Assembly (NCBI RefSeq): GCF_006345805.1
Contig: NC_043007.1
Span: 19,468,001-19,532,000 of the forward strand
Reading direction: 5' to 3'
Length of the DNA: 64,000 nucleotides
DNA from: Octopus sinensis
Taxonomy: Eukaryota
The position numbers and the translations under genes were made by a program. Positions 1 to 64,000 of the stretch are shown piece by piece (position 1 is the first letter of the stretch; each line of letters starts with the position of its first letter). The notes beneath the pieces are model-generated. The model was given only the letters and a program-made list of their open reading frames with translations, was not told where the DNA came from and searched no databases.

Positions 1-350
1 TTTAAATATAACAAAGAATTTAGTAAAATAACTTAGTTATCATTCAGCTAGTGTTAGGAACATAAATTGTGACTAAGGTTTGGTGGAAGATTTTGATTCA
101 AAACTTATGAAAATAAGACATTTGTACTCAGAGCCAGTTTCAGCCATTTGAGATGCTCAGTGTTTCTTTTAATTACTTTAAATATTACAAAGAATTTAGT
201 AAAATAACTTAGTTATCATTCAGCTAGTGTTAGGAACATAAATTGTGACTAAGGTTTGGTGGGAAATTTTAATTCAAAACCTATGAAAACAAGACATTTG
301 TTCTACAGAGCCAGAGCCGGTTTCAGCCGGGTTGGCAACAAAAGGGTTAA
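1..350. mobile_element. Right end of a piggyBac-type (TTAA) MITE with an internal ~176-bp tandem duplication
   Basis: 1-146 is repeated at ~177-330; the element ends AAAAGGG|TTAA (347-350); a related degenerate copy lies at 17345-17609. Confidence 0.6.
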
Positions 351-2049
351 GAGCAGAAAAATTTGTCAGCAGCCAGCCATGATATATATATATATATATA
401 TGTTTGAAAGAATTAGTAGAGATGGCTTTTTTTGAGGGAATAATTAATATTTTAATCATAATTAAGATTAAAATCAAAATTATCCCCTCAAAAAAGTCAT
501 CTCTACTCATTCTTTCAAATATCTATAATACTGTACCAAGAACTTTGTCTTTATTCTACTACATATATATATATATACATATATACTGTGTGTGTGTGTG
601 TGTGTGTGTCCACCATTGTGCTGGTGACGCTGTGCCTATGTGCCCATAACTTAGTGGTTTGGCAAAAAAACCCGATAAAATAAGTACCAAGTTTAAAAAG
701 CAAATAAACACATGGGGTGATTTGTCCGACTAAAACTCTTTAAGACAATGCTCCAGCATGGCCACAGTCTAATGACAGGAGCAAGTAAAAGTATACATAC
801 ATGCATAAACACACACACATACACATATATATACAGCCATACACATACATGTTTATGTATATATATATATAGATATATATATATACATACATGTACACTT
901 ATGTATACTCACATATATATATAGATATATATATACACACACAAATGATAAGTGCACGTGGCCTTTATCTTCTAGCTTTGCTCTATCTTGCAGCCGGTTT
1001 GTGTAAACTGTATTTCCATCATTTAAATACAAATGCAAATGTAATTTTATACATAACATATATACAGATATATACATACACATATACATATATATATACA
1101 TATATATACATATACATATACATATATATATATACATATATATATACACAAATACATATGCATACATATATATACACACACATATATACATACAAACATC
1201 CATCCATACATATATATATATGCATACATACATATACATATATATACATATATATACATACATGCATACATACAAATATATGTGTGTGTGTATATATATA
1301 TATATATATACATTCACATGTGGCATACACACACATATAGGCATACACACACACATATATAAATACTCACACACACACACACATACCACCACCACCACTA
1401 CCACTACCACAGCTGCCCTGACATTCTTGACATTTATCAAGTCTATGCTACATTGCACATTGAGGAGGTCTGAAGCTTTTTTTTTTTTAATTTTTTGATT
1501 TTCGGTTATTTTTTTTCCTTCTTTGTTCTTTGTTATTATTATTATTGTTATTTTTATGTTCCTTTTGTTGTTGTTGTTGTTTTTTGTCTCTCATGGTACA
1601 CTGTTATAAGTCTTGAAGTGTTTCTATTATTTCTGCACTTTGGTAAAGTAGTGGCTGTAGTGATGGTTGTGGTGGTGGCAGTGGTGGTGAAGATGGTTGT
1701 GATGGTGATGGTAGCAGTGGTAGTAGTGGTGTGGTGGCGATGGTGGTGGTTGTGGCAATCACAATGGTAATTTTTAGCAATTATTGTTTAACCCCCAGAT
1801 TGGCCCTCATATACCTTCTGACATATATCGAAAGGCAGTCCAACCATGACCATCCTACTTGATTTCTGTATATTAGCTCATGTGTGTTAACGTTTTAAAA
1901 TGATAGGCTATGAGTTGAGGGATTTTGGCTGCTATTTCTAGGAGGTCTAGAGACCACACAGAATCCCCTTGTTGGTTTATAGTAGTTGGCGAAGTGTGCT
2001 GAAACTGGTGGTTAGTGATGGAGATAGTGGTACTGGTTGATGATGGTAC

Positions 2050-2082
<33 letters not shown>

Positions 2083-2621
2083 ATGTGTGTGTGTGGTGGG
2101 TGCAAGTGGTAGAGGTAACTAACTTAGCCATTACTTGCCATCAAGTATGACATCATAGCAATATGCTCTGCAGTATCATAGCAGTATGGTCCATGTCTTT
2201 ACACCTGTTTCGGGTACCAGTATAATCCTGACTAGGCACAAGCATGTTCTTGACTTTCATGCCTTTGACTCAAAGATGTACCAGCTGAAGGAGTGAAAGA
2301 AGTCTGCACTCCAGTACTTATTTTATTGTCCCCCCATCACCAAAAAAAAATAGGTGGGGGGTAAGATTTCACCTGTGAATAAAAATACCTCCATCAGTTT
2401 GAAAGATGAGGTTTCAGATGTAAAACTGACTGGACTATTGTTTATTGAATTAGTGGACATGTGGCTGAGTACTCCATAGCTACTCATACCTTTTATGCAG
2501 TTTTCAAATGGGATCAGCATGATGCAGTGTGTGACAAAGCTATCTCCTTGAATTACATGTAAAGTCCAGCCGAATGGCTTCTACACAGTCTCCATTTCAC
2601 TGGCAAGGTTGAGCTTAGATC

Positions 2622-2789
2622 CAGTGGCATTGCTAGAGTGTGTGCCACCAGGGTCACCTCTCCATTATGTCACCCTCCCCAGGGACAATACAGGCTTCAA
2701 CAGCAGATCCAGAAGTTTCTCTCCTATAAAAGCATCACCCAGGACAAAGTGACCCTTCGTTGCCCCTCCCTGTTCCTGCTATGCTACTG
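2622..2789. mobile_element. Degenerate hAT-type MITE
   Basis: Imperfect terminal inverted repeats CAGTGGCATTGC / GCTATGCTACTG; no convincing TSD. Confidence 0.4.
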
Positions 2790-2953
2790 ATTAACCCAAG
2801 GTTATTATTAAAGGCCTTTATGCTAGATGCCCCTCATTGGGACTGAACCAGTAACCTCATGATTAATATATGCATGCTGCGTCCATACACATACATGGAC
2901 ACATGGACACACACACACACAAACATTAACCATATTTTTGCACACACACATAC

Positions 2954-3338
2954 AGGCGCAGGAGTGGCTGTGTGGTAAGTAGCTTGTTTACCAGCCACAA
3001 GGTTCCGGGTTCAGTCCCATTGCATGGCACCTTTGGCAAGTGTCTTCTACTGTAGCCTCGGGCCGACCAAAGCCTTGTGAGTGGATTTGGTAGACGGAAA
3101 CTGAAAGAAGCCCGTCGTATATATGTATATATATATATATGTATGTGTGTGTATATGTCTGTGTGTCTGTGTTTGTCCCCCTAGCATTGCTTGACAACCG
3201 ATGCTGGTGTGTTTATGTCCACGTTACTTAGCGGTTTGGGCTTACAAAAGAATAAGTCCCGGGGTCGAGTTGCTCAATTAAAGGCGGTGCTCTAGCATGG
3301 CCACAGTCAAATGACTGAAACAAGTAATAGAGTAATAG
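2954..3338 (+). mobile_element. tRNA-derived SINE, family A (full length, internal TA/TG microsatellite)
   Basis: Head GGCGCAGGAGTGGCTGTGTGG...GGTTCAGTCCC (A/B-box-like), tail GACTGAAACAAGTAATAGAG; about 20 full or partial copies in the window. Confidence 0.85.
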
Positions 3339-4503
3339 AGATACATGCACACACTCTCATATAGACTTGTGTACATACAATGCACATTTCTATGCACATA
3401 TGTACACACACACATGCACACATATACACAGCACATGTATACAAATACATCAAATGGCAGGATTCACAAGCATGGACACACAGAACCATTAACAGAGTCA
3501 TTAATTGATGGGTTAGCATTTCGCATCATTAATATTCCAAACTCTTTGATAAACGCTCATCATGTGACTGTATATGAGAGTCTTTAAAACTTTCAAAAGC
3601 TATTAATGCACATTCTAATCATGTGATTGGTAGATCTACATGTGATCATGTGATAATCAGACATAAACACACACACACAATCAAGAGGAATGGCAATTTG
3701 ATGACTTGCTGACCTATTCAACCCATGTCAGCAAAAAAAAAAAAAAAAGAATGAATATCACATGATAAGATCTTTTTAATAATCATATTATTAATCGCAT
3801 ACACACAAACACAGACACACACATATGTATACACACACATGCATGCATGCATGCATGCACACACACACACACACACACACCACACACACATATTGAAACA
3901 AATACAAATATATTAGCCATGAAGGGAGACCATAACATACTAGAAATAGCAGCCAAATCTCACTCAGAATTACACTCTTCTATCCTGAAACAAACAAACA
4001 AAAAAAAACAGACATAGTGGTCATTTCTGGAATGCCTTCCATGGTAAGTTGGCTCAAACAGGATCACCTGGGACTAGACAATAATAACACATGCCCCCCA
4101 CTTACAGCCACCCTCCTCCTCATCATCATCATCATCCTCATCATCCTCCTCATCCTCATCCTCATCCTCATTGTTGTCAGTTTAACTGCAGTCTTCTCCA
4201 TATTTTGATACTGAATCAATCAGAATGACTACTTCATTGCAGGTTTTTCTGCATCTGCGTTCCTCCCATGACCTTCACCACTTACTATCAATTCACGATG
4301 CTCTTTTCCTTGGCTTGCATCCACCTTCATTCACACCTCATACTCAAATCAGTCATCTCTCCGAGCATTCATTTACAGACATCGTTAAACATTAATAACC
4401 TGCTTTCTCAATTCACATTTTCTTTATATTTCAGTTGGGGATCAATAATGGCATTAATTGTAAGTCTCCAATCACTGGTTCAGTGCATTTCCAATGATGA
4501 GGT

Positions 4504-4928
4504 GGACAAGAAAGCATCTGCACAGCGAGGGCCGGCCCTTGGGTTGCTGGGGCCCCGTGCAAACTGAACTTCAGCACATACAAGCTGACAGTCATGGAAA
4601 TTTCCTTGTCTTTGTCACCCTTCTTGGCGCCCTCTAGCACATGGAGGACAAGGAAGTATCTGACCAGCAAGGGCCAGCTCTTGGGTTGCTAGTGCCCCGG
4701 ACAAACTGTTCTTCAGCATGTACAAGCTGAAAGTCATGGAAATTTCTGCCTTAGTCACCCTCCTTGGCGCCCTCTAGCACATGGAGGATAAGGAAGTATC
4801 TGCACAGTGAGGGCCAGCCCTTGGGTTGCTGGTACACCAGGTAAGCTGAACTTCAGCATGTACAAGCTGACAGTCGTGGAAATTTCCTTGCCTTTGTCAT
4901 TCCTTCCTTGGCGCCCTCTAACACATGG
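4504..4928. repeat. Tandem repeat, ~141-bp unit x3
   Basis: Units begin GGA(C/T)AAG at ~4504, ~4646 and ~4785 and each ends GGCGCCCTCTA(G/A)CACATGG. Confidence 0.85.
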
Positions 4929-4934
4929 TTATAC

Positions 4935-5152
4935 TGTGCTGGTGCCACATGAAAGGCATCTGTGCTGGTGCCATGTAAAAAGCACCCAGTGCACTTTATA
5001 AAGTGGTTGGTATGAGGAAGGGCGTCCAGCCACAGAATCCAGGCCAAAACAGACCATTAGAGCTTGGTGCAGTCCTCCGGTTTGCGAGTCCCTGTCAAAC
5101 CGTCCAATCCATGCTAGCATGGAAAACGGATGTCAAATGATGATGATGATGA
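4935..5152 (+). mobile_element. 5'-truncated RTE-type 3' UTR/tail repeat (family C)
   Basis: AAAAGCACCC...AGGAAGGGCGTCCAGC...CCATGCTAGCATGGAAAACGGA + (GAT)n tail, shared with 16670-16850 and 28460-28647. Confidence 0.7.
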
Positions 5153-5451
5153 TATAAGTGCTGGTGTGAACTGACTAAAAATTCTTCAAGATGGTACCTC
5201 AGCATGGCTGAAACAAGAAAAAGTTTAAGTACTTCCACTAGTTTCAGTCTATGAAATTCCAGTCACGTGGTATTGGTCAAGTGGCAGAAATAGTAGAGGC
5301 CATCAGGTGACGGCATCCATGCAGTGAGATTGAACCCCACACCACATGGTTTGAAAGTAAAAATCTCAACCGCAACACAATCTTGTCTGTGCCTATACAT
5401 TCAAGTCAATATGTGTGCACATATATATATATATAATATATATATATATAT

Positions 5452-5482
<31 letters not shown>

Positions 5483-5682
5483 TAGAAGAAATGAGGTAAT
5501 CAGAAGATCGGATGGTTTATATTTACAGATATTTATTTATATATTACATTTTTTATATATATATATCATATCACTTAGATCATTTGCGCTTTCTCCCATA
5601 TATATATATACACACACACACACATATAATTTTGTGTATATACATATGTATGAATGTGTGTATATATATATATATCTATCTA

Positions 5683-5719
<37 letters not shown>

Positions 5720-6566
5720 GTTATGTATATATACATATATGTGTGTGTGTGTCTGTGGGTATTTACATACACACATATATTCTAACATTGGACACATTGT
5801 ATACACACCATCATTTTACTTTTTCATCAGTTTAACACTGTATTATCTACCATCCTTTTTTTATTGTCAATGTCTATTTCAATGGCTATTTTCTGTCTGA
5901 TATAATTATGATCTACAGTACTTGAGACACAGTACGTAGCCTTGAAACACATTTCTTTTATTTATTGCTAGCAAACCTCTCAGCATTGAACAGTTGTATA
6001 ATTACTTTACTGTCTCACTATAATAGGACTTCATTCAGATGAAACATTGAAGGCCTCAACCTTGCTTTCCTGTTTCAATTCAGCAGGGAGTGGGAAAGGG
6101 GGGGGGGTACAAGAGGAGGGGTGGGTGGGGTTGTGTGGTCAATAAAAATAGGTAATAATAGATACTGGAGTATTTGGGTTGTGCCATTTTATCCATATAC
6201 ACTCACCTCAGCTTTGAGATCTAAATTGGAATGCAGCAGATAAAATCTTTCATCGTTTACTTGTTTCAGTCGTGCGACTGTGGCCATGCTGGAGCACCAC
6301 CTTGAAGAAATTTAATTGAATGAATTGACCCCAGTACTAATATACTTTTTAAAACCTGGTACTTGTTCTATCATTCTCTTCTGTTGAACCACTAAGTTAT
6401 GGGGACATAAACACCCCAACACCGGTTGTCAAGCAAGGTAATGGACAAACAGACACAAACACACACATACATAGATATTTATATATATGACAGGCTTCTA
6501 CTAAGTTTCCTTTTTCTTTTTTCTTCGTAAATGCATCGAGTCAGTTTGAAACATCCTTTAAGCAGA

Positions 6567-6614
6567 CTGATAGATGCATGCATTTCAGAATGGTTATCTC
6601 CTCTTCAGTATCAG
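6567..6614 (-). ncRNA. Minimal type-I hammerhead ribozyme motif
   Basis: Minus strand: CTGATA-CTGAAGA-GGAG ataacca TTCT-GAAA-TGCATGCA-TC-TATCAG; 6-bp stem I, canonical core, palindromic stem III, AUC cleavage triplet. Confidence 0.7.
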
Positions 6615-6829
6615 ACACTCATAAGAGGAAAGCCACAAACTGACAAGAGATGGACGTTTCATACTATATTCTCATTCCTGTCATTGTAATGTGACTGGTT
6701 GCACTAATCGATGGCTCTAATATATATTCCATATCTATCTATCTATCTATCTATCTATCTGTCTGTCTGTCTGTCTATCTATCTACCTATCTATCTATCT
6801 ATCTGTCTGTCTGTCTATCAGTCTGTCTG

Positions 6830-6860
<31 letters not shown>

Positions 6861-7269
6861 GTCTGTCTGTCTGTCTGTCTGTCTGTGTGTCTGTGTGTCT
6901 GTCGATCAGTGTGTGTGCTTGTGTGTGTGAGCGTTTGTGTGTGTGAGTGTTTGTGTGTGTGAGCGTTTGTGTGTGTGAGTGTTTGTGTGTGTTTGTGTGA
7001 GTGTGTTTGTATGTGTATGTGTGAGTGTGTGTGTGTCTATGTGTGTGTGTGTGTGCGTGCTTGCATGCACTTGTGTATGAAGGGATCATTTCAGTTCCTC
7101 CCAACCAAATTCACTCTCAACGCTTTTTTAGTTGGCCCAGGGTTATAGCCGAAGACAGTCACCCAAAGTGCTATACAGTGGGATTTGAACCCGAAACCAC
7201 GCCAATGGAAAGCAATCTTCTTAAACCTACAGTCCCACCACACGTACACAGCATTTTGGAAGCAGAATC

Positions 7270-7560
7270 AAGATAGGTCAAAACGTGGAGGAGGTAAGGA
7301 TAAAGATGTGTTAGGAGAGCTGAAGTGGGTCACAGAAAATAGCAATTGCAAAGGTAGAGACAAGAGACAACAGGATGTGAAGCAGTTCAGATTAGACGAA
7401 ATGCCGAGGCAGTCAGGGCTGGCTTTTAGAGTGCAGCTAGAAAAGAGGTAGGTCAGAGAACACCAGGATGTTTTGGTAGCGACAGCAGATGGTGGGAAGT
7501 TGTGCTGCGGATTAGACAAAAGACTGTTGTCTTTCAACTGGAGCAGAACATATAGTGTTT
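7270..7560 (-). mobile_element. Old L2/Jockey-like LINE 3' remnant
   Basis: Minus-strand degenerate translation (VSCLYLCNCYF...) weakly resembles LINE ORF2 C-terminal motifs; many stops. Confidence 0.3.
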
Positions 7561-7574
7561 TCATGACATTTTAA

Positions 7575-7970
7575 TTTTCATTTATTTCAGTCGTTAGACT
7601 GTGGCCATGCTGTGGCACCGCCTTGAAGAGTTTAGCTGAACAAATCAACCCTGGTGCTTTTTTGGTTTTTTTTTTTTTTAAAAAAAAACCTGACACTTCT
7701 ATTAGTCTCTTTTTGCTGAGCTGCTAAGTTATGTGAATGTAAACAAACCAATACTGGTTAAGCAGTGGTTGAGGGTGACACAAAGACACACACATACACA
7801 CACATATATATGATGGGCATCTTTCATTTTCCACCTACCAAATCCACTCACAAGGCTTTGGTTGTCTCAGGGCTATAATAGAAGACACTTGCCCATGGTG
7901 CTATGAAGTGGGACTGAACTCGGAACCATGTGGTTGGGAAGCAAACTTATTATCACTCAGTCACACCTGA
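7575..7970 (-). mobile_element. SINE family A, degenerate full copy
   Basis: Reverse-complement match to 2954-3338. Confidence 0.8.
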
Positions 7971-8016
7971 CATGGAGGTTTTGGAAAGTACATACTTGCA
8001 GGCGCATGCATGCGCA

Positions 8017-8922
8017 GAGGGAGATTTGGCCGCTATTTCTACCAGGTCTAGCTACCATGTAGAGGTCTCCCTCATTGGCTCATACATACATATATACATA
8101 CATAAGACATTAAGGTGTGATTTGAGGGAGATTTGGCTGTTATTTCTACCAGGTCTAGCTACCATGTAGAGGTCTCCCTCATTGGCTCATACATACATAT
8201 ATACATACATAAGACAGTCAGGTGTGATTTGAGGGAGATTTGGCTGTTATTTTTACCAGGTCTGGCTACCATGTAGAGGTCTCCCTCATTGGCTCATACA
8301 TATATACAATAATAGACATTAAGGTGTGATTTGAGGGAGATTTGGCTGTTATTTCTACCAGGTCTGGCTACCATGTAGAGGTCTCCCTCATTGGCTCATA
8401 CATATATACAATAATAGACATTAAGGTGTGATTTGGGGGAGATTTGGCTGTTATTTCTACCAGGTCTAGCTACCATGTAGAGGTCTCCCTCATTGGCTCA
8501 TACATACATATATACATACATAAGACATTGAGGTGTGATTTGAGGGAGATTTGGCTGTTATTTCTACCAGGTCTAGCTACCATGTAGAGATCTCCCTCAT
8601 TGGCTCATACATACATATATCTATACATAAGACAGTAGAGTGTTTTGAGGGAGATTTAGCTGCTATTTCTACCAGGTCTAGCTACCATGTAGGTCTCCCT
8701 CATTGGCTCATACATATATACAATAATAAGACATTAAGGTGTGATTTGAGGGAGATTTGGCTGTTATTTCTACCAGGTCTAGCTACCATGTAGAGGTCTC
8801 CCTCATTGGCTCATACATACATATATATACATACATAAGACATTAAGGTGTGATTTGAGGAAGATTTGGCTGTTATTTCTACCAGGTCTGGCTACCATGT
8901 AGAGGTCTCCCTCATTGGCTCA
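8017..8922. repeat. Satellite array, ~101-109-bp unit x9
   Basis: GAGGGAGATTTGGCTGTTATTTCTACCAGGTCTAGCTACCATGTAGAGGTCTCCCTC recurs at 8017, 8124, 8231, 8333, 8435, 8542, 8647, 8748 and 8857. Confidence 0.95.
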
Positions 8923-9410
8923 TCTAATATATAAATCCCGTTCTGTCTGTTTGTTTTTTGTGCACTTGGTTTCGAGTTCAGTCCCACTGCACGGCACCAC
9001 TGGCGTCTTCTACTATAGTCCTGAGACAACCAAAGCCTTGTGAGTGGATTTAGTAGATGAAAACTGAAAGAAGCCCATCATATGTATGTGTGTGTGCATG
9101 TGTGCCTTTGTGTCACCCTCAACCACTGCTTAACCAGTGTTGGTTTGTTTACATTCACATAACTTAGCAGCTTGGCAAAAACTCGAGTATTGTTCATCTA
9201 ATAATACTGAAATTTTAAACATGGATACATGAGAGAGCAAGGCATTCCGTAACCAAAAAAGATTTTCAAAATTGCCAGTTCCAAAGTGAGAATCGCTGTT
9301 TTTGTAATCCTTATGGCCTGTCCATCGAATGATTAAAACTTCCATAACACCGTCCAAGTTAACCTTCTTCACCTATACAAACCATCCGATGGACGGTGGG
9401 CGTTTGCTAG
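8923..9410 (+). mobile_element. Non-autonomous Helitron containing a SINE-A fragment
   Basis: A|TC 5' end (8923); subterminal hairpin ACCATCC-GAT-GGACGGT (9381-9397); CTAG|T 3' end (9407-9410); SINE-A fragment at ~8965-9180. Confidence 0.65.
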
Positions 9411-9783
9411 TTATACATATGTTTAAAACCTCAATGACACATCATAAACACAAAGGTCCAGGTAAACATTATTACTAACAAATAAAACCGAATACCTCTT
9501 ACAGGTAACTGACAAGTAGGACTGGTATGACTTGCACTTCTTTGTCTGGCAATGATTACCTTTGAGTAGGTCTCACATCATCATCATCATTATTTTATTA
9601 TTATTGTGGTGGTGGTGGTGGTTGCTGTTGTTGCTGTGGTTATTGTTTTCATTACTTTTAAACTGTAACTTATATTTCAGGTGATTGCTCACGAGGGCGT
9701 GTCACCATTTGGTAGTAAGCCATTGTGTTGAGCCCATGAGGCAGCCTGTACAAGGTCAGCACCCAATCTGTGAGAAATGTTAA

Positions 9784-10044
9784 TACATACATATATCTAT
9801 ACATAAGACAGTAGAGTGTTTTGAGGGAGATTTAGCTGCTATTTCTACCAGGTCTAGCTACCATGTAGAGGTCTCCCGCATTGGCTCATACATACATATA
9901 TACATACATAAGACATTAAGGTGTGATTTGAGGGAGATTTGGCTGTTATTTCTACCAGGTCTAGCTACCATGTAGAGGTCTCCCTCATTGCCTCATACAT
10001 ACATATATACATACATACATATATACAATAATAAGACATTAAGG
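9784..10044. repeat. Second array of the ~105-bp satellite (~2.5 units)
   Basis: Same unit, including the GACAGTAGAGTGTTTTGAGGGAGATTTAGC variant seen at ~8631-8660. Confidence 0.9.
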
Positions 10045-10909
10045 TAAACCACCCTAAAAAATCATACCATCATCATCATCAACCCTGGATATTATTGTCT
10101 TGAGTGCTAGACTTATAGGGCTGGGTACCCGGCCCTTCACGTATAAGTGATCATCCCCGAGAATGAGATGCCAATCCAGTGCAGAGTTATTCTTTTATAG
10201 CTTAATGGAACAGACCAATGTGAAATGAAGTGTCTTGCTCAAGGTCAGACACACCATCTTGTCCAGAAATTGAAACCATGATCATGCAATCGCATGTGCA
10301 ACACCCTGGAAACTAGGTCACGTGGTTTCACATACTGATCTTAAAAAGGGGCCGGAAAAAAGATATAGATATCTCCAAAAAAAAAACAAAACAAATAAAG
10401 GTAAAAGACTAGGGGACCAGGTTTGGGCCCAGATGTCTTTGATCACAGAGTTACTCAATCAAGATTAATCCGGGGCTAAGCTAAATAAAATTCAAACGAC
10501 AAATAAGGGGACATCTATGTGGTTGTTGAACAAGACACAACTGATCAAAAAGCAAGACATAACTGATCAAAGGCTAAGCAACATCATGGCTTGTAGCACA
10601 CACACACACACACACACACACACGGGCTTCTTTCATTCTCCATCGACCAAATTTATTCACAAGTTTTGGATGTCCCAGGCCTATATCAGAAGACACTTGC
10701 TCAAATGGCATGCATACATGTGTGTGTGTATATATATGTGTATATATGCCTTGACAAGGATAGAACAACTTCTTTAGTGATTGTACCACAATAAACTGCA
10801 CCCGACCCACCCTGTAAATGGGTTGGCATTAGAAATCATGCCACAACAGACGTAGCAAGTGGAACAGACTGTTCTCAGGCCATTACAACCAATGCAGAAA
10901 GTAGACATA

Positions 10910-11428
10910 GAATGATGTTGATAATGATGATGATGCTGGTGATGATAATGACCACAATATTGATGACAAAGAGGATGATAATGATGATGAGAATGATGAT
11001 GATAGCGATGATGATAATGATGATGATGGTAATGATGCTGCTGGTGATGATAATGACCACAATATTGATGACAAAGAGGATGATGATGATGATGAGAATG
11101 ATGATGATAGCGATGATGATGATGATAATGATGATGATAATGATGGTAATGATGCTGCTGGTGATGATAATGACCACAATATTGATGACAGAGGATGATG
11201 AAGATGATGATGATGATGATTATGGTGATGATGGCGATAGCTAATAGAGGTGATGGTGATGATGACGATAATGATGGTGATGATAATGACCACAATATTG
11301 ATGACAAAGAGAATGATGATGATGATGGTGATAATGATGATGAAGATGATGGTGATGGTGATGATAGTGATGATGAAGACTGATGGTGGCGATGATGATG
11401 ATAATGATGGTGGTGATGATGATGATGG
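10910..11428. repeat. (GAT)n-rich low-complexity tract with nested higher-order repeat
   Basis: GGTGATGATAATGACCACAATATTGATGACA recurs 4 times ~105-120 bp apart. Confidence 0.85.
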
Positions 11429-12235
11429 TATATGTAATTGTATTTCTAGAGTTGAGAACCCCAGCAGTGTTGCTAAACATACTTGAATTTCCTGTTCCCA
11501 GTCGCCAAACTAAAGTTTATATATTTTGCACACAGTATTTATTCAGTGAAAGAAATCAAACATTTTTTGTGCATTCAGCCAGGATCAATTAGTGACGACA
11601 ATACAAAGATTTGTATTTCATTGGATAACAAAAATGACAGATGGTCAGAGACATTCTAGATCTCTGATCTTTCACCAGTTCTGGAAGAATGTAAGAAAAC
11701 ATGAAAAAATAAAGGAAAATAAAGGAAAATACGAAGTAGATGGAATCGTATACGAAATATTTATGTATTTATTCTTTTACTCTCTTAGTTGTTTCAGTCA
11801 TTTGACAGTGGCCATGTTGGAGCACCGCCTTTAGTCGAGCAAATTGACAGCAGGACTTATTCTTTGTAAGCCTAGTACTTATTCTATCGGGCTCTTTTGC
11901 AGAACCGTTAGGTTATGGGGACGTAAACACACCAGCATCGGTTGTCAAGCGATGTTGTAAAAAATATGGGTAAAAAAAAATAGAAAGTTTATAAAACAGA
12001 ATGTGGAAATAATAATTAAAATATCAAGTTATGAGGAGTGAAAAGTGCAAAGTATGAAGCAAGAATCTTTATGAAAACAATTATTATAATTCGGTGGAAA
12101 GCAAGAGAGAGAAAAAGGACTAAGAATGTGAAAAAGGGGAAAAATGGAGAAGGAAAAAGGAATGAAGAAAAATATCAAAGAAGAAAGAGTCTAAGATGAA
12201 AAATTGAGAAAGAGTGAAATTAAAACAGAAATACA

Positions 12236-12425
12236 TGTCGCCATGATAGATCGTTAGCTACTACACACATTTTTTTCTCTCCTTGTTTTTTCTGTGTCCC
12301 TTTCTGTAGAAGAGCGTAGGCTCGAAACATTAAAGACTTTTTCAATTTCTGAGCATTATACTAATACATCTGTTTGTTTTGTACACCACCTGTCTTCATC
12401 TTTTGCTTTTTTCGTAAACTCCCCC
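12236..12425 (+). mobile_element. Short Penelope-type terminal-repeat element carrying a variant hammerhead motif (12300-12335)
   Basis: CTTT-CTGTAGA-A-GAGC gtag GCTC-GAAA-CA-TT-AAAG; same family as 61218-61427 (minus). Confidence 0.55.
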
Positions 12426-12494
12426 CAGAGATACATAGCTTGATATCAGTGAGATATAGATTGGGGGGGGGGCAGCGAAGGAAAACGATGATGA

Positions 12495-12551
<57 letters not shown>

Positions 12552-12581
12552 CATGTATGTATGTATGTATGTATGCATATG

Positions 12582-12629
<48 letters not shown>

Positions 12630-12964
12630 TGTATGTATGTATGTATGTGTTTGTGTCTATGTTTGTCTTCCCACCATCGTTTGACAACCAATGCTACTGT
12701 GTTTACATCCCCATCACTTAACACTTCATCAAAAAGAGACCGATAGAATAAGTAATAGGCTTACAAAGAATAAGTCCTGGGGTCGATTTGTTTGACTAAA
12801 AGGTGGTGCTCCAGCATGACTGAAACAAGTAAAAGAGTATGTGTGTGTGTGTATTTAATGAATGCATGTATATATATATGTGTGTGTGTGTATGAGTATA
12901 TATATACCAGGTTGTGTAGCTGCATTGGAACTTGTTCAATAGCTAGTGATATACATAGACAAAC

Positions 12965-13078
12965 TGATAGATAGGCAGGGAGATAGATAGATAGAGAAAG
13001 AGAGAGAGAGACAAACAGACAGACAAAGTTATAGATAAATAGATAGGTAGATAGACAGACAGACAGGCAGATAGATAA

Positions 13079-13158
<80 letters not shown>

Positions 13159-13188
13159 GGAGATAGATAGATAGATAGATAGATAGGG

Positions 13189-13250
<62 letters not shown>

Positions 13251-13500
13251 GGAGATAGATAGGGAGATAGATAGGGAGATAGTTAGAGAGAGAGACAAAC
13301 AAAGTGATAGATAATAGATAGATAGATAAAGTGATAGAGAGATAGATAGCGAAAAAGAGAGAGAGAAACAAACAGTGATAAAGAGAGAAAGAGAGAGAGA
13401 GACAGACAAATATACAAAGTGATAGACAGACAGACCGACAGACAGACGGACGGACGGACGGACTGACGGACAGACAGACAGACAGATGGATGGATGGATA
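12965..13500. repeat. (GATA)n/(GACA)n microsatellite
   Basis: Direct inspection. Confidence 0.95.
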
Positions 13501-13699
13501 GATATAACATACTGGAAGATGAAACCAAAAAAAAAAAATAAGATGATAAAATTAGAAGACTGAAAAATATAATAGAAAAAACTGAATGAAAAAAACCCCA
13601 AAAATGTCAAGAAACTGTGACAAAAGGAATGGTAAAGCAAGAGGAAGAGGAAGCAATATAACGAGAAGAATACAAAGAGAGGGGGAGAGACAGATAGAC

Positions 13700-13733
<34 letters not shown>

Positions 13734-14254
13734 GGAGGTAGAATTTGAAGGAAGGAAGGTTATATGAAAAGAAAGATGGCATCAGAGAAAAGATGGAAAG
13801 CAAAGCAATTGATTGCTATGGCAGCATAGAATTGTAGTAGAGGTGCTAGAATTGCAGGTGTGGTAGAGGATGGAGGGTGATGGTGGAGTTGGAGCTGGAG
13901 GAGAGAGAGAGAGAGAGAGAGAGGAGGAATGCTTACTATCATGTCACAAAAGGATGGCTGTGTCTCTAGCACTGTCTGCTTCTGTGGATGTTCATCGCAC
14001 AAGAAGTATTATTTATAGATCTGTAACTATATATATGTGTGCGTGTGTGTGTGTCTGTGTGTGTGTGTGGGAAAATGTGTACACACGTGTGCGTGCATGT
14101 GTGTGTGTGTGTGTGTATACAAAATGTTTGTTTATAAACAAGACAAACAAATAAAGTACTGAATACATGGTGTAGGATTATCACAAATCAGAGATTCCTT
14201 CCAAAACAGCTGGAACAGCCAAATATTTCCTAATACGCAAACACACACACATAT

Positions 14255-14910
14255 CATAATCATCATCATTATCATCATTTAACGTCTGCTTTCCATGCTA
14301 GCATGGGTTGGACGATTTGACTGAGGACTGGCAAACCAGATGGCTGCACCAGGCTCCAATCTTGATCTGGCAGAGTTTCTACAGCTGGATGCCCTTCCTA
14401 ATGCCAACCACTCCGAGAGTGTAGTGGGTGCTTGTTACGTGTCACCGTCACCGGGGTTAGTCAGGCGGTACTGGCAAAGACCTCGCTCGAATCTTTTTTA
14501 CACATGCCACCGGCACAGGTGCCAGTAAGGCGACATTGATAACAATCACGCTCGAATGGTGCCACCGGCACAGAAGCCAGTTAGCCACTCTGGCAACGAT
14601 CATGCTCGGATGGTGCTCTTATTACCCTACTAGCATGGGACACAGGTGCCAGTAAGGTGACGCTGGTAACAATCACACTGGAATGGTGCCTTTTATGTGC
14701 CACTGGCACGGAAGCCAGTTAGCCGCTCTGGCAACGATCACATTTGTCTGGTGCTCTTTGCACCCTGCCAGCATGGATGCCAGTCATCGATTTTGATTTC
14801 GATTTCACTTGCCTCAACAGGTCTTCGCAAGCAGAGTTTAGCGTCCAAAGAAGGAAAATGTATGCAGAAGTGGGCTGGTTACACCCTGGCTTAGGCCATG
14901 AGGTTATGGT
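14255..14910 (-). mobile_element. RTE-type 3' UTR copy (family C) with internal ~55-60-bp subrepeats
   Basis: (CAT)n-TTTAACGTCTGCTTTCCATGCTAGCATGG end; repeated GGCAACGATCA...TGGTGC modules. Confidence 0.75.
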
Positions 14911-15108
14911 ATATATAAACATGTGCATGCAATAAGGAAAGAGATAATATAGGAATAACCGAATGAAGTTCCAAAGATAATTGTTTATTTCTTTATTATC
15001 TCTTTTCTTACTATTGTGCTGTACACGGTTAATGCTTCATTGAGAGGCATTACGTATATTGAATCTCTACATCAGGTTATTATTCTTGTATTACCTAAGC
15101 AAAATATT

Positions 15109-15852
15109 CTTTTCTACTCTAGGCACAAGAGGCGGGGCCAGTTGATTAGATCAACCCCTGGTGCTTAATTTATCGACCCCGAAAGGATGAAAGGCAAAGT
15201 TCACCTCGGCAGAATTTGAACTCAGAACGTAGCGGCAGACAAAATACCTATTTCTTTACTACCCATAAGGGGCTAAACACAGAGAGTTCAAACAAGGACA
15301 GACAAATGGATTAAGTCAATTAAATCGACCCCAGTGCGTAACTGGTACTTATTTAATTGACCCCGAAAGGATGAAAGGCAAAGTCGACCTCGGCAGAATT
15401 TGAACTCAGAACGTAGCGGCAGACAAAATACCTATTTCTTTACTACCCATAAGGGGCTAAACACAGAGAGTTCAAACAAGGACAGACAAATGGATTAAGT
15501 CAATTAAATCGACCCCAGTGCGTAACTGGTACTTATTTAATTGACCCCGAAAGGATGAAAGGCAAAGTCGACCTCGGCAGAATTTGAACTCAGAACGTAG
15601 CGGCAGACAAAATACCTATTTCTTTACTACCCACAAGGGGCTAAACACAGAGAGTTCAAACAAGGACAGACAAATGGATTAAGTCAATTAAATCGACCCC
15701 AGTGCGTAACTGGTACTTATTTAATTGACCCCGAAAGGATGAAAGGCAAAGTCGACCTCAGCAGAATTTGAACTCAGAACGTAGCGGCAGACGAAATATC
15801 GCTACGCATTTTGACCAGTGCTCTAATGATTCTGCCAGCCCCTCGCTGCCTG
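15109..15852 (-). mobile_element. Tandem multimer of SINE family B (184-bp period) flanked by a 15-bp TSD
   Basis: CCCCGAAAGGATGAAAGGCAAAG at 15177, 15361, 15545 and 15729; flanks CCTAAGCAAAATATT (15094-15108) / CCTAAGCAAACTATT (15853-15867). Confidence 0.85.
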
Positions 15853-15937
15853 CCTAAGCAAACTATTAAAACACAAAACCTCACAAGCAGACTAGTTCTA
15901 ACAACTATATATATATATACATACGTACATCTACCCC

Positions 15938-16850
15938 CCCCCTACTGGTGACAAAGGCCCGTTCACTCAGAGTGAAAGGTAGATTGTACGATGCATGTGT
16001 GCGAACTACCATGCTTCATGGCAATGAAACATGATCCATGACTGCTGAAGACATGCGTAGGCTTGAAAGAAATGAAGCTAGTATGATCCACTGGATGTAT
16101 TATGTCAGTGTAAGTGCCCTAAGAGAAATGTTGGACATAAGAAGCATCGGATGTGGTCATGTACTACTGATGAGTGAGGAGAGCTGGGTGAAGAAATGCC
16201 ACTCCCAAATAGTGGATGGAATCCAGGGTAGAGGGAGACCCAGGAAGACATGGGATGAGGAGGTGAAGTATGACCTTCGAACGTTGGGCCTCACAGAGGC
16301 AATGACAAAAGACTGAGACCTCTGGAGATATGCTATGACTGAGAAGATCCGGCAAATAAAGGGAGTTCACAGCTGTAGCCTGCACCAGTGTTGCATAACC
16401 AGCCGACTCAAAAAGTACCCTTGGATCATAGGGCGACATGCCATGCTTGAGGAGACCTATGAAGTCAAGTACATCAACATCAAGATGAAATCAAATCACA
16501 ATCAAATGGAAATTGTAGTTGTGGTCCCCGTGCCGGTGGCGAATAAAAAGCACCATCCGAATGTGGCCAATGCCAGCGCCACCTTGACTGGCTTCCGTGC
16601 CAGTGACATGTAAAAAGCACCAAGCAATTCTGGTCAATGCCAGCCCCCTCTGGCCCTTTTGACGGTGGCACGTAAAAAGCACCCACTACACTCAAGGAGT
16701 GGTTGGCATTAGGAAGAGCATCTAGCTGTAGAAACACTGCCAGATCAGACTGGAGCCTGGTGCAACCTCCTGACTTCCCACACCCAGTTGAACTATCCAA
16801 CCATGCCAGCATGGAAAACAGTTGTGAAACAATGATGATGATGATGATGA
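15938..16850 (+). mobile_element. RTE-clade LINE 3' fragment (decayed ORF end, 3' UTR and (GAT)n tail)
   Basis: Translation LRVKGRLYDACVRTTMLHGNET*SMTAEDMRRLERNE...RGRPRKTWDEEVK is a typical RTE C-terminus with an in-frame stop. Confidence 0.85.
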
Positions 16851-16865
16851 AAAACATATGTATGT

Positions 16866-16900
<35 letters not shown>

Positions 16901-16921
16901 CTATATCTATATCTTTATATA

Positions 16922-16971
<50 letters not shown>

Positions 16972-17344
16972 AGTACCAGTCTGTGTGTGTCTTTGTGCCC
17001 GTGTTTGTCCCCCCACCACCGCTTGACAACCGGTGTTGGTGTGTTTATGTCCCTGTGATTTAGCAGTTCAGCAAAAGAGATCGATAGATTTAGTACCAGG
17101 CTTAAAAGAAAATATCCCAGGGTCGATTCATTTGGCTAAAATTCTGCAAGGTAGTGCTCCAGCATGGCCACAAGTCTACTGGCTAAAACAATTCAAACAT
17201 TAAAAGATAAAGAAAATAATGATATGCTTGTGTGTGTGTGTGTGCATGTGTGTGCATGTGTGTGCATGCAAGTGTGTGTGTGTGTGTGTGTGTGTGCATG
17301 TGTGTGTATGCGTGTGCATGTATGTGTGTGTGTGTGGCGATTTT

Positions 17345-17609
17345 TTAACCTTTTTTGATGGCAATCCGTCTGAGACTATGCCTGGTTCCTTGACACAGAA
17401 TGGTCTGCTTTAAAATATTTGTATTTAAAATGAAGCCATTTCCTAATAATTTTACAACAGAACTTGGTCGTCAAATTATATACCAAACAGCGGCTGATTA
17501 ATGAAACATTTAAATTAATTAATCCTTCTAAATTATCAATTATTTGAAAAAATTAACTGAAACACGCAGACATGGTATAAGGATAGAAATATGATCGCAA
17601 AAGGATTAA
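17345..17609. mobile_element. Degenerate piggyBac-type MITE
   Basis: TTAA|CCTTTT ... AAAAGGA|TTAA termini; related to 1-350. Confidence 0.5.
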
Positions 17610-17999
17610 TCCATTAAGTGGCTACATAACTCCATGGGTTATATACATGAGATCGTTTTAACAAGAACAATTCAACCCCACTTTTTTTTAATGAGTTAGC
17701 CAGAGGAAGAAAACTGGCTAGCGCTCTTGACCAGTCACATGACCGATGAGGCGAACGGAGAGGGGGAGGAGGATGAGAGGTAAACGACCGTAAGTTGTTG
17801 GGTTGTTGTAGGGCGATGCTGTATATCTGGATATCAAGTTTTACTGGAGACCAGAAACTGGTTCTGGATGCTCGCAAGCAAAATAGACTTCACTAACAAC
17901 CTTTAAGGATCAAGTGACGATGGTATTTATTTATTTTATCTTGTTTTTTTTTTTGTTTTTTTGTTTTCCCTTCTTTAAGCCTCAAACCAGGCAACAAAT

Positions 18000-18164
18000 T
18001 ACCGTAATTAATCATGGATAAATTACACTATTTTAGACTTGTTTTTAACAGAATATCTAGAGTGCTACTTATACACGGGGCAATGACAAAACTATGAAGG
18101 ACAAAAATTTTCCAAGAGTTAACACTAAATTTGGGAGTGTGGCTTATACACAAGTAAATACAAT
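18000..18164. mobile_element. Degenerate Tc1/mariner-superfamily MITE (TACCGTA-type ends)
   Basis: TACCGTAATT start; repeated CTTATACAC subterminal motif; AAATACAATA end. Confidence 0.35.
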
Positions 18165-20762
18165 AAGTTCAGTCACTACTCAAGAAGGAGCACACTCCAT
18201 TTGGCAGGCTTCCATACAATCTCCATCAAAATCTTTTGACAAGTTTTGCATTAACTAGGCTGTACAGTAGAAAACACTTTCCTCCAAGTGCAGTAGGATT
18301 GAACCAGGAACCGTTTGACTGCAAAACAAACGCCTTAATCACATGACCACATGGGAGATCCCCTCACTCACTCTTTAACATGTGTTTGAGTCTATTTGCG
18401 GTAAACAGTTTGTTTGCTTGAACTGAGTGAATGAAGTAAGTTAATGAAGCAACATTAGTCAAACACATAAGATTGTTGTTATTTACAACAGTAAGATACA
18501 TCATCATCATCATCATTTAACATCTGTTTCCCATGCTGGCATGGGTTGGATGATTCACTTGGAGCTGATGAGTCAAAAGACTTCACCAAGCTCCAATGTT
18601 GTGGTTTCTATGGTTGGGTGCCCTTCCTAACACCAGCCACTTTACAGAGTGTACTGGGTGCATTTCACATGGTATCAACACCGGTGAGGTTATCATTAAA
18701 TTCGCAAGGCAAGACCCCCTAAGCTGAGTATTGAAGGAGATGGCCTTATGCCAGGTGGGGAAGGGCTAAAGTATGTTAGAGGGACAGAAGCAGGTGTCTT
18801 GTTGAAGAGGAGACACGGGGTCACCCCAGTTGGAAAAGGAAGAAGATTGTAGTGATGATGTGTCAGGACTTACCCTCAAATTACAAGAAGGGGAAAATAA
18901 GAGAAGGGTGTTCTCTGTAATGCTCCTGGGTGACTGACAAGTTATGTGATCTTGGCCAGAGATATACTGCATTATCAGAGAAGGGACACAGCTGAGTCCT
19001 CTTTTCATTTTTACTTTCAATATATAAGGGTTTGTGTTTGAGTGAGTCATAAGGAGAAGAAAAATTAAGATTTGAGAATCCCACTCTTCTTTAATTAGTT
19101 TAACTAAGAAAGGCGATGGAATGAATTACAAAACATAGTGACAAATGTTTGTCATAAATTTGGTGGAGGCATTTTTTTTTTGCCCACAAGGGGCTAAACA
19201 TAGAGGGGACAAACAAGGACAGACAAAGGGATTAAGTCGATTACAACAACCCCAGTGCATAACTGGTACTTAATTTATCGACCCCAAAAGAATGAAAGGC
19301 AAAGTCAACCATGGCGGAATTTGAACACAGAACGTAGTGACAGACGAAATACCACAAAGCATTTCGCCCGGTGTGCTTGCTGCCTTACTTTGGTGGAGGC
19401 ATTTGCAAGGACAGCCTTGCTCAGAGCTGGCAACAGGTGGATACTTAGCCAAAGGTAAAACAGAACATTGCTTAATTCAGAAAAGAAAGAAAAAGCAAGA
19501 AAAAGGCTTGTTTTGCAGTGAGCATAATGAAGGGATTGTGAAAAAAAAAAAGGCTGTAAAAAAAAAGAATATTTTCTGAAAGGTTCACTGATAATTGACA
19601 ATGACTGGAAGGCATAATATTGATATCAATATTAATTCAGCTTCATTTATTTTTTAATATTCCAGTCACTTTTATAACTAATTGGAAAACATTTTTAAAC
19701 CCCCAGGGCAATTGTGACACATTTTGTAGCTTTAAAACACAACAAATTGGAAACAAAAGTATTAAAAAGAGTTTAGCAAAAATATTGAAAACTCTATGAT
19801 TTCCAAGCATTTCTCTGTCAATTGGCACTTACTTTTTGGGTCTTAACTTCATTCCCTGAGCACACTAACCCCAAAGCATGGGGTTATAAGAAGAGGGAAT
19901 CATACACTGTTACAGAGGATAATTAAACAGAACATTTCAAAAGACAACAAACTCAAAACTGTATTATGAAAGCCGTCACTCAGGATAAAATAGCTCTGGT
20001 AATAACTGCTTTAGATGAGATTGGATTAAACGGTAGATATAGATCTGCAATCAGCATTTAATGCCTGCTTTTCTACGAATCAGATGGAACATTTATTGAG
20101 GAAGAATTTCTGCAGCCTGATGCCTTGCCTGTTGCCATCCTTCAGTTTGTCCAAGTAAAATAATATTTTCCCAGAGCCAGAAACTGTTTTCCTTGGAAGA
20201 CTGGAACATACAAATGCACACACATGGGCACCAACAATTATTGGCATAATATGCAATTTCTATTATTATTATTATTATTATTATTATCATTATTATCATT
20301 ATTATTATTATCTTTATCATTATTATTATTATTATCATTATTAGTATTATCATTATTATTATCATTATCATTATTATTACTATTATCATTATCATTATTA
20401 TTATTGAGGCAGTGAGCTGGCAGAATTGTTAATACGCCTGGCAAAATGCATAGTGGTATTTCATATGTCTTTACTTTCTGAGTTCAAATTCCGCTGAAGC
20501 CAACTTAGTCTTTCGACTACCCGTCTGATAAGGATACACTAGGCAAATGCATCACAACCATATGTGCACGACATGGTGATCTCATATTAAGATAAACAGC
20601 ACATGACCTTGCAGGTGGGGCCCAGTTAGAATTTTCTTCTGGTCAAGTAACCCATCCCACTCAAAATGTCCCTGAATAAGGGTTAAGGATGCTGAACGAA
20701 ACACCCATGTTTCTAGAGGTGAGTTATTCAAACCCCAAAGAATCCCCTTATTATTATTATTA

Positions 20763-20794
<32 letters not shown>

Positions 20795-22121
20795 GTTGTT
20801 GTTGTTATTATTATTGCCACAGAAGTAAGATGAGAAGAGATGAAAGAAGCAATTACAATAAATGAGGAATTACAATAAAATCAAATAAAATGTAGAGTGA
20901 TGAGACACTTGACATACAAAATGCAGTCATGTCTCAAGAGTGGAATGAAGGAAGCAAGCCTACAGATCCAGGTTTACCCTGATTACCAAGGATTGGTACC
21001 GTCTCACAGCTATGATTCCCCAGCTGCCCCATTCACTCAACCAATGACAATACTTTCCCTGGCCTTCAGATGAATTTACTGGATGGCTGCATTTCTCTTT
21101 CTCCCCTTAGTTTCTTTGTCAGACAGAATTTGAAAAAGTCAAATTGTTTGACCTGTGTCCACCATACAACCTTTTACCTGACAAAGGATAACTATTGGCC
21201 TTTCATAGCAAAAGGAAGACAGCAAGGCAATCTTCACAATGGAATTGACCAACAGCCAGATCCACCCTACATATGAGAAGGGCTGTTTGACATAACCCCT
21301 CAAATTAGAAATGTTTGAATGCTGCATAAATGCATGCAGAACAGTTGTGCTGCTTTACAAGCACCTCAGGCAGGTTCGGTTAATCAGTCTGGCCCTAATA
21401 ATCTGGGATAAACCTGTCCAAACAGACAGACAAGGAGATCAAAGCAAAGCATACAGATATTATTAGCAAAGACTTGAGAAAAATTGTAAGAATTCTCACA
21501 AAAGAAAAACGTCTCTTTTGATTGAAAGATTGCTGGCAAGTGTGGGAATAACTATCAAAATACAAGGATCAGGAAATTGAGTCAGACAGGATTTGGAGCA
21601 TAGAAATAAAAGAAACAGAATCAGCATTGGTTTCAAATTTTGGCACAAGGCCAGCAATTTCAGGGCAGCTGGGGTAAGTCAATTACATTGACCCCCGGTC
21701 CTCAACTGGTACTAATTTTATCACCACTGAAAGGATGAAAGGCAAAGTCAACCTTGGCAGAATTTGAACTGAGAATGTAAAGACAGACAAAATGGCACTA
21801 AGCATATTTCGCCCAGCACCAGAATGGTTCTGCTAGCTTGCTGCCTTGAACAAAAAAAAAAAAAGAAAAAGAAGAAAAAAATAGTATCAGTCTTAATCGG
21901 AATACTTGGTATGATAAAATGATAAAAACAAAAAAATAAAGATTAACAAAGACACAGCCGCTCACAGCATAACACACATTCTCCTACAGATAACCCTGTG
22001 AGGCACAGCCCACCCCCAACTCAAGGCACTTTTTAATTCAATTGCACCAAAGAAACAGTACACTCTCTGCACATAGTAAATACTTTATACAATAACCACC
22101 CAATAAAATGATACTCTACAC

Positions 22122-22371
22122 CAGTGGTTCGCAACCAGGCTCCTTTGAGGGTTCAGATATGGTCCTTTAAGGGTCCAGATAAGATCTTGTTAAAATTTAT
22201 TTCTACAGAACAGAAAATATTCCAGCAATTTTTTTGTTTTTTGTAACTTTATGATAATTAATTATGAAAATGTGATATAATTTTAAAAACACTGAATGAC
22301 TTGGAGGGTTCATCCGAGCAAAATAGGAATCAAAGGGGTCCATAGGTAAAAAAAAGGGTTCAGAACCACTG
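22122..22371. mobile_element. hAT-type MITE
   Basis: TIR CAGTGGTTC / GAACCACTG; 8-bp TSD CTCTACAC / TTCTACAC. Confidence 0.8.
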
Positions 22372-23076
22372 TTCTACACAATCACTTTAGAGGGAATTTC
22401 AACTGTGTTTCGTGGTCTGTTACTACAACAGCTCCTTTATAGGATCCAGTTAGCCCAAGACATCATTCTGAGCTCAAGACATCATTCTGAGTTCAAATTC
22501 TGCCGAGGTCAACTTGGCCTTTTATCCTTTCGGGGTCGATAAATTAAGTACCAGTTGCATACTGGGATCGATGTAATCTTCTTACCTCCTCCCCCCAAAT
22601 TTCAGGCCTTATATATAGATGTGTGTGCGTGTGTGTAATTGTATGTATGTATATATATATGGCCTGTGGCGTTAACAATTCAGTTGATGGGTTTCCTCAT
22701 AGTTTCTATCCACCAAATCTACTCACAAGGCATTGACCAGCCTGGGGCCCATAGTAGAAGACTCTTACCCCAAGGTGCCAAAACCATGGGATCAGGAATC
22801 GAGCTTCTTCCCCACTCAGTTATCTATAAGGCTTGGAGAAGAAGAAGAAGAAGAAGAATTGTTTTTCCTTTTTTTTTTTTGCTTATAAGAGTTGAAGATT
22901 TTGAGCAAGCAAAAAAAAAAAGAAGAAAGAAAAGAAAGAAAAGCAGAACCAGTGGTGGTTGTCATGGTGGGGATTTACATTGCAGTAAAAATAGCTAAGA
23001 TAAATTATTGTAACAACAAAGACATCTTGTCTGATGCTTTAACATTTCTGCCGATCCAACAACCATGACCATCTTC

Positions 23077-23118
<42 letters not shown>

Positions 23119-23384
23119 GTCTAGAGTGTGAGTGAGAGGGGTGGAGTGGTGTATCTAGGACTGTATTACCTATTGTGCCCTTCTGTTTTTTAAGCCACAT
23201 GGAGTGTAGTGCAAAAGAGATTTGACTGTTGTTTCTAGTGGGGTGTGTGATTTTACGAGGTTCCATCAATGTCAAGCCATTAACACTGATTAACACTAGA
23301 CTCCTTTGTGCTTAAGCCTTGACCAAAAACTGAAGTGAGGGAATGTTAATCAACAGGTGTTAAATTTTATCACAGAGGGTCTTC

Positions 23385-23500
23385 ATAATAACTGAATCTC
23401 CCATCAACAATATATAGAATCTTAGAGTCTATTCAGTGACACCTGTGACTGTCTAGACACTGAGGTTCTATATATTGTCAATGGAAGATTCAGTTGTTAT
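23385..23500. repeat. Imperfect palindrome with ~47-bp arms
   Basis: ATAATAACTGAATCTCCCATCAACAATATATAGAATCTTAGAGTCTA pairs with TAGACACTGAGGTTCTATATATTGTCAATGGAAGATTCAGTTGTTAT (~7 mismatches). Confidence 0.8.
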
Positions 23501-23746
23501 TGTGCTGCTGGACACCTGTCACTGAAGAACTCACAGCAGGGGGAAATCACAGGATCTAGCAGCTTTGGTGGCTGTAATAGATGGTTCTCATCTGTCAATA
23601 GTATGAAAACAAGTGTTTTTATGAACCATGAGCCCATATGAGATGTCCTCTCAATGTAAATAATGAAATATTTTGTGTTATAACACACCCACAACATTAC
23701 GTGGAAGACAAAGATTACCTTGTGATATTAATATTGATCCTGTCAC

Positions 23747-23782
<36 letters not shown>

Positions 23783-25291
23783 GCTTGTATCTATGTGTAT
23801 ATGTACACACATGCAGACACACACACATAGACTTATGGCTCATATTTCATTTGACAAGTATGAATAAGTATGTCTGTATATATTTGTATCTATCAATGCA
23901 ATGTGTGTGTGTGTGTGCGTGTGTGTGTACATATATATCATCATTTAACATGACTAGAATGAGTTGGACGATTTGACTGAGGACTGGCTGCACCAGGCCC
24001 CAATCTTGATCTGGCAGAGTTTCCACAGCTGGATGCCCTTCCTAACGCCAACCAGTCAGGCAGTACTGGCAACGGCGACACTCAAATTGTGTTTTTTACG
24101 TGCCACCTGCACAGGAGCCAGTCCAGTGGCACTGGCAACGACCTCGCTTGAATGTTTTTTTACGTGCCACCAGCACAAGTAACGTGACACTGGTAATGAT
24201 CACACTCGAATATATATTTATATATATAATAATAATAATATTAGGGATTATGGCTCCAAATTTACAGGGAAAAATTAGATTTAGTATTAAATCAAATTTC
24301 ACAGTATAAATATATAAAATATGGATTAGAGATAAAATAAAATTTTCCTGTTTGAGTTGCCTAATAGTGGTTTTATCTCTAATTCATATTTTATATACAT
24401 ATATATATATATGTATGTATATGTGTGTGTGTGTAAATAAATAAACATCCTCCTCATTTTAACATTCACGTCTCCATGCTTGCATATTATGTGTGTGTGT
24501 ATGTGTGTGTGTGTGTGACCTCATTTAGCTCTTGGTTTTTTTTTTTTTTAGGGTAAGAATAATGCAAGGTGTATCACCTGCTGACTCACAAGCTTGTCTT
24601 AATGCACACTACACTCCCAGGTGTGTTCATATCTCATGAATTTATTTCCTGATATCTACCTCTCTATCTATCTATCTCATTCTATCAATATCTTTGCTGG
24701 ACTGCTAAGTTACAGGAACGTTAACAAACTGACACCAGTTGTTTAGCTGAGAAAGAAAAACACAAATGCATCCCCCGAAACACACACACACATTTTAGAA
24801 ATGGAGGAAATCTCAAATGCAGGAAAGTAATAGCTGTGAAAACAGTTTAGAGGATCAGGTAAACTACCCTTATAAATGGAGAGAAAAAAGGGGCCAACAT
24901 ACTGATACTGAGAAACGCAATCTGCACCTCTCATCTGTTTGCACAATTATTCTCCTACAATCAAGATTTCCTTCATTTCTAAAATACCAAAATATTCAGC
25001 ACTTCAAGTTCATTTATAAAAGTGTTCATACACACACACACATCTGTCTCTCTCTCTCTGTCTATCTACCCATCTGACTATCTATCTATCCATATATCTA
25101 TCTATCTACCTGTCTGTCTGTCTATCTATCTATCTACCTGTCTGTCTGTCACTCTATCAATCTACCTGTCTGTCTGTCACTCTATCTATCTATCTATTAT
25201 CTATCTATCTATTTATCTAACTATCTATCTATCTATCTATCAATCTACCTGTCTGTCTGTCACTCTATCTATCTACCTGTCTGTCTGTCAC

Positions 25292-25331
<40 letters not shown>

Positions 25332-25950
25332 CCTACCTACCTACCTACCTACCTACCTACCTACCTACCTACCTACCTATCTACTATCTATCTATCTATC
25401 TATCTAAACACAAAGACACACACATATACATGAATGTGTGTATGTGTGTGTGTATAAATATATATATCTATGACAGGTTTCTTTCAGTTTCCATCTACCA
25501 ATTTCATCCACAAGATTTTGGTCAGCCTGAGGCTATAGGAGAAAACACTTGCCCAAGGTGCCACACAGAAGGACTGAACACAGAACCATGTGGTTGTGAC
25601 ACAAGCTTTTTATCCCACAGTCAATTTTATCGACATTGTCCCTCCTTCATGTCATCACTGATTCAATATCCACTTCTCCATGCTTGCATGGGCTGGACAC
25701 AGTTTACAGAGGCAGATTTTCTATGGCTGGATGATGTTCTTGCTGGCAACTGTCACCTGTTTCCAGGTAAGTCAATATTTTTCTCAAGTCCAGACATGTT
25801 TTCATGGAAGATTGGAAATGAATAACATTGCTAGTACAACAGGACAATCATTTACTACCATCACATGATGTTATGACAAGGAGCCCCCCAGCCCCACTAT
25901 TCAAATAGGAATTAGAAGCAGCCATATACATATATATATATATATATATA

Positions 25951-26373
25951 TTCTTTTATTCTTTTACTTGTTTCAGTCATTTGACTGTGGCCATGCTGGA
26001 GTACCACCTTTAGTTGAACAAATCGATTCCAGGATTTATTCTTTGTAAGCCTAGTACTTATTCTATCGGTCTCTTTTGTTGAACTGCTTAGTTACAGGGA
26101 TGTAAACACACCAACCAACATCAGTTGTCAAGTGATGGTGGGGGTGACAAACACAGACACACAAATATATACACACATATATCTATACACACACACACAC
26201 ACATATATATGATGGGCTTCTTTCAGTCTCCATCTACCAAATCCACTCAGAAGGCATTGGTCGGCCCAAGGCTATAGTAGAAGACACTTGCCCGAGGTGC
26301 CATGCAGTGGAACTGAACCGGGAACCATGTGGTTGGGAAGCAAGCTTCTTACCACACAGCCATGCCTGTGCCT
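25951..26373 (-). mobile_element. SINE family A, full copy with CpG decay
   Basis: Reverse-complement match to 2954-3338 and 52468-52888. Confidence 0.85.
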
Positions 26374-26381
26374 ACACACAC

Positions 26382-26427
<46 letters not shown>

Positions 26428-26859
26428 CGAGAGAGAGAGAGAGCAATAAGAAAATGGAGGGGATCAATAGGTGGTTCATCAACTTTTAGACTTTATATTA
26501 TGTCAACTTATTTATTTATTTACTAAGATGATAATTACAAGAATATACATATATGTATAACATATAAAATATATTTTATATTTTACATATAGAATATACT
26601 AATATATAAAGATACCAGTAATTATTAAAATATAACATACAGGAATATAAATTAGGAAAATAACTTACAGCTGTTTCAGCGAAGAGGTAAAAATACCTCA
26701 TTCTACCTTTATTCCTACAGGATATATACGAGAGGATGTCTCAAGGCTAACAACACAGTATTTGGTGTTCTAAAATAACAACCATGTTTAATTGGATATA
26801 AAGATTACTTTTTGGTCTTAGTAGTGCTTCTGTCACGAATAATTAATGTTTATGTGTAT

Positions 26860-27372
26860 GTATCTTTGTGTGTGTGTGTGTGTCTTTGTGTGTGTGTATG
26901 TCTTTGTGTGTGTGTGTGTGTGTGTCTTTGTGTGTGTGCGTGTGTCTTTGTGTGGTGTGTGTGTGTCTTTGTGTGTGTGTGTCTTTGTGTGGTGTGTGTG
27001 TGTGTGCGTGTGTGTGCGTGTGTCTTTGTGTGTGTGTGTGTGTGTCTTTGTGTGTGTGCGTGTGTCTTTGTGTGTGTGTGTGTGTGTCTTGTGTGTGTGT
27101 GTCTTGTGTGTGTGTGTGTGTCTTTGTGTGTGTGTGTGTTTGTGTCTTTGTGTATGTGCGTGTATCTTTGTATGTGTGCGTGTATCTTTGTATGTGTGCG
27201 TGTATCTTTGTGTGTCTGTGTGTGTGTGAGTGTCTGTGTGTGTGTGTGTGTTTGTCTTTGTGTGTGTATGTGTCTTTCTATGTGTGTGTGTGTGTGTCTT
27301 TGTGTTGTGTGTGTGTGTGGTGTGTGTGTGTCTTTGTGTGTGTGTCTCTGTGTGTGTGTGTGTGTGTGTCTT

Positions 27373-27399
<27 letters not shown>
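26860..27399. repeat. (TG)n compound microsatellite with periodic TCTT interruptions
   Basis: Direct inspection. Confidence 0.95.
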
Positions 27400-27403
<4 letters not shown>

Positions 27404-27488
27404 GATGAGCAGTGAGCTTCTTCACATCCTTTGTATGTTTTTCCTGTATTCTGTGAGTTCCTTCATTGTTCTCCTGTGTCACATTTTC

Positions 27489-27519
<31 letters not shown>

Positions 27520-28123
27520 TTGCATATAACTGTATATTAATAGAACAACCACATAAGTCATGTATGTATACAGCTTACCTACTTTCAGATTTCATAAAGC
27601 TAAAAAGCCTATGTGATAGATAGCCGTGATTGTGTGTGTGAGTGTTTGTTTATATTAGGCTGGGTGAGGAATTTAACAACGTTCGCTTGCAAGGTCTTTG
27701 GCTTTTTACCTTTGAAGGAAGTCTTTATGTCTTTCAGAATGAACTAAATGTGAAGAAAGCCTCTTGACGGTGGCGGTGGCGTGTGGGTGGCAAGAACGAA
27801 AGAACTTAGTCCAAAGATGGTATCTGGTGATGCAAAATTAATGATAATCAGCATACGTTGTTGTCAATATGTATGTGTGTGAGTGTGAGTGTGCACACAT
27901 ACATACACACATACATACATACATACATACATACATGCACACAGACGGATGGATGTATGGATGAATGGAAAGGTTTTGTTTCATGACTCCTTGGCTCTGA
28001 GTCTGATTCTTCTGTGAAGCACCTTGGTCAAGTGTTTTTTATTCTTGCTTCAGATTACCAATGTCCTGTGAGTAGACGGATACTACAGGAAACCCATCAT
28101 GTGTGTGTATATGTATATGTATG

Positions 28124-28160
<37 letters not shown>

Positions 28161-28164
<4 letters not shown>

Positions 28165-28647
28165 TCATCATCGTTTAATGTCCGTTTTCCATGCTAGCAT
28201 GGGTTGGATGGTTCAACTGGGGTCTGGGGAGCCAGGAGGCTGCACCAGGCCCAGTTTGATCTGGCAGTGTTTCTACAGCTGGATGCCCTTCCTAAAGCCA
28301 ACCACTCCGGAAGTATACTGGGTGCTTTTTATGTGCCACCTGCACAGGTGCCATTCGAGCGTGATCGTTACCAGCGTCACCTTACTGGCACCTGTGCCGG
28401 TGGCATGTGTAAACAGATTCGAGCGAGGTCATTGCCAGTACCACCTGACTGGCCCCCGTGCCGGTGGTATGTAAAAGCACCCACTACACTCTCGGAGTGG
28501 TTGGCGTTAGGAAGGGCATCAAGCTGTAGAAACTCTGCCAGATCAAGATTGGAGCCTGGTGCAGCCATCTGATTTGCCAGCCCTCAGTCAAATCGTCCAA
28601 TTCATGCTAGCTTGGAAAGCGGACATTAAACGATGATGATGATGATG
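28161..28647. mobile_element. Two family-C tails in inverted orientation (~180-bp arms)
   Basis: (CAT)n-CGTTTAATGTCCG... on the left and ...CGGACATTAAACG-(ATG)n on the right. Confidence 0.8.
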
Positions 28648-28849
28648 AATGAATAATTATCATTCAAATGTTTTGCTTCATACTTGTATGAACATCTTAC
28701 CTAAAGCTAATTGACTTCCTAATTAATTATGATAAAACTGTTTCGGTTTGTTTCACATCTTGATCTATCAGTCTGATGCTAGTGTAGTTTCTTCATTCTC
28801 GAACATTTTCTCTGTCCTTCTAGCAGCTGATGGTGACACAACCAATTCG

Positions 28850-29050
28850 GCTTTTCAGAATGACCCCTTCCTGTATCACCTGATTGACTATATGAGTGAC
28901 TATCTTCTATGGCCCTATTTTGCCAGATATTTTCAGTATCACAGGGACTAACCTCAATGGTCCAGCTGCTTTCCCTGCCTTCATATCTTTCATGGATGCT
29001 CTGACCACATAATTACCAATTTCAACTGCTGGTCACTCTGTATGCCACTG
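28850..29050 (-). mobile_element. RTE LINE reverse-transcriptase N-terminal remnant
   Basis: Minus-strand translation MKDMKAGKAAGP...LKISG...VTHIVNQVIQEG matches the K.GKA.GP pre-RT motif. Confidence 0.6.
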
Positions 29051-29407
29051 ACTCTCAACCTGGGTCCAGATGACCCCTGGGGATCCTTTTTTTATTCAAT
29101 TAGTTATATGTCAACAATACAGAAAATATTCAAACACTATTTTCATACAATCTCTAATAATATATATTTGATTATGAAACAGGATTATAACAGGATTTTA
29201 TTTAATCATCAAATGAGGGTCCACTTGAGTGAAATAGGAAGTAAAGAGGACCATAGATAATAAATGCGTATGTGTGTGCTTGTGTGTGTTGGTGGGGGGG
29301 GGGGCAAGGCAGTTAAGTGATCTGCTTGATTTTCTGACAAAATGCCAGGTTATTAGCATTACAGAACTTCAATAACCTTGATTTTTCTGCTTTCTATGAA
29401 TGATACC

Positions 29408-29642
29408 TATTTCTTTACTACCCACAAGGGGCTAAACAAAGAGAGGGCAAACAAGGACAGACAAACGGATTAAGTCGATTATATCGATCCCAGCGCATAA
29501 CTGGTACTTATTTAATCGACCCCGAAAGGATGAAAGGCAAAATTGCCCTCGGCAGAATTTGAACTCAGAACGTAATGGCAGACAAAATACCGCTAAGCAT
29601 TTCGCCTGGTGTGCTAACGTTTCTGCCAGCTTGCCGCCCTCA
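29408..29642 (-). mobile_element. SINE family B, full copy with TSD
   Basis: Flanked by TTTCTATGAATGAT(A/G)CC direct repeats; carries the GCCTTTCATCCTTTCGGGGTCGAT central domain (resembles the MetaSINE domain, from memory). Confidence 0.85.
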
Positions 29643-29951
29643 TTTCTATGAATGATGCCAACAGCCACCATATACATCAGACTGGTCATCCTGAGGTTTC
29701 CCAATTTGTTTTAAAAAGCCACATGCTGTGATTCAAAGGTCACTGTTATCTGTTTTCAATGCAGTCAAACAAGAGGGCCTTAAAGAAACAGTCCTTTTGT
29801 TGATCTGTCCTAACTGTCATCAGGTTGATCTCAAAGGTCTTCTGTGAGGCTTTGAGCGTATCCTAGAAGTACTTCAAGAATATTGTATACTGTGCTCAGG
29901 TGCACAACAATTATTCAGAAAAAATAGCCAAGACTGCAAAAGTACATAGAA

Positions 29952-30503
29952 TAATGCAGTAAAGATTGTTTGCCAACATAACATAGCAGTTCTGGTTTAG
30001 GACGAATGTTGCTGTAATTTAGCCCCAGGAGACATTGTCTCCAGCTGGCTATTTGACATGGTGTGTCCTTATATATTCGAACAAGGGCATTTAGCACTCC
30101 CACTCAGCTCAAAACAATATCTGTGTATCATTGTGAGATTTAAAAATAGTAATGTTCTAATTTATAAATCAGTAACTAGTTGTCACTTTGAAAACTATAT
30201 ATTTCGAATGGGAATTTGGCAGTGCCACGTCTAGCTGAACAATTATTCTGTGCTGATGAAGGAAAATAACCCTGAAATTGCAATACACAGATATTGTTTT
30301 GAGCTGAGGGGAGTGCTAGATTCCCTTGTTCGAAAATGTAAGGACACAGATCATGTCATATAGTCAGTTGGAGACTGTCTCCCGGGGCTAAATTACAGCA
30401 ATATTCATCCTAAAACAGGACTACCATGTTATGTTGGCAAATAGGCTTTACTCCAAAGTACTGTTGCTGAATATCTCTCATTGTGAGATTTACAAATAGT
30501 AAT
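29952..30503 (+). mobile_element. Penelope-type/retrozyme-like element: inverted ~170-bp copy plus a ~350-bp unit with a hammerhead
   Basis: IR arms ~29952-30128 and ~30283-30455; direct repeat CATTGTGAGATTTA(A/C)AAATAGTAAT at 30129 and 30479. Confidence 0.7.
30247..30291 (+). ncRNA. Minimal type-I hammerhead ribozyme motif
   Basis: TCTGTG-CTGATGA-AGG aaaataac CCT-GAAA-TTGCAA-TA-CACAGA; canonical core, 6-bp stem I, palindromic ATTGCAAT stem III, cleavage after 30285. Confidence 0.75.
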
Positions 30504-30514
30504 TTACACAGAAT

Positions 30515-30715
30515 AATGTACATAAAATGATTAGTGGATGGGTTGGGGAAGGAGGATATCGTGTGCTGGGAATTTCGGGAAACATGGAAGTTTTGAAGGA
30601 TGCAGTGTCCCAACAGCTAACAACTGATGTGGGTGGTTTATTCCATGCTTCAGCAACTCTGAGCATGAACAAATGTCTCTGAAAGCCATGGGTGCCATGT
30701 TATTTTTTGATTTTG
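30515..30715 (-). mobile_element. CR1-type LINE 3' end remnant
   Basis: FMLRVAEAWNKPPTSVVSCWDTASFK resembles the F..RV...WN.LP..VV......FK CR1 C-terminal motif. Confidence 0.65.
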
Positions 30716-30721
30716 TAAACC

Positions 30722-31064
30722 ACGCAAGCGCAGCTGTGTGGTAAGAAGTTTGCTTCCCAACCACATGGTTCCGGGTTCTATTCTATCCTCGGGCTGACCA
30801 AAGCCTTTTGAGTGGATTTGGTCGACGGAAACTGTAAGAAGCCTGCCGTATATGCGTTTGCCCCCACCACCGCTTGACAGCTGGTGTTGCTGAGTTTATG
30901 CCCCCATAACTTAGCGGTTCGATAAAATAACAGAACGATATAATAAGTATGAAGCTTTAAAAAAAGTAAATAAGTGCTGGGGTTGATTTATTCAACTACA
31001 AATTCTTCAAAGTGGTGCCCCAGCTTGGCCGCAGTCTAATGACTGAAACAAGTAAAAGATAAAA
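30722..31064 (+). mobile_element. SINE family A copy
   Basis: Match to 2954-3338. Confidence 0.8.
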
Positions 31065-31806
31065 GTTGTCCACGGGTGTTAGCTCAGTGTTCTTTTTGTT
31101 GCCTAGCAACTTACTCAGTCACTTTACTAGAGTTGGTAGGATAACAAAAGCAGCCAGTGAACTCTGTCAAGGGTTGACATTAGGAAGGTCATCCAGCTGT
31201 AGAAACCTTGTGAGAGTTGACACTGGATCTTGATGCAGCCCTGCAACTCCTCAGGTTCTGTCAAACCGTCTAACTCATGCCAGCATGGAAAACATGATGG
31301 GAAAAATGATGATGATGTTGATGTGTGTGTTTGAATAACAATATTCCATGGCTTTGCTTGAGTGGAATGTTGTTCTGATGTTGGCATTTCTTTTTGACAT
31401 TCTACCCAGTTGCTCCACACTTTGAATGCCCCATGGAATACAAAACAAAAAAAAATCCCTTGTGGGGTAACCATGTGTCTGCTTTATAGCAAGACACCTA
31501 CTCTTGTATCTCTCATGCTTCAACCTCCAAACACCGGGGTACAAAGCCACCCAGGCCCCACTCTCAAATACTCCCACCCCTTTTGGGTGTTCTTTTCCTG
31601 TTTTGCAAGTTAGTTGGTGAGCTCAGTGGTGCTAGTGGTATGAAAGTAAAAAAAGAAAAGTATTCAGTACACAATGGTTGGTATTAAGAAGGGCATCCGG
31701 CCATGCACATCCTGCCGAAGCAGACACTGGAGCTCAACACAGACCCGTGCTTGACCAGGTCTTGTCAAATTGATCAAACCATTCCAGAATGGAACAGGGA
31801 CGTTAA

Positions 31807-32062
31807 ATGACGATGATGATGATGATGACGATGATGACAACGATGGTGATGACGATGATGGTGGTGATGACGATGATGGTGGTGATGTTGATGGTGGTGA
31901 TGGTAATGATGATAGTGATGGTGGTGATGATGGTGGTGATGATGGTGATAATGATGGTGATGATGATGGTGGTGATGATAGTGGTGATGATGATGGTGAT
32001 GACGATGGTGATGATGATTATGATGATAATGATAACGAGGATGATGATGACAATGACGATGA
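31807..32062. repeat. (GAT/GGT)n trinucleotide tract
   Basis: Direct inspection; extends a family-C tail. Confidence 0.9.
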
Positions 32063-32140
32063 TAGAGACGTCACGGATGTTGCATAGATGAATAGTTGAG
32101 GGGTGCGCGCGTGTGTGTATGAGAGTATGAGTGCATACAA

Positions 32141-32179
<39 letters not shown>

Positions 32180-32431
32180 CTAAGTATACGCAACAGGTGA
32201 GTACGATAAGTTAAAAGGTAACCTCTCACCCCCCACACACACACATCAGTTCCAATCTGTTGAAGACTTCCTTTCTTCCCGACCGGAGTGTTAATAACAG
32301 TGGAAAACGCATGAACGCCACCACACTTCCAATATAAATGATTATGAAATGCCAAAGTCTTCATAAGAAATAAAAATACATCAACTCATATTGCTAATAA
32401 CCTTATATATAGTTATATATATATATGCCCA

Positions 32432-32680
32432 AGAGCATATGGCGTAGTGGTTAAGAGCGCGGGCTACTAACCCCAAGATTCCGAGTTCGATTCCAGGCAG
32501 TGACTTTAATAATAATAATAATCATAATGATAATAATGAAAAATACCTTAGGAATGAGAATCCAGGTTCTAAATTTCCCCCAAGACACCTGATGAAGGCT
32601 AAGGGTATATCAGCCGAAACGTTGTGTTAACAACAAACAAGATGAGGACAAATATCCGTCAAATGTAAATAATGTAAATA
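32432..32680 (+). mobile_element. tRNA-derived SINE-like element with a 3' hammerhead motif
   Basis: A box TGGCGTAGTGG (32440-32450), B box GAGTTCGATTCC (32483-32494), (AAT)n linker, hammerhead 32584-32628, AATGTAAAT repeat tail. Confidence 0.7.
32584..32628 (+). ncRNA. Minimal type-I hammerhead ribozyme motif (extra A after A9)
   Basis: GACAC-CTGATGA-A-GGCT aagggtatatc AGCC-GAAA-CG-TT-GTGTT; loopless palindromic ACGT stem III, GUU triplet. Confidence 0.7.
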
Positions 32681-32691
32681 ACCCTGCATAT

Positions 32692-33915
32692 CTTTTATCT
32701 TTTACTTGTTCCAGTCATTAGACTGCGGCCATGCTGGGGCAGTGTCTTAAAGAAATTTAGTGGAATATATCGGCCACAGTTTTTAATTTTTTAAAGCCTT
32801 CTACTATTCAATCGGTCGTTTTTGCCGAACCGCTAAGTTACGGGTCGTAAACACACCAGTACCGGTTATCAAGCGGGGGATGGGACGTGGGATACACACA
32901 TGACGGGCTTCTTTCAGTTTCCGTCTACCAAATCCACTCACAAGGCTTTGGTCGGCTCGAAGCTATAGTAGAAGACACTTACCCAAGGTGCCACGCAGTG
33001 GGACTGAACCCGGAACCATGTGGTTGGGAAGCAAGCTATTTACTACACAGCCACTCCTATATGTGTTTGTGTGTGTGGAGGGGGTTGTTCCTTCGCGCCG
33101 CTCGACAACCGTAACTTAGTCATTCGGCAAAAGACACCGACAGAATAATTACAGGAGTCGATGTGTTCGGCTTAAACCCTTCAAGGCGGTGCTCCAGCAT
33201 GGCCCCGCAGTTCAAGGACTGAAGCGAGTAAAAAGTATTTGGCTGTGTGGTAAGAAGCTTGCTTCACAAGCACATCGTTCTTGGTTCAGTCCCACTGCGT
33301 GACACCTTGGGCAAGTGTTTTCTACCGACGGAAACTGAAAGAAACCCGACGTGGATATGTGTGTGTGTGTGTGTCACCACCGCTTGACAACCGTTGTTCG
33401 TGTGTTTACGTCCCCATAACTTAGCGTTTCAGCAAAGGGGGATTCATTCGACTAAGAATTATTCAGAGCGGTGCCCCAGCATGGCCATAGTCTAATGACT
33501 GAAACACGTTAAAGATACATACGTATACTCTTTTACTTATTTCAGTCATTTGACTGCGGTCAAGCTGGAGCACCGCCATTAATCGAGCAAATCGACCCCA
33601 GTATTATTCTTTGTAAGCCTAGTAATTATTCTATCGGTCTCTTTTGCCGAACCGCTAAGTTACGGGAACGTAAACACACCGCCATCGGTTGTCAAGCGAT
33701 GTTGGAGGGACAAACACAGACACAAACATATACACACATATACATATATACGACGGACTTCTTTTCAGTTTCCATCTACCAAATCCACTCACAAGGCTTT
33801 GGTCGACCCGAGGCTATAGTAGAAGACACTTGCCCAAGGTGCCACACAGTGGGACTGAACCCGCAACCATGTGGTTGGTAAGCAAGCTACTTGCCACACA
33901 GCTACTCCTGCGCCT
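32692..33915. mobile_element. Cluster of four SINE-A copies in mixed orientations
   Basis: ~32692-33058 (-), ~33060-33235 (+), ~33240-33515 (+), ~33527-33915 (-). Confidence 0.8.
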
Positions 33916-34290
33916 ATGTATGTGTACGTGAACAAAGATATCAAGCAACTTTACAAAAGAATATTCTGTACTCTACAATAAATATCATAATACTTTATAC
34001 TCTACAACTGTCGTATCGAGTCTTTTCCCCCCGTATTGTCCGTAAATTGAATCACACACAGCTAAAAAAAAAATATCTCCATTTAATTTAAATATAATTA
34101 TATTACTCCTATTAAATGTGGATGCTTGTATTTATACACCCACCTCTGAAAGTCCTTCTATTTTTATAGCTATATACAAACCTCGAACTACTTCCTACAC
34201 CCTGGATACAGCTAAATATTTATACACCCCACCTACTTTCAAAATGCTCTACACACAGTAAAACAAATCAACATACACAGACTATAATAC

Positions 34291-34332
<42 letters not shown>

Positions 34333-34338
34333 TATGTG

Positions 34339-34388
<50 letters not shown>

Positions 34389-34921
34389 GTGTATGTACAC
34401 ACACATATATATATATGAGCAGTGTTTGACTTTGTCTATCAAAAACGGATTTTTAGCCCAATATTCACATTGCTATTATTCATAGCTTTATCTGCTTCGA
34501 GTTCTACTGCTAAAAACGAATTACATATATATATATAAATGTATGTATGTATGTACACACCCACACATTATCACCCATTTCCTGTTCTTCACAGGGTAGT
34601 TAATTTAATTTTACTATGACCGAAAAATGTGGATGATATAAAGATGGGGAGAGAGAGAGAGAGAGACGAGGGTCTAATATAAGATATTTGGTTAGGAACA
34701 AACACGGAGAAAAAGAGAGAGAGAGAGAAAAAAAGGTTAAGGTCTGCGATCGTTGGTCAAAGTATTTTTGTCCATTTCGTCTCAAGGAGGAAGCTGGAAT
34801 GGCAGATAAATGGTACAAGAATGATAGGAAATCTCTCTTGAAGAAACGACGATCGGTATGAGAAAACCAGTCGGAAGAATACAGTTGAAAAGGTTAAATA
34901 AATTATACATACATAATACAT

Positions 34922-34977
<56 letters not shown>

Positions 34978-35490
34978 CACACACTCGTATACTAAATCAA
35001 AGTATACATAAATATACGAGTCCTTATTTTTCCCTTATGGTTTCTTACGACACAGACACACACATTTATATACACTCATACACGCGCACACGTATATATA
35101 TGTGTATATATATATTGTGTATACACACATAGCTAGATCGCCGTGAGAGAAAATGATTGACATATATTCACGGCATAGAATTTTTCGTGCGACGGGGAAG
35201 CAAGCCGACACGCGGTCATTAAAAACAGTAGCCAAATTCCTTTCAAATCCTTCACTAAGCACGTTCCGAGAGAAGGGCTTACGGATGAATCTAGTCTTAT
35301 ACACACTGTTCCAGAAAAAAAAAGTAAAGAAAAATTAAAGGTATTTGAGATGATCATGGCTGGAACGCCTTTGAAAATATGTCTGTTCAATCACGGTGAG
35401 AGCCTCTTGCTTGTGCAACAAACAGTAACAGACATTTATTAAAAAGGCAAGATCGTCGTTAGAACAAACACACACACACACACACACGTG

Positions 35491-35521
<31 letters not shown>

Positions 35522-35703
35522 TGTGGTGTGTGTGTGTTGTGTGTGTGTGTGTGTCTGTGTGTGTGCTCAGACATACAGACAGACTAGAATCTGGTCGTGG
35601 AAACTCGGTTTCCAGTTGTATCTTATTTAACGAACAGAAGCAAGTGCGTGTGAGAATGCGAGAAGGGAAGAGGTTGTGTGCTTGCAACATACTAGCACAT
35701 GTT

Positions 35704-35752
<49 letters not shown>

Positions 35753-35847
35753 GATGTATAGATATATACACATTTAATACATTATTAGGTGTAACATCAG
35801 AAGCAAGGGTGGATGCGTGTGAGAGAGTGTGTGTGTATGTATATATG

Positions 35848-35908
<61 letters not shown>

Positions 35909-36285
35909 ATGTATATATGTATATTTATACATACATACATACACACATATATATATGTATATGTATAGGACACACGCATACGTTGTGTAGCGAATGTATA
36001 TGTATCGAGAATGACATTTAACGAACAGAAGCAACTGAATGTGTGTGTGTGTGTGTACTGTGAGTGTGTGTAGGCTGATATCGGGTTCAGTAGGAAGTGA
36101 GTGTGTAATGCTATGTGTGTGGTGTGTGTGTATATATATATATATACACACACATATAAATAGCTAGATCTATACATATATATATACACATATAAGTTAG
36201 CTAGTCTATATAATATATATATATATCTATATCTATATATATATATACACACACACACATATAGATAGCTAGATCTATACACACA

Positions 36286-36382
<97 letters not shown>

Positions 36383-36706
36383 GTGTATCGTGTACGGAGG
36401 TACGAGCGGAAGCGAATCTGTGTCTGTATACAAACACTACAATTACTCAGAAGCACACACATACATATACACACACGATATGGAAAAAATTTTCCCCCAA
36501 TGTGAATAAGATTATAATTATATACGCCTTGCACGAAAGATATAAAACTGCAAGTGCGCGCTTGTGTGTGGTATATATGTGCACACAAACGTGTGTATAC
36601 ACAGCAGAACGTATGGCCTGTGTGTATACATATATATGGTGTGTTTGTGTGTGTAGGTAAGTACGTAGAACCAAAGAATGCCTACAAACAGACAGATAGA
36701 TAAGTG

Positions 36707-36738
<32 letters not shown>

Positions 36739-36757
36739 TGTAGGTAGGTAAATAGAT

Positions 36758-36809
<52 letters not shown>

Positions 36810-36844
36810 GAAATAGATAGATAGATTGATATGTAGGTAGGTAA

Positions 36845-36900
<56 letters not shown>

Positions 36901-39561
36901 TTAGATGTGATGGAAGCGTGAAATTGGAAAACAAGGAATTAATTAAGGTATAATAATATATATTCTGTACGGAAGAATTCGCCACAGGTGCAAGAAATTA
37001 CAAACTGTGGAAAGACAGGAAGATATTTTATACCCTGCACACATCCACACAGAAATAAACAATTATATACACAAGTGTGTGTGTGTGTGTGTGTGTATGT
37101 GTTTGTATGTATGCATGTATGTGTGAACTGTGTTGACAGCAGAAAATATAAGGGAAATAACGGTTAACAGATGAATACTAAGGGCCAATGTAATCTAATT
37201 GGTGTTATACGCAATAATTGTCCGGTTAATATAAATGATAATCGGCGAATTGTGTCGGGTGTGTTAGGAAATGGAGGTGGGGGTCACTTGGTGATCGCTT
37301 GGAACGTCGCAGGTGAGGGTGGGGCCGAATGGTTTACCATCATCATCGTCATTAATATCATTATTATAATTAGAAATAATAGTTTTGGGGGTGGGGTGGG
37401 GAACGCATGAACGATACCCAATCCCTTTTTTTTCTTTGCCGGACGAATCCCTACGTCTTGTGCCATACCAAACAATCGTTTATTATTATTGTTGTTGTTG
37501 TTACTGCTTCACTACTACTACTACTACTACTACTACTATTACTGCCGCCGCCGCCACCACCACCACTACCAGTGTACGCAATCCGGTTTCGATACCTTGG
37601 TTGCGAGCCAGTGAGGTAAACTGACATCGCTCAGTGTGTCCTTGAGAAATGCATGAACGTCACGTAATCTCCTTCCCCCGAATTCGTTTTCTTATATAAC
37701 CCCGACGTCGTCTTAAACTGTCATCATCATCATCATCATCATTATCATCATCGTCGTCATCGTGATGATCATCGAAATTATTATTATTATTAGTTCGTTC
37801 GATCTCCGTTTACCGAAGACTTCAAATTCACATTACCAAAATGCCCTTGAAAGAACCCGGAATGAATGTCACCACATCCAGTTTTCTTCTTTGGCAATTC
37901 TCCAGCCCTTCTCACCAATAAGTCTTATTCCAAAGCGTGATTATCATCATTATTCTTACCATTATTATTATTATTACTATTATCATTAAAGAATAATTTA
38001 ACACATTTATGTCTGTATACTACTAATACTAATACTACTACTGAGCTGGCAGAATCGTTTGAGCGCCGGACAAAATACCTTGCGATATATTTCTTCCGGT
38101 TTTTTAGATTCTGAGTTTAGAATCCGCCGGGGTCAAGTTTATCTCATCCCTCTGGAGGTCGATAAAATAAAGTATCACCCAAGAACTGGGGATTATCGAT
38201 GTATTCGACTAAACCCACCTCCGCCCTCTAAAATCGCTGGCCTGGTACGAAAATTCGAAATTAATCATTATTATCATTACTGTTAATTGCTGTTGCTATC
38301 ATTATTATTATTATTATTATTATTATTGTCTATGCCGCTAAACACCTCACGCTAAAGAAGCTTCCTTGGGGGAAAAGAAAAAAGTGTCACAACTATGGCA
38401 TAACTGTTTCCCCGCTTAATTCCAAATTTATACAGTGTTTCTGTGTCTGATAAGAGGGTGTATTTGTTTAATTAGACTTTGAATATTCAATTAAAACGAA
38501 TTTAAATATGTAAAAAAGTGGGGACAACGCAGAAAAGGTTTGATAAACGAGAATAGTTGCAATGATATTTAAGATCGGTGGCCGCCTCAGCGGTGACAGC
38601 ACCACTACATTAAACAAACACACTCCTACAATAAACTATTCCCCACCACCATTTCATACCACAAATATGTGAAGGCTGTATAATACGGTGTATATATATA
38701 TATTTACATATATCTATATTTACATGTAGATATGTTCGTTTGCGTGTGTGTTTGTGTACGTAAACGAAGTCCCCCTTGAATTTATTAGAAAAGAACGTAC
38801 CTTGGTTGTGTTTAAGAGTCCATGTAGAGGGATTTTTTTTGTATATATATATGTATATATATATATGTGTGTGTGGGGTCGGTCACCGCAGTATTGTAGT
38901 CCTGGCAGTCTTGTTGAAGATGGTAAGAGCAGCACTTTGAAGGTAGTGGTGATAGGGTTTGTTAGTGGCAGAGGAGAGACAGATAGAGAGATTGCATTGT
39001 GGTAGTGAAGCCAGTGCGAGGGGGGGATAGGTAGAGAGATAGAGAGTATATAAGTGAGTGAGCGAGTGAGAGAAAGAGAGGGGGAATAGTAAAAGAGGGA
39101 GTGTGTGAGCGTGAGGGTGTGTGCGTGTGCGCTTGTGTAGTAAGTCTAAATGTGCATTTGTGACTAAAAATGTGAAAGAGAGAGAGAAAGAGTAGAACTA
39201 AAATTAAGTCTAAGGGCGAGAGTGAGAGACATAGAGAGAGAGAGAGTGAGAGCCGGAGAAAGAGAGAGACAGACAGAGGGAGGGGGAGTTATTTGTGGTT
39301 TATATATATATCTATAGACAGAGAGAGGGAGAGAGAGGAGAAATTTTGAGAGACAGAGATAGACAGAGAGAGAGAGAAAGAGAGGGGAGAAATTTTGAGA
39401 GACAGAGATAGACAGACAGAGAGAGAGAGAAGGCTTTGGTAAAAGTGGAGATTTTTCGTTCTTTTATTAATAGTATTGGTAGTAGTAGTGGTTGTGGTGG
39501 TATTAGTAATAAATATGGTGGTTGTTGTAGTCGCTGATGTAGTTGTGGTAGAGATGAAAAC

Positions 39562-39592
<31 letters not shown>

Positions 39593-39835
39593 GTGATGAG
39601 AGAGAGAGAAAGAGAGAGAGAGAGGGCAGTGGTAATATTTTTGTAATGATTACGAAGGCTGCTGTTGCTGCTACTACTACTACTACTACTACAACTACTG
39701 CTACTAATACAAGTAGTAGTAGTAGTAGTAGCCGCAGCAGTGGTAATAATTGCTATTATGTTGATAGCAGTAGGAATATCAACAGCAGTAGTTGTTTTGT
39801 TAATGTAACGCTGCTGCTGAAGGCGACAGTGGGGA

Positions 39836-40002
39836 AGACGACGACGACGACGACGACAATGATGACGATGATGACGATGATGATGATGATGACGACGATG
39901 ACGACGATGACGATGATGACGATGATGACGATGATGACGATGATGATGATGATGACGATGACGATGATGACGATGATGACGATGATGACGATGATGATGA
40001 TG
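39836..40002. repeat. (GAC/GAT)n microsatellite within a GA/GGT-rich low-complexity region (~39000-40960)
   Basis: Direct inspection. Confidence 0.9.
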
Positions 40003-40636
40003 GCGGTTATAGTGGTTGATTAGTGTTGATAATATATTTTTTAAAATAAGATATTGTTGATGTTGTTAGTGGTGGCAGTGTCGGTAGCAGCAGCAGCAGC
40101 AGTAGTGGCAGTAGCAGTAGTAGTAGCAGTAGTAGCAGTAGTAGTGGTGGTGGTGGTGGTAGTTTTACTAGTATTAACAATAGTATTTATAGTAATATTA
40201 GTAGTGCGTGTGGTAATGAGAAGGTAGAAGTAGAGAGAGAGAGAGAGAGAGAATGGTAGTGGTGGCGGTGATGGCGGCGGTGGCGGTTTTCACGCAGCGG
40301 AGTTGTCGTTGATGATGATGATGATGATGGTGGTGGTAGTGGTGGTGGTGGTGGTAGTGGTGGTGGTGGTGGTAGTGGTGGTCGTGGTGGTCGTGGTAAT
40401 GATGATGATGATGATGGCTGCAGCGATAGTTCTGTCAGAAACAGAAATAAAATGAATTTGAGAGAGAGAGAAAGAGAGAGAGACAGACAGACAGAGAGAG
40501 ACAGAGTCGGGGAGAGAGTGAGTGAGACAGAGAGAGAGAGAGTGACGGAGAGAAAGAGAGAGCGAGAGAGAAGAGAGGGAGAGAGAAAGAGAGATAAATA
40601 GGGAACCAGCAAAAAAAATGTTGTTTATGAAGGTGA

Positions 40637-40671
<35 letters not shown>

Positions 40672-41292
40672 GGATAAATGGTAAGAGTATTGGAGAGAAG
40701 AGAGAGAGGGAGGGAGGGGGAAAAGTGCGGATAGTGAAGGTGGTAGTAGTAGTAGTAATGGTGGTGATGGTGGTGAAGGTGTCATTAAAAAGAGAGAAAA
40801 AGAGAAAGAGAGAGAGAGAGAGAGAGGGGTAGGAATGGAGAGAGGGGGGAAGTGGAAGAGGAGGAGAAGGAAAGTGTAGAATAATACGTGTTTGTATAGC
40901 CACACACACACAGTCACACACACACACAGTCACACACACACACACAGTCACACACACTCACACACACATGTACCACGGTTAGGTGTTTGTATGAGTGTGT
41001 GTGCATCTAATGTCTATATATGCGTGGTATAATAGATAACTATATATACATTATATATATATACATATATATATACATATATATATACATTATATATATA
41101 ACATATATATACATATATATATTACATATATAGTAACATATATATATATATACATATATATATACATATATATATATATACATATATATATACATATATA
41201 TATAGATACATATATATATATATCTTAGAGTGTGTCGGTCGGTTTGTGTTAATATGAATGCTGAACATCAGTGGTACTTTAAACCATGTAGT

Positions 41293-41336
<44 letters not shown>

Positions 41337-42391
41337 TAGCAGTAGTACCTACCAATGCATATAGTGCATCTCTTTGGCGAAGTGAAGTGCGTGTGTATAA
41401 CCTGTGTATATGCGAGCGCATGAATGCGCATGTGTATGTGTGTGGTGTGTGTGTATGTGCGTGTGTATGTGTGTGTGTATGTGTATGTGTGTGTGTTTGT
41501 GTGGTGGTTTATCTCTGCGTAAGATGTAGAGTTGTAGTGCTTGTGTGGCTCTAAGACGCGAAATGTAGAGTAAATGTAGATGTGAAACGCCTATGAGTTG
41601 TGTAGTGTGAGCGTGTAATGTGTATGATTAATGAATTATGAATTACATTTAGCGTGTGTTGTGTGTGTAATGTGTGTGTTTGGGTGTGTAATGTGTGCGT
41701 GATATGCGTTGCTCCATTGTATATGCGTGGGTGTGTATGAAATATACATCTGTGAGATGTTTGAAATAAATGGAATGTGTGAAGCGTTCCGTGTTTTCTA
41801 AGTGTGTGTGTGTATGTGTTGTGTGTGTGTATGTGTCTGTGTCTGTGTGTGTGTATGTCTGTGTGTGTGTGTGTGTGTGGTGTGTGTGTGTGTGTGTGTG
41901 TGTGTAATAATGGATACTGTACTTACTTTAAGACGTATGCGAATGTGCAATACTGAGATTTGCGTTAAATACAGTCTGTGCGTGTTGTGTATGTATCTTA
42001 AACATGTGTATGTGTCTTAAATATGTGCATGTGTATGTATATGTCTTAAACATATGTATATATATATGTTTGTGAGTGTGACTTAGATGTGTTGCGTATG
42101 TGTCTGAAACAGATGCCTGAGTATGCGTCTTAAATAGACGCGTACGTATTGGTATGTGTCTTAGATATATGTATACGTATGTGTGTATTAAATATATGCG
42201 CCTGTATGTGTATATGTCTTAAATATATGCGTTGTGTGTACCTTAAATATGTGTAAATATCAGACCGTGTAAAATGAATGCGGCGTATAGTTATTATCCA
42301 TATTATTATATATTGCATGAGATTTGTGAAATACGTGTAGACTGTTGCCGACAAAGGTACTATACGCCGTCTATTGTGTGCTTTATAATAT

Positions 42392-42612
42392 ACTCTTTTA
42401 CTCTTTTACTTGTTTCAGTCATTTGACAGCGGCCATGCTGGAGCACCGCCTTTAATCAAGCAACTCGACCCCGGGACTTATTCTTTTGTAAGCCCAGTAC
42501 TTATTCTATCGGTCTCTTTTGCCGAACCGTTAAGTGACGGGGACATAAACACACCAGCATCGGTTGTCAAGCAATGCTAGGGGGGACAAACACAGACACA
42601 CAAACACACACA

Positions 42613-42679
<67 letters not shown>

Positions 42680-42843
42680 GACGGGCTTCTTTCAGTTTCC
42701 GTCTACCAAATCCACTCACAAGGCTTTGGTCGGCCCGAGGCTATAGTAGAAGACACTTGCCCAAGATGCCACGCAGTGGGACTGAACCCGGAACAATGTG
42801 GTTGGTAAGCAAGCTACTTACCACACAGCCACTCCTGTGCCTA
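42392..42843 (-). mobile_element. SINE family A, young full copy
   Basis: Near-identical reverse complement of 52468-52888 with CpGs retained. Confidence 0.9.
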
Positions 42844-43322
42844 TATATTTACTATTTTGTATACACCATACATGTGTTGTATCCGGTGAGCGAGAATAAC
42901 GTAGCATTTGTATTATGGTGTGTGACCTATAAGTGCGTATTTGTGTTGTGTGTTTGCTGCCGTGTGTAGGTATTACATATGTGTTACATAATAAGTTAAG
43001 TGTGTGTAACACAGCGTTTGTAGTGCGGTGTGTAAGTATGAAATGTGCGTGCCGTGTAATGTGATCGGTGTTAAACATGTGCGGAGTATTATGGAGGATG
43101 CTGTGTCACGTGATGGGAACTGTGTCGTACAATAAGAGCTGTGTAGTGTTATGTAGAGTGTGCGTGTGTGTGATACGTTTGTAGTGGGTGGTGTGTAATG
43201 TGGGCGTGTGTATTGCATATGTAGGAAGAATGAAATGTGTGCATGCGCGTCTGTGAAGTGCAACGTATGGTGTTATGTGTATGCATTGTAGTTTTTGAGT
43301 AGTGCGTGTGTGGTGGGGGATA

Positions 43323-43652
43323 AAGGCCTGTGGCTTAGTAGTGAGGGGTATTCGGCTCAAGATCGCAAGGTCGTGAGTTCAATTCCCGGCGGCGCGTTGT
43401 GTCCTTAAGCAAGACACTTTACTTCACATTCCTCCAGTCCATTCAGCGGGCAAAAATGAGTTGTACCTGTATTTTAAAGGGCCAGGCTTGTCACACTCTG
43501 TGCCACGCTGAATCTCCCTGGGAACTACACTAAGGGTACACGTGTATGTGGAGTACTCAGCCACTTGCATGCTTGCATATTAATTCCACGAACAGGCTGT
43601 TCCGTTGATCGGATCAGCTTGGACCCTCATCGTCGTAACCGACGGAGTGCCA
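43323..43652 (+). mobile_element. tRNA-derived SINE with RTE-like tail (family D)
   Basis: GTGGCTTAGTAG...GAGTTCAATTCC boxes, TGTGTCCTTAAGCAAGACACTT domain, CGTCGTAACCGACGGAGTGCC tail. Confidence 0.7.
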
Positions 43653-43886
43653 GTTATCTGTGTGTGTGTATTGCAGTGTAGTTAGCAAAGCGTGTACTTT
43701 AGTGTGTTGTGCAGCAGCAAAGTCTGTACTCTAAAGTACGTAATCCAATGTGTGTGGTTAGCAATGTGTGGATGTATTCATTGCATGATGTGCAGGTTAT
43801 GTGAATGTATGTGGTGCATGTGCAGTATAGATGCATGCATTATTGTGCATTTGTGACGCAGTGTGGATGCACCTGTTAGTGTAGAT

Positions 43887-44543
43887 CAGCGGTTGTCAAC
43901 CGGGGTCCATCTAACGAAATAATCTCCACGTGAGATTTTGTGGCTAAAGTTCGTCTGCAATAAATTGGTTATGCATCTACGAGACACGGATTATTTTACC
44001 ATTCCTTTTTAATACGATTCCTGATAATACCTCTTTTACTCTTTTACTCTTTTACTTGTTTCAGTCATTTGACTGCGGCCATGCTGGAGCACCGCCTTAG
44101 TCGAGGAATCGACCCCCGACTTATTCTTTGTAAGCCCAGTACTTATTCTATCGTCTCTTTTGCCGAACCGCTAAGTTACGGGGACGTAAACACACCAGCA
44201 TCGGTTGTCAAGCAATGCTAGGGCGACAAACACAGACACACAAACACACACATGCATATATACACATATACGACAGGCTTCTTTCAGTTTCCATCTACCA
44301 AATCCACTCACAAGGCATTGGTCGGCCCGGGGCTATAGCAGAAGACACTTGCCCAAGATGCCACGGAACCATGTGGTTGGTTAGCAAGCTACTTACCACA
44401 CAGCCACTCCTGCGCCTAATTATGAAAATATGATGGGATCTTTATTAAAACGCTGGTTGGCCATGAGGGTCCAGAAGGGCAAAATGGAAACCAAAAGGGA
44501 ACCAAAAGGGGTCCACAGGGCAGAAAATGGTTGAGATCCACTG
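43887..44543. mobile_element. hAT-type MITE with a nested SINE-A (~44030-44417, minus)
   Basis: TIR CAGCGGTTGTCAACC / GGTTGAGATCCACTG; degenerate 8-bp TSD GTGTAGAT / GTGTGGAG; related to 22122-22371. Confidence 0.7.
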
Positions 44544-44715
44544 GTGTGGAGCACAAAGAGCAATCAGAATGTGTGTGAAGGGCACTGTAATTTGCGTGGG
44601 TGTATATTGTATGTGTGTATGTGGAGTTGTTGTATGTCTGGCAACATGCGTGTGTAGAAGTGTGCTTTGCGGCCGGTGTGTTTATAGTGTATAGTAAATT
44701 AAGTATAGATAATAA

Positions 44716-45010
44716 GTGTTGTTGTTGTTGTTGTTTTGGTGGTGGATGTGATGTTGGTGTTGGTGGTGGTGGTAGTGGTGGTGGTGTTGGTGGTGGTGTT
44801 GGTGTTGGTGGTGGTGGTGGAGGTGATGGTGTTGGTGGTGTTGGTGGTGGTGGTGTTGGTAGTGGTGCTGGTGGTTGTGGTAATGGTGGTGGTGGTGGTG
44901 GTGGTGGTGGAGGTGGTGGCGGCGGTGGTGGTGGTGGTGGTGGTGTTGGTGTTGGTGGTGGTGGTGGTGGTGGTGGAGGTGGTTGTGGTGGTGGTGGTGG
45001 TGGTGGTTGT
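44716..45010. repeat. (GGT/GTT)n microsatellite
   Basis: Direct inspection. Confidence 0.95.
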
Positions 45011-45126
45011 CGTTGCTTCTGTTGTTAAACCCTAGGTCTTCTCTAACGAAATAATCTTATGATTAACGGCACTTCTTTTTTTAAGCAACAGGAACTAAAT
45101 TCCTCAATATATTCTTTAATTTACTT

Positions 45127-45311
45127 CAGTGGCGGAGCTGGTGGGCGATGTGCCGCCGGGCGAAGTTTTTTATGGTGGCGGCACTATTCGGTTTGCCGTA
45201 TAAGCATGTATATTCTTGGAGATTCGGGGCACTGATTGTGGTGGCAGTGGTGGGGGAGACGTGTTAAGTTCAAGGGCTGCCCCGGCGGCACACTCTCCAC
45301 CTGCGCCACTG
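45127..45311. mobile_element. hAT-type MITE
   Basis: TIR CAGTGGCGGAGCTGG / CCACCTGCGCCACTG; 8-bp TSD ATTTACTT / ATTTATTT. Confidence 0.8.
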
Positions 45312-46149
45312 ATTTATTTAAATGAATATTTCAGAAAATTTTGCTGCTATTTCTAGCAGGTCGAATGACTGCTATAGGATCTCTCATATTGTCTGTCGAA
45401 AGTGATGTGTAGTGTTCGATGTGTATGTGTAGTGTTGGGTGTGTATGTGTGTTAGAATGAGTGTGTGTGTGTGGTATAGCATTGCCTGTATGTACATGTG
45501 TGTGTCTGTACAGATGATTATCGAGACATTGATTACCCAGAGAATAGCTTAAGCGTTAGTCTTCTGTCAAAGTCACGGCGTCTTCAAGTTGGGAGACCCA
45601 ACAGACAGTCGGTGTATGTATGTATGTATGTATGTATGTATGTATGTATGTATGTATGTATGTATGTATGTATGTATGTATGCATGTATGTGTGTATGTA
45701 TGCATGCATGCATGCATGTATGTATGTATGTATGTGTATATGTGTATGTGTGCATATATTTGTACATATATATATGTGTGTGTATGAATGTATGTATGTA
45801 TGTACATATATAAGTATCTAGGAAGGAAGAGATGCATGTATGCGTATATGCACCTGCACAACCATATATATATATATGTATATATTATTTCTTTATTGCC
45901 CACAGGGGGGCTAAACATAGAGGACACAAACAAGGACAGACAAAGGGATTATGTCGATTACATCGACCCCAGTGAGTAACCAGTACTTAATTTATCGACC
46001 CCGAAAGGATGAAAGGCAAAGTTGACCTCAGCGGAATATATATATATATATGCTTGTACATAAATCTCCCTTCATAGATACATATATACATACATACATA
46101 TACACATATATATATATGTGTACAGATACATGCACACATACATGCATAG

Positions 46150-46470
<321 letters not shown>

Positions 46471-46935
46471 TATGTACACGCACATGTCGTTGCGTACATT
46501 GTTCGTGACGAACAAGAAGGAAGAGAAACAATACGTGGTATAGTGTTTCACGAAAGCGCACCGCCCATGATATAGATATGTAAATGCATACGACGGGCTT
46601 CTTTCAGTTTCCGTCTACCAAATCCACTCACAAAACTTCTGTCGGCTCGAGGCTATTGTAGAAGACACTTGCCAAAGGTGCCCCGGGGGTGGAGCTGAAA
46701 CCGAAACCATGCGGTTGGGAAGTGAGCTTCTTACCACACAGCCGCACCTATATACACATACATACGTACATACATACATACATACATACATACATACATA
46801 CATACACACATACATATATACATACATACATACATGCATGCATACATACACACATACATACATACATACATACATACATACATACACACATACATATATA
46901 CATACATACATACATATATACATACATGCATACAT

Positions 46936-46989
<54 letters not shown>

Positions 46990-47079
46990 AGGTGCATTCA
47001 AGTGTAGCTACATACACACACGTGTGTGTATATAAACTTCCAACCACTATCGCCATCACCACCACCACCACCACCACCA

Positions 47080-47121
<42 letters not shown>

Positions 47122-47122
47122 A

Positions 47123-47154
<32 letters not shown>

Positions 47155-47316
47155 CACTACTACTACTACTAACACTACTTGTTGCAATCGTTAGCGCCTC
47201 TGTTGCTATCGAAGCAATTGTAGCCGCGTAAACCCGATGACTGCCGACGAAGACGATGATGGCGACGATGGTGTGATGATGTGATGGTGATGCTGATGGT
47301 GATGATGATAATCAGC

Positions 47317-47331
47317 ACATCATCATCATCG

Positions 47332-47369
<38 letters not shown>

Positions 47370-47522
47370 GTCATCGCCATCATCATCATCGTCATCATCA
47401 TCATCATCATCGTCATCATAATCCTCATCATCATCATCGTCATCATCATCATCATCGTCATCGTCATCATCATCATCATCGTCATCATCATCATCATCAT
47501 CATCGTCAGCATCATCATCATC
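47317..47522. repeat. (CAT/CGT)n microsatellite
   Basis: Direct inspection. Confidence 0.95.
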
Positions 47523-47793
47523 TTCAAAGCATCATTACGGTGGTGGCCGCGCAGGCGGCGGTAGTGGAGGACGATGGCGCTAGTAGCTGTACTATGATTT
47601 GCAGCAGCAGCAGTAGCAGCAGCAGTAGCAGCAGCAGCAGTAGTAGTAGTAGTAGCAGTAGTTGTTGTTGTTGTTGTTGTAAGTGTTTCTAATTGAGGTA
47701 GGTAGAAGTCGGTTAGCATTCTAAGTCGGTGGTGATTCCGAGGAACTGGGTGGTGCCTGTCGTCGAGAGATAGGCGACAGAGAGGAAGAGACA

Positions 47794-47828
<35 letters not shown>

Positions 47829-48181
47829 GTAAGGAAGAAGACAAGGAAGAGAAAGGAAGGAAATAAAGGTGGGGGGAGGGGCTGGTTCGGCTGTAGAAGA
47901 TGGAGGGAAGGTGGTGGATGATGAGACTACGAAATGTCATTTGCCATACATGTGTGGTCGTGTGTGTTTATATATGTCTATCTGTCTGTTCAAACGGCAC
48001 TTGGTGATCTGTCTGTCTGTCTGTCTGTCTTGTCTGTCTGTCTGTCCTGTCTATCTGTCTGTCTGTCTGTCTATCCATTCTATCTAGCATTGTGTGATTA
48101 CATGTATACGCCTGTAGTTTGTATATATGCACCTATATGTATGTATTTATGTATCTATGTATGTATGTGTGTATGCATGTG

Positions 48182-48273
<92 letters not shown>

Positions 48274-48277
<4 letters not shown>

Positions 48278-48468
48278 ATCAAACAACAAAGCACAAAAAA
48301 AAACACAACAACGCGAGGACGTGGAACAAATATAGTATTATTGGATGCTCAGGAAAGAAGGAAAGAAGGAAAGAAGGAGGGTTTAACGTTTCGAGCGGAG
48401 CTCTTCGTCGGAAACATAGGAGAAGGAAAGACCCAGAGAAGGGAAGACAGAGGAAAAAAAATCGCCAA

Positions 48469-48470
<2 letters not shown>
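48274..48470 (-). mobile_element. Short Penelope-type terminal-repeat element in (TA)n with a variant hammerhead (48381-48415)
   Basis: Minus strand: GTTT-CCGACGA-A-GAGC tcc GCTC-GAAA-CG-TT-AAAC; (TA)n on both sides. Confidence 0.6.
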
Positions 48471-48504
<34 letters not shown>

Positions 48505-48549
48505 ATATACATATACAGATGCATATGTATATTTATACACATATATGTA

Positions 48550-49667
48550 GAGGGGTTAGACAAAATAATGGAATCACCTCGCACCATAGTATCATAATTT
48601 TTATGTTTTTGATTTATTATTAGTGTTGCTTAATATGTTTTGCTAAAAGTGCTGTTTCTTTTCAGATATCATCAGAAAAAGATAATTGAAATCCATTAAA
48701 ATGACAGATCTATCGGACTTTCAAAGAGGTCAAATTGTTGGTGCTCGTATGGCAGGCGCTAGCGTAACGAAAACAGCCGAAATGTTTGGTGTATCAAGAA
48801 GTACTGCCTCGATAGTAATGACAGCCTTTGAGAAAGAGGGAAAACCCTCTTCATCGAAACAAAACTCCGGAAGAAAACCAAAACTTTCAGATAGGGACCG
48901 TGGAACTCTTACACGAATTGTTAGAAAGGACCACAAAAGTACAGCTCCCCAAATTACAGCTGAGCTTAAAGACCACCCCGAGAACCCACTACTTTCAAAA
49001 ACAAGCATTGCAAAGCGTTTAGAGTGGAGTAAAAAATCCACAGAATTGGTCCCTAGAGCAGTGGAAGAATGTGATTTTCTCGGACGAGTCATCCTTTACC
49101 TTATTTCTGACCACCGGCCGAGTATACGTGTGGAGACAGTCAAAAGAAGCATTTGACCCAGACTTCCTTCTTCAAGCTGTTAAAATTGGAGGAAGATCTG
49201 TGATGATCAGGGGGCTATATCTTGGAAATACGCCCGCCCAATGGTTTTCCTTCATGGCAGAATTAATAGTCAAGACTATTTAAGCATTTTATCTGATCAA
49301 ATTCATCCTATGTTTGTGGAACCGTTTCCGGAGGAAAACGCAATCTTTCAGGATGATAAAGCACCAATTCACACACTTAAAGTTGTTACTGAATGGCAAG
49401 AGGAACATTCTAGTGAAGTTGAACATCTTATCTGGCCACCACAGTCTCCAGATTTCAATATTATTGAACATTTATGGTGCATTTTAGAAAAACAAGTAAG
49501 GAGTCGTTATCCTCTACCATCATCACTACTGAAGAATGGACAAAAATTCCTTTGGAAACAATTCAAACTTTGTACGAGTCCATATCTCGTAGAATTCAAT
49601 ATATTACTGCGAAAGGCGGTCCTACCCCATATTAAAATAAATTTGTTTAAAATTTTTAAGGTGTTTC

Positions 49668-49672
<5 letters not shown>
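48550..49672 (+). mobile_element. Tc1-family DNA transposon (decayed)
   Basis: Left TIR GAGGGGTTAGACAAAATAATGGAATCACCT after TA; partial right TIR AGGTGTTTCCATTA (49659-49672) running into (AAT)n. Confidence 0.9.
48701..49634 (+). pseudogene. Tc1-like transposase pseudogene (frameshifts and deletions)
   Basis: MTDLSDFQRGQIVGAR..SGRKPKL HTH region; IFSDES, FQDDKAPIH and WPPQSPDFNIIEHLW catalytic motifs spread over three frames. Confidence 0.9.
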
Positions 49673-49732
<60 letters not shown>

Positions 49733-50133
49733 TAGCTCAAGTAAAGACCAAGTGCGTGGGTTTAATTGGCAAAAATAAGACCATCCTCAAATATAGCAAT
49801 GTGTGTGTGTGTATACACACGTTAGGTTATTTGTGAAGTCTTCATGAGTGCCACCGTTAACATGGAATCCAGTACAGCCTGTTGAATGGTCGGGTCATCT
49901 GCGATTAAACCCAGCACTCCCACTAGGCTTGCCTGGTGAGGATGATTGCTAGGAACACACTTGCAGGACCGAAAAACAAGGAATATCCTGCAATCGCACG
50001 AGTCCTCAGAAATTTCGGTTTGGTGTCCAGCGTATCGGAATACAATGGGGAGTGGGGCACTCCCCAGCTTTTGTCACAAGGTGACGGCCACTCTGACATG
50101 AAATCAGATATGAAGGGAATGGCGTTGAACATC

Positions 50134-50582
50134 CTTTTCTCCTTTAGGCACAAGGCCTGCAATTTTTGGAGAATGGGCCCGTCAATTAGATCGACCCCAG
50201 TATACAACTGGTATCTAATTTATCGACCCTGAAAGGATGAAAGGCGAAGTCGACCTAGGCGGAATTTTGATACCTTAATATTGTTTTCTATTCTAGGTAC
50301 AAGGCCCGAAATTTTTGAAGAATGGGCCTGTCGATTAAGTCGACCGCAGTACACAACTGGTATCTAATTTATGGACCCCGAAAGGATGAAAGGCGAAGTC
50401 AACCTCGGCACAATTTCGGTATCTTCATATTGTTTTCTACTCTAAGCACAGGGCCCAAAATTTTGGGGGAATTGGCCAGTCGATTAGATCGCCCCTAGTA
50501 CGCAACTGGTACTTAATTTTATCGACCCTGAAAGGATGAAAGGCAAAGTCAACCTCGGCGCAATTTTGGTATTTTAATATTG
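50134..50582 (-). repeat. Tandem repeat, 149-bp unit x3, derived from the SINE-B 3' half
   Basis: A(G/A)G(C/T)ACA(A/G)GGCC at 50146, 50295 and 50444; each unit carries GAAAGGATGAAAGGC. Confidence 0.85.
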
Positions 50583-50829
50583 AAAAACGAGGAAGTATTT
50601 CTTTTGTGACATATATTGAGTAATTGCTTCTAACTTTGCATAATCTATTTTTGAAACATCTTTAATTAGAAATTGGTATTTACGTTTTTTAATTTGTGCA
50701 AAATTTTAGGCAAATCAATCACGTTGCCCCACTTAACTAAAATACCGCATATACTCATGCATGCTCTCTGCGCGCGCACGTGTGTGTGTGTGTGAAAGAT
50801 TTTTCTTTAATTGAAGTTTTTCTTGAGAG

Positions 50830-51170
50830 GGTTCAAGACGGTCGCTAACAAGGTGACAAGACTCTTTGAGTTAAGAGAGTTCACGCTGTTTGTAAATATG
50901 TGGTTGAGTTGGTGGTTTGGTTGAACTGTCGATGCATACACCTGAGCCTGTGCATGTTTTCACATAAGAACCTCACGGAGAATTTTTGCAATGTCTTACA
51001 AATCTTCACTGTGCCACTTAATAGATTAGATTTGGAGGATCTGCGCCAGTTTCTTTTGCTCTTTCTAGTTTTTTGTGCTAATTTGTTGGTACATAACCTA
51101 ATGCACCTATGACGGTAGGTACAAATGAGAAATTATTTTAAGGGTACTTGAGCTGTTGAGGTCCGTCGTA
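50830..51170 (-). mobile_element. R4/Dong-type (RLE) LINE 3' end; related second 3' end at ~51890-52065
   Basis: Minus-strand translation FSFVPTVIGALGYVP...LLSGTVKICKT matches R4-clade C-terminal motifs. Confidence 0.65.
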
Positions 51171-51544
51171 AATGTTCTTTTTCCCTGAACTTTTGATTGT
51201 ACCTTTCCATCCGCTGGGCAGCTGTGCGTATGTCCGTACACACGTATGTGAGTATGTATGCACGAATGTACGTACATGTTTGGCATTGTTCAGTTTATTT
51301 CCAGATTTCTTGCCTATAGAGAAAGAGCCGGTTTCTAACCCAGATTCAAGGCTCCTTTATTGGAATTTCAACATCAATAACAGAGTATTTTTGTTTGTAT
51401 ATATGCACGTATGTATGCATGTATGTATGTATGCATGTATGTATGTATGCATGTATGTATGTGTACAGATTTGTATGTTTTGTTTTATGTATGCATTCTC
51501 ATGCATATAGTTGCATATCTAGACATGCTCCTATACATTTAAAC

Positions 51545-51819
51545 CAGTGGGTCCCAAACATTTTTGGGCTGCCTCCCCTATGACACCCAGGTCACATTCC
51601 TAGTGCCCTCACCCCCAACTAACCCTCACAAACATAGACCTCTTTCTGAAGCAACTTCAAAGCAAATGTATTTCACAAATAAAACTAAACCTAACGAAGC
51701 CATTATTTTGTTTTTACCTGAATCGCTCCCCCATTATCGCCCCACTTTTTTCTTCAACGCCCCGCTGGAACTTTCCCCCGCCCTCAAGAGAGCAATTCCA
51801 CCCACTTTGGGAACCACTG
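51545..51819. mobile_element. hAT-type MITE
   Basis: TIR CAGTGGGTCCCAAA / TTTGGGAACCACTG; 8-bp TSD ATTTAAAC / ATTTAAAT. Confidence 0.85.
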
Positions 51820-52467
51820 ATTTAAATGATATTTCAGTGATAAATTACTGGACAGTTTTATGTATGTATGTATGTATGTATGTATGTTCTTGAGAGAGTT
51901 CGAGGTTAAGAGAGTCCTCGATGTTTGTAAGAGAGTTCTCGATGTAGTTGAGCTCTCGATACACACATTCCAACGATTGCATCTATTCATCTAAAGAATC
52001 TCAGACGCTGAATCTTTGAAATGTCTTACATATCTTCATTGTGCCACTAACAGAATGGATTTGCTCATTCTTTGATAAACCTAGCATTTCTAGATTTGTG
52101 TGTGTGTGTGTGTGTGTTATCTGGTTGTCCCTCTCTTTCTTTCCCTCTCTCTCTCTCTCTCTCTCTCTCTCAATGTGTATATGTATAATATTTGGGGCGG
52201 GAGGAACGGTGAAACTCGAAGCAGCTAAAAGTATGAATATCGGATTCTATTTTGGCACAAGGCCAGCAGTTTTGGAGGACGCGGTAAGTCTAATACATCG
52301 ACCCCCAGTGTTCAACAGGGGCTTATTTTATTGAACCCGAAAGGATGAAAGGCAAAGTCAACCTCGACGGAATTTGAACTCAGAACGTAAAAAGAAAATG
52401 TGAATAAAAATAAAAGGGATGGCAAGGAAAATATACACGAATAAAAATTAATAAACATATATATAAT

Positions 52468-52888
52468 AGGCGCAGGAGTGGCTGTGTGGTAAGTAGCTTG
52501 CTTACCAACTACATGGTTCCGGGCTCAGTCCCACTGCGTGGCATCTTGGGCAAGTGTCTTCTGCTATAGCCCCGGGCCGACCAATGCCTTGTGAGTGGAT
52601 TTGGTAGACGGAAACTGAAAGAAGCCTGTCGTATATATATATATATATATAATATATATGTGTGTGTGTATGTGTGTGTGTGTGTTTGTGTTTGTCCCCC
52701 TAGCATTGCTTGAAACCGATGCTGGTGTGTTTATGTCCCCGTCACTTAGCGGTTCGGGAAAAGAGACCGATAGAATAAGTGCTGGGCTTACAAAGAATAA
52801 GTCCCGGGGTCGATTTCCTCGACTAAAGGCGGTGCTCCAGCATGGCCGCGCAGTCAAATGACTGAAACAAGTAAAAGAGTAAAAGAGA
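52468..52888 (+). mobile_element. SINE family A, young full copy
   Basis: Complete head, internal (TA)(TG) tract and GTAAAAGA tail. Confidence 0.9.
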
Positions 52889-53568
52889 GCAAAGAGTACA
52901 CATACACACACACACACACACACATATATATGCAGGTATATATATAACATGTATGTATGAATGAAGTTTACTAAGAAAGTTTCGTTAAGTTCCATGTACG
53001 AAAATCTTGTCCCTTGAGTCAATATTTATAACTTTCTGCTGACTGGAAAATAAGTGCGTAATCTCATGTATTTTATTTCTCCTCTGTGTGTATGTGTATT
53101 TGTGTATGTGTGTGTGTGTATGCCTATCGTTCCCCCCACACCCCCCTTTTTTAAAATAAAGAACTATTAATGAAACATGTATACGTAATTCCGTTGCTGT
53201 CTTTCGAGAATTCCAGAAACTTGACAGAACGGTTTACACAACTTGCAATCACGCAAAACAACGGAGAGGTAAAACGTGTGCCACATTTCCGATCCTCAGT
53301 CGACGATATTAACGAATCAGTCAGTCTGAATAAAAGATCTGTGGACTGGGAAACTCTCGCGGGATGAAAATATTCAATTTTAAATGAGCATCAAATATTC
53401 TTAACTGTGTCACTTCTGCGTCCCAATCGTCTTCCTCTCCTCATAATTAATCTTTTGATTGGTTCTAAGCGGTTTTCGCCACCTACATTTAACTAGACTT
53501 AAACTGTGCAAATCTGTCTGTCTGTCTATCTATCTATTTATCTGTCTGTCTGTCTCTCTCTCTCTCTT

Positions 53569-53643
<75 letters not shown>

Positions 53644-53768
53644 CTTCTATCTATCTGTCTATCTGTCAGTCAGTCAGTCTGTCTGTCTATCTCTCTTTCT
53701 GTCTATCTATCCATCTCCTGCCTGCCTGCCTGTCTGTCTGTCAGTCAATCTATCTATCTAACTATTTT

Positions 53769-53828
<60 letters not shown>

Positions 53829-53829
53829 C

Positions 53830-54820
53830 CCGCCTGTTCGGGACGACTTTCGGGCCAGGGCCCATGGACAACTTACAGAGATCCCTGGCCTAGCAGTGCT
53901 ACCGAGAAGCGCTACCCGTTCGGGATAAGCTCTACAGACATGGCTCGAGAAACACGGGGCCGACCTGCCCGAGATGCGGTCAGAGCGACGAAACCGTTCC
54001 TGCACGCACTCGTGCAGTGTCCAACAATTTCCGACCTGTGGCTTATGTCGAACACTGCTGTCACGTGTGGGACGAGTCGGTTTATCAGCTGAGTCTATCG
54101 TCAATATTGTCACGCCTCCTTCCTTCAACGGGAAGGAAGAGCTATTTTCATCATCATCCTTGTGGCTATGGCGAAAGAATGTATCTGGTGGACGCGTCTG
54201 AAAGGATTGGAGACAAACACTTTCCTCTCTGGTCAAACCGCTCATCAACTTCTTCAAGTACCATTTGAAAAGGAAAGTGAGAGTAGAGAGGCAAGTTTTG
54301 TCTAGCGAATGTTTTAAAAAAAGATGGGTGAATGTAGCAAGGATGGCACGTATGAATGACGAAACCTCCTTGAGCATAATCCTATGAACCCAGAAATTGA
54401 AAACAGAGGGTTGCCCACTTGCAAACAAATGTGGTAACATATAACAATATTGACCAAGGTTACCGTGGTCTTTTTCGTAGGCTTTTCTTCCCACGGATAA
54501 ACCTTACTTGCTTTCCCCTTTACACCATACATCATGACACTGTGATACACGATCCCTATTGATCGTTTTTTTACCTTTTCCCCTTTTTTCCCTCTTTTTT
54601 CTTCCTTTTTCATTTTTCTTTTCTTTTGTTCCTTTTCCCTTTTTTCTTTTCTTTTTTTGTTCTTTTTTCCCTTTTACGATCCCTTTTGATCGAAAACCTA
54701 CGCCACCTTTTTTTTGTTTCTTTTGTTTTTTGTTCTGTTTTTTTTTCATCCCCCAAAAAGAAAAGCTCTACCTTGTAACTTGTCCTATCTGTGTGCAGCC
54801 CTGTGTGGCCAATAAAGAAA
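53830..54820 (+). mobile_element. Tx1/L1-type LINE 3' fragment
   Basis: [33 protein letters not shown]...[18 protein letters not shown] (zf-RVT-like CCHC, frameshifted); T-rich 3' UTR; AATAAAGAAA end. Confidence 0.8.
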
Positions 54821-54897
54821 CTTATCTATCTATCTATATCTATCTACCTGTCTGTCTATCTGTCTGTCTGTCCGCCCGTCCGTACGTCCATCCGTCT

Positions 54898-54994
<97 letters not shown>

Positions 54995-55125
54995 TTGTTT
55001 TGGGGAATATTGGCTCTCGAAGCTTATGATATAAAAACATAAAATAATAGCGTGTACATAATGGTTAATAAAACCTTTGTGGACAAAATTTAACGCTGCC
55101 TGTGTGTGTAGTGCATGTGTGTGTA

Positions 55126-55171
<46 letters not shown>

Positions 55172-55189
55172 TGAGTGTGTGTTTGTTTA

Positions 55190-55500
55190 TTGATGATGAT
55201 GATGGCTGTCCACTCTTGACTGATGAAGACTATCGCTGACCATTGCTCGTGCAAAATACCAGTAATGCCCGTGCGTAAGGTTATTGCACCAGTAGCCGGT
55301 TTCACCCGGGTTCGCGTCCGCAGCTTCCATGCTCGCTGCGCCACCTCCTACGTGACCAGCATTGGATAGTCGCCTCGTCGGCGATTGCACAACCTAAGCT
55401 TTTAGATCCAAGAAGGCTTGCACAGTATCTCACCGACCCTCTCCACCCGACTGACATGATCCAAAGGCATGTCAGTACCAATATGTGTCGTAGACTCAAA
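55190..55500 (-). mobile_element. Short retroposon with RTE-like (CAT)n tail
   Basis: Minus strand ends GTCTTCATCAGTCAAGAGTGGACAGCC(ATC)n; GC-rich body. Confidence 0.4.
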
Positions 55501-55524
55501 AATGTATGGGTTTATACACATACA

Positions 55525-55558
<34 letters not shown>

Positions 55559-55576
55559 CATACATACATACATACA

Positions 55577-56145
55577 TTATGGCTGCCCCCTCGTTATCGA
55601 GTATGGCATTGCACGAAACTTAACTGTTATTGGTGCTGTGATCGAATGTGACTTTTTAGCCCAGCTAAAGATCTACAATGTCTTGTACAGAATTGGCAAC
55701 TAAAACCTTTACTGGTAATAGCAGGATGTAGTTGTAACTGGGCTTCATGTACCTTTGCATGTCGTTTACGTCCTCCTGCCGAATTACACTCTCTTCCACA
55801 TGCCCGACAGATATGATTAGTATGGTGTGTTACACCACCACCAGTGGCCAGGTTGTCACTCATCTGTCTCGCTTTATGACTACGAAGATGACTCTTGAGT
55901 CCAGCTTTACTGAGGCAGGGTCTTGCACAGACACTGCATGTCAGCATCTTAAGATGACCTTTCCCATCTGGAAGTGTAACAGCGAACCCTTCCTGACATC
56001 CCTCCTTACTTTCTCATGCGCAACTCGAGATTTCTCAAAAGTAGCTGTCCCCTCGTGCACAATCCTTCTCCACCTGCTACGATTAATAGCTATGCCCTCC
56101 CATGTGTCAGGAAAGATGCAAGCATCTCTTAAGGAAGCCTTCTTT
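55577..56145 (-). mobile_element. RTE (BovB-like) LINE 3' end with three C2H2 zinc fingers
   Basis: KKASLRDACIFPDTWEGIAINRSRWRRIVHEG..FE (RTE C-terminus), frameshifted into three C-x2-C-x12-H-x3/4-H motifs; tail CTCGATAACGAGGGGCAGCC. Confidence 0.75.
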
Positions 56146-56235
56146 ACACACATGCATACATACATATACACACACATACACACACACACATACATACATA
56201 CATACATACATACATACATACACACACACATACAT

Positions 56236-56268
<33 letters not shown>

Positions 56269-56598
56269 TACATACATACATACATACATACATAACACAC
56301 ACACACACACACATACATACATCATACATACATACATACACACACACACATACATCCATACATACAACATACATACATACATACATACATACACACACAC
56401 CACACACACATACATACATACATACAATACCTACATACATACACACATACAACATACATACACACATACATACATACACACATACATACATACATACATA
56501 ATACATACATACATACATACACACACACACATACATACATACATACATACATACATACATACACACACACACATACATACATACATACATACATGCAT
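56146..56598. repeat. (CATA)n/(CA)n microsatellite
   Basis: Direct inspection. Confidence 0.95.
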
Positions 56599-56689
56599 GC
56601 GTGCATTGTCACAGTAAGTATTTGTTATACGTTCCAAAGATCCTCCACCTGAAGAATCCCTAAACTCAGAAAGTCTTGTCTCTTTCATA

Positions 56690-57775
56690 GCAACTGGCTG
56701 GAATGCTCCCAAGAACTTAAATAAAGCTCAAAGCAAAAAACCATATATACATAGAATGCAGTATCGCAAAGGTATATTCCAAAGAGACAGCCACTCTGTG
56801 ATGTTTATATTGGGTTGTCCGGAAAGTTCGTGCCGATTTTTAAAGGAAAGAAAAAGGTCAACAAATACTTGTCATTATATTTTTAACCAACCAAATATGA
56901 ACCATTTTGTTGCACAATGCGTCCCCATCTTTCCTTTAACTTGAAAATACCCTCTTCCCAGAATTGAAGAGGTTTCATGGCAAAGAATTCATCCAGGTAT
57001 CTTTTTATGTCGTCCAAGGAATTGAAATTTTTACCATTAAGACTATTCTGCAGAGAACTGAATAAGTGGAAATCCGAAGGAGCAATATCTGGCGAATATG
57101 GAGGGTGGGGTAACACATCCCAGCCGAGCTGCAACAATTTTTGTCTGGTTCCCAAAGCATCAAGTGCCGAAAATGAACTTTTCTTATCTTCCATTTTAAA
57201 GGGTTACAGAATTAACACAGGTTATTGGAACATAAACCTTCTTCCACGAAAAGATAGCTTAAACTGTGCTCTAAATGGAGGTGTAGTCAAATCCTATTTT
57301 ACGAGTATGGACTCAACTACGTTCTAAAATAAGTCGAAAGGTAAGCTACTATAAATCGGCACGAACTTTCCGGACAACCCAATACTTTCTGTAAGCCCTT
57401 GTCATTCATGTTAAGGAACTCTGAAGAATATCTTACTGGTCTACAAGGAAACAGAAATACCAAAATTCCACACTGTTTTTATGTGGATGACTTGAAACTT
57501 TATGCAAAGAATATGCATGAGATGAAAAAGAGCCTTGATCTAGTTACAACATTCTCAAAAGATGTAGGGTTGGAGTTTGGTCAGGATAAATGTTGCTAAA
57601 CGTTTGTGAAAAGGGGGAAAACTATTAACCAGACTAGTAACATCTCCATCAATGATTTGACTGTTTCCCCTGTATCTGACGAGGCATGTTACAGGTATCT
57701 AGGGGTGGATGAAAACATTATTTACAATGGCACTAAAGAATCTTTCGGTCGAATAAAGAAAATTTGGACCTCAGA
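56690..57775 (+). pseudogene. R4/Dong-clade non-LTR reverse transcriptase fragment interrupted by a mariner
   Basis: KGIFQRDSHSVMFI|LSVS-LSFML...HCFYVDDLKLYAK...GLEFGQDKC*...YRYLGV: RT domains 4-7. Confidence 0.8.
56810..57382 (-). mobile_element. Internally deleted mariner element (573 bp)
   Basis: Perfect 30-bp TIRs TTGGGTTGTCCGGAAAGTTCGTGCCGATTT (56810-56839 / 57353-57382); TA TSD on both sides; HPPYSPDIAPSDFHLF motif in ORF 57194-56883. Confidence 0.95.
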
Positions 57776-57875
57776 NNNNNNNNNNNNNNNNNNNNNNNNN
57801 NNNNNNNNNNNNNNNNNNNNNNNNNNNNNNNNNNNNNNNNNNNNNNNNNNNNNNNNNNNNNNNNNNNNNNNNNNN
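57776..57875. other. Assembly gap (100 N)
   Basis: Run of N. Confidence 1.
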
Positions 57876-57888
57876 GGTAGAAGCTTCA

Positions 57889-57993
57889 GGGAAAGAGTTC
57901 TTCGCCTCGAAGAAGAACCGATATCAGCGTGGGATTAAATAACCAACTGAAAGATGACATCAAACAATGCAACACAATGGTCTCTGCTTTGAA
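57889..57993 (+). mobile_element. Old mariner transposase C-terminal remnant
   Basis: KEFFASKKNRYQRGIK*PTER*HQTMQHNGLCFE resembles FFASK...Y.RGI..L.ERW......NG.Y. Confidence 0.55.
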
Positions 57994-58223
57994 TTCTAGA
58001 TTTCTTTTGCTGTGACTTGACGGAAAAAGCAGAGAAGTTACCGAAATATTGCAACAACATTTGACTCAACAAAATATATATGTATTTGTATGTAAGTTTT
58101 TGTCAATACATACATATGCAAATACGTAGAGAGAAACGGATACCGAAAAATAAAAATAGACGTATTCTCACATATACACGTATAAATAATACACTTACGT
58201 GCACAACTATATATCTACTTATA

Positions 58224-58455
58224 AGGCGGCGAGCTGGCAGAAACGTTAGCGCGCCGGGCGAAATGCTTAGCGGTATTTCGTCTGTCGTTACGTTGTGAGT
58301 TCAAATTCCGCCGAGGTCGACTTTGCCTTTCATCCTTTCGGGGTCGATAAATTAAGTACCAGTTTCGCACTGGGGTCGATGTAATCGACTTACTCCCTTT
58401 GTCTGTCCTTGTTTGTCCCCTCTACGTTTAGCCTCTTGTGGGCAGTAAAGAAATA
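58224..58455 (+). mobile_element. SINE family B, young full copy with TSD
   Basis: GGCGGCGAGCTGGCAGAAACGTTAG...GAGTTCAAATTCC head; TATATATCTACTTATA direct repeats on both flanks. Confidence 0.9.
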
Positions 58456-58652
58456 TATATATCTACTTATATATATGCTCATATATATGCGCGTGTGCGT
58501 GTGTGGTAAGAAGCTTGCTTCCCAACCAAACCACATGATTCAGGGTTCAGTCCCACTGCGTGACACCTTGGGTAAGTGTCTTCTACTGTAGCCTCACGCC
58601 GACTAAAGCTTTGTGAATGGATTTAGGAGACGGAAACTGAAAGAAGCCCGTC

Positions 58653-58694
<42 letters not shown>

Positions 58695-58901
58695 CACGTA
58701 TATATATATATGTATATAAATATGCATATTCTTTTATTCTTTTACTTGTTTCAGTCATTTGATTGCAACCATGCTGGGGCAGTGCCTTTTATCGGTCTGT
58801 TTTGCCGAACTGCTAAGTTACAGGGACGTAAACACACCAACCTCGGTTGTCAAGCGATGGTGGGGGTACAAACATATACACACACACGCACATACACATA
58901 C

Positions 58902-59443
58902 ATGTATGTATGTATGTATGTATGTATGTATGTATGTATGTATGCATGCATGTATGTATGTATGTATGCATGTATGTATGTATGTATGTATGTATGTATG
59001 CATGTATGTATGTATGTATGTATGTATGCATGTATGTATGCATGCATGCATGCATGTATGTATGCATGTATGTATGTATGTATGTATGCATGTATGTATG
59101 TATGTATGTATGTATGTATGCATGTATGTATGTATGCATGTATGTATGTATGTATGTATGCATGTATGCATATAGGTATGTATGTATGTATGTGTATGCA
59201 TGTATGTATGTATGTATGTATGTATGCATGTATGTTGCATGTATGCATGTATGTATGTATGTATGTATGTATGTATGCATGTATGTATGTATGTATGTAT
59301 GTATGTATGTATGTATGTATGTATGCATGTATGTATGTATGTATGTATGTATGCATGTATGTATGTATGTATTATGTATGTATGCATGTATGTATGTATG
59401 TATGCATGTTGTATGTATGTATGTATGTATGCATGCATGTATG
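58902..59443. repeat. (TATG)n microsatellite
   Basis: Direct inspection. Confidence 0.95.
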
Positions 59444-60243
59444 ATATACAATATATATAAACCCATATATAATGTTGATATCAAATTTTGCCAGAGAGCC
59501 AGGAATTTAGGAGATTAAATCGATTACATTGGCTCCGGTGTTCTACTTGGACTTATTTAATCGACCCCGAAAAGGAATGAAGGCAAACGGAACATTGGCG
59601 GAGTTTGAACCCAGAACGTGAGTATGTTGTCACTATATCACTCTGTCGCTATATCGACCGGGCTGACAAATGTTGTTATACACCGCTGATCACAATACAC
59701 TTCCTCGCTTTGTTTTAGCCTTGAAACGAAACCACCCCGATGGCCAGGCGGGCAGACCAACGCCCCCCTCCACTCACCGCTGAACAGAGTAACCTGTTTA
59801 CAGCTGAGTGGACTGGACCAATATAAAATGAAGTGTTTTGCTCTCCGGAATACAACCCAGTGCCGGCCTGGGAATCGAAACCACGACCTTGTGATACCTT
59901 ATTTACTCGCTGCTCCCGATAAGCCGTCGGTTCAATCTTATTGCTCTGCTTATCTTAGTCTAATCTTTTCTTTATCCATTGGGCTTAACACCATATTACA
60001 CACACACACACACACCACACACACAAACACACACACAAACACACACAACTTTTATTTTTTTATCTGAGTCGAGAAGAGACAAAGCGTGACGTATTTACCA
60101 TCTTAGATGCATACATTTACTTGCATGTGTATATATATATATATATATATATACACATACATATATATTTCTTTACTACCCACTAAGGGCCATATATATA
60201 TATATATATATAAACATATACATATACATATATATACAAATAC

Positions 60244-60300
<57 letters not shown>

Positions 60301-60952
60301 ATATATATATGTGGGTGTGTGTGTGTGTGTGTGTGTGTGTGTATTATATCAATGTGGGCGCACAATCGTCCACGCACAAATGTACGCGCACAATATATGT
60401 GTCTGCATTTATATACTGTGATATGTGTGTGTGTGTATTTATATATATACATCAATACAAACACTCATCCCTCAGTGCGTATGTATGTATGTGTGTGTAT
60501 ATGAGTGTATTTGTATTCTACGCGCCCTTGTTGTGTATATAAATTAGATTAACGGATCGATTAATGGAAGTTTTAATAAACAGTCCGACAAATAACAGCC
60601 TTAAAAAACCTTCTTGTCATCACCACCACCGCCGCCACCATCGCCACCACAACCACCACCACCTCCGCCGCCACCGCCACCAAACCTTCCCGCTAAGCGC
60701 CCATACTACAATACTGTTGTCCCCAACGCATCTTCACCAGCTTGCTCCAATTGTCCAGTCGAGGACATAATACGCTCACACCCTGTTTGTCTTCGCAACG
60801 GACATCTCTTTATGTTTGTCCTCAATGGTTTAAAAAACAAAAAAAATGTTAATTAACGGTGTTGTGTTGTGCGATATCAGTAAAGGTGACGGCGGTGGTG
60901 GTGCCGGACGTCGAAATGGTGGTGGTGGTGTGTTGGTGGTGGTGGTGGTGGT

Positions 60953-60984
<32 letters not shown>

Positions 60985-61170
60985 AGCAGTCTTGGGATAA
61001 TGGACTTGGTGGTTTATGGTTGTTTACATACATACATGCATGTATACAACATTATAGATATATATATATATATATATTATATATTATATATATATATATA
61101 CTGAACTAATTTATCGATACATGTATTCGGTGTATTGATATATGTATGTATGTATGGTGGATTGGTATAT

Positions 61171-61217
<47 letters not shown>

Positions 61218-61220
<3 letters not shown>

Positions 61221-61427
61221 AGTGTTTCGAAAAAAACAAAAGACGAAGACAGGTGGTGTACAAAACAAACAGATGTATTAGTATAACGCTCAGGAATTGA
61301 AAAAAGTCTTTTACGTTTCGAGCCTACGCTCTTCTACAGAAAGGGACACAGAAAAAAATAAGGAGAAGAAACAAGGAGAGAAAAAAAGGTGTGTTGTAGT
61401 GATCAATCATGGCGGGGACTGACCATG
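61218..61427 (-). mobile_element. Short Penelope-type terminal-repeat element in (TA)n with a variant hammerhead (61308-61343)
   Basis: Minus strand: CTTT-CTGTAGA-A-GAGC gtag GCTC-GAAA-CG-TA-AAAG; homologous to 12236-12425. Confidence 0.6.
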
Positions 61428-61436
61428 ATATATATA

Positions 61437-61467
<31 letters not shown>

Positions 61468-61804
61468 CTATAGATATATATATTATATATATATATAGGT
61501 ATAAAAAAAGACAGCAAGTAAGCACAAGGAGTAAGACTGACCCCATTAACTCCTCCTGTACCCAGTGTAGTACGATGCGGGACAACGACCTCGGGATAGG
61601 ATAATGCGCGGGATAAGACCCAAACATATAAATATTCACACGCATATACATACATGTATATATATATATGCACACATATATATATATATGCATACATAAT
61701 GGAAATGAAAAATGAGTCGGTCGTGAATAGCATTCGATCCCAAACAACTGCACTTACGAAGTTTATCTATGGCCTCTAAAATGCTCAATCGATTCGGTGG
61801 TGTC

Positions 61805-62227
61805 CTTTCTACTATAGGCACAATTTTGAGGGAGGGGACCAGTCGATTACATCGACCCCAGTACTCAACTAGTGCCTATTTTATCGGCTCCGAAAGGATG
61901 AAAGACAAGGTCGACCTCGGCGGAATTCGAACTCAGAACGTAAAGATAGACGAAATGCCGCTAAAGCATTTTGCCCGGTGTGCTAACGTTTCTTATTTCT
62001 TTTACTGCTCACAAGGGGCTACACACGGAGGGGACAAACAAGGACAGACAAACAGATTAAGTTGATTATATAGACCCCAGTGCGTAACTGGTACTTATTT
62101 AATCGACCCCGAATTGATGAAAGGCAAAGTCGACCTCAGCGGAATTTGAACTCAGAACATAGCGACAGACGAAATACTGCTAAGCATTTCGCCCGGCGTG
62201 CTAACGATTCTGCCAGTTCACCGCCTT
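61805..62227 (-). mobile_element. SINE family B dimer (nested or tandem)
   Basis: Two successive copies of the GATGAAAG(G/A)CAA(A/G)GTCGACCTC domain. Confidence 0.8.
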
Positions 62228-62269
62228 GATTAAGCACTAATAATAAATTGATAGATTAACTAATTTTTA

Positions 62270-62572
62270 ATGCGATGCAGCACTTGTCCCAACATTAACA
62301 ATACTGTAACCACCACTGGGCCCAAAGCAGAATATCGTATTACTCAGAACTTCTGTTGTACACCTTTAAACCTTATATATTGCATTATAATCAAACTTCG
62401 CGGCGCCCTTCCCATTGGGGAAACAGGTCGATGCCTTACTGATCGCTTTCAGGAGCTTATTCTAAGTTTAGAACTGAGCATCCCAGGCCTACTACCTGTT
62501 GCAACCCACTTCTATACCACAAGTCTTTCCTTCACTCACGAATCAGAAGTGCGGCATCGCTGCATCCCATAG
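62270..62572 (+). pseudogene. Penelope-like element GIY-YIG endonuclease remnant
   Basis: CSTC...TGP...FCCTPLNLIYCI......LPIGETGRCLTDRFQE...PVATHF matches the PLE NLIYCI.C..C...YIGET.R.L..RF.EH...PVA.HF pattern with key residues mutated. Confidence 0.75.
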
Positions 62573-62690
62573 ATCCAGATCCTCAAGGAAACGGTGGAAA
62601 CGACCTTTCATATTCGAACTTGGTAGATATACCGTAATCACTAGGAAACACCCTAACCACTAGGCCATGCGCATTCACAGAAGAACCATA

Positions 62691-62739
62691 GGAGGAGGAG
62701 GAGGGGAGGAGGAGGAAGAGGAGGAGGAGGAGGGAGGAG

Positions 62740-62773
<34 letters not shown>

Positions 62774-62865
62774 TGGAGGAGGAAAAGGATGTGGAGGAAG
62801 AAGGAAGAGGAGGTGGAGGAGGAGAGGAGGAGGAAGAGGAGGAAGAGGAAGAGGAGGAGGAGGAG
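62691..62865. repeat. (GGA)n purine tract
   Basis: Direct inspection; tail of the adjacent SINE. Confidence 0.9.
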
Positions 62866-63195
62866 GCACTCTTCGGTCATGATTGACCATGGGATTGCAC
62901 CTAGAAAGTTACCCTCCGAGGCACAAGTCCGGGCAAGGTTGTTTGTGGAAGACCAGCAGTCGCCCATGCATACCAGCCTCCCCTCTCCATGCCACTGATG
63001 TTATCCAAGGGAAAGGCAAAGGGGCTGATACAGCTTGGGACCTGTGACGTTGCAACTCATTTCTACAGCTGAGTTAACTGGAGCAACGTGAAATAAAGTG
63101 TCTTGCTCGAGAACACAACACGCAGCCCGGTCCAGGAATCGAACTCACAACCATACGATCGTAAGCTCGACTCTCTAACCACTGAGCCATGCGCC

Positions 63196-63197
<2 letters not shown>
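62864..63197 (-). mobile_element. tRNA-derived SINE (family E)
   Basis: Minus strand GGCGCATGGCTCAGTGGTTAG...GAGTTCGATTCC boxes and GAGCAAGACACTT domain. Confidence 0.75.
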
Positions 63198-63251
<54 letters not shown>

Positions 63252-63717
63252 CATACATATGCACGCATACATGCATACATATATACATACATATATGCAT
63301 ATATAGACAAAAGAAATAAGCAAGGCGAACTGGGTCTCTGTCGATTTGCCGTGCAATGGAGTAACGATTGAAAAAGGTCAGATCTTTCCGATAGAACCGC
63401 ATGGTGAGATTATAAGCTAAAACAATACTGATCATACAACAAAAACAATAACAACATCTCACCAGAAACCTGATCTCTTAGACATTTGTCCAATCAGTTC
63501 AAAGAGTGGTCCGTCGGGTAGTAATAGTTCGATATTTGTTTGAAAAAGCAGTGTTATTTATTTAGGATATAACAAACGACAAACTTCATAACAGGGTCCC
63601 GGACCATTTCTACAGAGTCGTATTCTTCCGCTCTCAGTGTAGTGTTCCAGCATAGACTAACATACCGAGGGCATCCTATCACAAATCACAACGGAAAACA
63701 AGACATGCTTCTCTCCA

Positions 63718-63772
<55 letters not shown>

Positions 63773-64000
63773 CTAGCAGTAAGCCCGGCGTGCTCTCGGG
63801 TTTGTTTCGACCCTTTAGAATTGGAATTTTTAAAAAGTAAAAATGTTGCATTATGTAGCTTGTTATTCTCTTTAAGTGAAGACACAATAGTGACTTATAA
63901 ATCTTTAGTATACTTGCTAGTATATAACGGTTTCAAAACGGAATACAGTGTCCATACAAGCAATTTTTGAAAAGTAAAAATGTTGCATTATGTAGCTAGT
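63773..64000 (-). mobile_element. Helitron-type 3' terminus (element continues beyond the window)
   Basis: Minus strand CCCG agagcacg C CGGG hairpin followed by CTAG|T next to (TA)n; internal repeat AAAAGTAAAAATGTTGCATTATGTAGCT x2. Confidence 0.65.

What the first reader, a model, noticed from the sequence alone, without database searches (positions are those of the whole stretch)
32432..32696. tRNA-promoter SINE that ends in a hammerhead ribozyme
Seen: intact A box (32440-32450) and B box (32483-32494), an anticodon-arm remnant GCGGG-CTACTAA-CCC, an (AAT)n linker, then a hammerhead with canonical CUGAUGA/GAAA core (32584-32628). No run of four T's occurs until ~32693, so Pol III could transcribe through the ribozyme (~260 nt). 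Known: the Schistosoma Sm-alpha repeats combine a tRNA-derived promoter with a hammerhead, and an extra A after A9 is tolerated in a viroid hammerhead. Inference: a chimeric SINE whose 3' part comes from a Penelope terminal repeat rather than a LINE tail, i.e. a possibly PLE-mobilised, self-processing SINE.
Basis: partly seen in the sequence, partly recalled or inferred. Interest (0 to 1): 0.8.

Follow-up and report, generated by a model that had tools for sequence, protein, structure and literature searches.

The report
Penelope retrotransposon with tRNA-type promoter
This is one of thousands of short copies of the front end of a protein-coding Penelope-like jumping gene that begins with a tRNA-type promoter sequence and carries a predicted self-cutting RNA, and the whole element may have been read by the polymerase that normally makes only small RNAs.

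Summary
In detail: A box, B box, AAT linker and a type I hammerhead motif lie at the stated places, and head and hammerhead travel together (25 of 30 head-anchored loci span the hammerhead; roughly 10,000-18,000 arms in the genome). But this is not a separate chimeric SINE. The same head and hammerhead form the terminal repeat (pLTR) of an old autonomous Penelope-like element (2.65-kb unit, RT + GIY-YIG). Its ORF starts inside the 'SINE' body (ATG 32554) and stops 29 nt before the next head. Copies end 47-63 or 75-84 nt past the predicted cut site, not at it, and often form inverted pairs with one long and one short end (36 of 41), the PLE 'tail' signature. 5' ends pile up at the tRNA head start (28 of 33), and some ORF-bearing copies start there too. 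Across the unit no T4 run is shared among copies (about 6 expected; 1 of 60 related ORFs has none), which fits Pol III reading the whole coding element but is suggestive only. No RNA evidence for start site, polymerase or cleavage was obtained.

The parts
32425..32438 (+). 5' end of the copy: decayed short hairpin/palindrome that overlaps the head start and marks the 5' junction of many copies
32433..32506 (+). tRNA-derived head = 5' end of the PLE unit
32440..32450 (+). A box (Pol III type 2 promoter motif; function not tested)
32483..32494 (+). B box
32459..32473 (+). anticodon-arm remnant
32507..32539 (+). (AAT)n linker, variable in length among copies
32554..32681 (+). first ~43 codons of the PLE ORF (likely start ATG at 32554; frame decayed in this copy); in long copies it runs on into RT and GIY-YIG
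32584..32628 (+). type I hammerhead motif with palindromic ACGU helix III, overlapping the ORF; predicted cut after 32623
32660..32681 (+). 3' end of the copy, 'short' class (lacks the ~30-nt PLE tail); likely an internal RT start site
   Evidence: PMC11167929

Best explanation
The feature is a short, non-coding copy of the front end (pLTR) of a Penelope-like retrotransposon whose unit starts with a tRNA-derived head, and it was likely made by that element's own reverse transcriptase from an RNA likely started by RNA polymerase III at the head. Shown by sequence: unit = head, AAT linker, ORF start with overlapping hammerhead, RT, GIY-YIG, stop, 29 nt, next head (about 2,645 nt). Inferred: the PLE protein binds the RNA near the ORF start, nicks AT-rich DNA and starts cDNA at one of two internal sites 47-63 or 75-84 nt past the hammerhead cut site, as shown in vitro for the anole Poseidon; cDNA runs to the RNA 5' end at the head. 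Priming in the first repeat of the RNA gives the short SINE-like copy, priming in the second repeat gives a long copy. Two primings or a fold-back at the palindromic head start give the inverted pairs. The hammerhead likely needs a dimer or protein to cut and does not set the ends. The family is old and its copies decay neutrally.
For: ORF C-terminus directly upstream of the head in 7 of 30 head-anchored loci and head downstream of RT in 14 of 24 RT-anchored loci (the other 10 break off at scattered points, and the 9 inspected share no alternative 3' end). Body runs on into the ORF in long copies; an intact 847-aa relative has the same N-terminus over the hammerhead. Long copies that start at the head: L222/L287, L228, L221/L225. 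Of 90 hammerhead-anchored arms, 33 reach the head start and 28 of them stop within -5..+9, against 8% expected from the loss rate inside the head (P about 1e-25). 3' ends: 45 long, 42 short, 3 other; 47 loci have an inverted body arm, 36 of the 41 classifiable pairs are long+short (P 4e-7); only 1 of 44 long ends continues into the ORF. This matches the PLE inverted-repeat and 30-40 bp tail pattern (PMC8557442 passages) and the two internal RT start sites (PMC11167929). A and B boxes are intact at column level in 122 head alignments. No shared T4 run in the unit. Short and long copies share one sequence.
Against: No RNA evidence: the three raw-read runs are unstranded, show no discrete starts or ends at the head or cut site, and most reads run on into unlike sequence. 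The 5' pile-up coincides with a hairpin that could stop RT on a longer Pol II RNA. The best studied PLE promoter is a Pol II-type internal promoter in the pLTR (PMC2377424). Hammerhead core columns are no better kept than the rest among copies (92% vs 94%), so activity is not shown; only the tolerant N7 position carries a subfamily variant (23 of 103). Samples are from exact-match anchors on one chromosome and BLAST ends are good to about 5 nt. My Pfam scan of the ORF gave no hit; domain names rest on homologs' precomputed families, the Atlas and motifs.
Confidence: 0.7

Rival explanations
1. Same PLE, but made by Pol II (own internal promoter or read-through); the tRNA-like head is a passenger from an old SINE or tRNA insertion, and short copies are 5'-truncated products that stop at the hairpin at the head start.
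For: Penelope of D. virilis uses a LINE-like internal promoter in its pLTR (PMC2377424, abstract and Discussion). A hairpin overlaps the pile-up site. The ORF needs translation, which uncapped Pol III RNA does poorly (established knowledge). G4 runs are also absent from the shared unit, so absence of a run can be chance.
Against: The stop site matches the tRNA 5' end; both boxes and their spacing are intact; T4 and T3 are low in the shared unit (0 and 13; 5.7 and 25 expected from composition) while related ORFs are T4-rich.
Confidence: 0.2
2. One reading: an independent chimeric SINE (tRNA head + PLE tail) that self-cleaves; ORF-linked heads arose when PLE pieces and SINE copies were joined.
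For: Most copies are short and start at the head (23 of 30 head-anchored); 8 of 28 single-arm copies have 8-13 bp flanking direct repeats (shuffled pairs 0.65), as SINE insertions do; Schistosoma Sm-alpha is a precedent (PMC6765202 passages).
Against: The ORF-head junction is identical across ORF-linked copies, no head-less form of the PLE was seen, short and long copies are not separate subfamilies, and ends are not at the cut site.
Confidence: 0.08

Closest known systems
Penelope/Poseidon PLEs, e.g. anole Poseidon PAc (PMC11167929, parts 1-2 of 4 read)
   Same: Single ORF RT + C-terminal GIY-YIG; hammerhead in the pLTR overlapping the ORF start; two 3' end classes about 30 nt apart downstream of the hammerhead; inverted 5'-truncated arms; AT-rich flanks.
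   Different: pLTR here begins with a tRNA-derived A/B-box head at which copies start; sense strand shares no T4 run. No such head was seen near ORF ends of 80 related metagenome loci (strict pattern, many contigs lack UTRs).
Schistosoma Sm-alpha SINE-like repeats (seen via PMC6765202 passages and PMC4918200 Fig. 7 legend; the 1998 paper was not held)
   Same: tRNA-derived Pol III promoter followed by a type I hammerhead.
   Different: Sm-alpha is described as tandem, non-coding and released by cleavage; here copies are dispersed or inverted, do not end at the cut site, and the same sequence is the 5' end of a coding PLE.
Non-LTR retrozymes as non-autonomous PLE derivatives (bioRxiv 10.64898/2026.07.22.740005, parts 1-2 of 5 read; PMC7761336 passages)
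   Same: Short hammerhead-bearing repeats related to PLE pLTRs and likely moved by PLE proteins.
   Different: Retrozymes are defined by tandem units; this family is not tandem; the preprint's main text never mentions tRNA (supplements closed).
TRIMp3 elements Cassandra, Helenus, Ajax (PMC10886601 passages)
   Same: Small-RNA-derived Pol III promoter inside a terminal repeat.
   Different: Those are non-coding LTR elements; the paper states that autonomous partners must use Pol II. Here the promoter sits in a coding PLE.
R2 retrotransposons (PMC6765202 passage; Pol I co-transcription recalled)
   Same: Coding retroelement RNA made without a usual Pol II start and carrying a self-cleaving ribozyme.
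   Different: Pol I and HDV-type ribozyme, rDNA-specific, different RT class.

Membership tests
EN+ Penelope-like element | One ORF with RT and C-terminal GIY-YIG endonuclease | tested here: met
   551-aa open frame in L116 with RT and GIY-YIG-type motifs; 1665 homologs, listed ones carry PF00078/PF28514/PF26215; Atlas 0.97 incl. GIY-YIG cluster; own Pfam scan blank; no fully intact copy among those scored
EN+ Penelope-like element | pLTRs from partial tandems, with hammerhead | tested here: met
   direct pLTR-ORF-pLTR in L287, partial tandems L233, L236, L241, L247
EN+ Penelope-like element | Inverted 5'-truncated arm and 30-40 bp tail at one end | tested here: met
   47 of 90 loci with inverted body arm; 36 of 41 pairs long+short
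Penelope/Poseidon clade | Placement in an RT tree with named reference elements | not tested
   assigned from domain order, hammerhead-ORF overlap and about 27% identity to the genome's other PLE families with a cysteine linker; clade labels Poseidon and Neptune are recalled, no tree built
tRNA-derived SINE | 5' head from tRNA with A and B boxes | tested here: met
   parent tRNA not identified
tRNA-derived SINE | Pol III transcription | not testable with these tools
   RNA runs unstranded, no discrete ends
tRNA-derived SINE | Own non-autonomous lineage distinct from the partner, sharing only a tail | tested here: not met
   whole sequence shared with the autonomous element; 1 of 209 columns differs in majority
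tRNA-derived SINE | Target-site duplications and simple-repeat 3' tail | tested here: inconclusive
   8 of 28 single-arm copies have 8-13 bp flanking repeats, the window copy none; no A-tail
Type I hammerhead ribozyme | Core CUGANGA/GAAA/NUH with helices I-III | tested here: met
   helix III only 1 bp plus palindrome, as in PLE motifs (PMC4209133 parts 1-2); no Rfam hit
Type I hammerhead ribozyme | Self-cleavage | not testable with these tools
   no read ends at 32623 in fragmented libraries, which cannot show it
Non-LTR retrozyme / Sm-alpha | Head-to-tail tandem units each with a hammerhead | tested here: not met
   direct neighbours of the short unit in only a few of 90 loci (L132, L143); usual partner is inverted

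The most novel reading that the evidence does not exclude
An autonomous, protein-coding Penelope-like retrotransposon that replaced its Pol II promoter with a captured tRNA promoter and was transcribed end to end by RNA polymerase III, purging T4 terminators from 2.6 kb of coding sequence and shedding about 10,000 SINE-like copies of its own 5' end: a SINE and its partner in one element.
Probability: 0.33. Interest if true: 0.85.

Novelty: new variant of a known kind. Interest (0 to 1): 0.62.

Why it matters
It links Pol III SINEs to Penelope-like elements directly: the tRNA head is in the coding element, which offers a concrete origin for Sm-alpha-type tRNA-plus-hammerhead repeats and shows how PLE internal priming can mass-produce SINE-like copies without a separate SINE lineage. 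If Pol III also made the full RNA, it would be a coding retrotransposon on a polymerase held to be unfit for mRNA, raising the question how an uncapped RNA is translated. The thousands of paired arms are also an in vivo record for testing PLE insertion models.

Tried and rejected
Rfam and default ARAGORN: no tRNA or hammerhead call; the weak snoRNA, CRISPR and miRNA hits are chance. Pfam scan of the ORF blank; PDB only weak RT hits; family PF26215 not in the library. Recalled idea that the head is from tRNA-Ser(GCT): scored 52-54, below Arg-TCT 62, not supported. Viral contigs: no relative. RNA: no RNA holder listed on record; raw reads cover the family but are unstranded, depth follows the pattern of the DNA runs, no discrete ends at head or cut site; no evidence either way. 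Synonymous-shuffle test on single broken ORF pieces too weak (P 0.15-0.35). Arms of one locus share non-majority letters at 8.4% vs 2.7% across loci (some loci counted twice): weak, does not separate fold-back from two primings. Search for a head-less subfamily in 9 loci: none. Earlier findings of the scan: nothing. Papers not held: Ferbeyre 1998, Luense 2017.

Full report
Observation. The hammerhead is type I with a 5-bp helix I, an extra A after the CUGAUGA box and helix III reduced to the palindrome ACGU, the form described for PLE ribozymes that need dimers (PMC4209133, parts 1-2 of 4 read). Its fold lies 0.6 kcal/mol above the MFE. Rfam and ARAGORN at default call nothing; the head aligns end to end to the genome's own tRNAs better than all 100 shuffles (62 vs max 48.5; 43 tRNA sequences of 11 anticodon types). 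The host is a 2.72-Gb animal genome; that it is an octopus is my guess from recall and was not tested. The sequence is held by runs under five organism labels.

One family. The best 40 scored matches of the 271-nt query all cover head and hammerhead (3401 candidates). Exact patterns give 1590 hammerhead and 1650 head places; from the share of independently found arms that match exactly (8 of 91; 17 of 98) this is roughly 18,000 and 10,000 arms (rough). Of the first 30 head-anchored loci 25 span the hammerhead, 4 have part of the body, 1 none.

It is the pLTR of an autonomous PLE. Seven of those 30 loci continue upstream into one shared sequence that encodes the end of an RT plus GIY-YIG-type ORF, stopping 29 nt before the head. 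Searching with the RT piece gave 7251 candidates; of 24 fetched loci besides the query, 13 carry head and body downstream, 1 head only, 2 body only, 8 neither; the 9 inspected break off at scattered points without a shared other end. Downstream, the body runs on into the ORF N-terminus: an ATG equivalent to window 32554 opens a 390-aa frame in L190 that aligns from residue 11 with an intact 847-aa relative, including the codons that spell the hammerhead. L287 holds head, ORF and second head, 2,645 nt apart. The longest open frame seen is 551 aa; copies differ 4.6-5.3% from the column majority outside CpG, so the family is old. Short (56) and ORF-linked (31) pLTRs differ in majority at 1 of 209 columns, one that is mixed in both.

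Ends. I took the first 90 usable hammerhead-anchored places on C1 (90 of the 100 listed, of 1590; one locus with an internal deletion set by hand). 3' ends: 45 at reference 165-174, 42 at 137-153, 3 other; the cut site is at 90. The long ends are real ends (1 of 44 continues). 47 loci have an inverted body arm upstream: 36 long+short, 3 long+long, 2 short+short, 6 other. This is the inverted repeat plus tail of PLEs (PMC8557442 passages), which for anole Poseidon was traced to two internal RT start sites downstream of the hammerhead, with cleavage not needed and seen only with protein (PMC11167929, parts 1-2 of 4). 5' ends: 14 in the body, 25 in the AAT linker, 18 inside the head, 28 at -5..+9 of the head start, 5 upstream. 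ORF-bearing copies also start at the head (L222, L228, L221/L225), others are partial tandems (L233, L236, L241, L247) among 30 N-terminus-anchored loci. The window copy is a single arm, 32425-32681, short class, no TSD.

Polymerase. A start at a tRNA 5' end with intact boxes suggests Pol III, which predicts no T4 in the transcript. Over one unit (122 places, median cover 51) runs shared by half the copies are T2+ 87, T3+ 13, T4+ 0; A4+ 29, C4+ 7, G4+ 0; composition expects 5.7 T4 and 2.7 G4. 32 long natural copies hold 31 T4 against 139 expected, at scattered places, but they descend from one source and count once. Controls: six long ORFs of other PLE families in this genome have 7-13 T4 each; 60 related ORFs of 1.5 kb or more from metagenome contigs (of 80 kept) have 510 against 346 expected, 1 with none, 5 with at most one; their 3' regions, 12 inspected, are mostly T-rich, often with a hammerhead of the same type, and show no head. 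So the absence is unusual (empirical P about 0.02-0.08) but is one observation, G4 is also absent, and the T-run length that stops Pol III in this animal is unknown. RNA reads gave no start, strand or cleavage information.

Verdict. Shown: anatomy, family, PLE membership, end classes. Inferred: Pol III start at the head (likely), internal priming by the PLE protein (likely), Pol III reading the whole ORF (about one in three), ribozyme activity (untested).

Literature. Ten searches of the held library found no report of a PLE with a tRNA-derived head. Known pieces: hammerheads in pLTRs; non-autonomous PLE derivatives (PMC8557442; bioRxiv 10.64898/2026.07.22.740005, parts 1-2 of 5 and term search, supplements closed); Sm-alpha (PMC6765202 and PMC4918200 passages); Pol III promoters in non-coding TRIMs (PMC10886601 passages); a Pol II-type pLTR promoter in Penelope (PMC2377424 abstract and Discussion); PMC7761336 passages. 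Repbase, Dfam and the 1994 octopus SINE paper (seen only as a reference entry) could not be checked, so the short form may already carry a name.

Noticed in passing
   Followed up: no
L278-L285, L252-L277: Other PLE families in the same genome have intact 760-880-aa ORFs, many identical-scoring copies (likely recently active), and 3' regions with repeated CCAAT- and CRE-like motifs (motif names recalled) or CAC/CTA repeats.
   Followed up: partly
L287 oriented 2700-2930: A different tRNA-like repeat is inserted into the B box of this element's second head.
   Followed up: no
head start, many loci (e.g. L009, L010, L025, L070): The palindrome at the head start shows its 2-nt centre in both orientations, and several loci have a 20-27-nt fold-back of the head between the inverted arm and the forward arm.
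   Followed up: partly
L303, L305: Two metagenome relatives also have few T4 runs in the ORF (0 and 1) but T-rich 3' regions and no head.
   Followed up: partly
L237, L242, L227, L190 and others: Internally deleted copies join ORF N-terminal sequence to the pLTR body; many N-terminal matches stop near residue 45-90.
   Followed up: no
G000:C3:67.26-67.30 Mb and C7:93.04-93.07 Mb: Clusters of 15 and 9 or more identical matches of a tRNA-Ser(GCT)-type motif (type from L425).
   Followed up: no
window 57400-57750: Sequence that looks like a decayed LINE RT fragment (seen output; impression from recall).
   Followed up: no
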